Below, piece by piece: positions 1-64,000 of a DNA stretch of 64,000 bases (positions within the stretch are counted from its first letter, which is position 1; each line of letters starts with the position of its first letter). The stretch comes from Planctomycetota bacterium. Lineage in GTDB: Bacteria; Planctomycetota; UBA8108; SXIK01. Below the pieces are notes generated by a model. The model saw nothing but the letters and a program-made list of their open reading frames with translations, did not search any database and was not told the origin of the DNA. The stretch is taken from assembly GCA_965223845.1 (NCBI GenBank), contig CBDCXR010000004.1, positions 7,648,001 through 7,712,000 of the forward strand, written 5' to 3'. Made by a program: the position numbers and the translations under genes.

Positions 1-768
<768 letters not shown>

Positions 769-1040
769 GCGTTCTTCTTCCGCCCTCGACGAGCCTCCCG
801 GCGCGGCGCGCGCGGGATTGCTCGGTCGACTACCCGGATCGTAGGGAATGCCATCGCGTTGCCCCGAGGCGACCGGCGTGCGGCCAGTCGGAATCTCCTC
901 GCTGTCGTCGCGTTGGGGCCACTATTCGGATTGTAGCGGACCCATCCGGTCGAGGACACTCGGGACCGTCCCTCGGAGCGACCGGGAGAACGGAGAACCC
1001 GCGCCGTCCGCGCGTCGGGTGAGCCGTCGGTACGAGGTTT

Positions 1041-2699
1041 TCAGCTCTTTCCCGGCTCGCAGAGGCAGGAGCTCGTCGGGCGCTCGATCACCCGCGCCCA
1101 CGCCTTCTCGAGTCGCTCGGCGAACTCGGCCGCTTCCGCGACCCGGTTTTGTGCTTCGAGAGCCTGCTTGAGCCCGAGGAGAGACCATGTGTTTCCGGGG
1201 TGCCGCTCCTGGTCCTCGCGGTAAAGACGCTCGGCTCCCGCGTACTGTTTTGCGGACATGAGGAGCGCTCCCATCGCGTGACGGACGGGAAGCATCCAGC
1301 CGGGAGGCTCGTCGTAGATCAGCTTGTCTTCCGCCTCGATTCCCTCGCGAAGGGCGCGCCAAGCGTCGTCGAGTCGTCCTTCGCGGAACGCGAGCTCGCC
1401 CGCCAGCATCGCGCGGGCGATCGGGAGGACATCGCTCACCTTGTTGTTGAAGATGAACCACTCACCGGGAACCTTCGCCGCGGCTTCTTCGAACTTCGCG
1501 ATCTCCGCGCGGACTTCCTCCGTGCGCCCGAGCGCCGAGAGTGCGATCCCTCGTGCGTAGTAGTGCACCGCACGCGAGACGAGGCGGTGCTCCGCGGGGA
1601 GCGGCTCGGCGAGGACTTCGTTCCACTTCCCGAAGCGGATGAACACGTGGTAGTTCGTCGGCATGATGCCTTCGATCAGTCCGGCGAAGGCCTTCAGCAC
1701 GTCTTCGGGCATGTCGCGTTCGAGATCGCGAGCGGCCTTGATCGCGGGCTCGAAGCGACCTTCCATCATCGAGGCGTACGCGAGGAAGTGTTGATTGTGT
1801 GCGTAGTAGACGAGATAGAGCTGCGCTGGCGGCGCGACCTCGAAGTAGGCCCGATCCGCGGCGACCGCGCGCACGTTGGCGTCGGCGGCATCGCCGTAGC
1901 GACCGACGCGGGAATAGATGTGCGACGGCATGTGAACGAGATGACCCGCTCCCGGCACTCGCGCTTCGAGGCGTTCGGCGTACGGGACGGCTTTTTCCGG
2001 ACTCGGGCCGGCCTCCTGCGCATGGATATAGAGATGCGCCGCACCGGGATGGTCGGGATGCGCGGCGAGGACGTGCTCGATCGCGGCGACGAATTCGAGC
2101 GTGCGGCCCTTGGGATCCCGGTGCTCCGACCAGTAGTCCCAAGGCTGGAGATTCATCAGCGACTCGGCGAAGAGCACGCCGACTTCGGGATCGTCGGGGA
2201 ACTGAGTGTGCACCGATTTCATCGCGTCGGCGTACGCCTCGTCGTAGGGACGCTGCTCCGCCGGTGCGGGCCACGTGTAGCGCTTCGCGACCGCTTCGAC
2301 GAGTGCGTGCTCGAGCTCCGTCTCGTCATCGAGCAGAGCCAGCGCTTGTCGCGCTGCTCGGTGTGCGTTCTCCCAGCGCTCCTCGGTCATGATCGGGTCG
2401 TTGATGTTCATCCCGTACGAGAGGGCGATTCCCCACCAAGGCATCGCGGCCTCGGGATCGCGCGCTGCGGCCTCCCGGAAGGATCGGATCGCTTCGTCGT
2501 GGTTGAACCCGAAAACGAGCTGGAGTCCCTGGTCGAACCAGCGCTGCGCGTCCGCGGAGTCGGTCGTGATCGCCCGGTGGTAGCGGTCGAGGCCGTCGTA
2601 GAGCCGCGCCCCGGTCGAGCCGGGTTCGACGATTTCGATCGGGGTGCAGGAGGTGAGACCGAGGAGTGCGGCAAACGTCAAACCGAAACGCGCGTTCAT
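1041..2699 (-). CDS. TPR-like alpha-helical lipoprotein with conserved His motifs
   Basis: Lipobox LTSC after a hydrophobic stretch; TPR-like helices; HLYIH, HLVHMPSHIY, HNQHF; C-terminal SSCLC. Start placed at MNARF (ORF track starts at 2732). Confidence 0.8.
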   Translation of the reverse strand: MNARFGLTFAALLGLTSCTPIEIVEPGSTGARLYDGLDRYHRAITTDSADAQRWFDQGLQLVFGFNHDEAIRSFREAAARDPEAAMPWWGIALSYGMNINDPIMTEERWENAHRAARQALALLDDETELEHALVEAVAKRYTWPAPAEQRPYDEAYADAMKSVHTQFPDDPEVGVLFAESLMNLQPWDYWSEHRDPKGRTLEFVAAIEHVLAAHPDHPGAAHLYIHAQEAGPSPEKAVPYAERLEARVPGAGHLVHMPSHIYSRVGRYGDAADANVRAVAADRAYFEVAPPAQLYLVYYAHNQHFLAYASMMEGRFEPAIKAARDLERDMPEDVLKAFAGLIEGIMPTNYHVFIRFGKWNEVLAEPLPAEHRLVSRAVHYYARGIALSALGRTEEVRAEIAKFEEAAAKVPGEWFIFNNKVSDVLPIARAMLAGELAFREGRLDDAWRALREGIEAEDKLIYDEPPGWMLPVRHAMGALLMSAKQYAGAERLYREDQERHPGNTWSLLGLKQALEAQNRVAEAAEFAERLEKAWARVIERPTSSCLCEPGKS

Positions 2700-2908
2700 G
2701 TCGAGTACCCCCAATTTGGAATGCGACGGCAAACTCCGACCGCGGCCGACTCGTATCGCCGCGGTGCCTTCCGGTCGCCGAACTCGGTCGGAGACCTAGC
2801 GAAGGTACTGCGATCGGGTCGAGCGCCGGGACAGGAATTCTCGAGATCGGTGTGCCGAGTACCGGTCCAGCGGCGGAGCGGACGTTCCGCAGCGAGCCGA
2901 CGCCCGGA

Positions 2909-3547
2909 TCAATCTCCCCGACGAGGTGGGGTGGTTCGATCGGGAAGCTCAGGGATCGCCTCTCGCAACCGCGTCAGCGCGCGTGAGGCGAGCTTCCGCG
3001 CGTTCGTGGGGCTGATCTTGAGCTGGGCGGCGATCTCATCGTAGGAGAGTCCGATGAGCTGGTACTGCACGAATACCTCGCGGTAGTGATCGGGCATCTC
3101 GAGGAGCGCCGCTTCGATTCGATCCCCGAGCTCGGCCGCAGTCGCTTCGCTGCTCGGGGTGTCCGCGGGAGAGTGGAGGATCGACGTCGAGAGCACGCTG
3201 GTCGGATAATCGGACCAGCGACGCACTCGATTCCCGCCGCGCTTCTCGGCGCCGAGCGACCGGAAATAGTCTCGAACGGAGTTCTCGACGCAGCGCGTGA
3301 CCCACGCGAGAAACGCACGTTCCGAGTCCTCGCTCGCGAACTGATGGAGACTCTCGAGGACGTTGAGAAGCGCTTCTTGGACGACGTCGTCGTGCTCGGA
3401 AACGCTGGCCGCGGTGCGCCGAATGCGAAGCGCGACGATCTGGCGCACGCGCGGATAGCAGGAATCGGCGAGCGCCTCGCGGGCGGCGGCGTCGGATCGT
3501 TTCGCTCGCCGGACGAGCTCGATGAGGGACGGAGTTTCGGCGGACAT
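2909..3547 (-). CDS. ECF sigma-70 factor
   Basis: Sigma2 region (DDVVQEALL, FLAWVTRCVENSVRD) and sigma4 HTH (LSYDEIAAQLKIS..ARKLASRAL). Start placed at MSAETPS. Confidence 0.9.
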   Translation of the reverse strand: MSAETPSLIELVRRAKRSDAAAREALADSCYPRVRQIVALRIRRTAASVSEHDDVVQEALLNVLESLHQFASEDSERAFLAWVTRCVENSVRDYFRSLGAEKRGGNRVRRWSDYPTSVLSTSILHSPADTPSSEATAAELGDRIEAALLEMPDHYREVFVQYQLIGLSYDEIAAQLKISPTNARKLASRALTRLREAIPELPDRTTPPRRGD

Positions 3548-3729
3548 CGCGTGTCGATCGGCGCCAAGGGATCGGTGGACGAGAACGGTCAGGAGACTCG
3601 TGAATTCTGCCACATCCCGGTCGAATTGGGTGAGCGGAGCCATCTCCACCGCGCCGTGTCTCCGTTTCCGGCGATCGCGTACAATTCATTTGTAACTCGC
3701 GGATCCGGTGGACGGAGGGGCTAGACGAC

Positions 3730-6700
3730 GTGACCGAGCACGAGCGCGACCCCGTCGACGTGAGGGCCGAAGATCTTTACGAGGAGTTTCGGCGCCGCAC
3801 GCGAGACGGGGAAAATCTTGATTTCGATGCGTTCTGCGCCGAGCACCCGAAGTTCGAAATGGGGCTGCGGGCCGTCCGCGATCTCGTCGAATCCGGGGAC
3901 GCGGATGCTCCGTCGGCCTCGAGACTCTCTTGGAGCTGCCTCGAGCCGTCCGAGCCCACGCTCCCTCCGGGCACGGTCGTCGGTCGGTATTCGCTGCGCG
4001 AAGTCCTCGGAACCGGCGGATTCGGTGTCGTCTACCTCGCCGATCAAAGCGCGCCGATCGAGCGGCCGGTGGCGCTCAAGATCCTTCACGCGGACCACGC
4101 TTCGGCGGGCGTTCTCGCGCGGTTCGACACCGAGCGCCAGGCGCTCGCGGCGATGCGCCATCCGAACATCGCTGCGATCTTCGACGCCGGAGCGACCGAG
4201 TCCGGCCATCCGTACTTCGCGATGGAGCTCGTCGCCGGTCCCGCGATCACGCGGTATGCGATCGACGGCGGCCTCAGAGTCGACGATCGTTTGCGTCTCT
4301 TTCTCGACGTTTGCGCCGCGGTTCGCCACGCGCACGGGCGATGGATCCTCCACCGCGACCTGAAGCCGTCGAACGTGCTCGTCGAAAGCGACGCCGACAA
4401 GGGGCCGATCGTAAAGGTCATCGACTTCGGCCTGGCGAAGGCAATGGGCGCGGAGTCGATCGACGAGGCGGGTCGAACTCGCGTCGGCACGGTGGTGGGG
4501 ACGCCGGCGTACATGAGTCCCGAGCAGCTCCGCGGCGGACCGCTCGACGCCCGCTCGGACGTTTACTCGCTCGGGATCCTCCTCTACGAGTTGCTCGCTG
4601 ATTCGCTTCCTTACGATGCAGCGAAGCTCCGCGGCTCGTTCGTCGACGTCGAGCGATACCTGTCGGGATTCGAGCTTCCTCGACCGAGTCGACACGTTTC
4701 GTCGACGGTGCGGGAGCGGATCGCCGCGCCGACGGGTGAGGCATCGAGTCCTCCGGCCACGGCGAAGAAACTTGCGGGCGAGCTCGACTGGATCGTCCTC
4801 AAGGCCATCGAGAAAGAGGCCGGACGCCGGTATGACTCCGTCGACGCGCTCGCCCAGGATATCGAACGCTTCCTCCGGCACGAGCCGATCCGCGCGCGGA
4901 GCGCGAGCTGGGTCTACCGAGCGCGGAAGTTCGCGCGCCGGCGTCCGACGCTGTGCGCCGCTTCGGGAGTGGCTCTGATCCTCGCTTCCGTATTCGCGAC
5001 GTTCCACTGGACGGGTCGCAGCGCGCGGTACAACGAACTTTCGACGAAATTCGACGAAGCCGTACAAGTGCGAGCGATCGAGGACGCGCGGGCCTACGCG
5101 AAGTCGCTCGAGAGCGAGTTCCCGGGGAATTCTCGAGCCGCCGCGATCTCGCTCCGGCTTCGTGATCTCGAGCGTGAACTTCGACTCGACGAGAGTACGC
5201 GACTCCGCGGCGAGGCCGAGGCCCTCGCCCTGCGCGACCGATCGCGCACCGAACGACTCGACGAGCTCACGGCCCGATGGACGGAGCTGCGCCAAACGAC
5301 GCCGAAGTTCGCGCCCGCTTGGGAGCGCAGCGAGGAGATCTCCGTGTGGACGGAACGCCGCGAGCTCGAGGGCGCGCCTGAGCTCGAGCTCTTCAGCGAG
5401 TCGGTGCGCTTGCTCCACCGAGCGCTCAACGTTGCTCCGAAAGAGAGCCGCGAGCGTGCTCGCGTGCAATCCCTGCTCGAAGAGCTCTACTGGGGACGAT
5501 ACGAGGAGGCAGAGCGCGAGGGCGGTGTTCGCATGCCGGCGAGCTTCTTTCGCGGCATGATCGACGCCTACGGAACGGGCAAGTACTCGCGCGCCGAAGG
5601 GGCAGACGTGTCGATCACCCTCGGCAGCGACCCCCCCGGCGCCGAGGTCTACCTCTTTCGTCTCGAAGAGCTCGAGACGCGTCTCGTGCCCCTCGCCTAC
5701 GATCTCTCCGCGCGTAAGAGCGGGAAGCCGTATCTCGAGATCGAGCGTCTGCTCGACACCGAGCGCTCGCCGTTTCGGCCGGGCGACCGATGGCGGCGCG
5801 TTCGGGGCGTCGACGTGCGGACGCGCTCGGAGCTCGCCGTGGTCCTCGAGGCCGTCGCGGATACGGAGTCCGTTTCGGTGGAGATCTCTCGCGCCGGCGG
5901 GACGACGACGGTCGAGTGGACACCGTTTCTCGGCGAGCTGCGTCTCGGTCCGCACAGCATACCCGCTGGGCGCTACGTGAGCGCGGCGCGCCAATTCGGA
6001 TTCACCTTCAAGGCGTTTCCTCTCGAACTCGGGCTCGCGAACCGGATCGGACGGACGAGTGACAGCCCACTCGAGATCTCCGTTCCGCCAGGACGATACC
6101 TCGCGCTGCTTCGTCGGAGCGGCTATCTAGACGCACGCATTCCGATCATCGTCCCCGGGGCGAGGCCGGACGCTCGGGTTCGACTAGTCTCCGAGCGCGC
6201 TGCGCCGGTGGGATTCGTTCACGTTTCCGGCGGCGAGTTCGTCGCCGGACGCGACCGCGAGGCGGAACAGCCGCTCGAGTACGGCGTGCGATCGGTCAGC
6301 GATTTCCTTTTGGCGCGACACGAAGTTTCGCTCGACGAGTGGCTCGAGTTCTTGAACCACCCGAGCGTCTTCGATCGTACGGACGAGCGCGGAGCTGCGG
6401 CGCCGAAGGACCCGAGAGTCATCGAGCGACTCGAGAGGCTGGCGAACGTCGATCGAGTTCAGCTCGTCTACGTTGCGAGCCGCGGTCCCGTTCTCACGCG
6501 ACAGGCGGAGGCGCGGCGATGGACGCTCAAGGGGCGAGCGCGCGGCGACTGGCCCGCGTTCGGGATTTCGCAGCTCGCGGCGCTCGAGTACATCCACTGG
6601 CGAAACGGGATCGAGTCGCGAGAGGGACGATACCGACTTCCGACGGACAGCGAGTGGGAGAAGGCGGCCGGTGTCGACGGCCGCGCATTCGTCGCCGGCG

Positions 6701-7008
6701 ATTACCGCCTGTGGAGTCACAGCGTCGCGAAAGATGGAGCGCTCGGCGGCGGCCCGAGCTCGGTTGGACTCTGTCCGTACGACGAGAGCGTCTACGGGGT
6801 ACGCGATCTCGGTGGCTCGGTCGTCGAATGGACGTCGGACACCACGGTGCCCGGCGAGCTCTACGTGTCGTACCGAGGCGGCGGCTGGACTCGCGGCGAC
6901 GAGCAGTACTTTCGCGTCGGGAGTCGAAACGGACTCTATCCGCAGAACGCCTACATCGACTCGGGGTTTCGTCTCGTCTTCGACCTGTCTCCGCCTGAGG
7001 GCGAGTGA
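3730..7008 (+). CDS. Membrane Ser/Thr kinase with C-terminal FGE-sulfatase (SUMF1-like) domain
   Basis: LGTGGFGVVY, VALKIL, HRDLKPSN, DFGLAK, GTPAYMSPEQ; TM helix; FGE motifs HEVS, YRLPTDSEWEKAA, DLGGSVVEW, RGGGW, GFRL. Confidence 0.92.
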   Translation: MTEHERDPVDVRAEDLYEEFRRRTRDGENLDFDAFCAEHPKFEMGLRAVRDLVESGDADAPSASRLSWSCLEPSEPTLPPGTVVGRYSLREVLGTGGFGVVYLADQSAPIERPVALKILHADHASAGVLARFDTERQALAAMRHPNIAAIFDAGATESGHPYFAMELVAGPAITRYAIDGGLRVDDRLRLFLDVCAAVRHAHGRWILHRDLKPSNVLVESDADKGPIVKVIDFGLAKAMGAESIDEAGRTRVGTVVGTPAYMSPEQLRGGPLDARSDVYSLGILLYELLADSLPYDAAKLRGSFVDVERYLSGFELPRPSRHVSSTVRERIAAPTGEASSPPATAKKLAGELDWIVLKAIEKEAGRRYDSVDALAQDIERFLRHEPIRARSASWVYRARKFARRRPTLCAASGVALILASVFATFHWTGRSARYNELSTKFDEAVQVRAIEDARAYAKSLESEFPGNSRAAAISLRLRDLERELRLDESTRLRGEAEALALRDRSRTERLDELTARWTELRQTTPKFAPAWERSEEISVWTERRELEGAPELELFSESVRLLHRALNVAPKESRERARVQSLLEELYWGRYEEAEREGGVRMPASFFRGMIDAYGTGKYSRAEGADVSITLGSDPPGAEVYLFRLEELETRLVPLAYDLSARKSGKPYLEIERLLDTERSPFRPGDRWRRVRGVDVRTRSELAVVLEAVADTESVSVEISRAGGTTTVEWTPFLGELRLGPHSIPAGRYVSAARQFGFTFKAFPLELGLANRIGRTSDSPLEISVPPGRYLALLRRSGYLDARIPIIVPGARPDARVRLVSERAAPVGFVHVSGGEFVAGRDREAEQPLEYGVRSVSDFLLARHEVSLDEWLEFLNHPSVFDRTDERGAAAPKDPRVIERLERLANVDRVQLVYVASRGPVLTRQAEARRWTLKGRARGDWPAFGISQLAALEYIHWRNGIESREGRYRLPTDSEWEKAAGVDGRAFVAGDYRLWSHSVAKDGALGGGPSSVGLCPYDESVYGVRDLGGSVVEWTSDTTVPGELYVSYRGGGWTRGDEQYFRVGSRNGLYPQNAYIDSGFRLVFDLSPPEGE

Positions 7009-7038
7009 GCGCGGCTCTCTTCGAGTCGTCGACCGAGC

Positions 7039-10000
7039 TTAGCGACAGGGCGAGACTTCACAGCCGAGCCCCGCTGGAGCCGAGCCGCACGCGGGAAAGG
7101 GAGGCGGGGGCGGTGCCCCGCTTCCGAAGAGACGATTGAGAAGGTAGATGGGATCGGCGATGTTCACTTCGGCATCGGCGTTCGCGTCCTCGGCTTCGCG
7201 GCAGCGGGATGGGCCGCCATCACCGAAGAGTCCGTTCAGCGTAAAGATCGGATCGGCGATGTTGACGTCGGCATCCGAGTTCGCATCTCCGCGAAGAAAC
7301 ACCGCAGTTGCCGCGACGACGAACTCCGCAACCGCGCTTCGTGTCCCGCCGTCGATCGTTTCGCATTCACTGCGCAGCGCGACGACTTGCCAGCGGTACG
7401 CTCCGGGAGCGAGCGGCTCGGAGAGACGATGCACCGTCGCGTCGAGTCCTGTCGCGATCGAAACGTCGATCGGGCCGTCGAGCGACGAGCTGAGGAGCAC
7501 CGTGTACGCATCACTCGCTGGAGACGCGTTCCAGCGGAGCGTCGGCTGATCGCCGGTCAGCGCACGGCCCGCGGGCGACAATCCGCCCGGAGGTTCCGGA
7601 CAGGCGGGTGGCGGCGCCGCGGTCCGGAAGGTCCACTCCGGTCCGGCAACGGTGAACGCAGAGTTCCTCGCGACGACTCTCCAGTGATAGATCTCGTCTG
7701 GGAGCAGCTCGGTGGCACGATATCCCGGGCGCTCGAGCGCCGCGGCGAACGGCGGATCCTGGTCGAGATCCGGTGGGCGCTCGCCATTACGCCACAAGTA
7801 TAGGTCGTAATCGTTCACCTTCCGGCTTCCCTGCCAAGAGAGAACCGCGTCGAGCGGTACGGAACGTTCCACGCCGCTTGCGGGAATCGGATTCGACGGC
7901 GGGGGAGGCTCGAGAGTCGTCGTGACGACGTTTGCCCACGCGTTGGTGGTGATCGCGTTTTCTTCATCGCCGTCGAAGATCACCGTTGCTCGGTTCTCGA
8001 ACGGAACATCGTCGTCTTCCGTCGCGAGCGCGGCCGTCCACACACTGAAGGTAACGAGACCCTGACCGAGCCGCGACTCGTCGTTCGGCGGCAGCAATCC
8101 CGCGATCGGGTCGTCGTCGAGTGTGGTCAGATTCCACGTGAGCGTCCGCGCTTCGAAGTCGATGTCGGCCTTTGCGCTCACCAGTGGTGTCCAGAGTCGA
8201 TCGCGCCAGTCGAAGGACACTCGCCGAGTTTCTTCGACGCTGTATGCGTCGGTTCCGAGCGCGATCGTCCGCCCGGTGAACTGGATTGCCTCGAAGCGCA
8301 CGCTTTCGATGTCGAGGGCCTCGGGGAGAACATCGACGATCGTCACCGTGCGGGCGGGGCCGCAGTCCGTGCACTCGTTCTCAAACTCGATGGTGTAGAA
8401 GATCTCGCTCGATTCGAGCAAGAAGCCATCGTCGCCGTCGCCCTTCGGTCCCTGCTTCTCGTTCGGGTCGATCGGGCCGATGATGTCCACCGGCCGCACG
8501 TGAGCACGAGTGAAGAGCTCGTTCGGCGGAGCCGGTGCATCTTCGGGGAGTCCGTCCGGAGCTGCGTTCAGAGACTTCGGGAACGACTTCGCTGCGGCCC
8601 CCGTGACGAGCAACCGGGCTCCGATGACGTCCGTCTCGAGTGGCACGGTCACGGAAGATGCGGCGCCTCCGCGCTCGAGAACCTGAACATCGTAGGTCGA
8701 GTCGTGGTCGAGCCAGTCGAGCACGAACTCACCGTCCGGGCCGGTCACGCTCTCCGAGCGGATGGTTCCGTCCTCCAGCGCGACGACCGTGACGCCCGCG
8801 GCGGGAGTCCAGTCGCTAGACTCGCGCACGACTCCTTGAATCGCGGCCGACGGTCGACCGAGTGCGGTGCGAACCGCGAGACGAAAGGCATCGGCGAACG
8901 AACTCGTCTGCCCGCGAGAGTGGAGCCGCGTCGAGATCTCCGCGAGCCGTTCGTGAGCCGAGGCCCAGGTCGGCCCGAGAATCTCCGGCAGGCGACCGAG
9001 CGCAGCGTTCCACCCCTCGGGGGTCATACCCGCCGGAACCGACTCCTCGAGTTCGTTCCACTCGACGATGTCGTTTGCGGTCGGCGTAAAGAGGAACACC
9101 TGAAACTCCGCCGGGCAAATCCCCGGGCACGACGCGCTCTCGACGACTAGGGCGCGCTCGCCGCTCCGCGTGGCATCGAGCGTCCCGATGGTGGCGTCGT
9201 CGTCGACGGCGAGGAGGTGGAGCTCCCCGCTTTGCGCCTCTGCGTCGCTCTCCGTCCGCAGTGACACATCAGCGGGTACGACGATCTTGAGGAGAGGTGC
9301 GGGCACGCTCGCGCCGCTCAGGTTTTCGAAGCGCGCTTGAAGCACGTTCGGAAAGAGCGCGCGGTAGAGATCGGGGCCCGCGAGCGAGACATCGAGTCCG
9401 TGGTCGTCTCTTGCCGAGATCACGCGGAGGGCATCGGAGACGACCATCGTCGGTTCGGTCGCGACGAGCCGATGGGCGGCCCCTACGGGGGCGCGCGAGA
9501 GGTCGACGTCGAAGCGCGCGAGCTCTGAGCTCAAAAACTCGCGCCCGAGCAGCGGCGGGCGCTCGCCCGTCGCGGAGTCTTCGAGATAAAAGCGAGTTCG
9601 TTCGCTGAACCCCGCGCCAGCCACCGCGATCGAAACTCGTCCCCGCGGACTCGCGACCCGTGGGGTGATCTCGTCGATCAGAACGTCGCGTTGCTCCACG
9701 GTGAGGCGAAACGGCGACGCCGCGCCGCCGAGGCGGACCGCCTCGACGAGAACGTACCCGGTATCGCCCCGCGCGCTGGGGATGAAGATCCTCTGGTTCG
9801 CGGTGCGCGCTGTCGATGCGCGATCGTGATCGAAGCGTGTCGGTGGCCTTCCCCAGCGAAAGTAGACGGAGCTCAGGTTCGACGAATCGGGAGTGAGGTC
9901 CTCTAGGAGGACGAGCGCCGGTCGCCCCGCTTCGAACGCGAACGGTACGAGCGCGGACGGGCGGTCGGGGGTGAGGACGATCTCGACGATGCGCGGAGAC

Positions 10001-10623
10001 GAATCGACCGGTAGCGCAGCACCGGCGCAAGACGAATCCTCGGCCGCACAAACTTCGACGGAGTGCGCGAACCGGGTCGGAGAGACATTGCGAGTGTCGT
10101 ACGTGACGACGTTTTCCACTCGCTGGCCACGGCCCCGAAGGCCGTCGACGAAACGAAGCTCGCTCGTGAAGCAATCCGCGGGCGGAACGGAAACGTCCAC
10201 CGAGACGATCGCGACGGTGTGCGGACTCTCTGCCGCATCGAGAGACGCCGGCGGATTCCCTGTCGTATCGAGAATGACGGCGAGCACGGCTCCACCGGGG
10301 ACGATTTCCGAGTACGCGAATGAAGGCTGGTCGCTCGGTGTGCCGTCGTTCGAGAGTCGTTCGCTCGCCGTGCCCGAGGTCGCGATCGCGACGATCTCCC
10401 CGGCGTCGACGGCGATCCCCATCGACCAGGCCTCCGCACCGGGCTCGCCCGCCGCGACGCCGCGGGTCGCGATCTGTACGCCGGCTTCGAATCGGACCGC
10501 CTCTCCCGCGAGGCACGCGATCGAGTCCGGTGCGACGAACGTGAAGTCAAACTCTTGCGCCGACGATATTGACGTACCGAGAGCGAGAAGGAGTCCGGCG
10601 ACAACGCCGTTTCTTGTAGCCAT
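7039..10623 (-). CDS. Large secreted multidomain protein: cohesin-like N-terminus, Ig/carboxypeptidase-regulatory-like domains, DPNEK-motif domain, FnIII-like domains, dockerin-like C-terminus
   Basis: Signal peptide (VVAGLLLALGTSISSA-Q); PIDPNEK..YTIEFEN; C-terminal FLRGDANSDADVNIAD..DANADAEVNIAD. Start placed at MATRNG. Confidence 0.8.
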   Translation of the reverse strand: MATRNGVVAGLLLALGTSISSAQEFDFTFVAPDSIACLAGEAVRFEAGVQIATRGVAAGEPGAEAWSMGIAVDAGEIVAIATSGTASERLSNDGTPSDQPSFAYSEIVPGGAVLAVILDTTGNPPASLDAAESPHTVAIVSVDVSVPPADCFTSELRFVDGLRGRGQRVENVVTYDTRNVSPTRFAHSVEVCAAEDSSCAGAALPVDSSPRIVEIVLTPDRPSALVPFAFEAGRPALVLLEDLTPDSSNLSSVYFRWGRPPTRFDHDRASTARTANQRIFIPSARGDTGYVLVEAVRLGGAASPFRLTVEQRDVLIDEITPRVASPRGRVSIAVAGAGFSERTRFYLEDSATGERPPLLGREFLSSELARFDVDLSRAPVGAAHRLVATEPTMVVSDALRVISARDDHGLDVSLAGPDLYRALFPNVLQARFENLSGASVPAPLLKIVVPADVSLRTESDAEAQSGELHLLAVDDDATIGTLDATRSGERALVVESASCPGICPAEFQVFLFTPTANDIVEWNELEESVPAGMTPEGWNAALGRLPEILGPTWASAHERLAEISTRLHSRGQTSSFADAFRLAVRTALGRPSAAIQGVVRESSDWTPAAGVTVVALEDGTIRSESVTGPDGEFVLDWLDHDSTYDVQVLERGGAASSVTVPLETDVIGARLLVTGAAAKSFPKSLNAAPDGLPEDAPAPPNELFTRAHVRPVDIIGPIDPNEKQGPKGDGDDGFLLESSEIFYTIEFENECTDCGPARTVTIVDVLPEALDIESVRFEAIQFTGRTIALGTDAYSVEETRRVSFDWRDRLWTPLVSAKADIDFEARTLTWNLTTLDDDPIAGLLPPNDESRLGQGLVTFSVWTAALATEDDDVPFENRATVIFDGDEENAITTNAWANVVTTTLEPPPPSNPIPASGVERSVPLDAVLSWQGSRKVNDYDLYLWRNGERPPDLDQDPPFAAALERPGYRATELLPDEIYHWRVVARNSAFTVAGPEWTFRTAAPPPACPEPPGGLSPAGRALTGDQPTLRWNASPASDAYTVLLSSSLDGPIDVSIATGLDATVHRLSEPLAPGAYRWQVVALRSECETIDGGTRSAVAEFVVAATAVFLRGDANSDADVNIADPIFTLNGLFGDGGPSRCREAEDANADAEVNIADPIYLLNRLFGSGAPPPPPFPACGSAPAGLGCEVSPCR

Positions 10624-10830
10624 TCGTCGATGGGGTCCTCTGTGGCGCTTCGTTTCCATCCTCACCTGCACCGAGAAGTCGATCAAGACTCGGAACGATC
10701 TCCTCGCGCCGGTGGTTCGGGTGAACTTCGTCGATCGGGAGAGAGTCGCGGTACGAAACGCATGCGATCCGCTAAGATGTGGTGGTTTTTCGAGAGGTGA
10801 TCCGCGTGGGAGTCGCCGCTCATCGATGGA

Positions 10831-10857
10831 GACGCGAATTGGCCGACCTCTGTGACA
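10831..10857 (-). promoter_or_regulatory. Putative ECF-sigma promoter TGTCAC-N17-CGTC facing 7039..10623
   Basis: Minus strand reads TGTCACagaggtcggccaattcgCGTC. Confidence 0.6.
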
Positions 10858-10924
10858 CAGTTTTCGCTGAGCTCGCGAGAAGCCACCTCGTCGAGGCTTC
10901 CGCCGCCGAAGGCCGCGAATTCGG

Positions 10925-10951
10925 TGTCACGCGAGAACTCTCGATTTCGTC
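10925..10951 (+). promoter_or_regulatory. Putative ECF-sigma promoter TGTCAC-N17-CGTC facing 11026..13854
   Basis: Plus strand reads TGTCACgcgagaactctcgatttCGTC. Confidence 0.6.
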
Positions 10952-11025
10952 GCTACCGATAGGCGCGAAGGAAATCGGGGCGAGGCCTCGGAGCGTCGCA
11001 TCGGAATCGAGCGAAGGTGACTGAT

Positions 11026-13854
11026 ATGGATTTGCGGCAGGACTCGACAAGTAAGGTTCGTTCGCGCCTCGTCGGAGGGATCGTGCTGGTGTTCGGTATC
11101 GCCTCCGGAATCGCGGCGGGCGACCTTACAGTGGAGTGGAAGGAAGATTTCGAGGACGAGGGCTGGAGCGATCGCTGGGCGGTCGATCTCGGAACCTGGC
11201 AAGTCGGCGCGCCCGCGGAGTGTGAGCCGCCCTTCGGTCCGGAGACTGGGTACGAGAGCGCGCGTTGCGCCGCGACCGTTGTCTGCGGCAACTACGACGA
11301 TTGGGTCGAAACCCGCTTCGCGCAGACGGCCTCGATCCTCGTCCCGGAGGCCGACGAGTCGCCGCGTCTCCGCTTTTGGCATTGGTACCGGTTCAGCGGC
11401 GCCGACTACGGCGAGGTGCACATTCGTCCCGACGGCGGAGAGTGGACACCTCTACCGGGAAGGTACGTGAACTGGTCGACCGTGTGGGCGCGGCGCGTGC
11501 TCGATTTGTCCGAGTTTGGTGGTCAGCGAGTGAGGATCGGATTCTTCTTCCATTCGGAGGATCAACACCGCAACGGAGTCGACGTCAATGCTGGTTGGTA
11601 CGTCGATGACGTCGAGCTCGTTACGGGCGAGGAGTCGATCGCGTTTCCCGAGGGCTTCGAGAGCGGGCTTGGAGATTGGTGGGTGACGCGGGGAGCTTGG
11701 GAAGTCGGTGCGCCGGTGTCGGGACCTGGGGCCGCGTTTTCCGGTGACTTCGTGGCGGCGACAGTGCTCGCGGGAAACTACGAAGACTGGGAAGACTCGA
11801 CTCTCCTTAGCCCCCCGCTCACCGTTCCCGCAGCCGCGGAGCATCCGCGGCTGCGCTTCGATCACTGGTATCGCCTGAGCGGAGGAGACTACGGCGAAGT
11901 CTACGTCCTGGACGAAGACGAGGAGTGGCATCTCGTCTCGGAGCGTTACATCAACTGGTCGACGGTGTGGGTTCGTCCGAGTCTCGACCTCACGGCGTTC
12001 GCCGGCCAGCGAGTTCGCGTCGGATTCTTCTTTCACTCGGAGGATCAGCACCGAAACGGCTGGGACGTCAACGCGGGCTGGTATGTCGACAACGTCGATA
12101 TCGTGACCGGCGAAGAATCGCTCGCCCAACCGGAGGGTTTTGAGGAGGGGCTGGGTGATTGGTCGGTGACGCGCGGGACATGGCAGGTCGGCGATCCCGA
12201 AGTGGGTCCCGGGCGGGCCCACACGGGTGAGTTCGCCGCCGCGACCGTGCTCGCGGGGAACTACGAGGACTGGGAAGATTCGACACTTTTGAGTCCATCG
12301 CTCACCGTTCCCGCCGCGAGCGAGCAGCCGCGACTCCGCTTCGATCACTGGTATCGCCTGAGCGGTGGTGACTACGGCGAAGTCTATGTGGTCGATACGA
12401 ACTCAGAGTGGCATCTCATCTCTGATCGCTACATCAATTGGTCGACGGTGTGGGTTCGTCCGAGTCTCGATCTGTCGGCCTTCGCGGGAGAGACCGTGCG
12501 GATCGGGTTCTTTTTTCATTCAGAGGATCAACATCGAAACGGGTGGGACGTCAACGCGGGCTGGTATGTCGACAACGTGGAAGTCGTCACCGGTGAAGAG
12601 TTGTTCGACGTTCCGGAGAGCTTCGAGAGCGGCCTCGGAGATTGGTCGGTCACGCGGGGGACCTGGGAAGTGGGAGCACCGTCTTCCGGACCGGGACAAG
12701 CGATGAGCGGAGATCTCGCCGCCGCTACGGTTCTCGCGGGAACCTACGAGGACTGGGAAGACTCGACGCTCGTCAGTCCACGGATCTCCGTCCCGGCGGC
12801 CTCGGAGAATCCCCGTCTTCGCTTCTGGCAATGGTACCGATTCTCCGGCGGTGACTACGGCGAGGTCTACGTGATCGACGAAGGCGGCGAATGGCACCTC
12901 GTCTCCGGACGCTTTCTCAACTGGTCCACCGTTTGGGTGCGACCGAATCTCGATCTCGCGTCGTTTGCCGGGCAACGCGTTCGAATCGGGTTCTTCCTTC
13001 ATACCGAGGATCAGCATCGAAACGGATGGGACGTGAACGCGGGCTGGTACATCGACGACGTCGAGGTCGAGACCGGTGACATCGCGTTCGAGAATCCAGA
13101 AGGATTCGAAGGCGGTCTCGGCGGCTGGTCGATGACGCGAGGCGCGTGGGAGGTCGGGGCGCCCACCGGCGGTCCGGGAGCCGCATTCGGAGGAGATTTC
13201 GTCGCCGCGACCGTTCTCGCCGGAAACTATGAGGATTGGGAGGATTCAACCCTTCTGAGTCCTCGCTTCGTCGTTCCTCCGTCGGCCGACAGCCCGCGCC
13301 TACGGTTTCGCCACTGGTACCGATGGAGTGGCGGCGACTACGGCGAGGTATACGTCATCGACGCGGGCGACGAGTGGCACGTCGTATCACCGACCTACTC
13401 GGGTTCTTCGGGCGACTGGACGCATCCGAGCATCGATCTCTCGGACTTCGCCGGCGAGACGGTGCGACTCGGTTTCTTTTTCCACTCCGAGGACCAGCAC
13501 CGAAACGGTTGGGATGTGAACGCCGGCTGGTACATCGACGACGTGACCATCGAGCCGATCCCGGAGCTGCCCCCGTTCCGCCGCGGCGACAGCAACGGTG
13601 ACCTGAGCACGAACGTGGCGGACCCGGTTCACATGCTCAACTGGCTCTTCGGCGGCGGAGTCACCATGCTCTGCCAGAAAGCAGCGGACGTCGATGACTC
13701 GGGCGGGGTCAATATCACCGATGCGGTTTTCCTTCTCCGCTACCTCTTCGCCGACGGACGCATGCCGGCGTTCCCGTATTCCGAGTGCGGGGACGATCCG
13801 ACTCCGGACGCGCTCAGCTGTGCGCTCTCTCCGCATTGCAGTCCGGTGAACTGA
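11026..13854 (+). CDS. Secreted protein with five tandem MAM/cleaved-adhesin-like beta-sandwich repeats and a C-terminal dockerin-like domain
   Basis: Signal peptide; repeats FE.G..DW....WEVG.P, LLSP, LRF.HWY, DL..FAG, GWY.D.V; tail FRRGDSNGD..DVDDSG. Start ATG 11026 or GTG 11017. Confidence 0.85.
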   Translation: MDLRQDSTSKVRSRLVGGIVLVFGIASGIAAGDLTVEWKEDFEDEGWSDRWAVDLGTWQVGAPAECEPPFGPETGYESARCAATVVCGNYDDWVETRFAQTASILVPEADESPRLRFWHWYRFSGADYGEVHIRPDGGEWTPLPGRYVNWSTVWARRVLDLSEFGGQRVRIGFFFHSEDQHRNGVDVNAGWYVDDVELVTGEESIAFPEGFESGLGDWWVTRGAWEVGAPVSGPGAAFSGDFVAATVLAGNYEDWEDSTLLSPPLTVPAAAEHPRLRFDHWYRLSGGDYGEVYVLDEDEEWHLVSERYINWSTVWVRPSLDLTAFAGQRVRVGFFFHSEDQHRNGWDVNAGWYVDNVDIVTGEESLAQPEGFEEGLGDWSVTRGTWQVGDPEVGPGRAHTGEFAAATVLAGNYEDWEDSTLLSPSLTVPAASEQPRLRFDHWYRLSGGDYGEVYVVDTNSEWHLISDRYINWSTVWVRPSLDLSAFAGETVRIGFFFHSEDQHRNGWDVNAGWYVDNVEVVTGEELFDVPESFESGLGDWSVTRGTWEVGAPSSGPGQAMSGDLAAATVLAGTYEDWEDSTLVSPRISVPAASENPRLRFWQWYRFSGGDYGEVYVIDEGGEWHLVSGRFLNWSTVWVRPNLDLASFAGQRVRIGFFLHTEDQHRNGWDVNAGWYIDDVEVETGDIAFENPEGFEGGLGGWSMTRGAWEVGAPTGGPGAAFGGDFVAATVLAGNYEDWEDSTLLSPRFVVPPSADSPRLRFRHWYRWSGGDYGEVYVIDAGDEWHVVSPTYSGSSGDWTHPSIDLSDFAGETVRLGFFFHSEDQHRNGWDVNAGWYIDDVTIEPIPELPPFRRGDSNGDLSTNVADPVHMLNWLFGGGVTMLCQKAADVDDSGGVNITDAVFLLRYLFADGRMPAFPYSECGDDPTPDALSCALSPHCSPVN
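11140..13555 (+). repeat. Five intragenic tandem repeats, period 483 bp (161 aa)
   Basis: The His codon of H(S/T)EDQHRNG starts at 11551, 12034, 12517, 13000 and 13483. Array ends are approximate. Confidence 0.95.
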
Positions 13855-14035
13855 GACGTCCTTTGCGTCCAGGGATTCTCGAGCGAAGAGATTCACACGA
13901 AGAGTTCGGGAAGGGCGCGAAGGAAGACGAAGAAGAGAGGTGTGGAGGCGCGGGAGCTCGAGGTGCGAGATCGCTCGAAGCCCGCGTCGATCGCGCTGAC
14001 TGTTCGACGCAGTGTTCGATTCGCCGGCTAGTTCG

Positions 14036-14230
14036 ATGATCGGTCTTTCCCACATCTTCAGCCTCGTGAGCTTCGTCGCCTTCACCAGCGCCGGATGGAT
14101 TCTCGGCGGTGGGTGGGGCGCCGCGCTCGGAGTCGTCTGCTCCGCGGTCTTGGTCGGCATTCCGGTCACCCTCTACGAGGAGCGCTGCGAGCGGAAGCGG
14201 CGCGAGGATGCGGAGTCGCGTTCGCCTTAG
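14036..14230 (+). CDS. Small two-TM membrane protein (hypothetical)
   Basis: Two hydrophobic segments followed by a charged tail; fills the gap between two longer genes. Confidence 0.4.
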   Translation: MIGLSHIFSLVSFVAFTSAGWILGGGWGAALGVVCSAVLVGIPVTLYEERCERKRREDAESRSP

Positions 14231-14288
14231 ACCGCGGGGGTCGACCGACTCTCACTCCGCGAGCAGCACTTCCGACGAAAGATCGCGG

Positions 14289-15956
14289 CTACAGCGTGGG
14301 GCGCTTCGCGAATTCCCGAACGAGAATCCGTGCGCGCTTGCCGAGGAGGCTTCCGACCTCTTGCTCCTCGTCGATCACCGCGCTAGCCCCGGCGGGCTCG
14401 AGGAGCCCGGCGTGTCGGTGGTAGCGCGAGCGGACGACGATCGGAACGTCCGGAGCCTGGCTCCGGATTGCTCGGACGGTCTTCTCCGCGGTCCGCGGGT
14501 CCGGGAGCGCCACGACGACGACTGCGGCCGACGCCACGTGGAGGTGCTCGAGGACTTCCGGATGAGATGCATCGCCGACGTGTGGCTCGAAACCGTCCGA
14601 TCCCGCCTTCCTCGCGAGCGATGGATTGAGATCGAGAACGGAGATCGGGAGTGACGCACGACCGATGACCTCGGTGCATTTCTGACCGGCTGGTCCGTAA
14701 CCGATGAGGACGACGTGACCAGACGTGAGCTCCCGTTCATTCTCGTCGATCCCGACAGGCGAGCGTACGATTCCCAGCTTGGCGCACGGCCGAAGAATCT
14801 GCACGGCGAGCGGGGTAGCTCCCGCGATGAGATACGGAGTCACGCAGAGCGTCACCATCATCGTCGAGACGATGACCATGAAGAGGTCGTCGTCGATGAG
14901 AGTTCCGCGAGACGTCTCCGCGATGACGAACGCGAACTCCCCGACCTGAGCGAGACAGAGCCCAGCCGCGAGCGAGGATCTCGCGCCTCGGCGCACGGCG
15001 CGAAGCGCGACGAAGCAGACGAGCGTTTTCACGGCGATCACGCCCAGCGCGACGGTGAGCGTGACGCCGATGTTGTCGACGATCCACGCCGGGTTGGCGA
15101 GCATTCCGATGGAACTGAAGAACACCGTCACGAGGAGGGTTCGCAAGACCGAGAGGTCGGCTCGAACCTGAGTCGCGAACGGAGACTCGCCGAGGAGCAT
15201 TCCGGCGATGAACGCCCCGACGGCCGGCGACAAGCCGAGCTCGTGCGCCGCGTAGATGGAGCTGAGAGCGCCGACGACCGCGAAGAGCACCGGGAGCTCG
15301 CGGTTTTGGAGGGACGATGTCGCGAGGAGCACCTTCGGTACGACGAAGTTGAAGACCAGGTAGAAACTGACGACGAGGACGACGAGCATCAGTCCCGTGC
15401 GACCGAGACTCGCGAGTGAAGATGCGTCTTCCGAGCTGGGGGTGCCGAGAAACCCAGTGAGAAGAACGAGAGGGATCACTGCGAGGTCTTGGAAGAGGAG
15501 GATTCCGAGAGCGAAACGACCGTGCACGCTGTCGATCTCCGAGCGCGCCATGAGAACGCGGAGAACTCCCGCCGTGCTGCTCAGAGCGAACGCGGATCCG
15601 AGGACGATCGCCGTGCGCCAGGAGAGCCCCACGAAGAATCCGATCGCCGCCACCGCCGCGAGGGTCAGCCCGACCTGAAGCGCACCTCCCCCGAGTGCGG
15701 TCCACCCGAGAGAGCGCAGGCGGCGCCAGGAGAACTCGAGGCCGAGCGAGAAGAGAAGGAGGCACACGCCGACCTCGGCGAGTCCGTCGACTTCGTTACC
15801 GGTCGATACGACGTCGAGCGCGTTCGGACCGAGAAGCATCCCGGCGAGCAAGTAGCCGAGAAGCGAACTCTGTCGGAGTCGCTCGCACAGCGCGCCGAGA
15901 ACGAACGCGACTCCGAGGAGTGTGCCGACGTCGAAGAGGATTGCCCAGAAGTCCAT
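14289..15956 (-). CDS. CPA2 cation:proton antiporter with TrkA-N (KTN) domain, Kef-like
   Basis: GYLLAGMLLGP, LFSLGLEFS, LSSTA, LLFQDL, QVGEFAFV; C-terminal GYGPAG and GDAS. Confidence 0.93.
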   Translation of the reverse strand: MDFWAILFDVGTLLGVAFVLGALCERLRQSSLLGYLLAGMLLGPNALDVVSTGNEVDGLAEVGVCLLLFSLGLEFSWRRLRSLGWTALGGGALQVGLTLAAVAAIGFFVGLSWRTAIVLGSAFALSSTAGVLRVLMARSEIDSVHGRFALGILLFQDLAVIPLVLLTGFLGTPSSEDASSLASLGRTGLMLVVLVVSFYLVFNFVVPKVLLATSSLQNRELPVLFAVVGALSSIYAAHELGLSPAVGAFIAGMLLGESPFATQVRADLSVLRTLLVTVFFSSIGMLANPAWIVDNIGVTLTVALGVIAVKTLVCFVALRAVRRGARSSLAAGLCLAQVGEFAFVIAETSRGTLIDDDLFMVIVSTMMVTLCVTPYLIAGATPLAVQILRPCAKLGIVRSPVGIDENERELTSGHVVLIGYGPAGQKCTEVIGRASLPISVLDLNPSLARKAGSDGFEPHVGDASHPEVLEHLHVASAAVVVVALPDPRTAEKTVRAIRSQAPDVPIVVRSRYHRHAGLLEPAGASAVIDEEQEVGSLLGKRARILVREFAKRPTL

Positions 15957-16194
15957 CGATGAAGCTGCCTCGCATTCGCGGTGGGCTCTCTGCGCTCGTA
16001 GCGTCGTCTCGACGGCGACTCGGTGTCAAGAGTCTCTCGCGCGAACCGTCCCGAGAGAACGAATCCGGCGATCAGTGGAGCCAGGCCTCATCAAGATTCG
16101 GATCGATCGGGCGGAATCTGATCGCAGGGGCCGATAGGATGTCTTTCGGCTTCTCTCTGAACGTACACGCGGTTTGCGGGGCAGCCTTCGATCC

Positions 16195-16850
16195 GTGACC
16201 GAGCCCCACCCGACCACGACGCGGGAACCCTTCGACGACCGAGTCGATCCTCGGCTCACGCGGCCGATCGAAGACGCGGCCGGACCCCTGAGCCGGATCT
16301 TCTGGGGTGGGTGGTCTGCTTTCTCGCGATCGGCCTGAGCGGGATCGACGCCGTCGGAGTAGCGGTGCTCACGTCGGGCGTCGTGCGGCTTATCGGATTC
16401 GCCGATACGCCGCGCTATAAGACTCCGATGCGCGCGGTCGCACTCGTTTGCGGCCTATCGTTCCTCGAAGCCGTCCGGGTCCAGTGGGGTTTCCCGGGGA
16501 GCGCGTTTCATCCGATCTCTTTGGCGGTCGCTGCCGCCGAGATCGCAGCCGTCTTCGTGTTCATCCGCTGCATGAGGCTCCTCTCGACATGGCACGGCCT
16601 CGGCGAAGTCGCGCGAAGCTGGAGATGGACCGAGAGGCTGTGGCTCTGGATCTATCTGGTCCCGGGCGGAGTCTTCGGCCTCTTCTCGTTGAGGGAAATC
16701 GTCGCGAGCGACCAGGTTGAAGTTCCCGCGTTTTCGTTCGAGATCAGAATGCTGGTCATGGTCGCGCTGGTTCCGCTCGCGCTCACCCCGGCCATTTATC
16801 TCTTCGTATCCCGGTCGCTGATGGAGGAAGCGGCGCGAGATCGACGCTGA
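16195..16850 (+). pseudogene. Membrane protein, apparently frameshifted near 16305-16312
   Basis: The frame from GTG 16195 reads ..PLSRIFWGG and stops soon after; the hydrophobic ORF VVCFLAIGL.. continues in another frame from 16311. Confidence 0.5.
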
Positions 16851-16892
16851 ACCGGCGAGCCTCGAGAATCCGTCGCTAGAGACGCGCTCGCG

Positions 16893-19301
16893 CTATTCCC
16901 CTCGCAGCCGCCCGTTCCCTGGCTGCGCCGGGATCCTCACGCGGACCACTCCATCGCCCTCGGGTCGAATCGTGATCCGCTCGTGGCCCTTCGGGATCAG
17001 TACGTCGAGCAGGATCTCTTCTTCGCGCACTCCACTGAGCTCGAACGCTCCGTTCGCGTCCGACCGGTAGGTCGCACTCTTCGCGTTCGATCGAGACCCG
17101 TCGGAGACTCTGACGAGCGCGTTCGAGAGCGGCTCTCCGTGATCAGTGACAAGTTCGACCCGAACCGCGCGGAGGCCCTTCGTGGGAAAGGCGCGGATCA
17201 CGAGATCATCCGCCGGCAACGAAATCTCGAGGAGTCCACCTTCGAGCCGCGTCGACTCGAACGTCATACGAGCGGGGGTCGAGACTCTCTTTCGCCCCGA
17301 GACACGGAGGGTGACAACGTCCGCTCCGGTTCGAGCGGAGAATCGCCCGAACCGATCGGTCCAAATGTGAGACGTCTCGTCGTCGCTGATGAGTAAGAGC
17401 TCGATCTGCGGAATCGGTTCGTCACTTCCGTCGAGAACAATTCCCGCGGCGATCCTGGCCGGTGAGAGCTCGACGGTCGTTTCCGTAGCACCGTCGTGAG
17501 CCACAGTATCGAACGGGAGAAACTCGGGAGGTGCGCGCACGCGAAGGCCGCGTCTCCCGGGCGGAAGGAATCGAAAGTGTGCGCTCCCACTCGGGTCGGT
17601 GCGACTTCGGATCCTATCGCCCGGCTCGGTCGTCAGCTCGACGCTGGCCCCGAGGATCGGATCACCGTTCGACTTCGTGACGAGAACACGGAACGAACGT
17701 TCAAATTCGGGCTCGAGTACGAGGCCGTGAACATCTGAATCCATGACGACGATCGAGCGTCGGAGCGTCGGAGCGCCGTCTAACTGAAGGAAAGCCTCGT
17801 AGCGTCCGGGCGATACGAACGGGAAGCGAAACTGGCCTCGAGAATCGATGCGACAAGTCTCGATACCGCTGTGCGCGTTCGCTGAGCGCGACGGCCGTGC
17901 ACCGCTGTTCGATCGAGAGTCTCCGCCATTCGCACGACCCCTGAGAGTGAGCATTCGCCCTTCGAGAGGCCGTCCATCTCGATCGTGGGCCGATCCGCTC
18001 ACGACGAAGCCTCGAGGCAAAACAACGGTGGGTAGAGAGACGCGGTCGACGCCTTCCGGGGGAGGGTCGAACGTCACGACGGCTAGTCCCGAATCCTTCG
18101 CCGCGATCGAGATCGTGTAGGACGCATCGCGACGAAGATCGCGAATCTGGAACCTGCCGTCTTCGTCCGTGAGGGTGCTTCCGTAGGCGATCTTATCGAT
18201 TTCCGGTGTCCATCGTCTGCCGATCGCGGAGACGTTGGCTCCGCGTGCCGGCTCGCCGCCCGAGAGTTCGACATCGCCGACGACGACGAACGCGGGCGCG
18301 AGCTCGAAGTCGATTTCGTCGCGGTCTCCGACCAGAGCCTCGGATCGACCGAACCCAGAAGCGACGACGTGCAGCTCCCGCACGCCGTCGCCCGTCCAAC
18401 CGAGGTAGTGAAAACGACCGGACGCGTCGGTGCGAACGGCGCGAGCCAGCGTCCACCCGGCACCGACGCTCGCGCCCGCGATCGGAACTCCCGTTTCGGC
18501 GCACGTAACTCTACCGCGGATCGACTCGCCGGACGCGAGTACGACTGTGAGCCGGGTCTCGCCCGGTTTCTCGAGGGCGTTTTCTATATAGGGAGGGCCG
18601 GCCAGCGTCTCGTGCTCCGCGGCGAGGATGAACGGCCCGGTGGCGAGTGCGCCGAATACGAACGCGCCCTGCTCGTTCGTCGTCCCAACCCGAAAGTCAA
18701 AGGGTGTCGCGAGCTCGTTCGTCCGCCAGAAGCGAAGCGCCACACCCGGAACGGCGCGCCCGCCTTCGTCCTTCGCGACCACTCGGAGCGAGGCAGTGCG
18801 CTCGAGGATCAAGGTGGTTTCGGATTCGGCCGTGCAGCCGGAGGCGGTCGCCGAGACGTATCCGGCATGATTCGCCCGGAGATCGTAGGACTCGCGAGCA
18901 TCGACCTCAAACGCGAACTCGCCGCGGGCGCCGGAGCGTGTCGTGGCGATGTCGCTGCGTCGGCGGAGATCGGTGCCGAGGGTAGGAACTCGCGGAGCGT
19001 CGTTGCGACTCAGCACGACGGTAGCGTCGACGGCAGGCGCTCCGGATTCCTCGAGAACGAGACCGGAGAGCTCGGATCGATAGGGTGGAGTGGACTCGGA
19101 TTCTTCGCGGAGCGCGATCCGTCGCGCCGCCGCGAGGCGAGTCACGTTAGAGTCGGACGGAACCGCGCGATCGCGTAAGCTCCGTCGATCCGTCGCCGCC
19201 GACGACGGACTCGAACCCGTCGATCGCAATGCGAGGGCGAGGAAAACGGCCAGCAGAGTCAGGGCGACGATCGCACTCTGCACGCTAGATCGAATTCTCA
19301 T
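16893..19301 (-). CDS. Membrane-anchored protein with repeated carboxypeptidase-regulatory-like (prealbumin-fold) domains
   Basis: N-terminal TM; recurring G.V....G.P..GA.V and TD..G.F motifs; ATGA overlap with the upstream gene. Confidence 0.85.
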   Translation of the reverse strand: MRIRSSVQSAIVALTLLAVFLALALRSTGSSPSSAATDRRSLRDRAVPSDSNVTRLAAARRIALREESESTPPYRSELSGLVLEESGAPAVDATVVLSRNDAPRVPTLGTDLRRRSDIATTRSGARGEFAFEVDARESYDLRANHAGYVSATASGCTAESETTLILERTASLRVVAKDEGGRAVPGVALRFWRTNELATPFDFRVGTTNEQGAFVFGALATGPFILAAEHETLAGPPYIENALEKPGETRLTVVLASGESIRGRVTCAETGVPIAGASVGAGWTLARAVRTDASGRFHYLGWTGDGVRELHVVASGFGRSEALVGDRDEIDFELAPAFVVVGDVELSGGEPARGANVSAIGRRWTPEIDKIAYGSTLTDEDGRFQIRDLRRDASYTISIAAKDSGLAVVTFDPPPEGVDRVSLPTVVLPRGFVVSGSAHDRDGRPLEGRMLTLRGRANGGDSRSNSGARPSRSANAHSGIETCRIDSRGQFRFPFVSPGRYEAFLQLDGAPTLRRSIVVMDSDVHGLVLEPEFERSFRVLVTKSNGDPILGASVELTTEPGDRIRSRTDPSGSAHFRFLPPGRRGLRVRAPPEFLPFDTVAHDGATETTVELSPARIAAGIVLDGSDEPIPQIELLLISDDETSHIWTDRFGRFSARTGADVVTLRVSGRKRVSTPARMTFESTRLEGGLLEISLPADDLVIRAFPTKGLRAVRVELVTDHGEPLSNALVRVSDGSRSNAKSATYRSDANGAFELSGVREEEILLDVLIPKGHERITIRPEGDGVVRVRIPAQPGNGRLRGE

Positions 19302-19684
19302 GCATCACGACCAAGCGCTTCGACGATCGAGTCGATGCTGCAGTACGCGGTTTCACCAACGAGGATCACTGGAGCCATCGCGTGGGATTGAAACCCGATG
19401 CTCTCTTCCAACTGGAAGAGTCTCCGGACGACGGAGGGCTCAGTGACATCGAGCCATACCACTTCCTCCGGCGAGTACCCGTGCCGCGCGAGGAGGAGAT
19501 CGAGGAACTCGGTCTTGATCAATTCGCAATCGGGGCAATGCGGATCAAAAAAGAAGAGAATTTCGACGTCTCGTCCATCTTCTTCGGTGGCTCCGGTGGG
19601 TCGCGACTGATCTTGGCAACCCGACAAGCAGCTGGCCACGAGCAGCGCGCCGACGACGGAGTAGCGTTCGCGAGTCGCCATCAT
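19298..19684 (-). CDS. Thioredoxin/glutaredoxin-like CxxC lipoprotein
   Basis: Lipobox LSGC; FFFDPHCPDC; cis-Pro-like APVILVG; start ATG overlaps the upstream TAA (TAATG). Confidence 0.78.
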   Translation of the reverse strand: MMATRERYSVVGALLVASCLSGCQDQSRPTGATEEDGRDVEILFFFDPHCPDCELIKTEFLDLLLARHGYSPEEVVWLDVTEPSVVRRLFQLEESIGFQSHAMAPVILVGETAYCSIDSIVEALGRDA

Positions 19685-20454
19685 TACAAGGTCCGAACGA
19701 AGAGGAGCGCCGTGGCTTTTTCTGACTGTGCGGACTGAGGACCGCGCGAATGTCGAAACTCGAGCCGCAATTGTTCGTCGGACCACGATTCCTCAGGAAG
19801 CTCGAAGCTAAGGGTGACCCGCGCTTGTCGAGCGAATCCGTTCGGACGCCAGCCACGCGGAGTCCATTCGCCGATGGCATCGACGCGAAGCCGACTCGAC
19901 CGCGGCACGATCGAGGTCGACCAGAGCTCCGATCGATCGACGTCTTGCGCGGAGACGAACTCGGTCACGGTGAACGTCTTCCGAATCGTGTTCTCTCCGT
20001 CCGCTTCGTGCTCGGCGATCGACCAGATCGCAGGCGCGAGGCGAACTGAATATTCCGAGACGAAGAATGCGCGAGTTTTCAAGACCAACGGGGGCTCGAG
20101 ATCGTCGGCGAACCGCACCGCGACGGTGGCTTCTCTCGAGCCCGTAACCAATCGCGCATCCAAGGACACGCGAATTCGGCTCGTCCCGCCGGGGCGGAGT
20201 ATGCGAGGTTCGACTTCCGCCGAAAGACAGGTGCACGACTGTCGAACTTCATCGATCTCCAGAACTCTGGAGCCACGATTCTCAATCTCGAAGACGTGGT
20301 CCAGTCCTTCGCCGTTCCGCTCTACGGCCCCAAAATCGTGGAGCGTTCCGCCCACGACGAAGAGGTCGTCTTCACTCGTGCCGGCATTCGGGTCGCACCC
20401 CGCAGCGACGGCTGCGGCCACCGCGACGCAGCAGATTCGTGTCAACGCTTCCAT
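19684..20454 (-). CDS. DUF1573-domain lipoprotein
   Basis: Lipobox VAAGC; HDFG..HVFEIENRG..LEI..V..SCTC......LRPG. Confidence 0.85.
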   Translation of the reverse strand: MEALTRICCVAVAAAVAAGCDPNAGTSEDDLFVVGGTLHDFGAVERNGEGLDHVFEIENRGSRVLEIDEVRQSCTCLSAEVEPRILRPGGTSRIRVSLDARLVTGSREATVAVRFADDLEPPLVLKTRAFFVSEYSVRLAPAIWSIAEHEADGENTIRKTFTVTEFVSAQDVDRSELWSTSIVPRSSRLRVDAIGEWTPRGWRPNGFARQARVTLSFELPEESWSDEQLRLEFRHSRGPQSAQSEKATALLFVRTL

Positions 20455-22010
20455 CGCGAACGAACTCCCAGAATGACGGCCAGTACCGCGCTGAGGCCAG
20501 CGATCGCCAACGAGACCGCTCTCACCCGCCGCCGTGAGCGATCGCTGGTGAGGATTCGATCGATCAGCACTTCATCCAAAACGATGGCGTGACCGGTCCA
20601 CACCTTTTCGATGTTCTCAGCGGTCGTCCGATACGGAAACTTCGGTGCGTCGAAGACGCGGAAGCTGTCGTCGTTCGCGTCGTAGTCGTCGATGACGACG
20701 AAGTGACCGTTCTCGAACTGTTCACCGCCCGGCATGCGGACGGTTCGAATCGCGTGAACGATCGCTGGTTTGCTGCCTGGCCGCTTCAGTGATTCCAGGT
20801 CACCGCCGTAGGCGAGCGCCCGCGCGTTCGTCGCCTCGATGGTGGATTGGATCTGGGCGAGAGTGCTCTCAGGTTCGCCCCGCTCGATTCCCAGTGAGCT
20901 CGTCAGGGGGGCGAGTGGCTGCGGACGACCGAGCAGAGCTAGCGCCAGGTAGACGCTGTTCGCCGAGCAACCCGTTGGGATCGCAGTGGTTTTGTTCGAG
21001 TGGGAGGCCGGGCCAACCACGTGAACGGCAGCGAGAAGCGCGTCGAGATCACGCTCGGCGATGAACTCACTCTTTCCGAGCTCACCGGCCGAGTCGACCA
21101 CATAACCCGATCCCTCGGCCGAGTCGTAGACTTTCGTTCCCGGAGCGAGCTCGGCGAGGTAATCCTCCCGGAGCGCTGCGGCGTCGAACCGGATGGACTC
21201 GGGATCGATCTTTAGGAACACCTCTTCGCCGGGCCGCAGCAGGCAGTGGTATACGGTCCACTCGACTGGAGTCGAGCGGTTCCCGATCGCTTCGGATGCC
21301 GTGACTTCGATTTTGCAGAATAGCGCGAGATCCTCTAGCCCGGAGGGCAGTGGGATGGGGGGGCCAAGATCGGGATTTCGGATTTCGACCGGGAGCTTGG
21401 ATACATCCGTGTAGAGGCGGTATTCGACGAATGGCTGTCGCCGGGATCGGTCCATGACGAACGCCACCGCCGAGCGCGCCTTGTCGTCTCGGACGCAGAC
21501 GACGATCTGGTTACCGTCCTCGGAGATCGCCTGCGCCCAGGGGGCGACCAGTTTGACGTGACGAGCGAGCGCCCGGTCGTTGATACAAAAAAACTGCGCG
21601 GTACTGGGATGGAGAACGGCTCCGAACTCCGCTGGCGACGTCATCGTTTCGATGGCTTGCCCTTTCAGCGAGTTCGCTTCGCGGTTGTAGACTCGACCCC
21701 GGCCGGCCAAGGCATCCCAGCCGTACTCCGCGAACTGAGTCTTCCGCCCCGCGACGAACATCTCGAAGCTGAGATACTGCGCGAACCCCGGCTGATAGCG
21801 AGCAGCCCAGGATCCTCGATAGACTTCGGCCGGATGCTCCGTCAGCTTCTGTCGACTCTCGTACGTTGCGGCGATCGCAGACGGGGTGTTCTGCTCGGCC
21901 CACTCGACAAACCAGCGTTCGAGCTCCGGATCTCCCGTCGTTCCTCCCACCGTCGTCTTCGTCGCGAAGCTCGCGAAGACGACGCAGAGACAAAGGCACC
22001 GTAGAGACAT
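20442..22010 (-). CDS. Exported protein with a C39-like cysteine peptidase domain and a C-terminal TM anchor
   Basis: Signal peptide MSLRCLCLCVVFASFA; GCSANSVYLAL, GHFVV, VFDAP, WTG.A.VL; hydrophobic C-terminus. Start moved from 22463 to 22010. Confidence 0.75.
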   Translation of the reverse strand: MSLRCLCLCVVFASFATKTTVGGTTGDPELERWFVEWAEQNTPSAIAATYESRQKLTEHPAEVYRGSWAARYQPGFAQYLSFEMFVAGRKTQFAEYGWDALAGRGRVYNREANSLKGQAIETMTSPAEFGAVLHPSTAQFFCINDRALARHVKLVAPWAQAISEDGNQIVVCVRDDKARSAVAFVMDRSRRQPFVEYRLYTDVSKLPVEIRNPDLGPPIPLPSGLEDLALFCKIEVTASEAIGNRSTPVEWTVYHCLLRPGEEVFLKIDPESIRFDAAALREDYLAELAPGTKVYDSAEGSGYVVDSAGELGKSEFIAERDLDALLAAVHVVGPASHSNKTTAIPTGCSANSVYLALALLGRPQPLAPLTSSLGIERGEPESTLAQIQSTIEATNARALAYGGDLESLKRPGSKPAIVHAIRTVRMPGGEQFENGHFVVIDDYDANDDSFRVFDAPKFPYRTTAENIEKVWTGHAIVLDEVLIDRILTSDRSRRRVRAVSLAIAGLSAVLAVILGVRSRWKR

Positions 22011-22201
22011 CGCTAACCCTTTCGTTGTGGGGCGAACTTTGCAAACGAGCGCTCGCGGTCGCGTCCAGTCGGACTCCGGCGCGGACTCCCAAGAGCAATG
22101 CGCGATTTCGGCGCGCCGGAGCGAAGAGAGTCGGGCGAACGCCGGTCGGCCGGCGACAGGCAGCTCGCTCGACTCTTCCGGGCGATTCGGCCGACTCGTC
22201 G

Positions 22202-22597
22202 TCAGCGGCAGCTCGGTACCGACGTGCTGCACGACGGTCCGTACCAGACGCCGTTCTGGCAAGTCGTCGCTCCGCTCGGGCAATTGCCGATGCGAAGTTT
22301 TCCGCAGCCGTTCTGGTATCCGTCGTCGCAGGTAGTCCCCTGGTTCACGACACACGTATCCCAAGTGTTGTTGGGATCGCAGTACGAGCAGAAGCCGTTC
22401 GCCGGAGGACAGTTCGGAAAGGTCCCGTTCGCAAAGTTGCAATCTGCCGATCCAACATTGCAAATGCGATCGTTCAAGACGTCCTGGCCGACGATCAGAT
22501 CCGCACGCTCCGACCCGAGTAGCGGTGACCCCGAGAACTCTATGAACGTCAGTCCGAACGCCAAAGCGACGGAGAGACAGAGAATCGAAGATTTCAT
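22202..22597 (-). CDS. Small secreted Cys-rich peptide/protein (12 Cys after the signal peptide)
   Basis: SD AAGGAG; Sec-type signal MKSSILCLSVALAFG; Asn/Gly/Cys-rich composition unlike shadow ORFs. Confidence 0.85.
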   Translation of the reverse strand: MKSSILCLSVALAFGLTFIEFSGSPLLGSERADLIVGQDVLNDRICNVGSADCNFANGTFPNCPPANGFCSYCDPNNTWDTCVVNQGTTCDDGYQNGCGKLRIGNCPSGATTCQNGVWYGPSCSTSVPSCR

Positions 22598-23124
22598 CGT
22601 TTAAGGCTCCTTAATCGAATCGTAGGCATCGCTAAATGAATTGCGCAGTTCAGGTCATAGGCAGCACCCCGCAGCATCGCTTCTGAACGTCTTCCAATTG
22701 TGTAGGCGCTTCGATCCTTCGCCGGGCCCACTGTATGTAGAGCGCGAAACGCATCGAACATTCGCAGCCTTTTCGCTCGAACTCGACGGCAGCGATTCGG
22801 TTCGATTGATAAGTGGTCGAAACGACGTAAATGAAGCTCGGGAGTAAAAATTAGTCGGTTCGAAGTATGTAGGCGCTTCTATGTTGACTCGTTCGTGAGT
22901 GAGCCATACGCTTCGTGTCGCGGGACTAACGCGCGGGCGCGCTTGCATTCGCGTACTTCGGTCTGCCTCGAAATCATTTCGTCGTCGTCACGAGGTGATT
23001 TCCCTTCGCTGCGATCGACTTCGATTCCCGAGCATCGTGAATTGCGCGATGCTGAGTTGTGGCCAGGTTCGGTCGCTGTCGATGCTGGACCGTGCGCTTC
23101 GGTCTCATTCGAAAGGGGGGATTC

Positions 23125-23673
23125 ATGCGAGCGAATTCTACGGAGCTTCGTTTGTCGTTTGCGAAACTCGTCGAGCGGCTGGAGTGGCGGCTCAGAAAAC
23201 GAACTCGGTACCTCGCGCGCGGGCGACTGTTGAGACGATTCGAGGTCGACGATTTGGTTCAGGAAGCTCTGTTGAGTGCTTGGCGACGATTCTCCGCGGT
23301 GAAGGAGCACCGCCGGGTTTCGTGGATGTGGCTCCAGGCGGTTGCGACGCAATCGATCGTCTCGGTCGCGCGGCGGGATCAAGCGAAGAAGCGGCGCGGC
23401 GATGGAAGTCGGGAGCAGACGCTCGAATTCGAGTTCGTCGGGAAGGCGGAGGATCCGGTGCTCGTCGCCCAGCAGGAGGAGGCACGGGAGAGAGTGCGCT
23501 CGGCCGTGACGAAGCTGCCACCGAGCGAGGCGATCGTCGTTTGCGCCGTGTACCTCGAGCAACAACCCGTGTGTCAGGTGGCGCGACGCTTGGGCATTCC
23601 GGTCGGGACGGTGTACCGTCGACTGTTTCGAGCGCGGCAGAGACTGAAGGGCTACCTGCAGGAATCGGAATGA
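23125..23673 (+). CDS. ECF sigma-70 factor
   Basis: VDDLVQEALLSAW, WLQAVA, LP, VARRLGIPVGTVYRRLFRAR. Start placed at ATG 23125 after a purine-rich SD. Confidence 0.85.
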   Translation: MRANSTELRLSFAKLVERLEWRLRKRTRYLARGRLLRRFEVDDLVQEALLSAWRRFSAVKEHRRVSWMWLQAVATQSIVSVARRDQAKKRRGDGSREQTLEFEFVGKAEDPVLVAQQEEARERVRSAVTKLPPSEAIVVCAVYLEQQPVCQVARRLGIPVGTVYRRLFRARQRLKGYLQESE

Positions 23674-23789
23674 CCGGCGGGCCGTGTCGAGTAGCATCGA
23701 GAGCCGACCGCGGACGACGAGATCGAACGTCTCCCTGAGCGGCTGGTGAGCCGAACACGGCTCGGGGCACGCGTCGTCTGCCGCATCGC

Positions 23790-25712
23790 GTGGAGAAGGC
23801 CGTGCTCTGTGACCGACCGATACGATCCTCCAGACTCTCGGCGTTCCGCTGGCTCGCCGTCTTCATCGCGTCGTCGGCGCTCGACGCTCACGAGCGCGAA
23901 ACGCTGCCTCAGCTCGCGGACGAAGTGCCGCCGCGCGACTTCGACGAGTTGTGGGCCGGATTTGATCCTCGCGCGGAGCCGCTCGAGGTCGAGACGCTGA
24001 ACGAATGGCAGGAGGACGGTGTCCAGCTGCGCGTCGTGCTATTCCGCATCGGGATCTTCAAGGATCGGGCTGCGCGACTCGCCGCGGTCTACGGATTCCC
24101 GCGGAGCACTGCCGGTCGCGGCGAGAAGGTCCCCGGTCTCGTCCAGATTCACGGTGGCGGTCAGTACGCCGATTACCGCGCCTGTCTTCTGAACGCCAAG
24201 CGCGGCTACGCGACCGTCTCCATCGCGTGGGCCGGCCGTATTTACGCGCCGGACTACCGCGTGACGCCGTCGGAGGTGAAGCTCTTTTGGGACGGCGCAA
24301 CTGACGATCCGGCCTACCGGCCGACTACGGACTGGGGCGCTCTCGACGGCTACCACGCTCCGAGCCGAAATCCGGGAAACGCGTTTCCGAGCGTCAGATC
24401 CGCAGCCTGGACCTTTGACGCGGTCGAGTCGCCGCGGAACAGCGGTTGGTTCCTTTGCGCGCTCGCCGCTCGTCGCGCGCTCACGTTCCTCGAGCGGCAG
24501 CCCGAGGTCGACGCCGAGCGGCTCGGAGTGTACGGCCATTCGATGGGCGGGAAGCTCACGGTCATGGTCGCGTCGGATGCGCGCGTCCGGGCGGCCGCGC
24601 CGTCGTGCGGAGGCATCAGCGATCGCTTCAACTCGAGTGCACTCTATCGCACGACGCTAGGAGATGACGTTCAGCTCAAGCGGGTGTCGTGTCCCATCCT
24701 TTTTCTCTCGCCGTCGAACGACTTCCACGGACGGATCGGCGACCTGCCCCGCGCGCTGCGAGAGATTTCGAGCTCCGACTGGCGAATCACTTCGTCGCCG
24801 CACCACAACCATCAAGACACGCCGCAGTACGAAGTCGCCACGCTGCTTTGGTTCGACGAGCACTTGAAAGGCTCGTTCTCGTTTCCCGAGACGCCGCGGG
24901 TGACCGTTACGCTCGGCGCAGCGACCGACGTACCGACGGTCGCCGTGCGGCCGGATCGATCGAGACGGATCCTCGCGGTTGATGTCTTCTATACACAGCA
25001 CGGGAAGGATCGCGAAGGGCCCGAGGACCGCGAGGCGACGATGCACCGCTTCTGGCGTTATGCCCATCCCGTCGAAGGGGATGGCGTTTGGACCGCCGGG
25101 CTCCGCCTCGCGAGTATCGATCGCCCCGTTTGGGTCTACGCGAACGTGCTCTACGCTCTCGATGCGCCCGTGACGGGAGCGGGATACTATTACGCCGAGT
25201 TTACGTCGGCGCGGCTCAATCTGTCGTCGCCTCTCGAGACCGTGAGCGTCGCCGAGCTTCGCGCCGCCGCAGTTCGCGCGACGCTCGAACCGTCGACGCG
25301 GATCGAGGATTTCGCGGGCAACTGGGCGAAGGAGTGGTTCACGTATCGACCGGATGAGTGGGCCATCACGACGCACAAGCTTCACGACGACGTGTGGAAG
25401 GCGCCCGCGGGTGCGGCGCTCGCACTGAGAGTTCGTGCCGCGGAGGCCAATCGATTTGTCATCGTCATCGACGGACACGCGGCGGAGGTCGAGCTCGCGG
25501 GCGGAGGCGAGTGGGAGGACGTCGTCGTTTCTCCGAGCGAGTTCCGCGATCACGCCGGCGAATCCCTGCGGGGATGGAGTGGAATCCGGCGCCTGACGCT
25601 CGCTCCGCGAGAGAGACTGAGGCCAAAGCGCGGCGGCGCGGGCGAGCCCCGCATCGTCGGCGGGAACTGGCGTGGTCCCGCACCCGAGTTTCGCGCACTC
25701 CGCTGGCGGTGA
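23790..25712 (+). CDS. Exported alpha/beta hydrolase (dienelactone hydrolase/acetylxylan esterase-like) with a C-terminal beta-sandwich
   Basis: HGGG, nucleophile elbow GHSMGG, SNDFHG, HHNH. Confidence 0.85.
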   Translation: MEKAVLCDRPIRSSRLSAFRWLAVFIASSALDAHERETLPQLADEVPPRDFDELWAGFDPRAEPLEVETLNEWQEDGVQLRVVLFRIGIFKDRAARLAAVYGFPRSTAGRGEKVPGLVQIHGGGQYADYRACLLNAKRGYATVSIAWAGRIYAPDYRVTPSEVKLFWDGATDDPAYRPTTDWGALDGYHAPSRNPGNAFPSVRSAAWTFDAVESPRNSGWFLCALAARRALTFLERQPEVDAERLGVYGHSMGGKLTVMVASDARVRAAAPSCGGISDRFNSSALYRTTLGDDVQLKRVSCPILFLSPSNDFHGRIGDLPRALREISSSDWRITSSPHHNHQDTPQYEVATLLWFDEHLKGSFSFPETPRVTVTLGAATDVPTVAVRPDRSRRILAVDVFYTQHGKDREGPEDREATMHRFWRYAHPVEGDGVWTAGLRLASIDRPVWVYANVLYALDAPVTGAGYYYAEFTSARLNLSSPLETVSVAELRAAAVRATLEPSTRIEDFAGNWAKEWFTYRPDEWAITTHKLHDDVWKAPAGAALALRVRAAEANRFVIVIDGHAAEVELAGGGEWEDVVVSPSEFRDHAGESLRGWSGIRRLTLAPRERLRPKRGGAGEPRIVGGNWRGPAPEFRALRWR

Positions 25713-26149
25713 CCCGAACCACGAATCGGGAGCAAAAGGTCCCGCCGGTAGGGGAGTGCGGAGGGAAACTGAGCGGCGGTCCTCCTAGACGTCCCGCTAC
25801 GCATGCGCTCTCGCGAGCAAGTCGCCGACGACGAGTTCAGCCGGATGGCCTGCTCGACGCGCCGGCGCACGAAGGTCGTGAGGCGACCGGCGCTCTCGAG
25901 TCTCTGCTCTGGAGTCTACGATCGCCAGATCTCGAACTGGAACTGGATGCGGGACGAGTCTCGCGTGCGCGCGATTCCGTTCAGGCGGCGTACTCGATCC
26001 CGCGGGACGGACTCTGTCGAATGCGGGCCGCGCAGCGTCGCGCAACGAAGCCGCGAGCGTGGATCTTGCCGATCGCCTGGCTCGTCCTTGAAAATCGCGA
26101 GTCGAGTTGAGGATTTTCAAGGATCCGGAACGGATCGGATCGAGAAATG

Positions 26150-26180
26150 AAAAAAGGGACTCGGCGTTCCAAGTCCCTTC
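26150..26180 (-). terminator. Intrinsic terminator after tRNA-Thr
   Basis: Minus strand reads aagggact-tggaacgccg-agtccc-tttttt. Confidence 0.7.
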
Positions 26181-26194
26181 GTCGCTATGTGAAT

Positions 26195-26270
26195 TGGAGC
26201 CACCTTCCGGACTCGAACCGGAGACCTGTTCATTACGAATGAACTGCTCTACCAACTGAGCTAAGGTGGC
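26195..26270 (-). tRNA. tRNA-Thr(CGT)
   Basis: GCCACCT..AGGTGGC acceptor stem; GTTCA-TTCGTAA-TGAAC anticodon arm; GGTTCGAGTCC; encoded CCA. Confidence 0.97.
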
Positions 26271-26297
26271 ACTGCTGCCCGGATTCGAGAATTCCGG

Positions 26298-26325
26298 ATT
26301 TTAGCTCCGGCGCGAGGGGTGTCAA
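26298..26325 (-). promoter_or_regulatory. Sigma70-type promoter for tRNA-Thr
   Basis: TTGACA-N16-TAAAAT. Confidence 0.8.
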
Positions 26326-26400
26326 CGTCCCGCGCCCGGGAGCTTCTTTCCGCTCGTTTCACTCGAGCGCGGCCGGAGAGAACCGGCGATTGCGCGGGCA

Positions 26401-26437
26401 ACAAGAAGAGGGCCGGACGCGCGCGCCCGGCCCTCGG
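26401..26437 (-). terminator. Hairpin terminator after xerC
   Basis: gagggccgg/ccggccctc stem followed by ttcttgt on the minus strand. Confidence 0.55.
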
Positions 26438-26485
26438 TGTTTCTCGTGTCGGCGCCCGCCGACCGGTCGATCTTCGATCGCGTGC

Positions 26486-27526
26486 CTACTGCCGCGGCTG
26501 CGCTTCCTCGTACGCCTCTTTCACGTTGTCCGTCGAGACGTGCGTGTAGATCTGCGTCGTCGAGAGGTGCTTGTGGCCGAGGAGCTCCTGCACCGTGCGG
26601 AGGTTCGCCCCGCGGTTGAGGAGGTGCGTCGCGAAGCTGTGGCGGAGCGTGTGCGGCGACGTCTTCTCGCTGAGGCCCGTCACCTTGATGTACTTGTCGA
26701 TGATCTTTCGGATGCTTCGCGACGAGAGACGGTCGCCGAAGCGATTGAGGAAGAGAGCGTCGCCGTCCTTCTCATTGATATTCGGCACCTGCGCGCGGAG
26801 CTCGATGTAGCGCTTGAGCGCCTGGAGCGCGAAGGAGCCGAGAGGAACGATCCTCTCGCGATCTCCCTTTCCTCGCGCGCGGATCAGCTCCTGCGTGAGA
26901 TCGATATCGCTGACGTTGAGTCCCGTGAGCTCGCTCACGCGGAGGCCCGTCGAGTAGAGCGTCTCGAGGATCGCGCGATCGCGCGAAGCCTGAAAGCCGT
27001 TTCCGACCGGCGCGTTGAGGAGCTTCTCCACCTCGTCGGTGCTGAGGAAGTGGGGGACCTTTTTCTCGACCTTCGGCGTCGGGATGTCCGCGAGAGGATT
27101 CGTCGCGACGTAGCCCTTTCGGAGGAGACACTTGTAGAAGCTTCGCACCGTCGCCAGCTTTCGGACGACCGTCGTCTTTTGGTAGTTCTTGTCTTTCAGG
27201 TAGGCGAGGTACTCGCGAATTCGCAGCGAATCGAGCTGCGTCGGATCGCACTTCGCTCCGCCCTGCTCGAAGAAGCGAAGGAACTGGTGGAGATCCTTCT
27301 CGTACGCGCGGATCGTTTCAGGAGACATGTTCCGCTCGTAGCGCAGGTAGTGGATGAACGTCTGCTCGAAGTCGACGTCCCCGGTATTCGCCGGTGGTGC
27401 CTCTACCTGATCCGCGGGCTCCGCGATGACCTGCTCGTCCGGCGAGCCTTGGTCCTCGCCGGGCGCGGCGGACTCGCTCTTCAGCTCGACTGACTCGGGG
27501 ATTGCCGTTTCGAGTTTCTCTTCCAT
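26486..27526 (-). CDS. xerC: Tyrosine recombinase XerC
   Basis: RDRAILETLYSTGLRVSEL, GKGDRER, SPHTLRHSFATHLL, QELLGH..LSTTQIYTH; N-terminal SAM-like domain. XerC versus XerD not fully resolved. Confidence 0.88.
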   Translation of the reverse strand: MEEKLETAIPESVELKSESAAPGEDQGSPDEQVIAEPADQVEAPPANTGDVDFEQTFIHYLRYERNMSPETIRAYEKDLHQFLRFFEQGGAKCDPTQLDSLRIREYLAYLKDKNYQKTTVVRKLATVRSFYKCLLRKGYVATNPLADIPTPKVEKKVPHFLSTDEVEKLLNAPVGNGFQASRDRAILETLYSTGLRVSELTGLNVSDIDLTQELIRARGKGDRERIVPLGSFALQALKRYIELRAQVPNINEKDGDALFLNRFGDRLSSRSIRKIIDKYIKVTGLSEKTSPHTLRHSFATHLLNRGANLRTVQELLGHKHLSTTQIYTHVSTDNVKEAYEEAQPRQ

Positions 27527-27559
27527 CTCTTCTCTATCTCGCCCAGTCGGGCGGATCTC

Positions 27560-27766
27560 CTAGATCGACCGCAGCCGTTCCGGCACGATTCCTTCGATGA
27601 CCTCAAAGACTTCCTCTTGACTGAGCCCCGAGTCCTCTCCGTCGGCGCACCGAAAGAGCGCGCGATAGAGATCGATCGGATCATCTCGGTCGTACAGGAA
27701 GCAGAACTCCTGGTCCTCCTTGACCACGAACAGCGTGTCTGTCGTAGTGGCTTCGACCGTTTGCAT
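27560..27766 (-). CDS. Small acidic hypothetical protein (68 aa) upstream of xerC
   Basis: SD GGAG before ATG 27766; globular composition (FVVKEDQEFCFLYD..LYRALF). Confidence 0.7.
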   Translation of the reverse strand: MQTVEATTTDTLFVVKEDQEFCFLYDRDDPIDLYRALFRCADGEDSGLSQEEVFEVIEGIVPERLRSI

Positions 27767-28196
27767 AGACCTGTCTCCCGAAGATTCGGTCCCGGGGGGC
27801 ACGAAATGGGCGCAGGGGCGCGGCGCCGATTGGCTTTCGCGGTCCGCGTTCTCCGCGTCGGATTCCCGCCGGAGCGAGATCTACTGTTCTTCCTGAAGGA
27901 CGACCGACCCCGCCGTGTGGCGTGGCCCCGCGCTTGGACAGCACGGGTCGGGTGGTCGGCGGCACTCCCGCGCCGGCTTGCGGCGGGGGGCGTGCTCCGG
28001 CTGCGTTCGAGCCGCCGGATTCACGGTTCGGGGCGGGTTTTGCGTCACCCAGATTCCCGGACCGTTCACACCAAAACTATCGGCCGGCGTCGTCGGGGAA
28101 CTTTACGGCGAATTCCGTAAATCCTGGGGTCCCGCCGGGCGCGCGCGGCGGGACGAGGGAATTCCGCGCGCGGAGGAAGCGAGTCGCGCGCTCGCT

Positions 28197-30191
28197 TCAG
28201 GTGGTGAGCCACCGCCACATCGCTTCGATCTCGGTGCGTCCCTGTATGTACGCGAGAACCGCGAAGAACGCGCCGAGTGCGGCGATGAAAAGGCAGGAGA
28301 ACGCGGGGACGACGCGGAGCGCCTTGAGGCCGAAGCGGTCGAGTCCCTCGAGGAATGACGGCGCGAACACCCGCTTCATGAACGACAGCTCCTGGAAGAA
28401 CGCACCGGGCTTCGCGTGCGCGGCGCTGATGGCTTTTCCGGTGATGAGAAGCACGCCGAGACCGACTAGCACGGCGCCTAGACCGAGGCTGAAGACCACG
28501 ATGAGAAAGAGCCCCCAAGCGAGTTGATCGGGTTCTTGAAGCGCGAGGAGCAGGATCGTCGCGGCGCCGGGACACGGGACCAGTCCGCTCGTGATTCCGA
28601 GTACGAGGAGCTGGGGAAGCGTCGGCCGCGGTCCGGCGGAGGCGTGCGTGTGGGAGTGTTCTTGTTCCTGTTCGTTCCCGTTCCCGTGATCGTGATCGTG
28701 ACCGCGTGAATGAGTGTGACCGTGGCCGTGACCATGCGAATGACCGTGAGCATGGTCATGCTCCGGCTCGGATGGCGCGGAATCTTCGTGCGAATGCGAA
28801 TGCCCGTGACCATGGCCATGCTCCGGCTCGGATGGCGCGGAATCCTCGTGCGAATGCGAATGCCCGTGCCCGTGCGAATGCGAATGCCCGTGCCCGTGAT
28901 CGTGACTGTGCCCTGGTGGGACTCCACGGATACGCCGCCAAAAGAGGGTGAGTCCCAAGCCAATCATCATGAGTGCCGCGATGATCTGAACGGAGACGAT
29001 GATCCGATTCTGGACGCTCACTGGCGACGACGACGCCGCGACTCGGATCACGACGAAGACGACGACACCCGTGACGAATACACTTCCCGTGTGAGCGATC
29101 GTCGTCGCCGTCCCCGTGACGAACGCGTCCCGGATGCGCCCGTGCGTTCCGATTAGATACGCCGCGACCATCGTTTTTCCGTGTCCGGGGGTGAGAGCGT
29201 GCGCGGCGCCGTAGAGAAACGCGAGCACCGTCGCGAAGATCAGGAACAGCGTTCCGACTCCCTCCTCCCTGCCGCGACGAAATAGATCGAGAAGAAAATC
29301 ACCCTCGTCTTTTTCGGACGATTCGACCGCGGCTGGTCGCGCCGCCTCCTCCGAGCTTCCCGTCGCCTTCGCGTCTCGGGGAGGCTCGGGCGGCGGTGGG
29401 GTCACCGCCTCCTGATCGCCCTGACGAATCGCCGGATCATTCGGCTCCCCGGCTTGCGCGGCCACCTTCCCGTCGCCTTTCGGATCCGCCGGTAAATCGT
29501 CCCCCTCGACTACCGCCTCTTCCTTCGGCGGCGCGAAAGGATTCCGATTGAAGTCTTCGAGGAGGAGCGAGGCCCGGCAGATTTCGCTCTGGATCACGTA
29601 CGCGGTCGCGTCGAGATACGCGGCCTCGTCGAAGCTCGGCCGGAGCCGCGTCGTCTCGTCGCCCTGCCCTTCGTAGGGAAACCAGAATTGTGGTTTCGTT
29701 TTGACGTCGTCTTTCGTCACCGTGTCCCGCATCTCAAACTCGTACGCGCGTCCGAGCTCGAACTGGCCCCCGGGGGCATCGATCTCGAGGTCGTAGTAGA
29801 GCGTCATCGGCTTCTCGAACACGTCGCCTCCGAGCCCGGCGTGCCGCGACTGGACGCGGCGGAACGGGACGGGCTTGCCGTCGATCTTCGCTTCGATGCG
29901 CGGGGCGATCTTGTTCGTCCACTGCGCTTCGACGTACGCCGCGGCCTCCTCCGGCTCCACCGTGCTCGACTTGTCCTCGTCGATGCGAAGGAGCTCGGCC
30001 TGCGCCCAAATGCCGATGTAGCTGAGGTCCAAGGTCACGACGATCTTGTCGCGCTTGACGATGATCTGGCTGAGTGTGCCGACTCCGGCCTTCGGAACGT
30101 GCGCGTGCGCGGAACTCACGGCGAGTGTGCCGAGAACGGCCGCCGCGAAGGCGAGCCGAAGAGCGCCGAGAGGATTGCAAGATCGCATCAT
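28197..30191 (-). CDS. RcnA/NiCoT-type nickel/cobalt transporter fused to an N-terminal exported domain, with a long His-rich loop
   Basis: Signal peptide ending AHA-H; YGAAHALTPGHGKT, GLVPCP, FSLGL; (HG/HS)n loop. Start placed at MMRSCN. Confidence 0.88.
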   Translation of the reverse strand: MMRSCNPLGALRLAFAAAVLGTLAVSSAHAHVPKAGVGTLSQIIVKRDKIVVTLDLSYIGIWAQAELLRIDEDKSSTVEPEEAAAYVEAQWTNKIAPRIEAKIDGKPVPFRRVQSRHAGLGGDVFEKPMTLYYDLEIDAPGGQFELGRAYEFEMRDTVTKDDVKTKPQFWFPYEGQGDETTRLRPSFDEAAYLDATAYVIQSEICRASLLLEDFNRNPFAPPKEEAVVEGDDLPADPKGDGKVAAQAGEPNDPAIRQGDQEAVTPPPPEPPRDAKATGSSEEAARPAAVESSEKDEGDFLLDLFRRGREEGVGTLFLIFATVLAFLYGAAHALTPGHGKTMVAAYLIGTHGRIRDAFVTGTATTIAHTGSVFVTGVVVFVVIRVAASSSPVSVQNRIIVSVQIIAALMMIGLGLTLFWRRIRGVPPGHSHDHGHGHSHSHGHGHSHSHEDSAPSEPEHGHGHGHSHSHEDSAPSEPEHDHAHGHSHGHGHGHTHSRGHDHDHGNGNEQEQEHSHTHASAGPRPTLPQLLVLGITSGLVPCPGAATILLLALQEPDQLAWGLFLIVVFSLGLGAVLVGLGVLLITGKAISAAHAKPGAFFQELSFMKRVFAPSFLEGLDRFGLKALRVVPAFSCLFIAALGAFFAVLAYIQGRTEIEAMWRWLTT
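28741..28898. repeat. 60-bp tandem duplication plus 24-bp and 6-bp sub-repeats encoding the His loop
   Basis: 28741-28800 and 28801-28860 are nearly identical (HGHSHSHEDSAPSEPEH twice). Confidence 0.9.
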
Positions 30192-30307
30192 GGGTCGGAT
30201 GGTGCCGCGCGCCGGATGGTCTCGCCCGCGACTCTGTCGAACGGGCGACGGCGACCAGTGTACCCGAGCGCACCGATCAGAAGTGACGAATCGTCCGGGC
30301 CTCCGCG

Positions 30308-32602
30308 TCAAAGCACGCGCCGAAGTGTGACGAACGCCGGAAAGATCTGCTTCTCGCCCGCGGCGTCGAAGTCGATCGTGACGGAGCGTCGCCGCCCGAC
30401 CACGGCCACGCGCAGGATCGTGCCCTCGCCGTAGTCGTCGTGATAGACGCGGTCGCCGACGCGAAACGGCTCCTCGAGCGACTCGGCGGCGAACTCGAGC
30501 TCGTCCCATGGATCAGTCTCCGCCGCGTCGCCTTCGTCCGATCCGGAATCGGCGTACTCGAAGTCGACGTCGTCGCCGGAAATGCTTTCGAGTCTCGCCT
30601 TACGCTCGATCGCGCGCGTCGTTTCGGGGTCGACGGCGAGGAACGCGGTGTCCGCGGTTGCGAGCGCTCCCTCGCGCAGCTCGCCTAGGAACCGCGATGG
30701 CACCGCCGGCCGAGGCTGGCCGAACCGAGTCCGCTTCGCGGCGTGCGTGAGGTAGAGGCGATCTTCGGCGCGCGTGATACCGACGTAGCACAGTCGCCGC
30801 TCCTCTTCGATGTCCGGCGCGACGTCGTCCGAACGGACGAGCGGAAGGATGCCGTCCTCCGCACCGATGATGATCACGTTCGGAAACTCGAGCCCCTTCG
30901 CCGCGTGGAGCGTCATCAACGTGACGGAATCCGTTCCCGCACTCCACCGATCGGTCTCGCCGAGGAGACGCGCCTGCTCGAGAAAGCCGACGAGCGCGGT
31001 GGGCGCCTCGTCTCTCGCGGCTCCGTCTTCGTCCCGCAAACTTTGGAACTCGTCCGCCGCCTTGATGAGCTCGTCGACGTTCTCCCAGCGATCGAGATAG
31101 TCCCCGGGATGCTGCGTCTCGAGGAACTCGCGATAGTCGGTCGCCTTCACCACGCGATCGAAAAGCATGGCGACGGACGCGTCCGCGTCATCGCGCAGCT
31201 CCGCCAGCAAGCCCGCGAGCTGCTCGCAGCCAGCTCGTGCGCGTCCGCGGAGGAAGTCGAGTTCGTCTGGCGATGCGATCAGCTCGCCGAGTGCCAAGCC
31301 GCGCTCCCGAGCTCGCGCTTCGAGCTTCGCGATCGAACCTTTTCCGATCCCGCGCAGGGGGACGTTGATGATGCGCTTCAGACTTTCGTCATCCCGCGGA
31401 TTCGCGAGTGCACTCAAGTACGCGAGGAGATCCTTCACCTCACGCCGGAGATAGAACTCGACTCCGCCGACCATCGAGTACGGCGTTCCGCGGGTGACGA
31501 GCTCCTGCTCGATCGGTCGCGAGAGCGAGTTCACCCGATAGAAGACCGCGATGTCTCCCAATCGCGCGCCGTCTCCGCGGAGGCGATCGATCACGTTGGC
31601 AACGGCGCAGGCCTCTTCCCGTTCGTCGGCGAAGCGGCAGACTTCCACCGGATCACCGGTTTCGCGCTCCGACCAGAGGTGCTTCTCTTTGCGCTCGACG
31701 TTATTCGCGATGATCGCGTTTGCTGCCGCGAGTACGCATCGAGTCGAGCGATAGTTTTGCTCGAGCTTGATCACCCGCGCGTCGGGATAATCCGATTCGA
31801 AGCGAAGGATGTTGCCGATGTCCGCACCGCGCCAGCGGTAGATCGATTGATCGGGATCGCCCGTCACACAGAGATTGCGATGCCGTTCGACCAGCAGTTG
31901 CGCGAGACGGTACTGAAGCGCGTTCGTGTCCTGATACTCATCGATGAGGACTTGCTGAAACCGTTCACGGTATCGCTCGAGAATCTCGCGGTCGGTCTCG
32001 AGGAGACGCACCGTGAGAAGGAGCAAGTCGTCGAAGTCGACCGCGTTGAGTTCCCGCAGACGGGACTCGTACGCGTCGAAGAGCTCCGCGAGGAGACGCT
32101 CGCGGTAGTCGATACCGCTCAGCTCGTTCACAGCGGGCGTGGAACCGTCGTTCTTGAGCTGGCTGATCGCCGACTGAAGCGGCGCGGGCGACCACATCGC
32201 GGCGTCGACCGAGCGCTCCTTGAGGATCGCCTTGAGCAGGCCGCGGCAATCGTCTTGGTCGTAGATGGTGAACGACGAGTCGTACGGGTCGAGTCTTCCG
32301 ATGTGACGACGGAGCATGCGCGCGCCGAAGCTGTGAAAGGTCGAAATCCACCGCGTCGCGATGCCCGAGATCGCCTCCGTGCGCTCGCGCATCTCTTGGG
32401 CGGCTTTGTTCGTGAACGTGATCGCGAGCACGCTCTCCGGCGAGTATCCGTGCCGGTAGAGCTGTGCGACGCGGTGCGTGATGACGCGCGTCTTACCGCT
32501 TCCGGGCCCCGCGACGACGAGGAGCGGGCCTGTCTCGTGAAGGACGGCCTCGCGCTGAGGCGGATTGAGGTCGCGGAGAGATCGGTCGAGGTTCTGGGCC
32601 AC
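30308..32602 (-). CDS. pcrA: UvrD/PcrA-family SF1 DNA helicase
   Basis: AGPGSGKT, TFTNKAA, DEYQD, GDPDQSIY, LEQNYRS, TLHAAKGLEF, EERRL.YVGITRA; C-terminal Tudor-like tail. Confidence 0.95.
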   Translation of the reverse strand: MAQNLDRSLRDLNPPQREAVLHETGPLLVVAGPGSGKTRVITHRVAQLYRHGYSPESVLAITFTNKAAQEMRERTEAISGIATRWISTFHSFGARMLRRHIGRLDPYDSSFTIYDQDDCRGLLKAILKERSVDAAMWSPAPLQSAISQLKNDGSTPAVNELSGIDYRERLLAELFDAYESRLRELNAVDFDDLLLLTVRLLETDREILERYRERFQQVLIDEYQDTNALQYRLAQLLVERHRNLCVTGDPDQSIYRWRGADIGNILRFESDYPDARVIKLEQNYRSTRCVLAAANAIIANNVERKEKHLWSERETGDPVEVCRFADEREEACAVANVIDRLRGDGARLGDIAVFYRVNSLSRPIEQELVTRGTPYSMVGGVEFYLRREVKDLLAYLSALANPRDDESLKRIINVPLRGIGKGSIAKLEARARERGLALGELIASPDELDFLRGRARAGCEQLAGLLAELRDDADASVAMLFDRVVKATDYREFLETQHPGDYLDRWENVDELIKAADEFQSLRDEDGAARDEAPTALVGFLEQARLLGETDRWSAGTDSVTLMTLHAAKGLEFPNVIIIGAEDGILPLVRSDDVAPDIEEERRLCYVGITRAEDRLYLTHAAKRTRFGQPRPAVPSRFLGELREGALATADTAFLAVDPETTRAIERKARLESISGDDVDFEYADSGSDEGDAAETDPWDELEFAAESLEEPFRVGDRVYHDDYGEGTILRVAVVGRRRSVTIDFDAAGEKQIFPAFVTLRRVL

Positions 32603-32911
32603 GCTTTAGCTGTCCGTTGAGCGCTTCGAATCTAGAGCCGGCGCGTCCGCTTGCAGAATCACCGCCGCCCGCGCCGGAGACCGCGACGGTCCTCGAGGAC
32701 TCACGCGGCCGAGACGGACGAGAGCGTGTCGACCTCTCGACCGACCCAGTTTCGGGCGGGCAGCTAGGCTACCCTCGGGCGCGCCAGAATCCACCGCCTG
32801 CGAGTCGCGGCGATGGCCCGGAGGGGGCCGCTCCGCCTCGCGTCGTTCGGTCGCGAAGGGGCTTATCGTAAGATGTTGTGATTGCTTAGGTTGGGTCGGT
32901 CTCGGCCGGCG

Positions 32912-32940
32912 TTGAATCGCGCTGAACTTTATGATAACTT
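32912..32940 (+). promoter_or_regulatory. Putative sigma70 promoter
   Basis: TTGAAT-N17-TAACTT with extended TGn. Confidence 0.45.
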
Positions 32941-33017
32941 ACCCGGCTTCGCGCTGTTCGCGCAGATCTTCCCGTGCGGGTCCGAGACCCGCGTTCGCAC
33001 CGGTGTGGAGTTGAGTC

Positions 33018-34373
33018 TTGGACGAGAATACGAGCGCCGTGGTTTCGTTTTCTGATCGACTGGCTGAGGTAGGCGGTGAGGAGCTCTCGCCCGACAGCTT
33101 CCGCTCGCTCGCCGCGACGGCTTTCGATTCGATGAAGTCCTACGATGAGTTGCGGACCTTCCTCGAGGATTGGAGCCCGGCGGAAAAGTCGATCGGGGCG
33201 AAGACGGTCTCGGAAGTGATTCGCGGGTACTGCTCTCTTCTCGTCGGCGACCTCGACGGCGCCGTCGAGACACTCTCGAAGCAGAAGGCGCAGCTCTGGG
33301 GAAGCTACCATCTGGCTCGATCCCACCTCGAGTCGCGCCGACTCGATGACGCACTCGCCGTCGCCGAACCGGCGTACAAGAAGGCGTCCGACTCGACGCG
33401 TCTCGGATGCCTCGTCGCGGAGATCCAAGCTCGCCGCGGTGATCTCGACGCGGCGGAGAAGTGCCTCGCGGCCGTCGAAAAGAGCGCGCCGGATGCGGCC
33501 GAGACTCTCGTTGCTCGCGCGGTCGTTCTCGAAAAGACGGGCGACTACGCCGGCGCGATCGATGCCTATCGCGCCGCGTCGGAGAAGGACCCCGGCGATC
33601 CCGAGATTCTCTTTCGGCTCGGGTATCTTCTCGAGCTCCACGGGAGCGACGCGGACGAGGCGAACGACGAAGCGCTCTCCGTGTACGAACGTTGCGTCAA
33701 CCTCGGGCCCGTGCACGTCAACGCTGCGATCAATCTGGGTCTGCTCTACGAAGACCGCGAACGCTACCACGACGCGATTCGCTGCTACGAGACCGTGCTC
33801 CGGTATCACCCGAATCATGCGCGCGCGCGCCTCTACCTTCAGGATGCGCACGCATCGACGACGATGTTCTATGATCGCGAGCAGGAGAAGAAGGCCGATC
33901 GGCAGTCTCAGGTGCTCAAGATCCCGGTGACCGATTTCGAGCTGTCGGTGCGCAGCCGGAACTGTCTCCAGAAGATGAATATCAAAACGCTCGGCGATCT
34001 CATCATGAAGACCGAGCAGGAGCTTCTCTCGTACAAGAACTTCGGCGAGACCTCGCTCGAAGAGATCAAGCAGATGCTCAACCAGAAGGGTCTCCGGCTC
34101 GGCCAGGGACTCGAAGACGGTTCGTCCGACGCGTCACACGGACGCAATCCGCTCGAGGCCTCGGCGGCGCCCGAGATTCTCGACAAGTCAATCGACGACC
34201 TCGAGTTATCTGTACGAAGCCGGCGCTGCATGGAGCGTCTCGGTGTGCGAACGCTGCGCGATCTCATCAACAAGACCGAGATGGAGCTCATGGCGGCGAA
34301 GAACTTCGGAATGACCTCGCTCAACGAGATCAAGCGCAAGCTCGCCGAGCTCAATCTCGCGCTCCGCACCTAG
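33018..34373 (+). CDS. TPR-repeat protein with two tandem RNA polymerase alpha-CTD domains
   Basis: TPR helices followed by two copies of LSVRSR.C...........L....E.EL...KNFG.TSL.EIK..L; no alpha-NTD. Confidence 0.92.
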   Translation: MDENTSAVVSFSDRLAEVGGEELSPDSFRSLAATAFDSMKSYDELRTFLEDWSPAEKSIGAKTVSEVIRGYCSLLVGDLDGAVETLSKQKAQLWGSYHLARSHLESRRLDDALAVAEPAYKKASDSTRLGCLVAEIQARRGDLDAAEKCLAAVEKSAPDAAETLVARAVVLEKTGDYAGAIDAYRAASEKDPGDPEILFRLGYLLELHGSDADEANDEALSVYERCVNLGPVHVNAAINLGLLYEDRERYHDAIRCYETVLRYHPNHARARLYLQDAHASTTMFYDREQEKKADRQSQVLKIPVTDFELSVRSRNCLQKMNIKTLGDLIMKTEQELLSYKNFGETSLEEIKQMLNQKGLRLGQGLEDGSSDASHGRNPLEASAAPEILDKSIDDLELSVRSRRCMERLGVRTLRDLINKTEMELMAAKNFGMTSLNEIKRKLAELNLALRT

Positions 34374-34520
34374 CGGAGCCGCCTCGCAGCACATCGAGTG
34401 AATCGGTGCCGCGCGCCGAGCGCCGCGTCGAGAGCTAACGATCGTCGTCGGGCGTTGAGCCCATCGTCGAGCGGATTGCGTTCTACGGTGGCGTGGCGAT
34501 GGGACGAAGCGGAGGGGAGC

Positions 34521-35150
34521 ATGTTCGATCGATTTCGCGGCGCGGTCGCCGAGCTCTCGCCGACGAGAGTGGTCTTCGAGGTCGGCGGCGTAGGCTACGA
34601 CCTCTCGATCCCGCTTTCGACCTTCGACACGCTCAAGCGGGTCGGTGACGGCGAGTCGGTCGTCGTTTTCGTCCACCTGCATGTCCGAGAGGACGACCTG
34701 CGACTCTTCGGCTTCGCGTCGAAGGAGGAGCGACGTCTCTTCCGCATGGTGCTCGCCGTGTCGGGGGTGGGGCCCGGGATCGCTCTCGCCGCGCTGTCGA
34801 CGTTCGCGCCCGCGGAGCTCCTCGGGACGCTCGCCGCTGCGGACAGCAAGGCGCTTCAGCGCGTCAAGGGAATCGGTCGCAAGGTGGCCGAGCGCCTCGT
34901 CGTCGAGCTGAAGGATCGAGCCGCCGCTCTCGTCGGGAGCCTCGAGCCGGTCGCGCCATCCGGCGCGAGTTCCAGCGTCGCATCCGGCTTCGACCCGCGC
35001 GACGTCGACGACGCCGTGCGCGCACTCGTCGAAATCGGCTATCCCTCGAAGTCAGCGCTTCACCTTGTCGAGACATCGCTCGCTGGATTCGCCGCGCGGG
35101 GCGAGCGAGCTTCCCTCGAGGACGTCATCAAGGAGTGCCTCCGGCAGTGA
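34521..35150 (+). CDS. ruvA: Holliday junction branch migration protein RuvA
   Basis: MFDRFRG, GGVGY, HVRED..LFGF, VSGVGP, VKGIGRK.AER..ELKD, ALVEIGY. Confidence 0.95.
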   Translation: MFDRFRGAVAELSPTRVVFEVGGVGYDLSIPLSTFDTLKRVGDGESVVVFVHLHVREDDLRLFGFASKEERRLFRMVLAVSGVGPGIALAALSTFAPAELLGTLAAADSKALQRVKGIGRKVAERLVVELKDRAAALVGSLEPVAPSGASSSVASGFDPRDVDDAVRALVEIGYPSKSALHLVETSLAGFAARGERASLEDVIKECLRQ

Positions 35151-35375
35151 CGCGGGCTTCGCGGTCCGGCGTCGGCACTCGAGTTGCCTCGATTCTCGGA
35201 TGAAACGCGGTCCGTGAACGAAGGCGCGGGTGATCGGCCCGTAGGACCACCGTCCCCGCTCGGAGACCGCCGGCGTTCGAGTACCGTTCGTACCAAGTTT
35301 GGGCGGTCGAGCCGAACGCGCGTTAAGTCTTTGTGAAATCTTGGCTTGAGTCGTCGGCGAAGGCGCTTCCGCTCG

Positions 35376-35404
35376 TTGACCTTGACTATCGGACGCTGTA
35401 TACT
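35376..35404 (+). promoter_or_regulatory. Sigma70-type promoter
   Basis: TTGACC-N17-TATACT. Confidence 0.75.
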
Positions 35405-35588
35405 GAAGTGGTGAAAGAGAAGTTCTGTGCTCCCCGATTGCCCTAAGTCCTTCTGCCTTTGGGACTTGTCAGTCGGGCCCACGGAGGGGGGAAGTGGACG
35501 GTCGCCCCGGCGGCCGTGCTTGCAGAGGACGTCACCGACACTGAGGCGCGAACTACCGCTAACGCCGAGACTCTAGACCGGAGGCCCC

Positions 35589-36881
35589 GTGAATCACCGA
35601 CGCCGCATCCGCGGAAGCCGATGTTCGATCGTGGTCTGCCTCCTCGTCTTGACGGGATTCGGGTCGTGGCGGGCGAACGCGCAGGAAGTGCGGCGGCTTT
35701 CTCCTCCCTCACCGACTTCGGCGAGCTCGACGCTCATTTCGGCGTCGGTCACGGCTGCAGTCACGACGGCTGCGACCACAAAGGTCGAGGTGCCGGCGAG
35801 CTCGGTGCCTTCGGCGCTCGATATCGCACGAATCGAGCGTCCGACGTCCGGGGCCCGAGCCGAGGGGCCGCGTTTCGGCTCGAACGACTCGACGCAGCTT
35901 CTCGCAGCCGGTTTCGGGCACGACGGTTCTGTCCGGTCGAATCGTGCAGCGCTTCGCGGGGCTGACCCGGTGGCGCGACCGACCGACGTCGATTGGTTCG
36001 GTTCCGCCGATGTCGGAGACTCGCTCGAGGCGATTCGGCGTCGGGCCGCAAGTCAGCGGCGTTCACTCGGCCGAGGGGCGACGTCCCTCGACGTGTGGGC
36101 GAGTCCGGTCGACGATCTCCGTGCCCGGGCCAACCCGGAGCTGCCGCACTGGCTCTTCGCCGGCCACATCGACGGCGGCGAAGAGCCGCCCGATTTCGCC
36201 GGTACGCGAAGCCTTCCGCTCTTCTATGTCGAGCCGCCACGCGAGACGAAGTTGAAGCGCAAGGTCCGAAAGCTCGTGCGGCGAAAGATCTATCGCGAGT
36301 TTCGTCGTCAAGTCAAGAAGGAGTGGAAGCGTCTCTTCCGAGACTCTTCCACGATGACCTTCGCGACGTACGAGCGCACGCTCACGGAAATCAATCACAT
36401 CGGGAAGAGCGCGTCGGAGTACGACGTGTTCAACGATGACCTCCGGACGCGAGAGACGCAGGACGAGGTGTTCCGGCGCGAGGACCGCGGCGGTGAGGCC
36501 GAGATTCCGATCGTCACCTGGGGCCCGCTCACGATCACCGACGGCGGTGACTTTATCTTCGATGTCGGAACCGCCGCGAGCGAGGGGGAGTTGGCGCTCG
36601 ACGACGAGCTCGAGGTCGGTGGCGAAGAAGCGCGGAAGCCTCTCCTCTCTGCGAACGGATTCGATATCCAGACGGGGCTTCAGCTCCGGTTCGATCCGCG
36701 CGATCATTCGGGCTCGGGCAACTACGTGCCGCTCGTCTCGTCCTACGGCTTCAGCGTCGAGGTCGATTGGCTGAGCGACGTGCTCGAGCGCGAGATGGTG
36801 ACGACGGAGTTCAGCGTCGAGGTCGATCGCCGCGGCGAAGTGGCTGGGTTCTTCAACTTCGTCATTCGCGCGCGGAAGTAG
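35589..36881 (+). CDS. Hypothetical exported protein with amphipathic beta-strands at the C-terminus
   Basis: Signal-like N-terminus, low-complexity linker, alternating-residue strands (YGFSVEVDW, FFNFVI). Start uncertain. Confidence 0.65.
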   Translation: MNHRRRIRGSRCSIVVCLLVLTGFGSWRANAQEVRRLSPPSPTSASSTLISASVTAAVTTAATTKVEVPASSVPSALDIARIERPTSGARAEGPRFGSNDSTQLLAAGFGHDGSVRSNRAALRGADPVARPTDVDWFGSADVGDSLEAIRRRAASQRRSLGRGATSLDVWASPVDDLRARANPELPHWLFAGHIDGGEEPPDFAGTRSLPLFYVEPPRETKLKRKVRKLVRRKIYREFRRQVKKEWKRLFRDSSTMTFATYERTLTEINHIGKSASEYDVFNDDLRTRETQDEVFRREDRGGEAEIPIVTWGPLTITDGGDFIFDVGTAASEGELALDDELEVGGEEARKPLLSANGFDIQTGLQLRFDPRDHSGSGNYVPLVSSYGFSVEVDWLSDVLEREMVTTEFSVEVDRRGEVAGFFNFVIRARK

Positions 36882-37401
36882 GCAGACGCGCGACAAGCGC
36901 GCTTGCTTCCCCTTGCTAGGTGGCTTTCGCGAAGCCCGCTCGCCTGCGCGGCGGCGTTACGCGAGCTTCACCCCAGGGCGGGAGCTCATTCCGGGTCGCG
37001 GGGGCGCGCGCTTGATGTTCTGCGCTTCCGAGCGCGGATTCGGCTCTCGGTCGTGCAACGTTCTTTTGGGGCCTTCGCGAAGCCCCTTCGCCTGCTCGGC
37101 GTCGCCGCGCAGGTTTCAACCCCGACGAGGTGCGACATCCGGGTCGCGGGGATGCGCGCCTTGGTGTGCTCCGAACGCGGGGCGAGAGGTTCGAGTTTGC
37201 GGCTCGACGCGCGCGTCCCTCGCTGAGGGCTCGATTCTCGGCGGCTCGACGTTCGTCGCCGGGGCGTCCTTCTCGCGGAGCCTTCGCGAAGGCTTCGTGC
37301 CATCGAGGGCCGTCGCGCGGGAAAGCGCGCGTCTCGCGTCTCGCCGTCCGAGTCCTCGCGCGCACCGATTCCCGGGGTCGACGGGCCCCCGGACCCCGCC
37401 C

Positions 37402-37430
37402 TTGCAGCCCACCCGAACTACCGGTAATGT
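37402..37430 (+). promoter_or_regulatory. Putative sigma70 promoter
   Basis: TTGCAG-N17-TAATGT. Confidence 0.45.
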
Positions 37431-37561
37431 GTACTCCCGGAGGGAAGTGATGATCGCGATGGGAACCCCGAGCTCGAACCGTCCGCGCTCGAATGTCCCT
37501 GTCAACGGCGGCTGCCCGAATCGCGGGGAGGAGAGCGCGTCGGGCCCCGAGGGGAGCGACC

Positions 37562-39016
37562 ATGATCAACAGATTGTCCGACGAGTGGAAGCGGGTCGAG
37601 TCGAGGGTCGCAGACGAAGCGAGTGAAGGGTCGACGGAGCCGGACGTGCAGGACGTCAGCGAGATTCTCCAGCAGATAGGGGGAGTGCGGGAAGTCCTGA
37701 AGAAAATGTGTCAGGTCTCCGTCACGCGTACGACCGTGCGGAAGGCCGTACGCGACGCATTGATTCCCGTCCTGAAGGAGCACAAGGCCGAGCTCTTTCC
37801 GGAGCTCGCGGAGATCGAGGCGCTGCGGAAGCACCTCGGCCGCCGCTCGGGCGGCGGATTCCGTCTCTTCGGTGCGGATGCGAAGGTCACGGACGAGTTG
37901 CGCGAGCGAATCGACGCGTTCGAAGCGCGCGTTCGCGAGATCGCCGATCTCGGCTCGTCGGTCGAAACTACGGTCGAGCAGCTCGGCGGACGCATCGGCG
38001 ACGTGGACGGCCACATTCAGGAGCTCCGTGGTCGCCTGCAGGACTCCGAGGGGCGCGCGAACGTCACCGGGAGTCGCCTCGAGGCGATCCAGGGGCGCGT
38101 CGAGTCGGTCGAGGATGGGGTAGCGAAAACGCGGGGTGATCTCGACGCGAAGGTCGGGGAAGCCACGACGCAGTGGGCGGCGCGACTCGAAGAGTTGAGC
38201 GACCGCGTCGACTCCGACGCGCGACTCGGCGACGAGTTCCGTTCGGCGGCGGGCGAGAGACTCGATTCGATCGAAGACCGGCTCGAACGCAGCGACGAGC
38301 GACACGACCGAACCGACGAGCGGCTCGGGCAGATCAACGGCCGCATCGGCCAAGTCGAAGGACATGTGAGCCGCGTGGAGTTGCGCCTCGAAGAGATCGA
38401 GACCGCACTCCGGAAGGAGATCGACGACATGACGCAGGGCCTCATGGAGAAGTTCGCACTCGTCCGAGACATCCTCGCGCGCGTCGAGAGCGATATGCCG
38501 CACAAGGACGCCGTCTCGACCGCGAACGAGCGTCTCCAGGGACTTCAAGAGCGCGTCGAGACGATGGCCGAGCGCGTCGAGAACATCGATTCCGTGACGC
38601 CGCAGGTGCGCGGTCTCGGAACGCAGTTCGACGACTTGCGTTCGCGCATCGGGACGCTCTCCACTCAGGTCGATCGCAATGGCGACAACCTCGGCGAGCT
38701 CGAAGGCGAGTTCCGCGCTCGTCTCGAGCAGTTGACGTCGCTCCTCTCGGCGGGGATCGATCGCTGGGAGTCGGATCAATCCTTCGCGCTCGAACGTCTC
38801 ACGGTGATGCGCGACACGCTCCGTGACCAGCTGCATAGGGTCGGTGAGCAAGTCGATGATGCGCAGACGAGCCTGCTCGGTCGACTCGTGAAGCGCGACG
38901 CCGGTGTCAAGATGTCGCGTGGCGAGTGGGAGACGATGGCTGGAAAGCTCGAAGGCATCGTCGCGGGACTCGAAGGTGTTCTCGCGAAGCGCCGCGAGGT
39001 CGCCTCCGAGGACTGA
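37562..39016 (+). CDS. Long coiled-coil protein of unknown function
   Basis: Continuous heptads (RLDSIEDRLERSDER, RIGQVEGHVSRVELRLEEIE); no TM or NTPase motif. Start placed at MINRLS. Confidence 0.8.
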   Translation: MINRLSDEWKRVESRVADEASEGSTEPDVQDVSEILQQIGGVREVLKKMCQVSVTRTTVRKAVRDALIPVLKEHKAELFPELAEIEALRKHLGRRSGGGFRLFGADAKVTDELRERIDAFEARVREIADLGSSVETTVEQLGGRIGDVDGHIQELRGRLQDSEGRANVTGSRLEAIQGRVESVEDGVAKTRGDLDAKVGEATTQWAARLEELSDRVDSDARLGDEFRSAAGERLDSIEDRLERSDERHDRTDERLGQINGRIGQVEGHVSRVELRLEEIETALRKEIDDMTQGLMEKFALVRDILARVESDMPHKDAVSTANERLQGLQERVETMAERVENIDSVTPQVRGLGTQFDDLRSRIGTLSTQVDRNGDNLGELEGEFRARLEQLTSLLSAGIDRWESDQSFALERLTVMRDTLRDQLHRVGEQVDDAQTSLLGRLVKRDAGVKMSRGEWETMAGKLEGIVAGLEGVLAKRREVASED

Positions 39017-39107
39017 TTCGCTCGGGCGAACGTCACTCGGCGAACCGACGCCGCTCGTTCGTTGGATTCTTCCGCCGTGCGAGGATCGCGGCCGCGCGTG
39101 TAGAGCA

Positions 39108-39136
39108 TTGCGGGCGACCAGGCGGCGTGCTATACA
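39108..39136 (+). promoter_or_regulatory. Putative promoter for tRNA-His
   Basis: TTGCGG-N17-TATACA with TGn. Confidence 0.5.
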
Positions 39137-39150
39137 TCGCGCCCTTCTCT

Positions 39151-39228
39151 GGTGGGTGTAGCTCAGCTGGCTAGAGCGCCAGGTTGTGGTCCTGGAGGCC
39201 GGGGGTTCGAGTCCCCTCACCCACCCCA
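39151..39228 (+). tRNA. tRNA-His(GTG)
   Basis: Encoded G-1; GTGGGTG/CACCCAC acceptor stem; CCAGG-TTGTGGT-CCTGG anticodon arm; C73 discriminator; CCA. Confidence 0.97.
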
Positions 39229-39536
39229 CGCATTCCCTCCGAACCGCATGTCCTCGGCGTGCGAGTTCCTCGACGCCCGCGGGTGTACGCCCGCCGGAGC
39301 GTCCCTCCTCGCGAGTTCCGCGCCGGAGTTCGCTGCGCGTCCCCGAGCACGACGTCCAGCCGCCGGACGAACGAACGGATTCCGGAATCCGTGCGCTCCC
39401 TCCGGCGGTGGCCGGCCCCGCCATCGTCCCGTATTCTTCTCCGGGTCGCCCGCGCCTTCGACCGGGAAGGAGCTGGCGGCTGCCCGTGGTGGACTAGCGA
39501 ACGAGGACGAAGGCCGGTCGCCGGGACAAGCGACGC

Positions 39537-40949
39537 ATGAGCGCGCAGCGAGATCATCGATCGTCGAGTCGCCCGAGCGGGCGATCTCCGAGCGAGCCGC
39601 GACTCGAGGGTAGAGTCGGACAGTGCGTCGTCGAACGCATGCTCGGCGAGGGAGGAATGGGGCGCGTGTATCTCGCGCGTCACGAAACGCTCGGGAAGCG
39701 CGTCGCGGTGAAGGTTCTCCGTTCGAATCTTCCCACCGACGTCAACGCCGTCGAACGGTTCATCCGCGAGGCGCGCGCGACCGCGAGTCTCGATCACCCG
39801 ACGATCGTCGACATCTACGACGCGGGAAAGCACGAAGACACGTACTACATCGTCATGCAGTACGTCGACGGAGAGAGTCTCTCGGCGCGGCTCAAGCGTG
39901 AAGGACGTCTGCCTCTCGAGGAATCGCTCCGAATCTTCCGCACGATCGCGCAGGGCATTGGACACGCCCACTCGAAGGGGATCATCCACCGCGACATCAA
40001 GCCGGACAACATCCTCCTCGGTCGCGACGGCAGCGTGAAGCTCGTCGACTTCGGCCTCGCACGAGTCGTCGAGGGCGATTCGAATATCTCCCAGACCGGG
40101 ACGATCGTCGGATCGCCGACCTTCATGTCGCCCGAGCAGGCGCTCGGAAAGAAGCTCGATCAACGGACCGACATCTATTCCCTCGGAGCGACTCTCTACC
40201 AGATGCTCACGGGGGAAACGCCGTTTTGCGCGAGTGGGACGATCGAGGTGGTGTGGAAAATCGTGAAGGAGCCACCGCGTCCCGCTCACGAGGTGTGTCC
40301 GGACGTGTCCCTCCGGCTCTCGCGCTACGTGCACGAGCTGATGCGCAAGGATCCGCGAAAACGCATCGAGTCGATCCCGGCGGCACTCGCCGGCCTCGAC
40401 GACGCTTCGGACGCCGCGCCGGAGTGGGGCCCGAGGTCGCGTTGGGCCGCTCTCGGCGTCGCGGCCGCGGTTCTCATATCGGGCCTCGTCGGGATTTTCG
40501 GGGCGCTGACGTCGAGATCGTCGGCCGAGGCGAGCTCTCCGGCGGCGGTGGAATCGAACATCGCCGCTTCCGTCGCCGACTCGCGGTTTGCGCTCCTCGC
40601 GCGTCTCGCAACGGACGACGAGTACGGGGTGGAGGATCTCGCTGAGCTCCCCGCGCCAACGCGGCGCGCGTTGCTCGAGCGCGTGCGCGCGTTTCATCGC
40701 GCCGCTGCCGCCGGCGAACGGCTGCGGGAGTTCGTCGACACGGGGCTCATCAGCTCGGCACAGCCGCTCCGCAGTTTCGGTGCGAAGCTCGCCCGATCGA
40801 ATGCCCGCGTCCTCGAGGCGCGCTGGCTCGAGGAGGGACGTTCGGCCGTCGTCGAGGTCGCCCTCGACGGGCGCACGTTCATCGAGCCGTGGATTCTCGC
40901 GTCCGGAAGCTGGAAGTTCGACGTCCGCGCGTGGAGCGAGGCGAACTGA
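39537..40949 (+). CDS. Membrane Ser/Thr protein kinase
   Basis: LGEGGMGRVY, VAVK, HRDIKPDN, DFGLAR, GSPTFMSPEQ; single TM. Confidence 0.93.
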   Translation: MSAQRDHRSSSRPSGRSPSEPRLEGRVGQCVVERMLGEGGMGRVYLARHETLGKRVAVKVLRSNLPTDVNAVERFIREARATASLDHPTIVDIYDAGKHEDTYYIVMQYVDGESLSARLKREGRLPLEESLRIFRTIAQGIGHAHSKGIIHRDIKPDNILLGRDGSVKLVDFGLARVVEGDSNISQTGTIVGSPTFMSPEQALGKKLDQRTDIYSLGATLYQMLTGETPFCASGTIEVVWKIVKEPPRPAHEVCPDVSLRLSRYVHELMRKDPRKRIESIPAALAGLDDASDAAPEWGPRSRWAALGVAAAVLISGLVGIFGALTSRSSAEASSPAAVESNIAASVADSRFALLARLATDDEYGVEDLAELPAPTRRALLERVRAFHRAAAAGERLREFVDTGLISSAQPLRSFGAKLARSNARVLEARWLEEGRSAVVEVALDGRTFIEPWILASGSWKFDVRAWSEAN

Positions 40950-40973
40950 CCCGGTCGATTCAGCGGCCGCAGC

Positions 40974-42191
40974 TTACGCCGCCGGATCGTTCGCGCAGGA
41001 CGCCGTCGACTCGTCGCAACTGATCGTCGATGTCGCTCCGGGTTGCTCGGTGAACGAGCCGCAGTTCGGATACGGCGGGGGAATGTCGGCGCCGTCCGAA
41101 AAGAGGAACAGGAGGAGAAAGATGGCGTCGGTCACTCTCCCGATCACGCGGCCGTTGCCATCGGCGTCGCAGGCGGCGAGGCAGTCGGGCTTTCGCCCGC
41201 CGAGGAAGTTGTAGTGGAGAAGAAAAACGGCGTCGCCGAGATCGGGCTGGCCGTCGCCGTTGCAGTCGCCGCGAATGAACCTGCGGGCGCCGGCCGACCG
41301 CGCATCGACGTGCACTTCGACGTCATTGCTCGTCGCGCCGGGAAAGACGGCGGAGCGCGAGGGGAATCCCGAGTGGTTCACCTCGATGAGGAGAAAGCTG
41401 CCGTCGGGGAACCCGTGGCGAGCGGCTTCCGCCGCGTCGGGCACGAGATCGAGCGCCAAGTCCTCGAGCTTCGTCGTCGATTCCCAGCTCGCGTCCTCAA
41501 ACGCCATGAGGACCGTATCGCCATCGTTCGAAATCACCGAGCCATCGAGGGAGCCCGGAAGGTTGTACACGAGACCGTCGGCGATCAGCACGCTCGTGCC
41601 GGTGCGGTCCGCGTATTCGTACTTTGCGAACGGGCCCGACTCGGCCGCCCAGTTCTCGATTTGTCCGGCTTGAGCCGTCGCCAGTCGCAGGACGCAAGGC
41701 GCGCCGCGCCGGGCACTCGACCCGACGGTGATCAGGCCTTCGAGAGCGATCTCGAAGGACGAGCCCGACGCGAGATCGTGGAGGCCCGGGGGGAGGTAGA
41801 CCGCCCCGCCTAGCTTGATCCGGAAGTTACCGGGCTCGACGCGGGTCGGATTCCCGCGGACCTTCGCTTGCCCGACGCCGCGGTCGGCACAGGGGTCGGT
41901 CGAGGCGGCGGCGCACGTCGTCGGCTCCACGGTCACGAAATCGGATGACAAGGCGAGCTCGAGACGCGCGTCGAAGAACCCTTCGGCCTTGAGAAACATC
42001 CTTCCGAGGGACGCGCCGATACCGTTCGGGATGCCGTTACCGACGACGGCGTCGCCCGTCTCGGTCAGGACGCGATCCTGAGCGACCGAAAAACCGCCGC
42101 CGAGAAGTACGACGACGAGCGCGAGCGCACGCGAGCCACTCGCGATGTGCACACTCTTCCCCCTGCCCCGTCGAATCGACGAGTGGCGCAT
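40974..42191 (-). CDS. Secreted protein with a C-terminal dockerin-like domain
   Basis: Signal peptide; FIRGDCNGDGQPDLGDAVFLL..CDADGNG..TDAIFLL..PPPYPNCG. Confidence 0.8.
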   Translation of the reverse strand: MRHSSIRRGRGKSVHIASGSRALALVVVLLGGGFSVAQDRVLTETGDAVVGNGIPNGIGASLGRMFLKAEGFFDARLELALSSDFVTVEPTTCAAASTDPCADRGVGQAKVRGNPTRVEPGNFRIKLGGAVYLPPGLHDLASGSSFEIALEGLITVGSSARRGAPCVLRLATAQAGQIENWAAESGPFAKYEYADRTGTSVLIADGLVYNLPGSLDGSVISNDGDTVLMAFEDASWESTTKLEDLALDLVPDAAEAARHGFPDGSFLLIEVNHSGFPSRSAVFPGATSNDVEVHVDARSAGARRFIRGDCNGDGQPDLGDAVFLLHYNFLGGRKPDCLAACDADGNGRVIGRVTDAIFLLLFLFSDGADIPPPYPNCGSFTEQPGATSTISCDESTASCANDPAA

Positions 42192-42799
42192 GGACCGAAA
42201 ACCCTCTCTCCCCGGAAACCCTCTCTCTACTTCACTCCGCTCTCGTTCTTCACGGCGGAACGCCGTCCACCGGACCTTCCTCGGGAAGAACTCGAACTCG
42301 TGAAGCCCAGACTGGCGTCAATTCTAACCCGCGGTTCGACGCCGTTTCCACCGCGTGACGCAGCGTCCGAGCTCGCGCGTCGATCGCGTACGCGCGTCGG
42401 TCGCGTACGGGAGACGTCCGACCCGCGCCCGAGCGCTAACGGCGAACGAACCGCGCCTCCGGAGTCGCCCCGCGATGGGCGTACAGCTTGCAAACTCCGT
42501 CTCGGCGTCCGCGGAGGCGGACTCCGCACGGGAGAGATCCTGTGGTCGAATCGGCGTTCGCGCCGACGAAAGAGGAAGCTCCGGACAGTGCGTTCGGACG
42601 GAAAGTTCCGAGTATCCGCGGCATTTGGCCTGGCCGCACTGAACGCCGCATTCACTAGCGGGTCGGTGTTCGGCTTCCCCGGGCGCGGAGTGGCTCGGCG
42701 GTCGCGTTCGGTGGGGCGAAATCGGGCGACCGAGGCGAATCGCCACGGTCCCGCGGCCCGTTCGCCGCTCGCGAGATCCTTCGACGGAGAAAGACTTCC

Positions 42800-44212
42800 A
42801 TGCATCGCTTTCCGCGCCCTCGGGATGGCCTCGCGCAGTGCGCTCTCGTCGTCGCTTGCGCGCTTCTCCTAGCCGGCTCCGTCGGCTGCGACAGCGAGAG
42901 TCTCTTCGGCGATGGCGGATCCGCCGACGCGGCGGTGACGACCCCCGCCGGCGTCCAAACCGGCGATATTACGCTCGTCTACCGCCTCACCGGCGAAGAC
43001 GGCGAGACGGTGAACGTCCGCGTCCTCTATACGACGAACGGGATCACCTACCTCAACGCGTCGGAAGGTGTCGGCGGCGACGGCACTGAGGACCTCACCG
43101 TCAGCGCAGCCGGCGAGTTTCACTCTTACGTTTGGGATTCAGGGCGCGATCTACCGGGGGCACGACGCTCTGACATTCGCGTAAAGGTCGTTCCGACCGG
43201 CGGACTCTCCGATACGACGGGGAACATCCGCATCCACAACTCGGAGTTCCTCGTCACTCTCGACGACGCGTCCGCCGGGCGCGCGAGATTGTTCGTGGTC
43301 GACGTGACGGACGGAGCGGACTCCGCGCGCGGCACTTACGCCACCGGCGGGACGAATCCCGACGACCTCATCTACTCCGATGGGTTCTTCCTCATCACTC
43401 ACCGCACTACCGACGACGTCGCGGTGCTTCAGCTCGACGAAGAGGCCAAGACGCTCTCGCCCGTTGAGAGCTCACCGTTTGCGGGCGACGGGATCGGCGC
43501 GAGTGCGATCGCGACGGATGGTGAACACGTTTTCGTCTCCAACTCGGCGAGTCAGACTCTCTCGGTCTTCAACTTCAACTCGAGCACGGGAGCGCTGACG
43601 CTCAGCGCATTCAGCAACGTCTCTGCGAGCGGTTGCCGAGGCCTCGTCGTCCGCTCGAGTCGGCTCTACGTGGCCGACGCGGTGAACGATCGCATCCACG
43701 TCTTCGACATCGCTTCGAATGGCGAGCTCTTCACGAACAGCGCCTCTCCCGTGACGACGGGTGGACTCGGTCAGCCGGGCGCGCTCGCGCGTGTCGGCTC
43801 GTTCCTCTACGCGGCGAATGAAGGCGCGAGCTCGGTGAGCGGCTTTGTCGTCGAGAGTGGTGGAGCTCTCACTCCGATCGCGGGTTCGCCGTTCGCGACG
43901 ACGGTGTCGCCGCTCGTTCACCTCGCAGCGAATGGTTTCTCGCTCCTAGGCGTCGACGGCACCGGCGCTCGCCTCGACCTTCTCGCTGTCGACCCTCTCG
44001 GTGCACTCACCGAAGACCCGACCGGTCCGTTCGGACTCTCCGGTGACGGCGTGGCGATCGCATCGACCGGCGAGGTCGTCGTCGCGTCGGCGAGCGGCGC
44101 GAGGAGCCTCCACGTCTACACGATCGTTGCGGGAGGCGGGCTTTCGGAGATTTCCTCGAGCCCGATTTCGGTCGGCGTCGACACTCGTCGGATGGCGTTC
44201 TCTCGCGAGTGA
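42800..44212 (+). CDS. Lipoprotein with an Ig-like domain and a lactonase-family beta-propeller
   Basis: Lipobox SVGC; repeated LYVA/LYAAN..VSGF..G.LT.I.GSPF blades. Confidence 0.82.
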   Translation: MHRFPRPRDGLAQCALVVACALLLAGSVGCDSESLFGDGGSADAAVTTPAGVQTGDITLVYRLTGEDGETVNVRVLYTTNGITYLNASEGVGGDGTEDLTVSAAGEFHSYVWDSGRDLPGARRSDIRVKVVPTGGLSDTTGNIRIHNSEFLVTLDDASAGRARLFVVDVTDGADSARGTYATGGTNPDDLIYSDGFFLITHRTTDDVAVLQLDEEAKTLSPVESSPFAGDGIGASAIATDGEHVFVSNSASQTLSVFNFNSSTGALTLSAFSNVSASGCRGLVVRSSRLYVADAVNDRIHVFDIASNGELFTNSASPVTTGGLGQPGALARVGSFLYAANEGASSVSGFVVESGGALTPIAGSPFATTVSPLVHLAANGFSLLGVDGTGARLDLLAVDPLGALTEDPTGPFGLSGDGVAIASTGEVVVASASGARSLHVYTIVAGGGLSEISSSPISVGVDTRRMAFSRE

Positions 44213-44291
44213 GCTCCAGTCCCGACTCTGACCGCGCCGTCCGTCGTAGACGGGAACGGACTCCGCCCGAACGCAGTACCCCGCGATCGGG

Positions 44292-45989
44292 CTAGGTCTC
44301 TCGCCCTGCGGCCGCGATACGGTCGCGGTGACGACGAAAGTACTTTAGCCCGGGAAAGAAAAAGCACGCGGCGGAGACGACGCCAAACACGGTAAGCCCC
44401 CAGCCCGGGTAGAGGATGATCACCGCGGAGCAGAGGTAGAGCGCCACGGCCTCGAAATAGAAGCGCCCCGATAGGATTCCGCCCTTCGAGAGGAAGACGT
44501 TCCCGCTGAGGAGCGGGAGTACGGGCGAGAGCGAGAGGACGGGGAGATCGAGGAGAATCTCGACGAGAAAGAGGAGCGAGCTCGAGAGGATGGCTCCGGC
44601 CCAGAGGTGTGCGATCTGGCGCTCCATGAACGTGATCGGGCCGGAGCGATGGCGGAGGCCCCAAAAGATCACGCCCCACGTGCCGAGGCCTCCACTCCAG
44701 AGCGCGATGTACGGAATGCGTGCCTCGACGCCGCCGTTCTTCATCGCGTTCGTCGTGACGCAAAGCGCGATCAACGCGACGCTGTGAAGCATCCAGAGGA
44801 GTCCCCAGTTCTCGAGGATCTGCGCGTGGTGAGTCTCGCGAAAAATGCGGCTCACGACGTCGACGATGCTCGTCGAACGCGCGGATACGGAATCCCCGTC
44901 GCGGTAGGCCCGGAGATCATGCGCGAGCTCTCTCGCGCTCTCGTAGCGAAGGTCCTGCGGCTTCTGCAGGCACTTGAGCACGACGAGCTCGAGGTCGCGA
45001 TCGATGCTCGGCTGGAGAACGCGCGGCGGCGGCGGGTCCTGCTCGATCACGGCGAGAATGGTCGTCACCGGGGTCGCCGCCTGAAACGGAGGGCGACCCG
45101 TGAGCGCGTGGTAGAGCACGCTTCCGAGACCGTACACGTCCGTCGTCGCGTCGATCCGGTCGCTCGCACCCGTCGCTTGCTCGGGAGACATGTAGCTCGG
45201 AGTGCCGAGAACTGCTCCCGTTTCCGTGAGATCACCGTCGCCCTCGATTTCCTTCGCGAGGCCGAAGTCCGTGACGTGAGGGATGCCGTCCGGATCGATC
45301 AGGATGTTCGAGGGTTTGAGATCGCGGTGATAGATGCCCTGTTCGTGCGCGTATTGAATCGCGTTCGCAACCGACGAGACGAGCTCTGCTGCTTCCCTGG
45401 ACTCGAGCGGTCCGCGGGCGAGGCGAGCGGCCAAGGTCTCGCCGGCGACGAAACGCATGGTGAAGTAGAGCTGCCCCCGCGTCTCGCCGACTTCGTACAC
45501 GGGAACGATGTTCGGATGGTCGAGGCGCGCCGCGGCCTGGGCTTCCGATCGAAAGCGTGCGACATCGACCGTCGACGCGGCCCCGCCGAGACGAAGGATC
45601 TTGAGCGCAACGGTCCGATCGAGACTCCGCTGGCGGGCCTTGTAGACGATTCCCATTCCGCCGCGTCCGAGCTCCTCGAGGATTTCGTAGTCGTCGAGAC
45701 CATCCAGGTTCGCGATCGGGTCGTTCGATTCCTCGCGGCCTTCTAGGCTCGTCTCGCTCGCCGAGTTGTTTTCGCTGAGCGTCGTTCCCGATCGCGCGAG
45801 CTGCTCGGTGACGACGAGTGCACCGAGCAGCGCGCGCAGCTCGCTCTCGAGCTCGGGACGCTCGCCGACGAGCGCGCGCGGATCCGGATGCCCCCCGGCG
45901 CGGAGCTCCGCCGTCGCCTCCTCGAGACAGCCGAGGAGGAACTCATCGGAGTCGGGAGGCTGATCGCCGGTGTCGTCGCTCGAGCTCAT
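44292..45989 (-). CDS. Ser/Thr kinase with a C-terminal multi-TM domain
   Basis: LGRGGMGIVY, HRDLKPSN, DFGLAK, GTPSYMSPEQ; about six TM helices; ATGA overlap with the sigma gene. Confidence 0.93.
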   Translation of the reverse strand: MSSSDDTGDQPPDSDEFLLGCLEEATAELRAGGHPDPRALVGERPELESELRALLGALVVTEQLARSGTTLSENNSASETSLEGREESNDPIANLDGLDDYEILEELGRGGMGIVYKARQRSLDRTVALKILRLGGAASTVDVARFRSEAQAAARLDHPNIVPVYEVGETRGQLYFTMRFVAGETLAARLARGPLESREAAELVSSVANAIQYAHEQGIYHRDLKPSNILIDPDGIPHVTDFGLAKEIEGDGDLTETGAVLGTPSYMSPEQATGASDRIDATTDVYGLGSVLYHALTGRPPFQAATPVTTILAVIEQDPPPPRVLQPSIDRDLELVVLKCLQKPQDLRYESARELAHDLRAYRDGDSVSARSTSIVDVVSRIFRETHHAQILENWGLLWMLHSVALIALCVTTNAMKNGGVEARIPYIALWSGGLGTWGVIFWGLRHRSGPITFMERQIAHLWAGAILSSSLLFLVEILLDLPVLSLSPVLPLLSGNVFLSKGGILSGRFYFEAVALYLCSAVIILYPGWGLTVFGVVSAACFFFPGLKYFRRHRDRIAAAGRET

Positions 45990-46615
45990 ACCGTTTCCTC
46001 TCCTCCCGGATTCAGCGTCGCGCCCAGTCGGCGCAGCGCACGCAGGTACCGCATCCCAGCGGCCGGCTCACTGAGGCCGAGCTCTCGCGCGACCTCTTGA
46101 TTCGTGTAGTGCTCGAAGTGCCGGAGCACGATGATCTCGCGGTCGTCCGGCTTCAAGTGCTCGAGTGCGTCGCGGAATCTCCGCTCGAGCTCCGCGCGCA
46201 TCGCCGTGGCGGCTGGTGTGAGGCCACTCGCGGCGAGCTGAGAGGCGAGCTGGATCGAGGATCGGTCGCCGAACTGTGGATTCGCGAGCGAGCGCTCTCG
46301 GTCGACGCTCCGGCGCTGAGCGGCTCGGTGTCGGCGGTGGGCGTCGATCACGTGATCCTTCGCGAGGTGCCGGAGCCAGATGTGAAACGGCATCGCGGGA
46401 TTGCTCGCGTACTCGGCGAGCCGGCGACTTGCTTCGACGAGCGTCTCTTGGACGACGTCGCTCGCGTCCACCCGGCCGGCGATCGCGGGATCGAGGCGGA
46501 GCTCGACCACGCGGCGAAGCGTAGGTCGGTGCCGACCGAGCAGCCGGTCGATCGCTTTGCTGTCGCCGCTTCGAACGAGTTCGAGGAGCTCTTGCGTTTC
46601 GTCGGGTCCCGCCAT
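45986..46615 (-). CDS. ECF sigma-70 factor, planctomycete type
   Basis: RVDASDVVQETL, WLRHLA, IIVLRHFE..TNQEVA..LGLS..AA.MRY.RAL. Start placed at MAGPDE (alternative 46633). Confidence 0.92.
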   Translation of the reverse strand: MAGPDETQELLELVRSGDSKAIDRLLGRHRPTLRRVVELRLDPAIAGRVDASDVVQETLVEASRRLAEYASNPAMPFHIWLRHLAKDHVIDAHRRHRAAQRRSVDRERSLANPQFGDRSSIQLASQLAASGLTPAATAMRAELERRFRDALEHLKPDDREIIVLRHFEHYTNQEVARELGLSEPAAGMRYLRALRRLGATLNPGGEETV

Positions 46616-46729
46616 GATAGTAGTCGGACGCATTGTACCCGATCGCTCCGGAGGGTGGTGGCGGGAGTCCCCTAGGCGGCGCTCGAGGGAGGGCGTTGTC
46701 GCCGCGGAGTTCGTACGGAGACTGAAGGT

Positions 46730-47740
46730 TTGGATTTCTCTCGGTTCGAGCAGTGGGCGGTCCCGGTCGGGAGCTTCTCCCGGATCCGCGTCAAGATTCA
46801 TGTGCTCTTGATTGGGTTCTGGCTCTACGAGCTGAACGACCTGTTGGGGCAGGACATCGCCCGCGGCCAATTGCTTCTCCTCTGGGTCCTCGGGAGCTTC
46901 ACTCTCTTCTTCACGATCCTCCTCCATGAGTTCGGGCACTGCTTCGCCGCGCGCAGAGTCGGCGGCGACGCCGAGGAGATCATCCTCTGGCCGCTCGGCG
47001 GGCTTGCCCTCTGTCACGCGCCGCTCCTCCCACGTTCGCAGTTCATCGTCGCGGCGGGTGGTCCGCTCGTGACGCTCGTGATCCTGGTCGTTTCATGGAT
47101 CGGGTTTTTCGCGCTCGACACGTGGTGGCCAGCGCTCACTCAGTCGAATCTCTACGTGATGTACGTACGCTGGTATCTCACGGATCTTCAGCTCTTCCTG
47201 CTCATATTCAACTCCGTGCCTTGGTACCCGCTCGATGGCGGCCGGATGTTCCAAGCGATGGTTTGGGCGCGTTTCTCTCGACGCGGTGACGCGGGATCGT
47301 ACGGCCACGCGTCGCTCATCACGGTGTATGTCTCCCGGGTCTGCGCCGCGCTCGGCCTCGCGTACGGTCTCTACGTGCTCTTTGTCCACCAGTCGATGTA
47401 CATGATCGTGCTCGCTCTCTGGGTGTGGATGGGGACGGAGGGACTCCGGCGTCAGATCGCCGAGGGCGCCGAGCAGGACTATTCGTTCGGCTACGATTTT
47501 TCGCGGGGGTACACGAGTCTCGAAAGCAGTCAGCCGCGAGCGCCGGAGCCGCGGCGGAAAGGAGCGTTTCGTGGGTGGCTCAGAGGTCGACGCAAGCGCC
47601 CGTTCGAGTCGGCGCAGCCATCCTCCGAGGAGCGCGAGAGGGTCGACGCGCTCCTCGCGAAAATCCAGCGCGAGGGAATGCCGTCGCTCACGCGGGAGGA
47701 GCGGAAGTTCCTCGATCGCGTCAGTCGACGCTATCGGTAA
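46730..47740 (+). CDS. Site-2 protease (peptidase M50) with a DUF6576-like tail
   Basis: LLHEFGH, PLGGLA, AGGP, FNSVPWYPLDGGR; tail VDALLAKI...G..SLT.EE. Confidence 0.9.
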   Translation: MDFSRFEQWAVPVGSFSRIRVKIHVLLIGFWLYELNDLLGQDIARGQLLLLWVLGSFTLFFTILLHEFGHCFAARRVGGDAEEIILWPLGGLALCHAPLLPRSQFIVAAGGPLVTLVILVVSWIGFFALDTWWPALTQSNLYVMYVRWYLTDLQLFLLIFNSVPWYPLDGGRMFQAMVWARFSRRGDAGSYGHASLITVYVSRVCAALGLAYGLYVLFVHQSMYMIVLALWVWMGTEGLRRQIAEGAEQDYSFGYDFSRGYTSLESSQPRAPEPRRKGAFRGWLRGRRKRPFESAQPSSEERERVDALLAKIQREGMPSLTREERKFLDRVSRRYR

Positions 47741-47763
47741 CGAGACGCGAGAATCACGCCGGC

Positions 47764-48438
47764 CTACTCGAGCACGAATCCCTCGCCGTGCCGAGTGACG
47801 ATGTGTTCGGGGCGCTTCGGATCGACTTCGAGCTTCCGCCGAAGCATCAAAATGTGAAAGTCGATGCTGCGGACTGCGCTCGAAGCCGCGAGTCCGCTCG
47901 TTCCGCGGAGGATTTCCTCGCGCGACACCGCGCGGCCGCGATGGCGGGCGAGGTACAGAAGAACATCGCGTTCCTTCTTTCTGAGCGCAACCTCGACGTC
48001 GCGGCGCCAGACGCGCCCCTCGCTGAGGTCGATGCGGACCTCCCCGAAGCTGACCGTGTCACCGGAGCGGCCCGCGCGGCGAAGAAGGGCCTGAATTCGC
48101 GCGAGCAGCTCGGCGATGCCGAACGGCTTCGCGAGGTAGTCGTCTGCACCGCTCCGAAGGCCTTCGACCTTGTCCGATTCGTCGCCCCGCGCACTCAGAA
48201 TCAGCACCGGGCGATCGCGATCCCGAAGCCGGAGCCAACGGAGCACGGAGAGTCCGTCTCGTTTCGGGAGCATGAGATCGAGCACGACGAGATCGAATGC
48301 TCGGTCCTCGAGCTCGCGGATGGCGCCTTCGCCGTCCACCGCCGTTGTGACCCGATAGCCTTCGGAGGTGAGTTTCTCCTCGAGCCCGACGCGGATCGCG
48401 GTGTCGTCCTCGACGATGAGAAGGCTCGGCGCGCTCAC
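47764..48438 (-). CDS. OmpR-family response regulator
   Basis: LIVEDD, LDLMLP, GADDY.AKPF, winged-helix LRRKLE..G.GF; GTG start overlaps the kinase stop. Confidence 0.93.
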   Translation of the reverse strand: MSAPSLLIVEDDTAIRVGLEEKLTSEGYRVTTAVDGEGAIRELEDRAFDLVVLDLMLPKRDGLSVLRWLRLRDRDRPVLILSARGDESDKVEGLRSGADDYLAKPFGIAELLARIQALLRRAGRSGDTVSFGEVRIDLSEGRVWRRDVEVALRKKERDVLLYLARHRGRAVSREEILRGTSGLAASSAVRSIDFHILMLRRKLEVDPKRPEHIVTRHGEGFVLE

Positions 48439-50414
48439 GACGCGTCTCCGGCGGAGCGATGCGAGTCCTCGGGCGGGGCGGGATTCTCGGAACCTTCCGG
48501 AAAAGCGGGGAGAAGTCGCGGGCCGTTCACGCCTGCGATCGGGAGGCGGAGCGTGAACGTCGATCCGCTCCCGCGCGTGCTCTCGAGCGTGAGTTCGCCG
48601 CCCATCTGCTCGCTGAGCCGGCGCGCGATCGCGAGCCCGAGGCCCGTTCCCTGAACGGAGTAGTCGTCGAAGCTTGCGCGGACAAACTCGTCGAAGACGC
48701 GCTTTCGATCTTCGGGCGCGATGCCGACGCCGTTGTCTGCGATCGCGACCTCGATCCAAGGCGTCGCGCGCGAGACTCGAAGGCGAATCTGCGGCCGTTC
48801 CTCGCCTCGATACTTGAGTGCGTTCTCGAGGAGATTGAGAACGATTCGTTCGAGCGCGCGAGCATCGGCGCGTGCCACGCAGTCTCCTCTTTCGCGTTCG
48901 AATTGGAACTCGACGCCCGACTCTCGCGCGCGAAATGCGAACATCTCTGCGGTCTTTTCGAGTGCGGCGCCCACGTCGACACGTACGAGTTGAACGGTCG
49001 TGATCCCGCGCTCGAGTCGGGAGAACTCGAGCACATTCTCGATCGTGCGGCTGAGCCGGAGGCTCTCTCCGTGCAGGAGCGATGCGTAGCGCTGCGCCGT
49101 CGCGGCGTCCAGTTCGTCCGTCGAGAGCATCTCCGAGAAGAGACGGATCGACGTGGCGGGAGTCTTGAGCTCATGGGAGACGTTCGCGAGAAGCTGCGAC
49201 TTCAGGCGAGCGAGTCGACGTTCCCGCCGAACGAACGCGACGAGCGCGCCGGCGCCGGCGAGCGTTGTCACGACGAGGAGGCCGATGAGTAGGCGGAGAA
49301 TGCGGCGGCGTTCGTGGAGCCCAGCGACGCGTAGAGATCGGCGCGGGTCCGAGACAAGCAGCCGTCCGACCGTCGCCGCACCGAAGACAACCGGGCGCCG
49401 GACGCTTGCGTCGACGTGAGTCGTTTCCGACTCGCTGGGTTCGAGGCGAGCTTCGTACCCGCGCGCGAGCGCGAGCGGCGGAGGTTCGAACGGAACTCGG
49501 ACGAGCGCACGGTGTTGACCGCCGTCCGGCGAGGTCACCGGGAAAGCCGCGAGAATGCCGTCGCCGTCGAGTACCGCTTCTTCGTCGACGAGAGCGTGCG
49601 GGCAACGTCGCGCGGCGCCAGCGAGCTCAGCGCGAGCGGCGAGCAGGTCGGGCAGCGTCGAAGCCGGGAGGCGACGCGCGGCGAGCGAAAGAAGGCGGTC
49701 GGAGGCGAGGCCGTGCTCGCGGGCGAGGATCTCGCCGAGATCCGCGGTCGACATCGGAAGCGCCGGTCGGCTCGAGTCGGACTCCGGCCCGAGATCGAGG
49801 AGGGCGAACGCCGCGAGGAAGACGAGAGGTTTGCCGTCTTCAGACCAAGTCGCTTGCGTCCCGTTCAGAATCGACGTGAGGATCCCGCGTGCGAGACGGT
49901 CGCGACCGGTCGCGCGCGCGGCGCGCGCCGACGCGAGCCGAAGTCGATCGCCGAGCTCGCGGTCGCGAATGCGAGCTAGGTAGAACGCGTAGGCATCGAG
50001 AGCGCGCGCAGGCGCGTCGAGCACGTGCTCGAAGTACTCGCCGCCGCGAACGCAGAGTCGATAGAGGTACTCGTCGTCCCCGGCTCGTTGGAGCCGGGCT
50101 TCGGGCCGGAGATCGAACGTGAGAGTGCGGGCGGCGGCGTCGCGAACGAATCCGACGAGAGGTGCTACGCGCACCGGCTCACCCTCCGCTACCGAGCGCT
50201 GCGTCCGCGCTCGAATGCGCTCGAACTCTCGATCCGCTGCCGCGAGCGCGGAGCTGACGCGAGTCGCGAGCGCGTCGGCCTCGATCTCCAGCTCCGCGTC
50301 GATGGCTGAAACCGCCGCGGCGAAATCCTGGTCCGCGACGCGTAGAGCGAAGTACGCGAGACCGAGAGAGGGCGCGAGGAGTAGGAGCGCGAACGCAGCG
50401 ACGGATCGGATCAA
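48435..50414 (-). CDS. Membrane sensor histidine kinase
   Basis: Two TMs; VSHELKTP, NLLENALKY, DNGVGI, GTGLGL; TTG start overlaps the upstream TGA. Confidence 0.92.
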   Translation of the reverse strand: MIRSVAAFALLLLAPSLGLAYFALRVADQDFAAAVSAIDAELEIEADALATRVSSALAAADREFERIRARTQRSVAEGEPVRVAPLVGFVRDAAARTLTFDLRPEARLQRAGDDEYLYRLCVRGGEYFEHVLDAPARALDAYAFYLARIRDRELGDRLRLASARAARATGRDRLARGILTSILNGTQATWSEDGKPLVFLAAFALLDLGPESDSSRPALPMSTADLGEILAREHGLASDRLLSLAARRLPASTLPDLLAARAELAGAARRCPHALVDEEAVLDGDGILAAFPVTSPDGGQHRALVRVPFEPPPLALARGYEARLEPSESETTHVDASVRRPVVFGAATVGRLLVSDPRRSLRVAGLHERRRILRLLIGLLVVTTLAGAGALVAFVRRERRLARLKSQLLANVSHELKTPATSIRLFSEMLSTDELDAATAQRYASLLHGESLRLSRTIENVLEFSRLERGITTVQLVRVDVGAALEKTAEMFAFRARESGVEFQFERERGDCVARADARALERIVLNLLENALKYRGEERPQIRLRVSRATPWIEVAIADNGVGIAPEDRKRVFDEFVRASFDDYSVQGTGLGLAIARRLSEQMGGELTLESTRGSGSTFTLRLPIAGVNGPRLLPAFPEGSENPAPPEDSHRSAGDAS

Positions 50415-53158
50415 GGCTCGCCCTCGGCTCGTTCCGTGCGCAAGGACTCGACGAGCGCCTTCCATTCCCGTCGCTCTTCGAGTGTTTTTCGAATGCTGCG
50501 GAGAGCGTTCAGTGCGCGTGCGCGGAGGTCGACATCGGGGTCGTCGAGAAGCACGGTGAGAGGCTCGATTCCTTCCGGTGCCGCGAAGCGCTCGAGGCCG
50601 GCGATCCCGGCGAGTCGATCGACGCGTTTCTCACTGCGCGCCAGCTCGACGAAGATCGGGGCGACGTCGCTTCGGGTGAGCTTCTCGAGCTCCGCGAGCG
50701 GCTCTCCATGGACCCACTCGCTCGGGTCTGCAAGTCCGCGCCGGAGGAGGCGAAGGACGGTCTCCGTGTCCTTCTCATCGGCGAAGGGATAGTGCCGGTA
50801 CGCACCGACGCGGACATTGGTTTTGTCGCTCGTCAGCGCGGCTTCGAGGAGGCGAGCGCGAACCTCCGGTTCACGCTTATGAATCCAGCGCCAGAGATCG
50901 CGCGAGTAGTCGAGCCGTCCACCGACTCGACGAGTTCGACCGTCTGTCCGTCTGCGTTCGACCATGAGAAGACGCGAGGCGAGTGGATCGTCGCTCACGA
51001 ACATCTCCGCCCAGTCGAACCATTCGAAGCTACCGGTCGGATCGACCGAAACGGCTCGATCACGGATGTCCACGTCCATTTCTGCTGACTGGGCGATCGA
51101 CTGAGCGAAATCGGTGAGCTCGGCGCGCTCGAAGCTTCTCTGCGTGAGCGACCGCAGTGCTTCGGCTCGAGCGGCGGGCGTGCGCAGTGAACTGCAACGG
51201 GCGAGAAGTTCATCTCGGTGAGAGTCGAAGTCCTGACTGGGGATTCCCCTCAAGTAGTAGCGATGGACTGCGTCGAGGCCCGGAGTGTCGAGCTCCTTGA
51301 GAATCTCACCGTAGAGGCCGCGCGGGAGCGGCTTAGAGGGGCGTCGCAGCCTACCGGCCCGGTCTTGCGGCCCGATCACCTGGTCGAGGTGGACCTTGAG
51401 AAGATGGACGAGTCGCGGCGCGACGAGACCGGGCTGCCGGTCGTAGTGGTCCGCGAGGAAGGTGAGCGCTCGTTCCCGAAACGGTGCATCGGCCGATGCC
51501 GACGCGACCGAGGCGAGACGTTCGAGAAACGACCCGTGAAGGTTCTCGGTTTTCCAGAGAAGGTGGAGCACGGTGCGAACGGCGTTTTCGTCTCCGCTCG
51601 CGAGAACGGGAGTGAGAGCGGTGACGAGCTCGGTCGGAACCACCTCGGGTTGGAACGAGGATCCGAGCACATTGTTACGCGACTGTAAGGCTTTCGCGAG
51701 ACTCGGATGCTCCGTCCGATAGTTCATGAGAAATTCGCCGAAGGCGGAGGCGAAACGCGCGTCCACGATGGCGGCTGCGCCGAGCAGCTCATGCCCGTAG
51801 CGAAACTTCGGCACTGCTCGTTGCTTCTGGTCGAAAAACCCGCACTGGGCGAGCACCGATGACCAAGCCGCAGGTGCATCCGCAACCTTGCCGGTCGCAA
51901 CGTAGGTGTCGTGGAAGTAGTTGGCGACCGCGTTGCCCGCGCCACGTTCGGCCCGGTCGGCGAGGATTTCGAACGCCCCGCCCCGCTCGAGATTCGCGAG
52001 GAGCGTCTTCACGCTGCCATAGCTGAGTCGACTCGTACCCGAAGTTTTGGATCGGGCGATCGTTTCGTCGAGAATCGCCGTCCACTGAGCGACCCCTAGC
52101 GCCTCCGGCGCCACCGCCTCGAGAACCGATATCAGCGTTCGGGAGTTCCGGCAGTCGTCGGCGAGGATGCGTTCCGCGACGATCCCTGCGAGCTCCGGAT
52201 GCCGGCGGAGAAACGCGCGCAGTCGTTCAAACATGGAAAAGGATTCGAGACTCGGCAGGATCGCTCGGAAATCATCGACGGCATCGATTTGGAGTGCGAC
52301 GAGACTGCGCCACTCGGCGGTGCCCGGCGTGATGGGGAGGGCGTCGACGCGGCTACCGATCTCTTTGCGCTCCTCGGGCGAGAACTTCGCGGCTCGATCG
52401 AGATAACCGGTCAAGTGGTCGAAGAGGAGGCGATCGGTCGCTGCGACCTGCGCCGCCGACGGGATCGGATCTTTCTCTCCAAGAAGCACGGACCAATTCT
52501 CATGCCGTCCGAGTTCGATGAGAACGAGCGCGAGGTGCCAGCGCTGAGTGCGGTCGCGAGACGTCGACAGAACGCGAGAGAGTACCGGGACTCCGATCGC
52601 GCCGAGCGCCTTGAGCTGGCGCCGCGCGCGCCGGCCCTCGTCGGTCTCCGGGCTGACGAGATCCATGGCGAGATCGAAGACGCGAGCCTGAATGAGCTCG
52701 CTTCGTCCGAGCTCCCCCAGCCAGTCGAACTCCGGGTTCTCGGTCGTCCCGCGCTCGAGCTCGCGGAGGAAAACACGCGCCTCCTGGATGACGCGGCGTT
52801 CTTCCGGGTGCGCGGCCACGACGCGCTCCAGGATCTTTCGCGCCTCCTCGATCTCGCCGGTCTTCCGGCGGCAGCGCGCGAGATAGAGAAGCGCACGCGC
52901 CCGGATCGACTCAGTCGCCGCCTCGGACTCGGCCAAGACGGTGTAGATCTTCACCGCGCGATCGAGATCGCCCGATGCGACTTCGAGAAGCTCGGCCTCG
53001 AGCAGCCGATCCTCGAGATCGTCGCCGGCCTTTGCGGCCGAAGACAACCGGCTCCCCGTGGGCGAAGTGGCGGCCGTATCCGACTGGCTGAGTAGAATCG
53101 ACGGTGAGCTACCGACGATCGCCAGCGCGATCCCGATCGTGAGCACGTTTCGGCGCAT
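50411..53158 (-). CDS. Exported TPR plus HEAT-repeat protein
   Basis: Signal peptide; N-terminal TPR pair; C-terminal HEAT repeats (LLDDPDVDLRARALNAL). Confidence 0.78.
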   Translation of the reverse strand: MRRNVLTIGIALAIVGSSPSILLSQSDTAATSPTGSRLSSAAKAGDDLEDRLLEAELLEVASGDLDRAVKIYTVLAESEAATESIRARALLYLARCRRKTGEIEEARKILERVVAAHPEERRVIQEARVFLRELERGTTENPEFDWLGELGRSELIQARVFDLAMDLVSPETDEGRRARRQLKALGAIGVPVLSRVLSTSRDRTQRWHLALVLIELGRHENWSVLLGEKDPIPSAAQVAATDRLLFDHLTGYLDRAAKFSPEERKEIGSRVDALPITPGTAEWRSLVALQIDAVDDFRAILPSLESFSMFERLRAFLRRHPELAGIVAERILADDCRNSRTLISVLEAVAPEALGVAQWTAILDETIARSKTSGTSRLSYGSVKTLLANLERGGAFEILADRAERGAGNAVANYFHDTYVATGKVADAPAAWSSVLAQCGFFDQKQRAVPKFRYGHELLGAAAIVDARFASAFGEFLMNYRTEHPSLAKALQSRNNVLGSSFQPEVVPTELVTALTPVLASGDENAVRTVLHLLWKTENLHGSFLERLASVASASADAPFRERALTFLADHYDRQPGLVAPRLVHLLKVHLDQVIGPQDRAGRLRRPSKPLPRGLYGEILKELDTPGLDAVHRYYLRGIPSQDFDSHRDELLARCSSLRTPAARAEALRSLTQRSFERAELTDFAQSIAQSAEMDVDIRDRAVSVDPTGSFEWFDWAEMFVSDDPLASRLLMVERRRTDGRTRRVGGRLDYSRDLWRWIHKREPEVRARLLEAALTSDKTNVRVGAYRHYPFADEKDTETVLRLLRRGLADPSEWVHGEPLAELEKLTRSDVAPIFVELARSEKRVDRLAGIAGLERFAAPEGIEPLTVLLDDPDVDLRARALNALRSIRKTLEERREWKALVESLRTERAEGEP

Positions 53159-53367
53159 GAGTCTGCCTCCCGCTCTGCTGATGGTACGTCGTTCGGCGCG
53201 GGACGAGAACTCTCTCGTCTCCGGTCCTCAGCGTAGCGAGCGAGTATTAGACGGCTGTTAGATCGAGCGCGAGCGGGGTCGAGTCCGCCCGCAGCGCGAA
53301 CGAGATCGGGACCGTCGCTTGATCGTACGTCGCTTTTCCAGCGCGATGGCGGCCGAATCGGCCGGCG

Positions 53368-54144
53368 TCAGACGCCGACGATGTTGTACCCGCAGTCGAC
53401 GTAGATCGTTTCGCCCGTGATCCCGCTCGAGAGCGGGCTGAGCAGGAACGCCGTCGCGTTCGCCACTTCGTCGACCTCGACGTTCCGCCGGAGGGGAGAG
53501 ACCGACGCGACGTGATCGAGGATATCGGTGAAGCCGGAGATCCCGCGTGCGGCGAGTGTGTTGATGGGGCCCGCGGAGATCGCATTCACGCGGATCTGCT
53601 TCTCACCGAGGTCGGCCGCGAGATAGCGAACAGACGCCTCGAGCGCGGCTTTCGCGACGCCCATGACGTTGTAATTTCGAACCGCTCGCGCGGCGCCCAG
53701 GTAGGTCATCGCGACGATGCTCCCGCCTTCCGACATGAGAGGAGCGGCCATGCGCGCAATGGCGGTGAGGGAATAGCTGCTCACGTCCTGGGCGAGGTGG
53801 TAGCCCTTGCGCGACGTGTTCACGAACGTCCCCTCGAGGTCGTTTCGGTCGGCGAACGCAACGGAGTGGACGACGAAGTCGAGTCGACCGAAGTCGGCAG
53901 CGAGCCGCTCGCCGAGTGCGGCGATGTCATCGTCATCGGTCACGTCGCAGGGATAGAGGGGCGTCGATCCGGGGAGCGTTTCGGCGAGACTTTCGACCTT
54001 CCCCTTCAGCTTATCGCCCAGGTAAGTGAGCGCGAGCTCGGCGCCGGCGTGCGCCGCCGCCTGCGTGATCGCCCACGCGATGCTGCGCTTGTTCGCGACT
54101 CCGAGGATGAGGCCCTTCTTCTCCGCCAGCATGTTCGTGGTCAT
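53368..54144 (-). CDS. fabI: Enoyl-ACP reductase FabI
   Basis: GVANKRSIAWAI, HSVAFA, YNVMGVAKAALE, VNAISAGPI.TLAA. Confidence 0.96.
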   Translation of the reverse strand: MTTNMLAEKKGLILGVANKRSIAWAITQAAAHAGAELALTYLGDKLKGKVESLAETLPGSTPLYPCDVTDDDDIAALGERLAADFGRLDFVVHSVAFADRNDLEGTFVNTSRKGYHLAQDVSSYSLTAIARMAAPLMSEGGSIVAMTYLGAARAVRNYNVMGVAKAALEASVRYLAADLGEKQIRVNAISAGPINTLAARGISGFTDILDHVASVSPLRRNVEVDEVANATAFLLSPLSSGITGETIYVDCGYNIVGV

Positions 54145-54331
54145 CCCGATTCGTCCTGCCGCTTCTCGCGCCTTCGCCAGTGCCGCGGAGCCGCGCTACG
54201 CCGTTCTCTCTCGCGTGCTCCGGAACGCGGGCGAATTGTACCCGAACAGCTGGGAGCGGTCGACGTCACCGAGCCGTCCGGCCCGGCGCGGTCGCCGTAC
54301 GGCGTGCGATCTCCGACGCCGGGGAATTCGC

Positions 54332-54360
54332 TTTACCGCGCTTGGGGCCCTCGTTATAAG
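54332..54360 (+). promoter_or_regulatory. Putative sigma70 promoter of the arg operon
   Basis: TTTACC-N17-TATAAG. Confidence 0.55.
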
Positions 54361-54498
54361 GGGCGGTTTCCCCCGAGGACGAGACGACTCGCGCCCACGC
54401 GGCCGATCGATCTCTCGAGGCGGGTGCGGCCACCCGCGGTTTCGAAGGTTTACCGTCCTCGGGCGCTCGCTCGGAATTCGGCGACGGAGCCGACCAAC

Positions 54499-54567
54499 AT
54501 GCATCCGACCGACCACTCGTTCCATCGTGGAAGACCCCGCCGGGGACGCGGCGGCCGCCGTCGCTAG
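54499..54567 (+). CDS. Putative Arg-rich leader peptide MHPTDHSFHRGRPRRGRGGRRR (22 aa)
   Basis: SD GGAG at 54486-54489, then ATG; 8 Arg in the last 13 codons; lies between the putative promoter and argB. Confidence 0.55.
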   Translation: MHPTDHSFHRGRPRRGRGGRRR

Positions 54568-54895
54568 GCCCCGGCTAACGACGTTTTCGAACGAGATGGT
54601 CCACTCGGACGCCGTCCGATTCTCCCCTGGCCGGCACTCTCGCTTTCTGACGGGCGAAGAAGGTCGCGGACCGGGAGGGAAGGACCAGCGAGGCGCAGCG
54701 GGTGATTCGCTGCGCGACCTCTCGCGACAAGCGAGAAGTAGAATCGCGGCCCGAGCCGCGCGACGTGACGTCCCCGTTCGTGGATCGTTCCGACCGCGAA
54801 GAGACGCACATCGGCGCCGGTGAGAGCCGCGACGCTCGAGGAAACGATCCGCCGATCGGTGACATCGGTGGGGCGGATCGCAAGCGAGGACGACG

Positions 54896-55891
54896 ATGAC
54901 CCCCGACGCTGATCTCAGTCTTCTCAAGCAGGCGCTTCCCTACATCAAGGAGTACCGCAACAAGACCTTCGTGATCAAATTCGGCGGCGAGGTCGTGTCC
55001 GATCCCGATCGACTCGACGCGCTCGCCGAGCAGATCGCGCTCCTCCACGAGCTCAACGTCCGTCTCGTGATCATTCATGGCGGCGGGCCTCAACTTTCGA
55101 ACTACGCCGAACGTCTCGGGATCGAGGCGAAGAAAGTAGGGGGGCGACGCGTCACCGACGACGGTCTTCTCGAGGTGGCGAAGATGGTCTTCGCCGGCGG
55201 GATCTCGACCGACATCCTCGCGGCGCTCCGGCGGCACGACACACCGGGGGTGGGCCTCTCGGGAGTCGACGGCGACCTCGTTCAGGCCGTGCGTCGACCT
55301 CCGCGACGAGTCTACGACGACACCGCGGGCGAGGAGCGCGAGGTCGACTTTCAGAACGTCGGCGACATCCAGTCCGTGCGTCCGGAAGTCCTGAGCGTTC
55401 TTCTCGAAAAGAGATTCGTCCCCGTCGTTGCCTCCCTCGGCTGCAGCGACGACGGGCGCGTGCTCAACATCAACGCGGACACGATCGCGGCGGAGATCGC
55501 TTCCGCCCTGGACGCCGAAAAACTCTTTCTCTTCTCGAACGTGAACGGAGTTCTCCGCGATGTTGCGGATCCGTCGAGTCGGCACTCGTATCTCCTCGTC
55601 GACACGGTTCGACGAATGCTCGAAACGCGCGAGATCTCCGGCGGGATGGGCCCGAAGCTCACTGCGGCGATCGCGGCCGTCGAGGGCGGAGTTCGCCGGG
55701 CGCACATCATCAACGGGCTCGTCGAGAACGCGCTTCTCCTCGAAGTGTTTACGGTCGAGGGCGCGGGAACCATGATCCTCGATGAGGAAGAGGCCGCGAT
55801 GTACGCGGCGCGCCGGAAGGGAGTTCTCAGCCGCGGGGAAGCCTCACGAGAAGAGGCGCCCCCGAAGGTCGCAAAAAAAGGCGAAGAGTAG
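54896..55891 (+). CDS. argB: N-acylglutamate kinase
   Basis: QALPYI, VIKFGG, HGGGPQ, RVTD, NINAD, GGMGPK, LLLEVFT.EG.GT. Confidence 0.95.
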   Translation: MTPDADLSLLKQALPYIKEYRNKTFVIKFGGEVVSDPDRLDALAEQIALLHELNVRLVIIHGGGPQLSNYAERLGIEAKKVGGRRVTDDGLLEVAKMVFAGGISTDILAALRRHDTPGVGLSGVDGDLVQAVRRPPRRVYDDTAGEEREVDFQNVGDIQSVRPEVLSVLLEKRFVPVVASLGCSDDGRVLNINADTIAAEIASALDAEKLFLFSNVNGVLRDVADPSSRHSYLLVDTVRRMLETREISGGMGPKLTAAIAAVEGGVRRAHIINGLVENALLLEVFTVEGAGTMILDEEEAAMYAARRKGVLSRGEASREEAPPKVAKKGEE

Positions 55892-55960
55892 AAGCAAAGG
55901 AAAACCTAGAGACCGGGAGACACCGAGTTCGGGTCCGGGATGACCTGGCGGGAGAGAACT

Positions 55961-57346
55961 ATGCGGAGTGATCGGTTCGGGGCGGAGCTGAACGAAGCGA
56001 TGGCGCGACTCAACGCGTCGATCGGATTCGACCATCGCCTCTACAACGAGGACATCGATGGTAGTCTCGCGTGGGCGGACGCCCTCCTCGATCGCGATCT
56101 GATCGACGGTGAGGAGCACCGCCGCATCTGCGACGGACTCGAGAAGGTCCGCGGCGAGATCGACGCGGGCAGCTTCGAGTTTTCGGTCGAGCACGAGGAC
56201 ATCCACATGAACGTGGAGTCCCGTTTGACGGCGCTCACCGGAGACGCGGGAGCAAAGCTCCACACCGGACGAAGCCGGAACGACCAAGTCGCGACGGATC
56301 TGAGGCTCTACTTGAAGCGTTCGGCGGTGACTGCGGCGCGCGCGCTCGCCGAGCTCGCCACGGAGCTCTCGGCGCTCGCGGAGCGGGAGATCGACGTCGT
56401 GATTCCGGCGTATACGCATCTTCAACGCGCTCAACCCGTCCTCTTTGCGCATCACGTTCTCGCGTACGCCGAGATGCTCATTCGCGATCGCGATCGCTTT
56501 CTCTGGGCGGCGAATCAAGCCGATTCCCTGCCTCTCGGGTCGGGAGCGTGCGCGGGGAATCAATTCGGCATCGACCGCGAGCTCCTCTCGGCCCGCCTCG
56601 GGTTTGCCCGGCTCACCCACAACTCCATGGACGCGGTGAGCGATCGCGATTTTGTCTGCGATTTTCTCCATGCGGCGTCGCTGCTCCTCGTCCATCTCTC
56701 GCGCTTCAGCGAGGACCTCATTCTCTGGTCGAGTGCGGAGTTCGGATTCGTCGTTCTCGACGACGCGGTGACGACCGGAAGCTCCATGCTGCCGCAGAAG
56801 AAGAATCCCGATGCGTGCGAGCTCGCCCGCGGAAAGTGCGGTCGCGTGTTCGGACATCTCGTTGGACTCCTGACGACGCTGAAGGGCTTGCCGCTCACGT
56901 ACAACAAGGACCTCCAGGAAGACAAAGAGGGAGTGTTCGACGCGATCGACACGATCGAGCTCCTTCTCCCCGTGTTTCGAGCGACGGTCGCGACGCTCGC
57001 GGTCCGCCGCGAGAACATCGCGGGGTCATTGAGTGGGGGGTTCCTCGATGCGATGGGGCTCGCCGACTACCTGACTCGGCGCGGCGTTCCGTTTCGCGAT
57101 GCCCACGGTGTCGTTGGGGCCGTCGTACGTCGAGCCGAAGCGGAAGGGAAGGAACTCTCCCAGCTCTCCCTCGAAGAGCTGAAGGAGATCCATCCCACCT
57201 TCGAGAGCGACGTCTTCGAGGCTCTCCGCCTCGAGAACCTCGTCGCAGACAAAGATGTCGTCGGGGGCACGGCCCCGGCGCGAGTGAGGCAGGAGATCGA
57301 GCGGGTGCGTTTGCTCGCCGGGGCGACCCCGCCGGACGAGGAGTGA
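55961..57346 (+). CDS. argH: Argininosuccinate lyase
   Basis: EDIHM, HTGRSRNDQ, YTHLQRAQP, TGSSMLPQKKNPD, YNKDLQEDK. Start may be 55940. Confidence 0.96.
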   Translation: MRSDRFGAELNEAMARLNASIGFDHRLYNEDIDGSLAWADALLDRDLIDGEEHRRICDGLEKVRGEIDAGSFEFSVEHEDIHMNVESRLTALTGDAGAKLHTGRSRNDQVATDLRLYLKRSAVTAARALAELATELSALAEREIDVVIPAYTHLQRAQPVLFAHHVLAYAEMLIRDRDRFLWAANQADSLPLGSGACAGNQFGIDRELLSARLGFARLTHNSMDAVSDRDFVCDFLHAASLLLVHLSRFSEDLILWSSAEFGFVVLDDAVTTGSSMLPQKKNPDACELARGKCGRVFGHLVGLLTTLKGLPLTYNKDLQEDKEGVFDAIDTIELLLPVFRATVATLAVRRENIAGSLSGGFLDAMGLADYLTRRGVPFRDAHGVVGAVVRRAEAEGKELSQLSLEELKEIHPTFESDVFEALRLENLVADKDVVGGTAPARVRQEIERVRLLAGATPPDEE

Positions 57347-57460
57347 CGGCCGTTCGGACGGCACGAACCGCGGCGAAGATCAACGAGTCCGCCGAAAGGC
57401 GGAGCGCAGGCGCGCACGGAGCACGGATTCGTGCGCGAAATGGAATCGTAGGAGCGAGAC

Positions 57461-58675
57461 GTGGCCGAGAAGAAGAAAGTCCTCCTGGCGTACTCGGGCG
57501 GACTCGATACGACGTACTGCATCATCTATCTGAAAGAGAAGGGCTACGACGTCCTGACGGTGACCGTCGACACGGGCGGCTTCACGGCGGAGGAGCTGCG
57601 CGGAATCGAAGAGCGCGCCGCCGCGCTCGGAGTCCTTAAGCACGAGACCATCGATGGGCGACAGCGCGTTTTCGACGACTACGTCAGCTACCTCATCAAA
57701 GGGAACGTGCTCCGCGGTTCCGTCTACCCGCTCGCTGTCGCGGCGGAGCGAGTCGTCCAGGCCGAGATCGTCGCCGAGATCGCTCGAGCTGAGGGCGCCG
57801 ATGCGATCGCGCACGGATCGACCGGAGCGGGAAACGATCAGGTCCGCTTCGACATCGCGTTTTCCGTGCTCGTGCCGAACCTTCCGGTCATCACTCCGGT
57901 GCGCGATGAGACGCTGAGTCGGGATGAGGAGTTCGACGCGCTCGAGCGCCACGGCATCGACATTCCGAAGACGCTGCGAACGTATTCGATCAACAGTGGT
58001 CTCTGGGGAGCTACGATCGGCGGAGGGGAGACGCATGATCCGTGGCAGGAGGTGCCGGACGCCGTCTTCGAGGAAGCGATCGACGCGCCTCGAGCAACCG
58101 CGACGGAGTACGTCGAGATCGAATTCGAGCACGGGGTGCCGGTCGGCCTGGACGGTCGTACGGTGCCGGCGGTCGACGTGATCGCTGCGCTCGGCGAACG
58201 ATGCCGGAGCCACCGCGCCGGGCTCGGAATCCACATCGGCGACACCGTTCTCGGCATCAAGGGACGCATCGCGTTCGAGGCCGGCGCGGCGCTCGTCCTG
58301 ATCACGGCGCACCGGGAGCTCGAGAAGATCACCACGACTGCATGGCAGCGCTTTTGGAAGGATCATTCGGCGGAGTTCTACGGGAAGATGCTTCACGAAG
58401 GGAACGCTTTCGATCCCGTTCTTCGCGATATCGAGGCGCTGATCGACAGCTCGCAGGAGCGGGTGAGCGGAACGGCGCGAATCCGGTTCGATGCCGGCCA
58501 GTTTCGTGTCGTGGGGGTGAAGAGCCCTCACGACATGATGCGGCAGGAGTCCGGAGTCTACGGCGAGAAGCCCACTCTGTGGACGGGCGCCGACGTGAGC
58601 GGCTTCAGTACCGTGACCGCGGTCTCTTCGCGGCTTCATCGCCAGGCGGGTGCGAGGGACGAAGGCGGCTCGTAA
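57461..58675 (+). CDS. argG: Argininosuccinate synthase
   Basis: LAYSGGLDT, HGSTGAGNDQVRF, YSIN.GLWG, GIKGR. Confidence 0.96.
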   Translation: MAEKKKVLLAYSGGLDTTYCIIYLKEKGYDVLTVTVDTGGFTAEELRGIEERAAALGVLKHETIDGRQRVFDDYVSYLIKGNVLRGSVYPLAVAAERVVQAEIVAEIARAEGADAIAHGSTGAGNDQVRFDIAFSVLVPNLPVITPVRDETLSRDEEFDALERHGIDIPKTLRTYSINSGLWGATIGGGETHDPWQEVPDAVFEEAIDAPRATATEYVEIEFEHGVPVGLDGRTVPAVDVIAALGERCRSHRAGLGIHIGDTVLGIKGRIAFEAGAALVLITAHRELEKITTTAWQRFWKDHSAEFYGKMLHEGNAFDPVLRDIEALIDSSQERVSGTARIRFDAGQFRVVGVKSPHDMMRQESGVYGEKPTLWTGADVSGFSTVTAVSSRLHRQAGARDEGGS

Positions 58676-59733
58676 TGGACCTACGCGTGCACAAGATCGC
58701 CTCGGTCGTTCACCGCCTCGGCTTCGAAAAGACCGTCGAAGTGACGGAATCGCTCGAGGTCGCAGCGGGGAATGCCGTCGTTGTCCGCGCGCTCCGTGAG
58801 AAGCGAGTGTACAGCGACCTCGAGCTCGACAGCGGACGCATGGCAAAGATCTACCGCGGCGACGTGTTCATCGGTGCACTCGGATGCCGGCGTGCTCTGC
58901 GAGGGTTTTGCGGCGATCTTCCCACGCGTCTCCGCGTCGGCGACACGCTTCAGCTCCTCAACCGCGGTGGCGTCGTCGGTCGAAGCGCGACCGAGCACAT
59001 GGACATCGGCTCCCCCGTGACCTGCGAGGTTCTGGGCATGCCGATTCGCGGCGGTCGCATCGCGAACGTCGCGGATTCTCGACTGCCGTCGACACCCGAA
59101 CGCCGTGACGTCGAGCTTCCGCCCGTCCTCGTCGTCACCGGGACGTGCATGGATTCGGGGAAGACACTTTTCTTGTCCGAGCTGATTCAGGAGCTGACGC
59201 GCGACGGTCTCGCGATCGCGGGCGGAAAGCTCACCGGAATCGCGTGCCAGCGAGATCTGCTCGCGATGGAAGACCACGGCGCGATGGCGACGGCGTCGTT
59301 TCTCGACGTCGGGCACACATCGACGGTGGATCTTTCGCCGGCGCGTCTCGTCGAGGCCGCGCGCGACATCGTGAGCTATCTCGCGAGCTTCGGCCCGGAT
59401 CTGATCGCCCTCGAGCTCGGGGACGGACTGCTCGGTGACTACGGCGGCCTCGAGCTCCTCCGGCACGAAGAGTTCCGCGATTGGGTCCGCATGCACGTTT
59501 TCTGCGCTTCGGATCCCGTCGGTGCGTGGGGCGGGAAGCGACTCCTCGCGGAGAGCGGAATCGAGATCGACCTCTTCTCCGGACCCTGTACCGACAACGA
59601 AGTGGGCAAGGAATCCCTCGAGCGGGAGTGGGGAATCCCCGCGATCAACGCCCACCGTCAGCCGGCGGAAGTCGCGCAGGTTGTTCGCCGCCATCTCGAA
59701 GCGGGCGGGAACGCGGATCCGGGCATCCAGTAA
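58675..59733 (+). CDS. DUF1611-like P-loop protein of unknown function inside the arg operon
   Basis: TAATG overlap with argG; ELDSGR, GALG.RRA, GTCMDSGKT, KLTG, DVGH.ST, ELGDG. Confidence 0.8.
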   Translation: MDLRVHKIASVVHRLGFEKTVEVTESLEVAAGNAVVVRALREKRVYSDLELDSGRMAKIYRGDVFIGALGCRRALRGFCGDLPTRLRVGDTLQLLNRGGVVGRSATEHMDIGSPVTCEVLGMPIRGGRIANVADSRLPSTPERRDVELPPVLVVTGTCMDSGKTLFLSELIQELTRDGLAIAGGKLTGIACQRDLLAMEDHGAMATASFLDVGHTSTVDLSPARLVEAARDIVSYLASFGPDLIALELGDGLLGDYGGLELLRHEEFRDWVRMHVFCASDPVGAWGGKRLLAESGIEIDLFSGPCTDNEVGKESLEREWGIPAINAHRQPAEVAQVVRRHLEAGGNADPGIQ

Positions 59734-59794
59734 GAGGCTTTCCACTAGCGCGTACGGTGCGACGGGACGAGCATTCACGAAGGACGAAGGCGAC

Positions 59795-60847
59795 ATGGCG
59801 AGCGAAGGCGGGGCGAGGAAATCGATCAAGGTCGGGGTTGCGGGCGCGTCCGGATACATCGGAGCGGAGCTCCTTCGCTATCTGGTGGGGCACCCGCAGG
59901 TGTCGATCGACTGGGCGACGGCCAACACGCACGCAGGGAAGTCCGTGGCCGACGTGCTGCCGAATCTTGTCGGGGTGCTCGATCTCGAACTCGAGACGCT
60001 CGAGGACGTCGAGTCTCGCGTGCCGGAGACGGATGTCGTGTTTACCGCGCTTCCGCACAATCACTCGCAGGATGTCATTCCACGGCTCGCGGCAGCGGCA
60101 CCGAATACGGTGTTCATCGATATGGGCGGAGACTTTCGCAGTCCCGACCCCGAGCGTTACCGATCGTTCTACGGTCGCGATCACGCGGCGCCCGATTGGC
60201 TCGAGCGTTTCGTCTACGGAGTGACCGAACATCGGCGCGACGCCCTCCGCCGGACGAAGCTCGTCGCGAATCCGGGCTGTTTTGCCACGGCGATGGGACT
60301 CGCGCTCGCGCCGCTCGCGCGGGGCGGGCGACTTCCCGCCGACGTTTACGTCGCTGCCATCACCGGGTCGTCCGGTGCGGGGAACAAGCCGCTCCAGACG
60401 ACGCATCACCCGGAGCGCGCCGCAAACGTCCGCGCGTACAAGCCACTCGTGCACCAGCATCTTCTGGAGGTCGAGTCGTTTCTCGCGACGTTCGGCGAGC
60501 GCGAGTTTCGTCTTCACTTCGTGCCGCAAGGCGGTCCCTACGTCCGCGGGATCTTCGCCACGATCTTCACTCCCGGACTGAATCGCGACGAGCTCGAAAG
60601 GATCTACTCCGACGCCTATGCCGACGAGTCGTTCGTCTCCGTGGTGAGCGGTTCCCCCGAGGTTCGGTGGATCCAGGGTTCGCCCCGAGCGTTTCTCGGC
60701 GTCGCCGGCGACGCCGGGCGCGGTGTAGTTTTCGCGGTACTCGACAACCTCGGAAAGGGGGCGGCCGGGCAGGCGATTCAGAACATGAATTGTATTTTCG
60801 GTTTGCCGGAGACCACGGGCTTGGTGGTTCCCGCGGGTTGGGTTTAG
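59795..60847 (+). CDS. argC: N-acyl-glutamyl-phosphate reductase
   Basis: GASGYIGAEL, ALPH, DFR, ANPGCF, GSSGAG, H.H, DNLGKGAAGQA.QN.N. Confidence 0.95.
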   Translation: MASEGGARKSIKVGVAGASGYIGAELLRYLVGHPQVSIDWATANTHAGKSVADVLPNLVGVLDLELETLEDVESRVPETDVVFTALPHNHSQDVIPRLAAAAPNTVFIDMGGDFRSPDPERYRSFYGRDHAAPDWLERFVYGVTEHRRDALRRTKLVANPGCFATAMGLALAPLARGGRLPADVYVAAITGSSGAGNKPLQTTHHPERAANVRAYKPLVHQHLLEVESFLATFGEREFRLHFVPQGGPYVRGIFATIFTPGLNRDELERIYSDAYADESFVSVVSGSPEVRWIQGSPRAFLGVAGDAGRGVVFAVLDNLGKGAAGQAIQNMNCIFGLPETTGLVVPAGWV

Positions 60848-60915
60848 GTGATGGGGCGGCGACGGGGGAGCGGAAGTTCGTCGGGAATGTGGAACGTGGA
60901 ACGGGTGTGAGCGAT

Positions 60916-62097
60916 ATGAACAGCTTTGAACAAGAAGATCAGTTTGTCCTTCCGACGTACAGCAAGCTTCCGATGGCTCTCGTCCGCGGCCGTGGATCGT
61001 GGGTCGAAGACCAGGCGGGCGAGCGCTACCTCGACCTCTACGGCGGTCATGCCGTCACGCTCCTCGGCCATTCGCACCCGAAGTGGGTTGCGGCGCTCAA
61101 GGAACAGCTCGACGCGCTCGACTTCTATTCGAACGTCAGCTACCACCCGCTTCGTGCGGATGCGGCGCGACGACTCGTCGAGCACAGCTATCCGTCGATG
61201 GCCTCGGCGTACTTCTGCAATTCCGGTGCGGAGGCCGTCGAGACAGCGCTCAAGATCGCGCGCGGAGCGACGGGGCGCGAACGGGTCATCGCTCTCGAGC
61301 GCGATTTTCACGGGCGCACCGCCGGTGCGCTCGGAGTAGCGGGGAACCCGAAGCTCCGCGATCAGTTTCCCGCGTCTCTCGGGTCGTTCACCGACTTCGT
61401 TCCGCTCGGCGACCTCGACGCCCTGCGCGCGATCGATCCAGCAGCCGTCGCGGCGCTCATCCTCGAGCCGATTCAGAGCCTCGCCGGGGTGTATCTCGCG
61501 CCGCCCGAGTATTACGTCGAGCTCCGCCGGTACTGTTCGGAACACGGCATACAGCTCATCTTCGACGAAGTGCAGACCGGGAGCGGCCGCACCGGCGAGT
61601 GGTACGTCGGGACGCACTGGGACGTCGAGCCGGATCTCGTGACGACCGCCAAAGGCGTTGGTGGAGGCTTTCCCGTCGGCGTGGTCCTCGTGAACCGATC
61701 GCTGACGGACGGCGTTTCCGTCGGCGATCACGGGAGCACGTTCGGCGGAGGTCCGCTGGCGGTCGCCGCGGTGAGCGCGACGTACCGAATCCTCGAAGAA
61801 GAGGGGCTCGTCTCGGCGGTCGCGAAGCGCGGAGCAGAGGTGCGTCGCCGGCTCGAAGCGCTCGTGGGAGGACCCGTCGTGCGCGAGGTTCGCGGGCTCG
61901 GCTACCTCCTCGGTGTCGAGTGCACGGTGCCGGCAGCGGACGTCCATCGCCATCTTCTCGCCGCGAAGATTCTCGTCGGAAAATCCGGCGATCCGAACAC
62001 GCTCCGTCTTCTCCCTCCGCTCACCGTGACCGACGAGGAGTGGGATCTCTTCTTCTCCGCCCTCGAGAGTTTCGAGCCGGCCGCCGCCACCGCATGA
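60916..62097 (+). CDS. argD: N-acylornithine aminotransferase (class III PLP)
   Basis: YLDLYGGHAV, NSGAEA, FHGRT, EPIQ, FDEVQTG.GRTG, AKG, HGSTFGG. Confidence 0.92.
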   Translation: MNSFEQEDQFVLPTYSKLPMALVRGRGSWVEDQAGERYLDLYGGHAVTLLGHSHPKWVAALKEQLDALDFYSNVSYHPLRADAARRLVEHSYPSMASAYFCNSGAEAVETALKIARGATGRERVIALERDFHGRTAGALGVAGNPKLRDQFPASLGSFTDFVPLGDLDALRAIDPAAVAALILEPIQSLAGVYLAPPEYYVELRRYCSEHGIQLIFDEVQTGSGRTGEWYVGTHWDVEPDLVTTAKGVGGGFPVGVVLVNRSLTDGVSVGDHGSTFGGGPLAVAAVSATYRILEEEGLVSAVAKRGAEVRRRLEALVGGPVVREVRGLGYLLGVECTVPAADVHRHLLAAKILVGKSGDPNTLRLLPPLTVTDEEWDLFFSALESFEPAAATA

Positions 62098-62180
62098 TCG
62101 GTTCGTGGCGCAGCGTTTCGTGGGCAGTTCCGCCTGCGCCGTCGTCGTAGTATACTCCGGGTTTTGGCCAGGGCCGTCTG

Positions 62181-63173
62181 ATGCGACATTTCTATAGTCT
62201 GAACGAGTTTAGCCCGGGCGACATCGACGAGCTCCTCGATCGAGCGGTCTACCACAAGGAGAACCGCTACGTCGACGTGCTGCGTCGGCGGCAGATCGCC
62301 CTCCTTTTCCTCGATCCGTCGCTTCGCACGCGCTGCTCCTTCGAGGTCGCGCTCCGCGAGCTCGGCGCCGGAGTGAGCAATCTCGAGAGTCAGTCGCTCT
62401 GGACGCTCGAGACCGAGTTCGGAAAGCGGATGGACGGCGATCGAACCGAACACGTCCGCGAGGCGATCGGCGTTCTCTCTCGCTATTTTGACGGACTCGG
62501 CCTCCGCTGCTTCGCGCGCGGGGAGAATCGCGACGACGATCTCGTCGACCGGATGTTCAGCTCGTTCATGGAGCACGCGAAGATTCCGGTCTTCAATATG
62601 GAGTCGGCCGTTTACCACCCGTGCCAGGCGATGGCGGATTTGCTCACGATCCGCGAGTTGCTCGACTCTCTGAACGGCCGAAAGATCAGCATCGTCTGGG
62701 CGACGCACCCGCGACCACTTCCGCACGCGGTGGCGAACTCGATCGTGCTCGCGACGGCGCTCACTGGAATGGACGTGACGCTCGCGCATCCGGAAGGCTT
62801 CGAGCTCCACGACGGGATCATGACTCTCGCGCGTAGTTTCGCGGAAAAATCGGGAGCCAACCTGCGCGTCACGCACGATCTGTCCGACGGTGTTCGCGAA
62901 ACGGAAGTCGTGTACGCGAAGGCGTGGGGCGGTCTCCTCCGCTACGACGACCCCGCCGCCGAGGCGGCGCTCCGGGAGAAGCATCGCGACTGGATCGTCG
63001 ACAAGCCGCTCCTCGACCTCACGCGACGCGCGTACTTCATGCACTGTCTCCCGGTGCGGCGGAACGTCGTCGTCTCGGACGAGGTGCTCGACTCGCAGCA
63101 GTCGGTCGTCCTTCGCCAGGCCGAAAACCGACTCCACGCCCAGAAAGCGATTCTCGAGTGGATGTTCTCTTGA
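62181..63173 (+). CDS. argF: N-acyl-ornithine carbamoyltransferase (ArgF', AOTCase/SOTCase group)
   Basis: SLRT, extended 80s loop W.LE....MDG...EH, HPCQ, Pro-rich HPRPLP.AV.NS, HCLPVRRN. Confidence 0.92.
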   Translation: MRHFYSLNEFSPGDIDELLDRAVYHKENRYVDVLRRRQIALLFLDPSLRTRCSFEVALRELGAGVSNLESQSLWTLETEFGKRMDGDRTEHVREAIGVLSRYFDGLGLRCFARGENRDDDLVDRMFSSFMEHAKIPVFNMESAVYHPCQAMADLLTIRELLDSLNGRKISIVWATHPRPLPHAVANSIVLATALTGMDVTLAHPEGFELHDGIMTLARSFAEKSGANLRVTHDLSDGVRETEVVYAKAWGGLLRYDDPAAEAALREKHRDWIVDKPLLDLTRRAYFMHCLPVRRNVVVSDEVLDSQQSVVLRQAENRLHAQKAILEWMFS

Positions 63174-64000
63174 TCCGGCGGGCAGGAACGGCAGTCGCGA
63201 TCTGGACGGCACTTTGCGCGGCAGCGAGCGGCGCGCTGGTCGCCGCCGACCCGATCGTTCAGGACGACGATTTTCTCGGGAGCGCACCGTTCATTCGCGC
63301 GGTGCCGTCGGACGTCCTCTTTTACGGCGAGTTTCGCTGCCCACGGGGAGGCGCGTTCGCCGCCGGCGCGGCCGGTCTCAGAGACGCCCTCGCCGAACCG
63401 ACCTTCCTCTCTTCCTTCGCCGAGTATCTCGGCCCGCGCGTGCGCGAACGGAAAAAAGGCTCGGTCAAGGAGTCGCTCGATCACTGGGCGCGCCTTCTCG
63501 GTTCTTCGAGGTGGTGGCGGTTCGGCGCGGGCGAAGGCTTCCTCGCCGCGAGAATCGAGGACGGCCGGCGCGTCTGGCTCGCGGGCACGCGCGTCCCGGC
63601 GAGCGAATGCGACGCGCGATTCGCCGAGATCGAGCGGGTTCTCTACGGATTCGCGGCGATCCTCCCGAATCGAGAGCTCGAAGTGGGGCGGCACAAAGGC
63701 GCGAGCGTCATCCGGCTCTACCGCCTCTCCTATCCGCTCGACGAGCTGTGTGTGTCGGCGGAAGAGGGATGGATCCTGGCGTCGACGTCGCGTCAGTTCC
63801 TCCGCCAGGCGCATCTCAATCTGCGCGGCCGCACCCGTGACCGGGGACTCGAGCTCACCGCGCTCGACGACAAGGAACTCGCGTCAGTCGCGGAGACCTC
63901 GCGGTTTCTTGCTCGTCGCCGGTCGAGCTGGTCGAACGGATCGACCGACCGGGTGCATTCCGAACGATCGGACTCAGACGGTCCGCCGGCGGGGTTCTTC
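63170..64000 (+). CDS. Exported hypothetical protein (runs off window)
   Basis: Frame open to the window end; TTG start overlaps the argF' stop (alternative GTG 63158); signal-like AVAIWTALCAAASGALVAA-D. Confidence 0.65.
   Translation, partial: MIRRAGTAVAIWTALCAAASGALVAADPIVQDDDFLGSAPFIRAVPSDVLFYGEFRCPRGGAFAAGAAGLRDALAEPTFLSSFAEYLGPRVRERKKGSVKESLDHWARLLGSSRWWRFGAGEGFLAARIEDGRRVWLAGTRVPASECDARFAEIERVLYGFAAILPNRELEVGRHKGASVIRLYRLSYPLDELCVSAEEGWILASTSRQFLRQAHLNLRGRTRDRGLELTALDDKELASVAETSRFLARRRSSWSNGSTDRVHSERSDSDGPPAGFF

Follow-up and report, generated by a model that had tools for sequence, protein, structure and literature searches.

An arginine-rich leader ORF before a planctomycete arginine biosynthesis operon as a candidate sensor for ribosome-mediated attenuation

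The window, by which we mean the whole 64-kb stretch of Planctomycetota DNA analysed here, carries an arginine biosynthesis operon in the order argB-argH-argG-orf-argC-argD-argF', where argF' is N-acetylornithine carbamoyltransferase (Table 1). Profile matches for argH, argG (TIGR00032), argC and argF' are above their cut-offs, and that for the argD-like gene is below. The arg leader sits between argB and a divergent fabI-like gene, and a divergent fabI lies beside argB in 13 of 14 related loci as well, the remaining one (L009) being truncated. A fabI promoter-like site is present at 54263-54235 on the minus strand, and a -10-like motif is similarly positioned in several relatives. The putative promoter of the arg operon is absent from the calls of a consensus promoter scan, and its -10 box lacks T6; a similarly positioned TTN..TATA site occurs in 12 of the 14 relatives, as counted with a permissive pattern and no null distribution.

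Table 1. Features of the arg leader and operon in the window
Feature	Position	Strand	Basis or remark
fabI-like enoyl-ACP reductase, synteny marker outside the element	53368..54144	-	NCBIfam FabI models, below cut-offs
Putative sigma-70 promoter, TTTACC-17-TATAAG	54332..54360	+	sequence; 535 nt before argB
GGAG, putative ribosome-binding site of the leader ORF	54486..54489	+	sequence; 9 nt before ATG
Arg-rich leader ORF, 22 codons, TAG stop	54499..54567	+	sequence; shuffles; counterparts in L001, L006-L014
Leader-ORF hairpin domain: 54511-54522 with 54589-54601, enclosing 54539-54545 with 54569-54575	54511..54601	+	folding
C-rich stretch, weak candidate Rho loading site	54599..54648	+	C minus G = 11 in 50 nt; mostly paired in model
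Stable 9-bp hairpin, no U-tract	54693..54715	+	folding; ribosome position without effect in model
Stable hairpin, no U-tract, just 5' of the argB ribosome-binding site (GAGG 54886-54889)	54845..54880	+	folding
argB, acetylglutamate kinase, first gene of the operon	54896..55891	+	TIGR00761, above cut-off
Rest of operon: argH, argG, ORF 58675-59733, argC, argD-like, argF'	55940..63173	+	profile matches

A first-pass annotation of this DNA had drawn attention to the short leader ORF, and the letters, ORF, Shine-Dalgarno (SD) sequence, promoter-like site and stems that it named all lie where it had placed them. Arginine occupies positions 10, 12, 14, 15, 17, 20, 21 and 22, the last three codons before the TAG stop all being Arg, and the eight Arg codons among the final 13 are two CGT, one AGA, four CGC and one CGG. 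This is the only one of the 282 small ATG ORFs of the window with eight Arg in its last 13 codons; five others have seven. Dinucleotide shuffling of the 535-nt leader equalled its Arg richness in 10 of 3000 trials (0.0033), and 3 of 238 window tiles of 535 nt matched it. Taken alone, these chance statistics are suggestive and no more. Two other ORFs lie in the leader on the plus strand. One, at 54596-54823, starts with ATG and has 75 codons, 19 of them Arg; it has no clear SD and was unseen in relatives. The other, a 65-codon ORF at 54702-54899, starts with GTG in the loop of the 9-bp hairpin, is preceded at 9 nt by GAGG, and shares four bases (ATGA) with the start of argB; it has no counterpart in L001 and may be due to chance.

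A genome scan with an alignment of 38 of 120 listed ArgB proteins returned at least 598 stretches, at least 566 of them encoding relatives, and the best 80 loci were kept. Among these 80, 14 loci (L001-L014) start with argB-argH and have an ArgB that is 59-76% identical. Thirteen are titled Planctomycetota or a class thereof, and L009 groups inside the L008 cluster on the ArgB tree; the closest ArgB relatives, among the matches listed, are Planctomycetota wherever the source names the organism. The other 66 of the best 80 loci are mostly from Acidobacteriota and have a different gene order. An ORF was counted as Arg-rich if it began with ATG, was 8-45 codons long, contained 7 or more Arg within 13 codons and had an Arg content of 35% or more, a threshold fixed after inspection of the data. 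Eleven of the 15 fabI-argB intergenic regions pass it: those of the window, L001 and L006-L014. None of the controls does, neither the 15 antisense strands nor the 31 regions (394-600 nt) upstream of argR in the sister operons. A comparison of relatives' leaders was what the first-pass annotation had suggested as a check, with lack of conservation among its grounds for refutation, and the Arg-rich ORF does recur, in 10 of 14 loci against none of 46 control regions.

The shuffle frequencies by locus are 0 of 3000 for L001, 0.0013 for L006, 0.0017 for L007 and at most 0.001 for L008-L014. Seven of the ten positive relatives, L008-L014, are near-copies of one another (89% column identity), and the positives amount to four independent lineages. 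They are spread over all three Planctomycetota subclades of the ArgB tree, the joins between subclades being moderately supported, and the window and L001 are sisters on it (support 100/98). Even between these two, alignment of the leaders gave no convincing conserved block; judged from the sequences, the leader ORF is conserved in kind, not in sequence. The four relatives below threshold are L002 (3 Arg in 17 codons), L005 (4 Arg in 39 codons), L003 and L004. The leader ORF of L003 starts with TTG behind a well-formed AGGAG, carries 3 Arg within 6 codons, and runs through the terminator described below; it spans L003:9816-9995 and ends 5 nt before argB. In L004 a terminator-like hairpin is kept (L004:9899-10000; weak tail, by eye) with no leader ORF. 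Both leaders resemble attenuators that are decaying or have been altered, or else they reflect errors of assembly.

The first-pass annotation had itself cautioned that GC-rich DNA yields Arg-rich short ORFs by chance. Codon usage argues against this explanation. In five leaders AGA makes up 11 of 55 Arg codons, versus 3 of 310 in argB plus argH of the same five loci (p 9e-8), and GC content is therefore not the explanation. Of the 21 codons of the L001 ORF, 11 encode Arg, and CGA, CGT or AGA account for 10 of these. Among L008-L014, 12 of the 31 codons vary, six silently and six with a change of residue, and all 12 Arg positions remain Arg, two of them through AGA/AGG exchange. Start, stop and frame are fixed, and the ORF is free of indels, which its flanks have. 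Because Arg and frame stay constant in this group while other residues change, these sequences suggest that it is the Arg count that matters, and not the peptide sequence.

In all 12 loci folded (L002, L003, L005-L014), a hairpin followed by a U-tract lies about 50-150 nt before argB. We modelled the ribosome by masking the RNA to 9 nt beyond the A-site codon and folding the remainder to equilibrium. In 9 of the 12 loci (L006-L014) the terminator is rare in these equilibrium foldings with the ribosome at early Arg codons and near 1.0 with the ribosome at the stop; the response is partial in L003 and L005, and the terminator is fixed in L002. In a second model, applied to one to three representatives per lineage, the transcript ends before the 3' arm of the terminator. 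Here leader-ORF sequence sequesters the 5' arm (P about 0.5-1.0) in 8 of 8 loci tested, and the arm is released 0-5 codons beyond the main Arg cluster in all eight. When the upstream part was shuffled, the number of shuffles per 200 that matched the observed antitermination was 0 for L006, 0 for L007, 4 for L005 and 8 for L012; we regard this control as strong for the first two and moderate for L005 and L012, and it is weak for L008 (28/200), L003 (32/200) and L002 (141/200).

The models differ in detail among lineages. At equilibrium the L006 terminator forms from codon 15, ahead of the RRRRR run, and with truncated transcripts the switch shifts to codons 20-22. The L007 model is noisy, with the 5' arm re-sequestered at codons 26-28. 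The main Arg cluster is mid-ORF in L006 and L008-L014 and shortly before the ORF end in L007. Five of the 12 Arg codons of L008-L014 come after the switch point, some of them within the pairing strand, and may have a structural role instead of one in sensing. No two-sided compensatory change was found in the 25 pairs of the L008-L014 stems, a comparison of only seven sequences that are 89% alike. On these models most relatives very probably use a classical intrinsic terminator as output, with leader-ORF sequence tying up its 5' arm until the ribosome clears the Arg cluster. As modelled, the layout matches classical attenuators, and its sign is the one that a biosynthetic operon calls for.

We also looked for other regulators. 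An ArgR profile was built from 23 ArgR proteins of sister loci, and the five of these that were checked were all confirmed by Pfam. The first-pass annotation had proposed a check for argR, and this profile finds none, either across the 64 kb of the window or in the 2-21 kb of each of L001-L014. The same profile matches 31 of the 66 other loci among the best 80 of at least 566. These Blastocatellia/Acidobacteriota sister operons have the same gene content, including argF' and a counterpart of ORF 58675-59733. However, in this same sample (the best 80 of at least 566), argR is found in 31 of the 66 sister loci with an Arg-rich leader ORF in none of the 31, and the Planctomycetota loci are the reverse. 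Apparent Arg-rich ORFs upstream of argG in Acidobacteriota were rejected as counterparts: ArgR coding sequence fills that stretch in 23 loci, and none pass upstream of argR. A search of the promoter with an ARG-box pattern was uninformative, as the pattern missed 23 of 23 argR promoters too. No T-box, riboswitch or other curated RNA family was matched: Rfam gave only two sub-threshold chance matches in window 53500-55500, and none in L002, L006, L007 or L009. None of eight leader peptides matches Pfam or NCBIfam at E up to 1, a search whose power is low with such short queries.

The leader of the window itself differs from those of most relatives. As the first-pass annotation had said, there is no U-tract terminator between the ORF and argB (54568-54895), and the L001 leader has no intrinsic terminator either. 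Because terminators are present in all three subclades, the simplest reading of the sequences would be that the terminator was lost on the window/L001 branch. A crude scan gave a terminator density of 1.6 per 10 kb in the window's genome versus 0.5-3.4 in the relatives, which does not set it apart. A CGTGGG repeat in L001 was considered as a relic antiterminator/terminator and rejected, since the second hairpin never forms in folding. The distance from ORF stop to argB is 328 nt in the window and 503 nt in L001, both longer leaders than those of the relatives, and both ORFs finish with three or four Arg codons directly before the stop.

The four stems described for the window are complementary, the first with a 1-nt bulge, and a modelled ribosome melts the leader-ORF hairpin domain stepwise, its inner stem having a probability of 1.00 through codon 10 and 0.00 from codon 12. 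Downstream of this domain, equilibrium folding revealed no ribosome-responsive structure. The supposed competition between the hairpin at 54693-54715 and a pairing of 54661-54668 with 54713-54720 does not show up in folding: across the 24 ribosome states the hairpin keeps P = 1.00, and the probability of the rival pairing stays at 0.000. The accessibility of the argB SD-to-start region is 0.57 without a ribosome and with the ribosome from R14 to the stop, and 0.35-0.59 at earlier codons; in L001 it is 0.59-0.67. The candidate Rho loading site is not significant, its C excess being reached by 27.6% of equal-length window stretches, and its accessibility barely changes with the ribosome. L001 has no C-rich stretch close to its ORF. 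The leader as a whole is little more stable than its shuffles (z -1.75, -2.24), and equilibrium folding is a blunt tool for a leader of 68% GC, so that a kinetic switch may still be at work. Upstream of the leader ORF, 54454-54461 (+) is a perfect 8-nt complement of the argB SD region (54885-54892); the folded models instead show it in local pairing close to the 5' end.

Of the scheme put forward in the first-pass annotation, the arginine-sensing leader peptide is supported by its recurrence, by the lack of argR nearby and by the terminator and antiterminator of the relatives; the RNA switch sketched for the window is not, and the Rho-dependent or translational output that it proposed stays conjectural. 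We consider that the ORF in the window probably functions as an arginine sensor, whatever the output. As to the complete scheme, we lean towards the view that the ORF serves as arginine sensor in a ribosome-mediated attenuator of the arg operon, with no argR alongside and with Rho providing the output in the window and L001. We infer translation of the ORF, its response to arginine and the part played by Rho. When charged tRNA-Arg is scarce, the ribosome would stall at the Arg codons and the operon would be expressed; when it is plentiful, the ribosome would complete the ORF and expression would be cut. In the window and L001, a ribosome stalled at the last Arg codons would remain on the nascent RNA and exclude Rho, and its release would bare 330-500 untranslated nucleotides to Rho. 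Planctomycetota generally have Rho. Our preference for it comes from the leader, which is long and untranslated and has its cognate codons at the stop, an arrangement that fits a ribosome protecting the RNA by remaining on it; for the window taken by itself, we regard Rho-dependent termination as evenly poised.

A mycobacterial system urges caution here. The poly-Cys leader ORFs of mycobacteria were first guessed to be Rho-dependent (PMC1262725) and were later shown to act translationally (10.1101/834739). Given this history, the Rho guess for the window can be wrong. A translational output read from the same Arg-codon sensor, in which a stalled ribosome frees the argB ribosome-binding site or the coupled ORF at 54702-54899, as in the mycobacterial poly-Cys leaders, strikes us as rather unlikely but is the strongest competitor. 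Cognate-codon runs near the stop that act, without a terminator, on a downstream SD are its precedent (10.1101/834739, PMC1262725). Helices of 8-10 bp, with G-U allowed, are possible from 54582-54589, 54638-54645 or 54702-54711 to the argB SD region, and leader codons 15-17 (54541-54548) resemble that region and can pair with 54582-54589. However, such helices are abundant in GC-rich leaders (24 from the L001 ORF alone), the modelled SD accessibility stays at 0.57 from R14 to the stop, and the coupled ORF is without a counterpart in L001.

We think it improbable that the ORF is a relic of an ancestral attenuator, or a chance ORF, and that the operon is constitutive or under a protein encoded elsewhere. 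The terminator is gone in the window branch and folding shows no switch; 11 of the 238 window tiles meet the looser threshold (at least 7 Arg in 13 codons, at least 35% Arg), and half of the window's Arg codons are CGC; and the next closest loci, L002-L004, have a weak leader ORF or none. But L001, equally terminator-less and with a leader that is not convincingly alignable, still has its 11 Arg codons and its preference for CGA, CGT and AGA, which decay would not keep, and the window ORF retains ATG, SD and stop. That the nascent peptide arrests the ribosome in response to free arginine or ornithine within the exit tunnel (as in the fungal arginine attenuator peptide or SpeFL), and not to tRNA charging, is least probable of all: CGN-NNN-AGA (R-x-R) does recur in the window, L001, L002, L005, L006 and L008-L014, but length (17-39 aa) and non-Arg residues differ freely among lineages, 6 of 30 codons change residue even among the near-copies L008-L014, the eight peptides match no Pfam or NCBIfam family, and the register of the switch modelled in relatives would give antitermination on stalling, the sign for arginine shortage.

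Returning to the attenuator with an Arg-codon sensor, we find it reasonable to suppose, if with some reserve, that this Planctomycetota lineage runs its whole arg operon by leader-peptide attenuation instead of ArgR, the output having been rewired from a terminator (L006-L014) to a terminator-free form (window, L001) and the Arg run having moved from mid-ORF to the stop. The mechanism would be a variant of known attenuation, with its strongest support coming from the relatives and with the window as the terminator-free form.

Classical ribosome-mediated attenuators include trpL, hisL, pheL, thrL and the ilv/leu leaders. They are described as transcription attenuators in PMC1262725 and PMC2965389, and with them the planctomycete leaders share a short cognate-codon-rich ORF before a cognate biosynthetic operon. 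The terminator, U-tract and antiterminator strand within the ORF are shared by L006-L014 only. What differs here is the amino acid, arginine, and the phylum, and the window, with no intrinsic terminator, is not a full member of the class. In the Salmonella speF leader (orf34/SpeFL; PMC6386406), Arg codons of a leader ORF also sense arginine in a long leader, and we count its Rho-dependent and structural outputs as a further likeness. However, that leader controls ornithine decarboxylase, has two consecutive Arg codons in a conserved core, and shows no sequence-family match to the planctomycete leader peptides. The mycobacterial poly-Cys ORFs (10.1101/834739, PMC1262725) resemble the window and L001 in their cognate run at the stop, the lack of an intrinsic terminator and the GC-rich host, but they are leaderless and act on a downstream SD, whereas the window ORF has its own SD and folding shows no SD switch.

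Other small upstream ORFs are more distant. S. aureus rbfL (PMC13009471) senses arginine via AGA/AGG, but overlaps and represses rbf, a biofilm regulator. E. coli argL (10.1101/511675) is a small ORF before an arginine biosynthesis gene, argF, but overlaps the argF start region and represses it, and no arginine response is reported for it in the text available. The fungal arginine attenuator peptide (arg-2/CPA1; PMC11550727) is encoded by an upstream ORF controlling an arginine-biosynthesis gene, but it is eukaryotic and stalls at high arginine via a conserved peptide, that is, with the opposite sign. Predicted premature terminators before a few Proteobacteria and Bacillus arg genes are given in PMC2965389, in the seen parts of which there is no attenuator annotation for them and no match in Pirellula. 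In our literature search no bacterial operon for arginine biosynthesis turned up with a leader-peptide attenuator, in Planctomycetota or elsewhere; full-text coverage was partial, and such a leader may already have been predicted.

Control by a repressor, ArgR, is what textbooks describe for arginine biosynthesis in bacteria, T-boxes being the exception at the RNA level. T-box control is also described in PMC1262725. If our reading is true, an arginine attenuator in the style of his and phe would extend classical attenuation to a further amino acid and a further phylum. Near-identical operons under ArgR in Acidobacteriota and under a leader peptide in Planctomycetota would form a natural pair, and the window and L001 would together show a change of attenuator output with the sensor kept.

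Two observations lie outside this argument. The predicted N-terminal extensions of three proteins (P0034, P0047 and P0063) hold short G/V-F-F stretches resembling a translated GGG-plus-U-tract tail, hinting at further relatives with a terminator. The product of ORF 58675-59733 (+, 352 aa), within the arg operon, has no Pfam or NCBIfam match, and a PDB sequence search with it gave a single non-significant match. Its Atlas look-alikes, at 0.98-0.99, include DUF1611-domain clusters. Because the window's arg operon contains no argA, argJ or argE, we note this ORF, as a lead only, as a candidate for the missing acetylation/deacetylation step. Counterparts of it persist within the arg operons of Planctomycetota, Acidobacteriota and Gemmatimonadota, with L008 and L010-L014 lacking one.

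Follow-up and report, generated by a model that had tools for sequence, protein, structure and literature searches.

The window analyzed here, a stretch of 64,000 nucleotides of a Planctomycetota genome (C4:7648001-7712000), contains seven genes arranged in the order argB-argH-argG-X-argC-argD-argF' (Table 1). Matches to family models support this order, which had been proposed in a preliminary description of the stretch, and all seven genes lie on the + strand. The same description had X overlapping argG, and TAATG at 58672-58677 indeed contains both the stop codon of argG and the start codon of X; this start codon is supported by homologues that start at the same position. ArgB, which had been said to carry no fused acetyltransferase, is a protein of 331 aa with an amino-acid-kinase domain only, and the ArgA models match it over their kinase part only. 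Long open frames are common in the GC-rich DNA of this region. One of them, on the + strand at 53512-54567, was rejected as a shadow ORF because its conservation is confined to the part that is antisense to a FabI-like gene (53368-54144). Downstream of argF', the ORFs neither match Pfam nor show conservation across related loci.

Table 1. Genes of the arg operon and features of protein X, in window coordinates
Feature	Position	Strand	Support
argB, N-acylglutamate kinase	54896..55891	+	PF00696 8.2e-50; TIGR00761 215 bits (cut-off 151)
argH, argininosuccinate lyase	55940..57346	+	TIGR00838 579.5 bits
argG, argininosuccinate synthase	57461..58675	+	TIGR00032 306.6 bits; stop overlaps X start
X, 352 aa, no curated family, candidate N-succinyl-L-glutamate synthase	58675..59733	+	
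X N-terminal all-beta domain, residues 1-148	58675..59118	+	predicted models, pLDDT 93.7 and 92.5
X C-terminal P-loop domain, BioD / CTP synthase / DUF1611 fold group	59119..59733	+	VIA Z 14.2-16.0; hhalign BioD 60%
Walker-A-like loop GTCMDSGKT, residues 156-164	59140..59166	+	K163 250/251; T164 248/251 (+3 Ser)
KLTG, residues 185-188	59227..59238	+	K185 251/251; aligned to BioD's invariant second lysine
ELGDG, residues 247-251	59413..59427	+	E247 249/251; aligned to invariant Glu of BioD VEGxGG motif
argC	59795..60847	+	TIGR01850 336.3 bits
argD, class-III aminotransferase	60916..62097	+	PF00202 7.4e-97
argF', N-acylornithine carbamoyltransferase	62181..63173	+	NF003384 378 bits

The window had been described as devoid of genes for a GNAT, ArgJ or ArgE. 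We found that ArgJ is absent not only here but from the entire genome (profile search; genome 91.7% complete), and that none of the genome's nine GNAT (PF00583) and ten M20 (PF01546) matches falls inside the window. Similarly, neither a two-domain ArgA nor a recognizable GNAT-type ArgA was found in the 91.7% complete genome: the sole genome-wide match to TIGR01890 is the kinase part of ArgB, and none of the nine PF00583 matches reaches an ArgA cut-off. PF04768 gave no match in the genome, and its control likewise had none. It is possible that one of the nine stand-alone GNATs elsewhere in the genome acts as ArgA. X itself has no GNAT or ArgJ (PF01960) domain in Pfam/NCBIfam profile searches. 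Among 201 Planctomycetota genomes, 63 encode a strong X and 76 encode ArgJ, while only one encodes both; put differently, ArgJ is present in 1 of the 63 strong-X genomes versus 75 of the 138 other sampled genomes. X and ArgJ are, thus, almost mutually exclusive in this sample of the phylum.

X is a genuine arg-operon gene. Among the matches listed in our homologue survey, X is repeatedly linked to arg genes, namely in 159 of the 160 related loci: X adjoins argG and/or argC in 80/80 loci, and at the more distant loci, arg genes lie alongside X in 79/80, with all six present in 41 of those. Relatives of X are encoded in at least 553 to 588 stretches of species genomes per scan, from phyla such as Planctomycetota, Acidobacteriota, Gemmatimonadota, several Proteobacteria, Chloroflexota and candidate phyla; culturable carriers include Geothrix rubra (locus L160). 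As the family has so far had no curated model, its genes carry the annotation "hypothetical". Weak paralogues of X occur in mixed contexts without arg genes. In the Blastocatellia loci, the small ORFs in the gaps between argC and argD encode tRNA_bind proteins or are unmatched, and none of them is a GNAT. Apparent fusions of X to ArgC (P0118, P0269) and to ArgB (P0162) were noticed among the predicted proteins only and may be merged gene calls.

The type of acyl group used in this pathway may be read from ArgF'. According to the rule for succinylornithine-type enzymes (PMC4581275), the residues at the positions of E92, N185 and K302 of the Xanthomonas campestris enzyme are informative. Based on an alignment to 3kzc-type chains, ArgF' of the window has T89, P181 and V297 at these positions and, judged by these specificity residues, appears to be of the succinylornithine type. 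In 60 loci in which ArgF' is encoded beside X, the E92 position is Thr in 54, Ala in four, Ser in two and never Glu; the N185 position is Pro in 60/60, and the K302 position is Ile, Val or Glu in 59/60.

Protein X comprises two domains (Table 1), and the three motifs that had been quoted for the protein are all present in the translation. K163, T164, K185, D194 and E247 are each conserved in 248-251 of 251 X-family sequences; being near-invariant, the motifs are not due to chance. The N-terminal domain has invariant residues of its own in the family alignment (E50, R72 and P83) together with the motifs GALGxRRALxG and LLNxGGVxG, and is presumed to be the substrate-binding part. On its own, it reached a best VIA Z of 3.2 (0 of 48,161 chains at Z≥5) and had no Foldseek match to a solved structure at E≤0.001, which is no proof of a new fold. 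For X as a whole, Pfam and NCBIfam gave no family match, the sole row being MobB at E 0.023, and phmmer gave no meaningful match among PDB sequences.

The preliminary description had assigned X by eye to DUF1611, the family of the D-glutamate N-acetyltransferase DgcN, and had proposed a structural comparison. X and DUF1611 proteins share a length of ~350 aa and a two-domain layout, and their P-loop-like C-terminal domains fall into one fold group. The predicted model of X matches the DUF1611 structures 2g0t (VIA Z 16.0, rmsd 3.3, 180 aligned), 2obn (Z 15.0) and DgcN 7xrj (Z 14.2); however, BioD and CTP synthase are equally alike, at Z 15.2-15.7. The matches of the C-terminal domain at Z 14.2-16.0 also include 4a0f, 1a82 and 7dpt, and UreG (Z 14.6), HypB (Z 13.7) and ApbC/Cfd1 (Z 14.6 and 14.0) are close as well. 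At the sequence level, the assignment did not hold. PF07755 gave nothing for X at E≤10, although distant family members have sub-threshold matches (best 24.8 bits; cut-off 25); genome-wide, PF07755 matched only at another locus, where the source genome has a true DUF1611 gene. A comparison of X with a DUF1611 alignment by hhalign reached a probability of 2%, with the P-loops not aligned. The motifs are GK(M/R), ATGQTG and EGQGS in DUF1611/DgcN versus GKT, GGKLTG and ELGDG in X, so that neither the P-loop Thr nor the second Lys has a counterpart in DUF1611. The N-terminal domains are unrelated, being all-beta without a Pfam match in the predicted model of X and PF17396 in true DUF1611 proteins.

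By sequence profile, X appears to be nearer to BioD. The C-terminal domain aligned to BioD by hhalign at a probability of 60% (E 8.6e-5, 163 columns), so that its P-loop K-T, K185 and E247 fall on the K-T, the second Lys and the Glu that are invariant in BioD, and the best PDB profile match of X is BioD 3fgn (E 0.028). The BioD models TIGR00347 and PF13500 did not match X, with no cut-off reached, and distant X-family members score 16-22 bits on the BioD model (cut-off 27). X differs from BioD by its extra 148-residue N-terminal domain, its different substrate and its operon, and the source genome carries a BioD of its own. BioD, CTP synthase and formyl-THF synthetase are ligases; in BioD and in the CTP synthase amidoligase domain, a C-N bond is formed after phosphorylation of a carboxyl or carbonyl oxygen.

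Because X belongs to arg operons in a recurrent manner, because ArgJ and a recognizable ArgA are missing from the source genome, and because X and ArgJ almost exclude each other, acylation of glutamate in the first step of the pathway is the best reading of X, as the preliminary description had suggested; the reaction itself, the acyl donor and the use of NTP we infer. X probably makes N-succinyl-L-glutamate: it would supply the first enzyme otherwise missing from an arginine pathway of the succinyl type, and would load the alpha-amino group of L-glutamate with succinyl or a similar dicarboxylic group. Its product would then be processed by ArgB, ArgC, ArgD and ArgF', and a separate hydrolase would later release citrulline and succinate. 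ArgJ and the GNAT-type ArgA enzymes (E. coli, CG3035 and Bacteroides BT3761 types) catalyze the step proposed for X and have unrelated folds; BT3761 is described in PMC7311316 as the presumed N-succinylglutamate synthase of Bacteroidetes.

As for the chemistry, the conservation of K163, T164, K185, D194 and E247 and the alignment to BioD, together with the lack of the P-loop Thr and second Lys in DUF1611, favor an NTP-driven mechanism, and we tentatively suggest that X is an NTP-dependent ligase of the BioD, CTP synthase and formyl-THF synthetase kind. According to this model, the P-loop domain would bind Mg-NTP and convert the free acid into an acyl phosphate, glutamate would be held by the all-beta domain via its invariant Arg and Glu residues, and the glutamate amine would attack the acyl phosphate to give N-succinyl-L-glutamate, NDP and Pi. 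To our knowledge, no enzyme has been described that N-succinylates glutamate at the expense of ATP. Several comparisons would count against a ligase: the BioD alignment reaches a probability of only 60% and the PDB profile match only E=0.028, no curated cut-off is reached, and DgcN, the nearest structural neighbor that acts on glutamate, would by analogy point to an acyltransferase, since papers citing it describe it as an acetyltransferase that acylates the glutamate amino group. The P-loop could instead hold the ADP part of CoA. X would then be a DgcN-like succinyl-CoA:L-glutamate N-succinyltransferase, with the nucleotide portion of acyl-CoA bound in its P-loop, a reading that we consider somewhat less likely. 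Genomic context, phyletic pattern and ArgF' residues apply to it equally, DUF1611 structures rank high among the fold matches, the near-threshold PF07755 matches of distant family members fit it, and it is the reading implied by GapMind 2026; however, X has the GKT, second Lys and Glu set that DUF1611/DgcN lacks, the profile comparison with DUF1611 and the N-terminal domains argue against it, and in fold similarity BioD and CTP synthase tie with DUF1611.

The acyl-removing step bears on further readings of X. No recognizable ArgE was found in the source genome (91.7% complete) and, according to GapMind 2026, the same is true of Steroidobacter. Because the deacylase, too, has no named gene in the source genome, X could instead fill that role, by deacylating N-acylcitrulline or by returning the acyl group to glutamate in an ArgJ-like manner, possibly via an acyl phosphate; the near-exclusivity with ArgJ is as expected for an ArgJ substitute. 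However, 34 of the 160 X loci have a deacylase gene of their own (M20 in 33, AstE-like in one), which weakens the suggestion of the preliminary description that X recycles the acyl group from acylcitrulline, and in those clusters, only step 1 is without a gene. Moreover, the metabolic enzymes among the 50 best fold matches (BioD, CTP synthase and formyl-THF synthetase) are ligases, no match in this set bears the title of an amide hydrolase, and the first step would remain without a gene. Altogether, we regard this role as unlikely. As for the partner enzyme, the M20 of the operon at locus L019 has no close homologue in the source genome (35 bits), and an M20 gene of the source genome (L002) was rejected as a general partner because only 7 of 201 genomes carry it. 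AstE/AspA family members are present in 43 of 63 strong-X genomes versus 47 of 138 others; many of these matches are weak and related genomes are not independent observations, so that this association is a lead only.

Even less probable, in our view, is that X is an accessory SIMIBI-class NTPase, e.g., a factor that inserts metal into, or helps to assemble, another arg enzyme such as a metallo-deacylase, comparable to UreG and HypB. The close fold matches to UreG, HypB and ApbC/Cfd1 and, in two genomes, the location of weak X paralogues immediately downstream of M20 hydrolase genes would agree with such a function. However, a Cys- or His-rich metal motif is not found among the invariant residues, X matches BioD by profile, the exclusivity with ArgJ would be unexplained and step 1 would be left without a gene. 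It is similarly improbable that X is a CoA-independent acyl-phosphate enzyme doing both jobs, i.e., NTP-driven succinylation of glutamate and phosphorolysis of N-succinylcitrulline. In genomes without a nameable deacylase, such an enzyme would convert N-succinylcitrulline to succinyl phosphate and pass the succinyl group to new glutamate; if true, X would run an ArgJ-like cycle on a P-loop fold plus a beta domain without a counterpart among solved structures.

The proposal that X carries out the first step is not new. GapMind 2026 (PLoS Genet) already predicts this role for a putative homologue of X from Steroidobacter denitrificans (the ACG33_RS14135 family), with no mechanism given there beyond the likeness to an acetyltransferase. 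X and the Steroidobacter protein are both hypothetical proteins encoded in arg clusters with ArgA absent and a succinyl-type ArgF' nearby, and both are remotely similar in fold to DgcN (7XRJ). We measured the likeness via homologues encoded in arg clusters of three MAGs of Steroidobacteraceae (L141, L154 and L156), to which X is 38.5-39.9% identical over ~330 residues (E ~1e-53). In the source genome, as in that family, the gene lies in an arg cluster, the usual ArgA was not found, and position 92 of ArgF' is not Glu (Thr). The two differ in host, Planctomycetota versus Steroidobacter, and at position 92 of ArgF', where Thr rather than Ala, Pro, Ser or Val dominates in the branch of X. We conclude that X is probably a new member of a published, uncharacterized family.

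If X makes N-succinylglutamate, a gap in arginine biosynthesis would be closed for very many species, and genome-based predictions of auxotrophy would change for the X-bearing groups. The N-terminal domain would then be a new substrate-binding module. If, moreover, the chemistry of X is NTP-driven ligation rather than transfer from acyl-CoA, X would represent a new way to start the arginine pathway.

The preliminary description had placed X in an arginine operon that lacks a gene for the first step, acylation of glutamate. Its gene order, the TAATG overlap, the GTCMDSGKT, KLTG and ELGDG motifs (all present in the translated product) and the plain kinase form of ArgB (331 residues) are confirmed by the sequence and curated models. 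All operon genes but X can be named from curated models above their cut-offs or from clear Pfam domains, and the start methionine of X is common to its homologues. Genes for a FabI-like enoyl-ACP reductase (PF13561, 1e-90) and a 915-residue TPR/HEAT protein lie upstream; the ~750 bp before argB hold no supported gene, and the ORFs 3' of argF' are long and overlapping, without Pfam match and unconserved in related loci.

Features of the window and of related loci (L, loci; G, genomes, G000 being that of the window)
Feature	Location	Coordinates	Strand	Remarks
argB-argH-argG-X-argC-argD-argF'	window	54896-63173	+	gene order
X	window	58675-59733	+	352 residues; ATG overlaps argG stop as TAATG
FabI-like gene	window	53368-54144	-	
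TPR/HEAT gene	window	50411-53158	-	
Gap before argB	window	54144-54896		
ORFs 3' of argF'	window, on to L169	63173-64000; L169:1-1600		
tRNA_bind (PF01588) ORFs	L022; L037	12138-12572; 12246-12641		between argC and argD
Cys/Met-metabolism PLP enzyme genes	L093; L094; L095	15408-16712; 5826-7133; 14070-15392		
AstE/AspA-family gene	L089	4410-5282		between argB and argH
Weak X paralogues with M20 gene	L172 (G094); G079:C170	4791-6970; 4061-6246		
DUF1611 gene	L008 (G000:C4)	1084-2127 (3962469-3963512)		PF07755 + PF17396

In the genome of the window (7.93 Mb, 91.7% complete), we found no match to ArgJ and no two-domain ArgA, the matches to the latter covering the ArgB kinase part only. None of its nine GNAT proteins is encoded in the window or comes near the curated ArgA cut-off (best, 34.7 bits versus 154). 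PF04768 had no match in this genome, in a search whose controls also gave none. Among 201 sampled Planctomycetota genomes, the X profile matched in 68 (E≤1e-10) and ArgJ was found in 76. A gap in E-values (2.5e-85, then 1.8e-52) divides the 68 into 63 "strong" genomes and five with a weak paralogue as best match. ArgJ is present in 1 of the 63 strong-X genomes versus 75 of the 138 others, a near-exclusion that is a pattern rather than a statistic because related genomes are not independent; the overlap is five when all 68 are counted. The lone strong-X genome with ArgJ (G104; 12.3 Mb, 87% complete, 3% contaminated) may truly carry both genes, or its bin may be mixed.

X has no match in Pfam or NCBIfam (the sole row at E≤10 is MobB, 0.023) and nothing meaningful among PDB sequences. 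It is no orphan: of 8000 candidates scored in a word-indexed search, 1499 were relatives at E≤0.001, and its profile matched 1952, 1317 and 529 of 1.84 billion cluster representatives at E≤0.001, 1e-10 and 1e-30, respectively. Among the best 120 of the 1499 relatives, names, where given, are "hypothetical protein," and a Pfam domain is precomputed for one (P0118) only. An atlas look-up returned unnamed clusters in Pseudomonadota, Acidobacteriota, and Actinomycetota. Two members are fungal, from Aspergillus avenaceus and A. melleus (P0191 and P0205; ~30% identical to X), and are named hypothetical or "P-loop NTPase" proteins at NCBI.

In the best 80 loci from species genomes (Planctomycetota, Blastocatellia/Pyrinomonadaceae, Terriglobia, Wallbacteria, and MAGs labelled Clostridia), X adjoins argG and/or argC in all 80, the usual order being argG-X-argC-argD-argF'-argB. 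A second scan of 80 loci, seeded with more distant family members, covered Gemmatimonadota, Alpha- and Gammaproteobacteria including Steroidobacteraceae, Holophagaceae, Bdellovibrionales, Peregrinibacteria, Chloroflexia, and Phycisphaerae; here, arg genes adjoin X in 79 loci, 41 loci contain all six, and the exception is a 6.5-kb contig (L090). The intergenic gaps inspected contained no GNAT gene. Blastocatellia clusters carry a small tRNA_bind ORF, and Micavibrio-type and alphaproteobacterial clusters a gene for a Cys/Met-metabolism PLP enzyme between argF' and argG.

X might instead act later, in release of the acyl group. The genome of the window has no recognizable ArgE; its M20 proteins score ~80 bits versus a cut-off of 298 and resemble glutamate carboxypeptidase or PepT. 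Outside the window, it encodes ten M20 proteins and one AstE/AspA protein, with no close homologue of the operon-type M20 among its genes. Some arg clusters (2 of the 80 first-set loci and 32 of the 80 in the second set) include a deacylase gene close to argB or argH. It encodes an M20 peptidase in 33 of these loci; the remaining one, a Peribacteria cluster (L089), has an AstE/AspA-type (succinylglutamate desuccinylase/aspartoacylase) gene at the site of the M20 gene in other clusters. In these clusters, step 1 is the only step without a gene and X the only gene without a step, which argues more strongly than any other evidence for a role of X in step 1 rather than in deacylation. Weak X paralogues in G094 and G079 (E 1e-47 to 1e-52 against the family profile) lie directly 3' of an M20 hydrolase gene without nearby arg genes. 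These M20 proteins are homologous to the own-genome M20 at locus L002, and each pair may acylate and deacylate another substrate.

The AstE/AspA-family gene of the Peribacteria cluster fits a succinyl-type acyl group. According to the accessible text of a review, E92, N185, and K302 separate acetyl- from succinyl-ornithine enzymes, the succinyl-type residues being A/S/P/V/Q, P, and V/I/E (PMC4581275). Aligned with the X. campestris acetylornithine transcarbamylase, ArgF' of the window has Thr, Pro, and Val. The first 80 loci yielded 60 ArgF' genes, in which the E92 position is T in 54, A in 4, S in 2 and never Glu; N185 is P in 60/60; and K302 is I in 47, V in 11, E in 1 and unaligned in 1. 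Judged from these residues, the intermediates of the X-linked pathway are most likely succinylated or carry a similar acyl group; the exact group is inferred, because Thr is not among the residues of the mutagenesis work as quoted there (PMC4581275).

An AlphaFold model of X built with 38 homologues (pLDDT 93.7, pTM 0.91) predicts that about residues 1-148 form an all-beta N-domain, followed by a C-domain of the P-loop alpha/beta type. The best Foldseek matches (FtsY, HypB, BioD; E about 1e-6, TM about 0.35-0.39) span the C-domain only. Modelled alone (pLDDT 92.5), the N-domain had no Foldseek match at E≤0.001 and a best VIA-align Z of 3.2, with 0 of 48,161 solved chains at Z≥5, which does not in itself prove a new fold. 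Exhaustive VIA-align matched residues about 142-347 to DUF1611 proteins (2g0t, Z 16.0; 2obn, 15.0; DgcN 7xrj, 14.2), BioD (4a0f, 15.7; 1a82, 15.5), and CTP synthase (7dpt, 15.2); formyl-THF synthetase gave Z 13.4. Scores within 1 Z of each other count as ties, so DUF1611 and BioD are not told apart by the fold.

Profile comparison leans toward BioD. A DUF1611 alignment seeded with the true DUF1611 (DgcN-like) gene of the same genome, which is followed by a 444-residue ORF and unlinked to arg genes, recovers 2obn, 7xrj, and 2g0t at E 1e-87 to 1e-60, so that DgcN is a DUF1611 protein; hhalign does not relate it to the X family (2%). In contrast, BioD sequences aligned from 21 Planctomycetota genomes match the X family at 60% (E 8.6e-5, 163 columns), pairing GTCMxSGKT of X with GTDTxVGKT of BioD, K185 with the invariant second Lys of BioD, and E247 with the Glu of its VEGxGG. 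At the corresponding sites, DUF1611 proteins including DgcN have GK(M/R), ATGQTG, and EGQGS. Six residues are almost invariant in the 251 sequences of the family compared: K163 (250), T164 (248, plus 3 Ser), K185 (251), D194 (248), E247 (249), and R72 (249). In BioD, CTP synthase, and formyl-THF synthetase, such residues bind Mg-NTP and phosphorylate a carboxyl or carbonyl oxygen before C-N bond formation. On the basis of these retained residues and their role, we slightly favor that X would be an NTP-dependent succinate-glutamate ligase; that it is a succinyl-CoA transferase is only a little less probable. The DUF1611 label is not upheld, and X should rather be named a "BioD-like P-loop domain plus an unmatched beta domain."

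The step-1 role has been proposed in print for a Steroidobacter homologue by GapMind; in their accessible text, the preprint and article present it as a prediction without experiment, on the grounds that the gene is linked to an arg operon and mutually exclusive with ArgA, that Foldseek weakly matches its product to 7XRJ, and of the residue at ArgF' position 92 (bioRxiv 10.1101/2024.10.14.618325; PLoS Genet 12 Nov 2026, PMC13759103). X is 38.5-39.9% identical to arg-cluster homologues from Steroidobacteraceae MAGs, which are not the published protein, and a scan seeded with one of these gave at least 80 close relatives within Steroidobacteraceae. Among the matches listed in our literature search for succinylglutamate or succinyl-L-glutamate synthase, all of the GapMind lineage or gut-microbiome reconstructions, there was no biochemical study. 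For Bacteroidetes, an accessible part of one report ascribes step 1 to the GNAT BT3761 and desuccinylation to the M20 BT3549 (PMC7311316). The finding in the preliminary description is real, and its main inference, that X performs step 1, is the best available reading; the idea itself is not new. X adds a member to a family that has been proposed before and is still uncharacterized.
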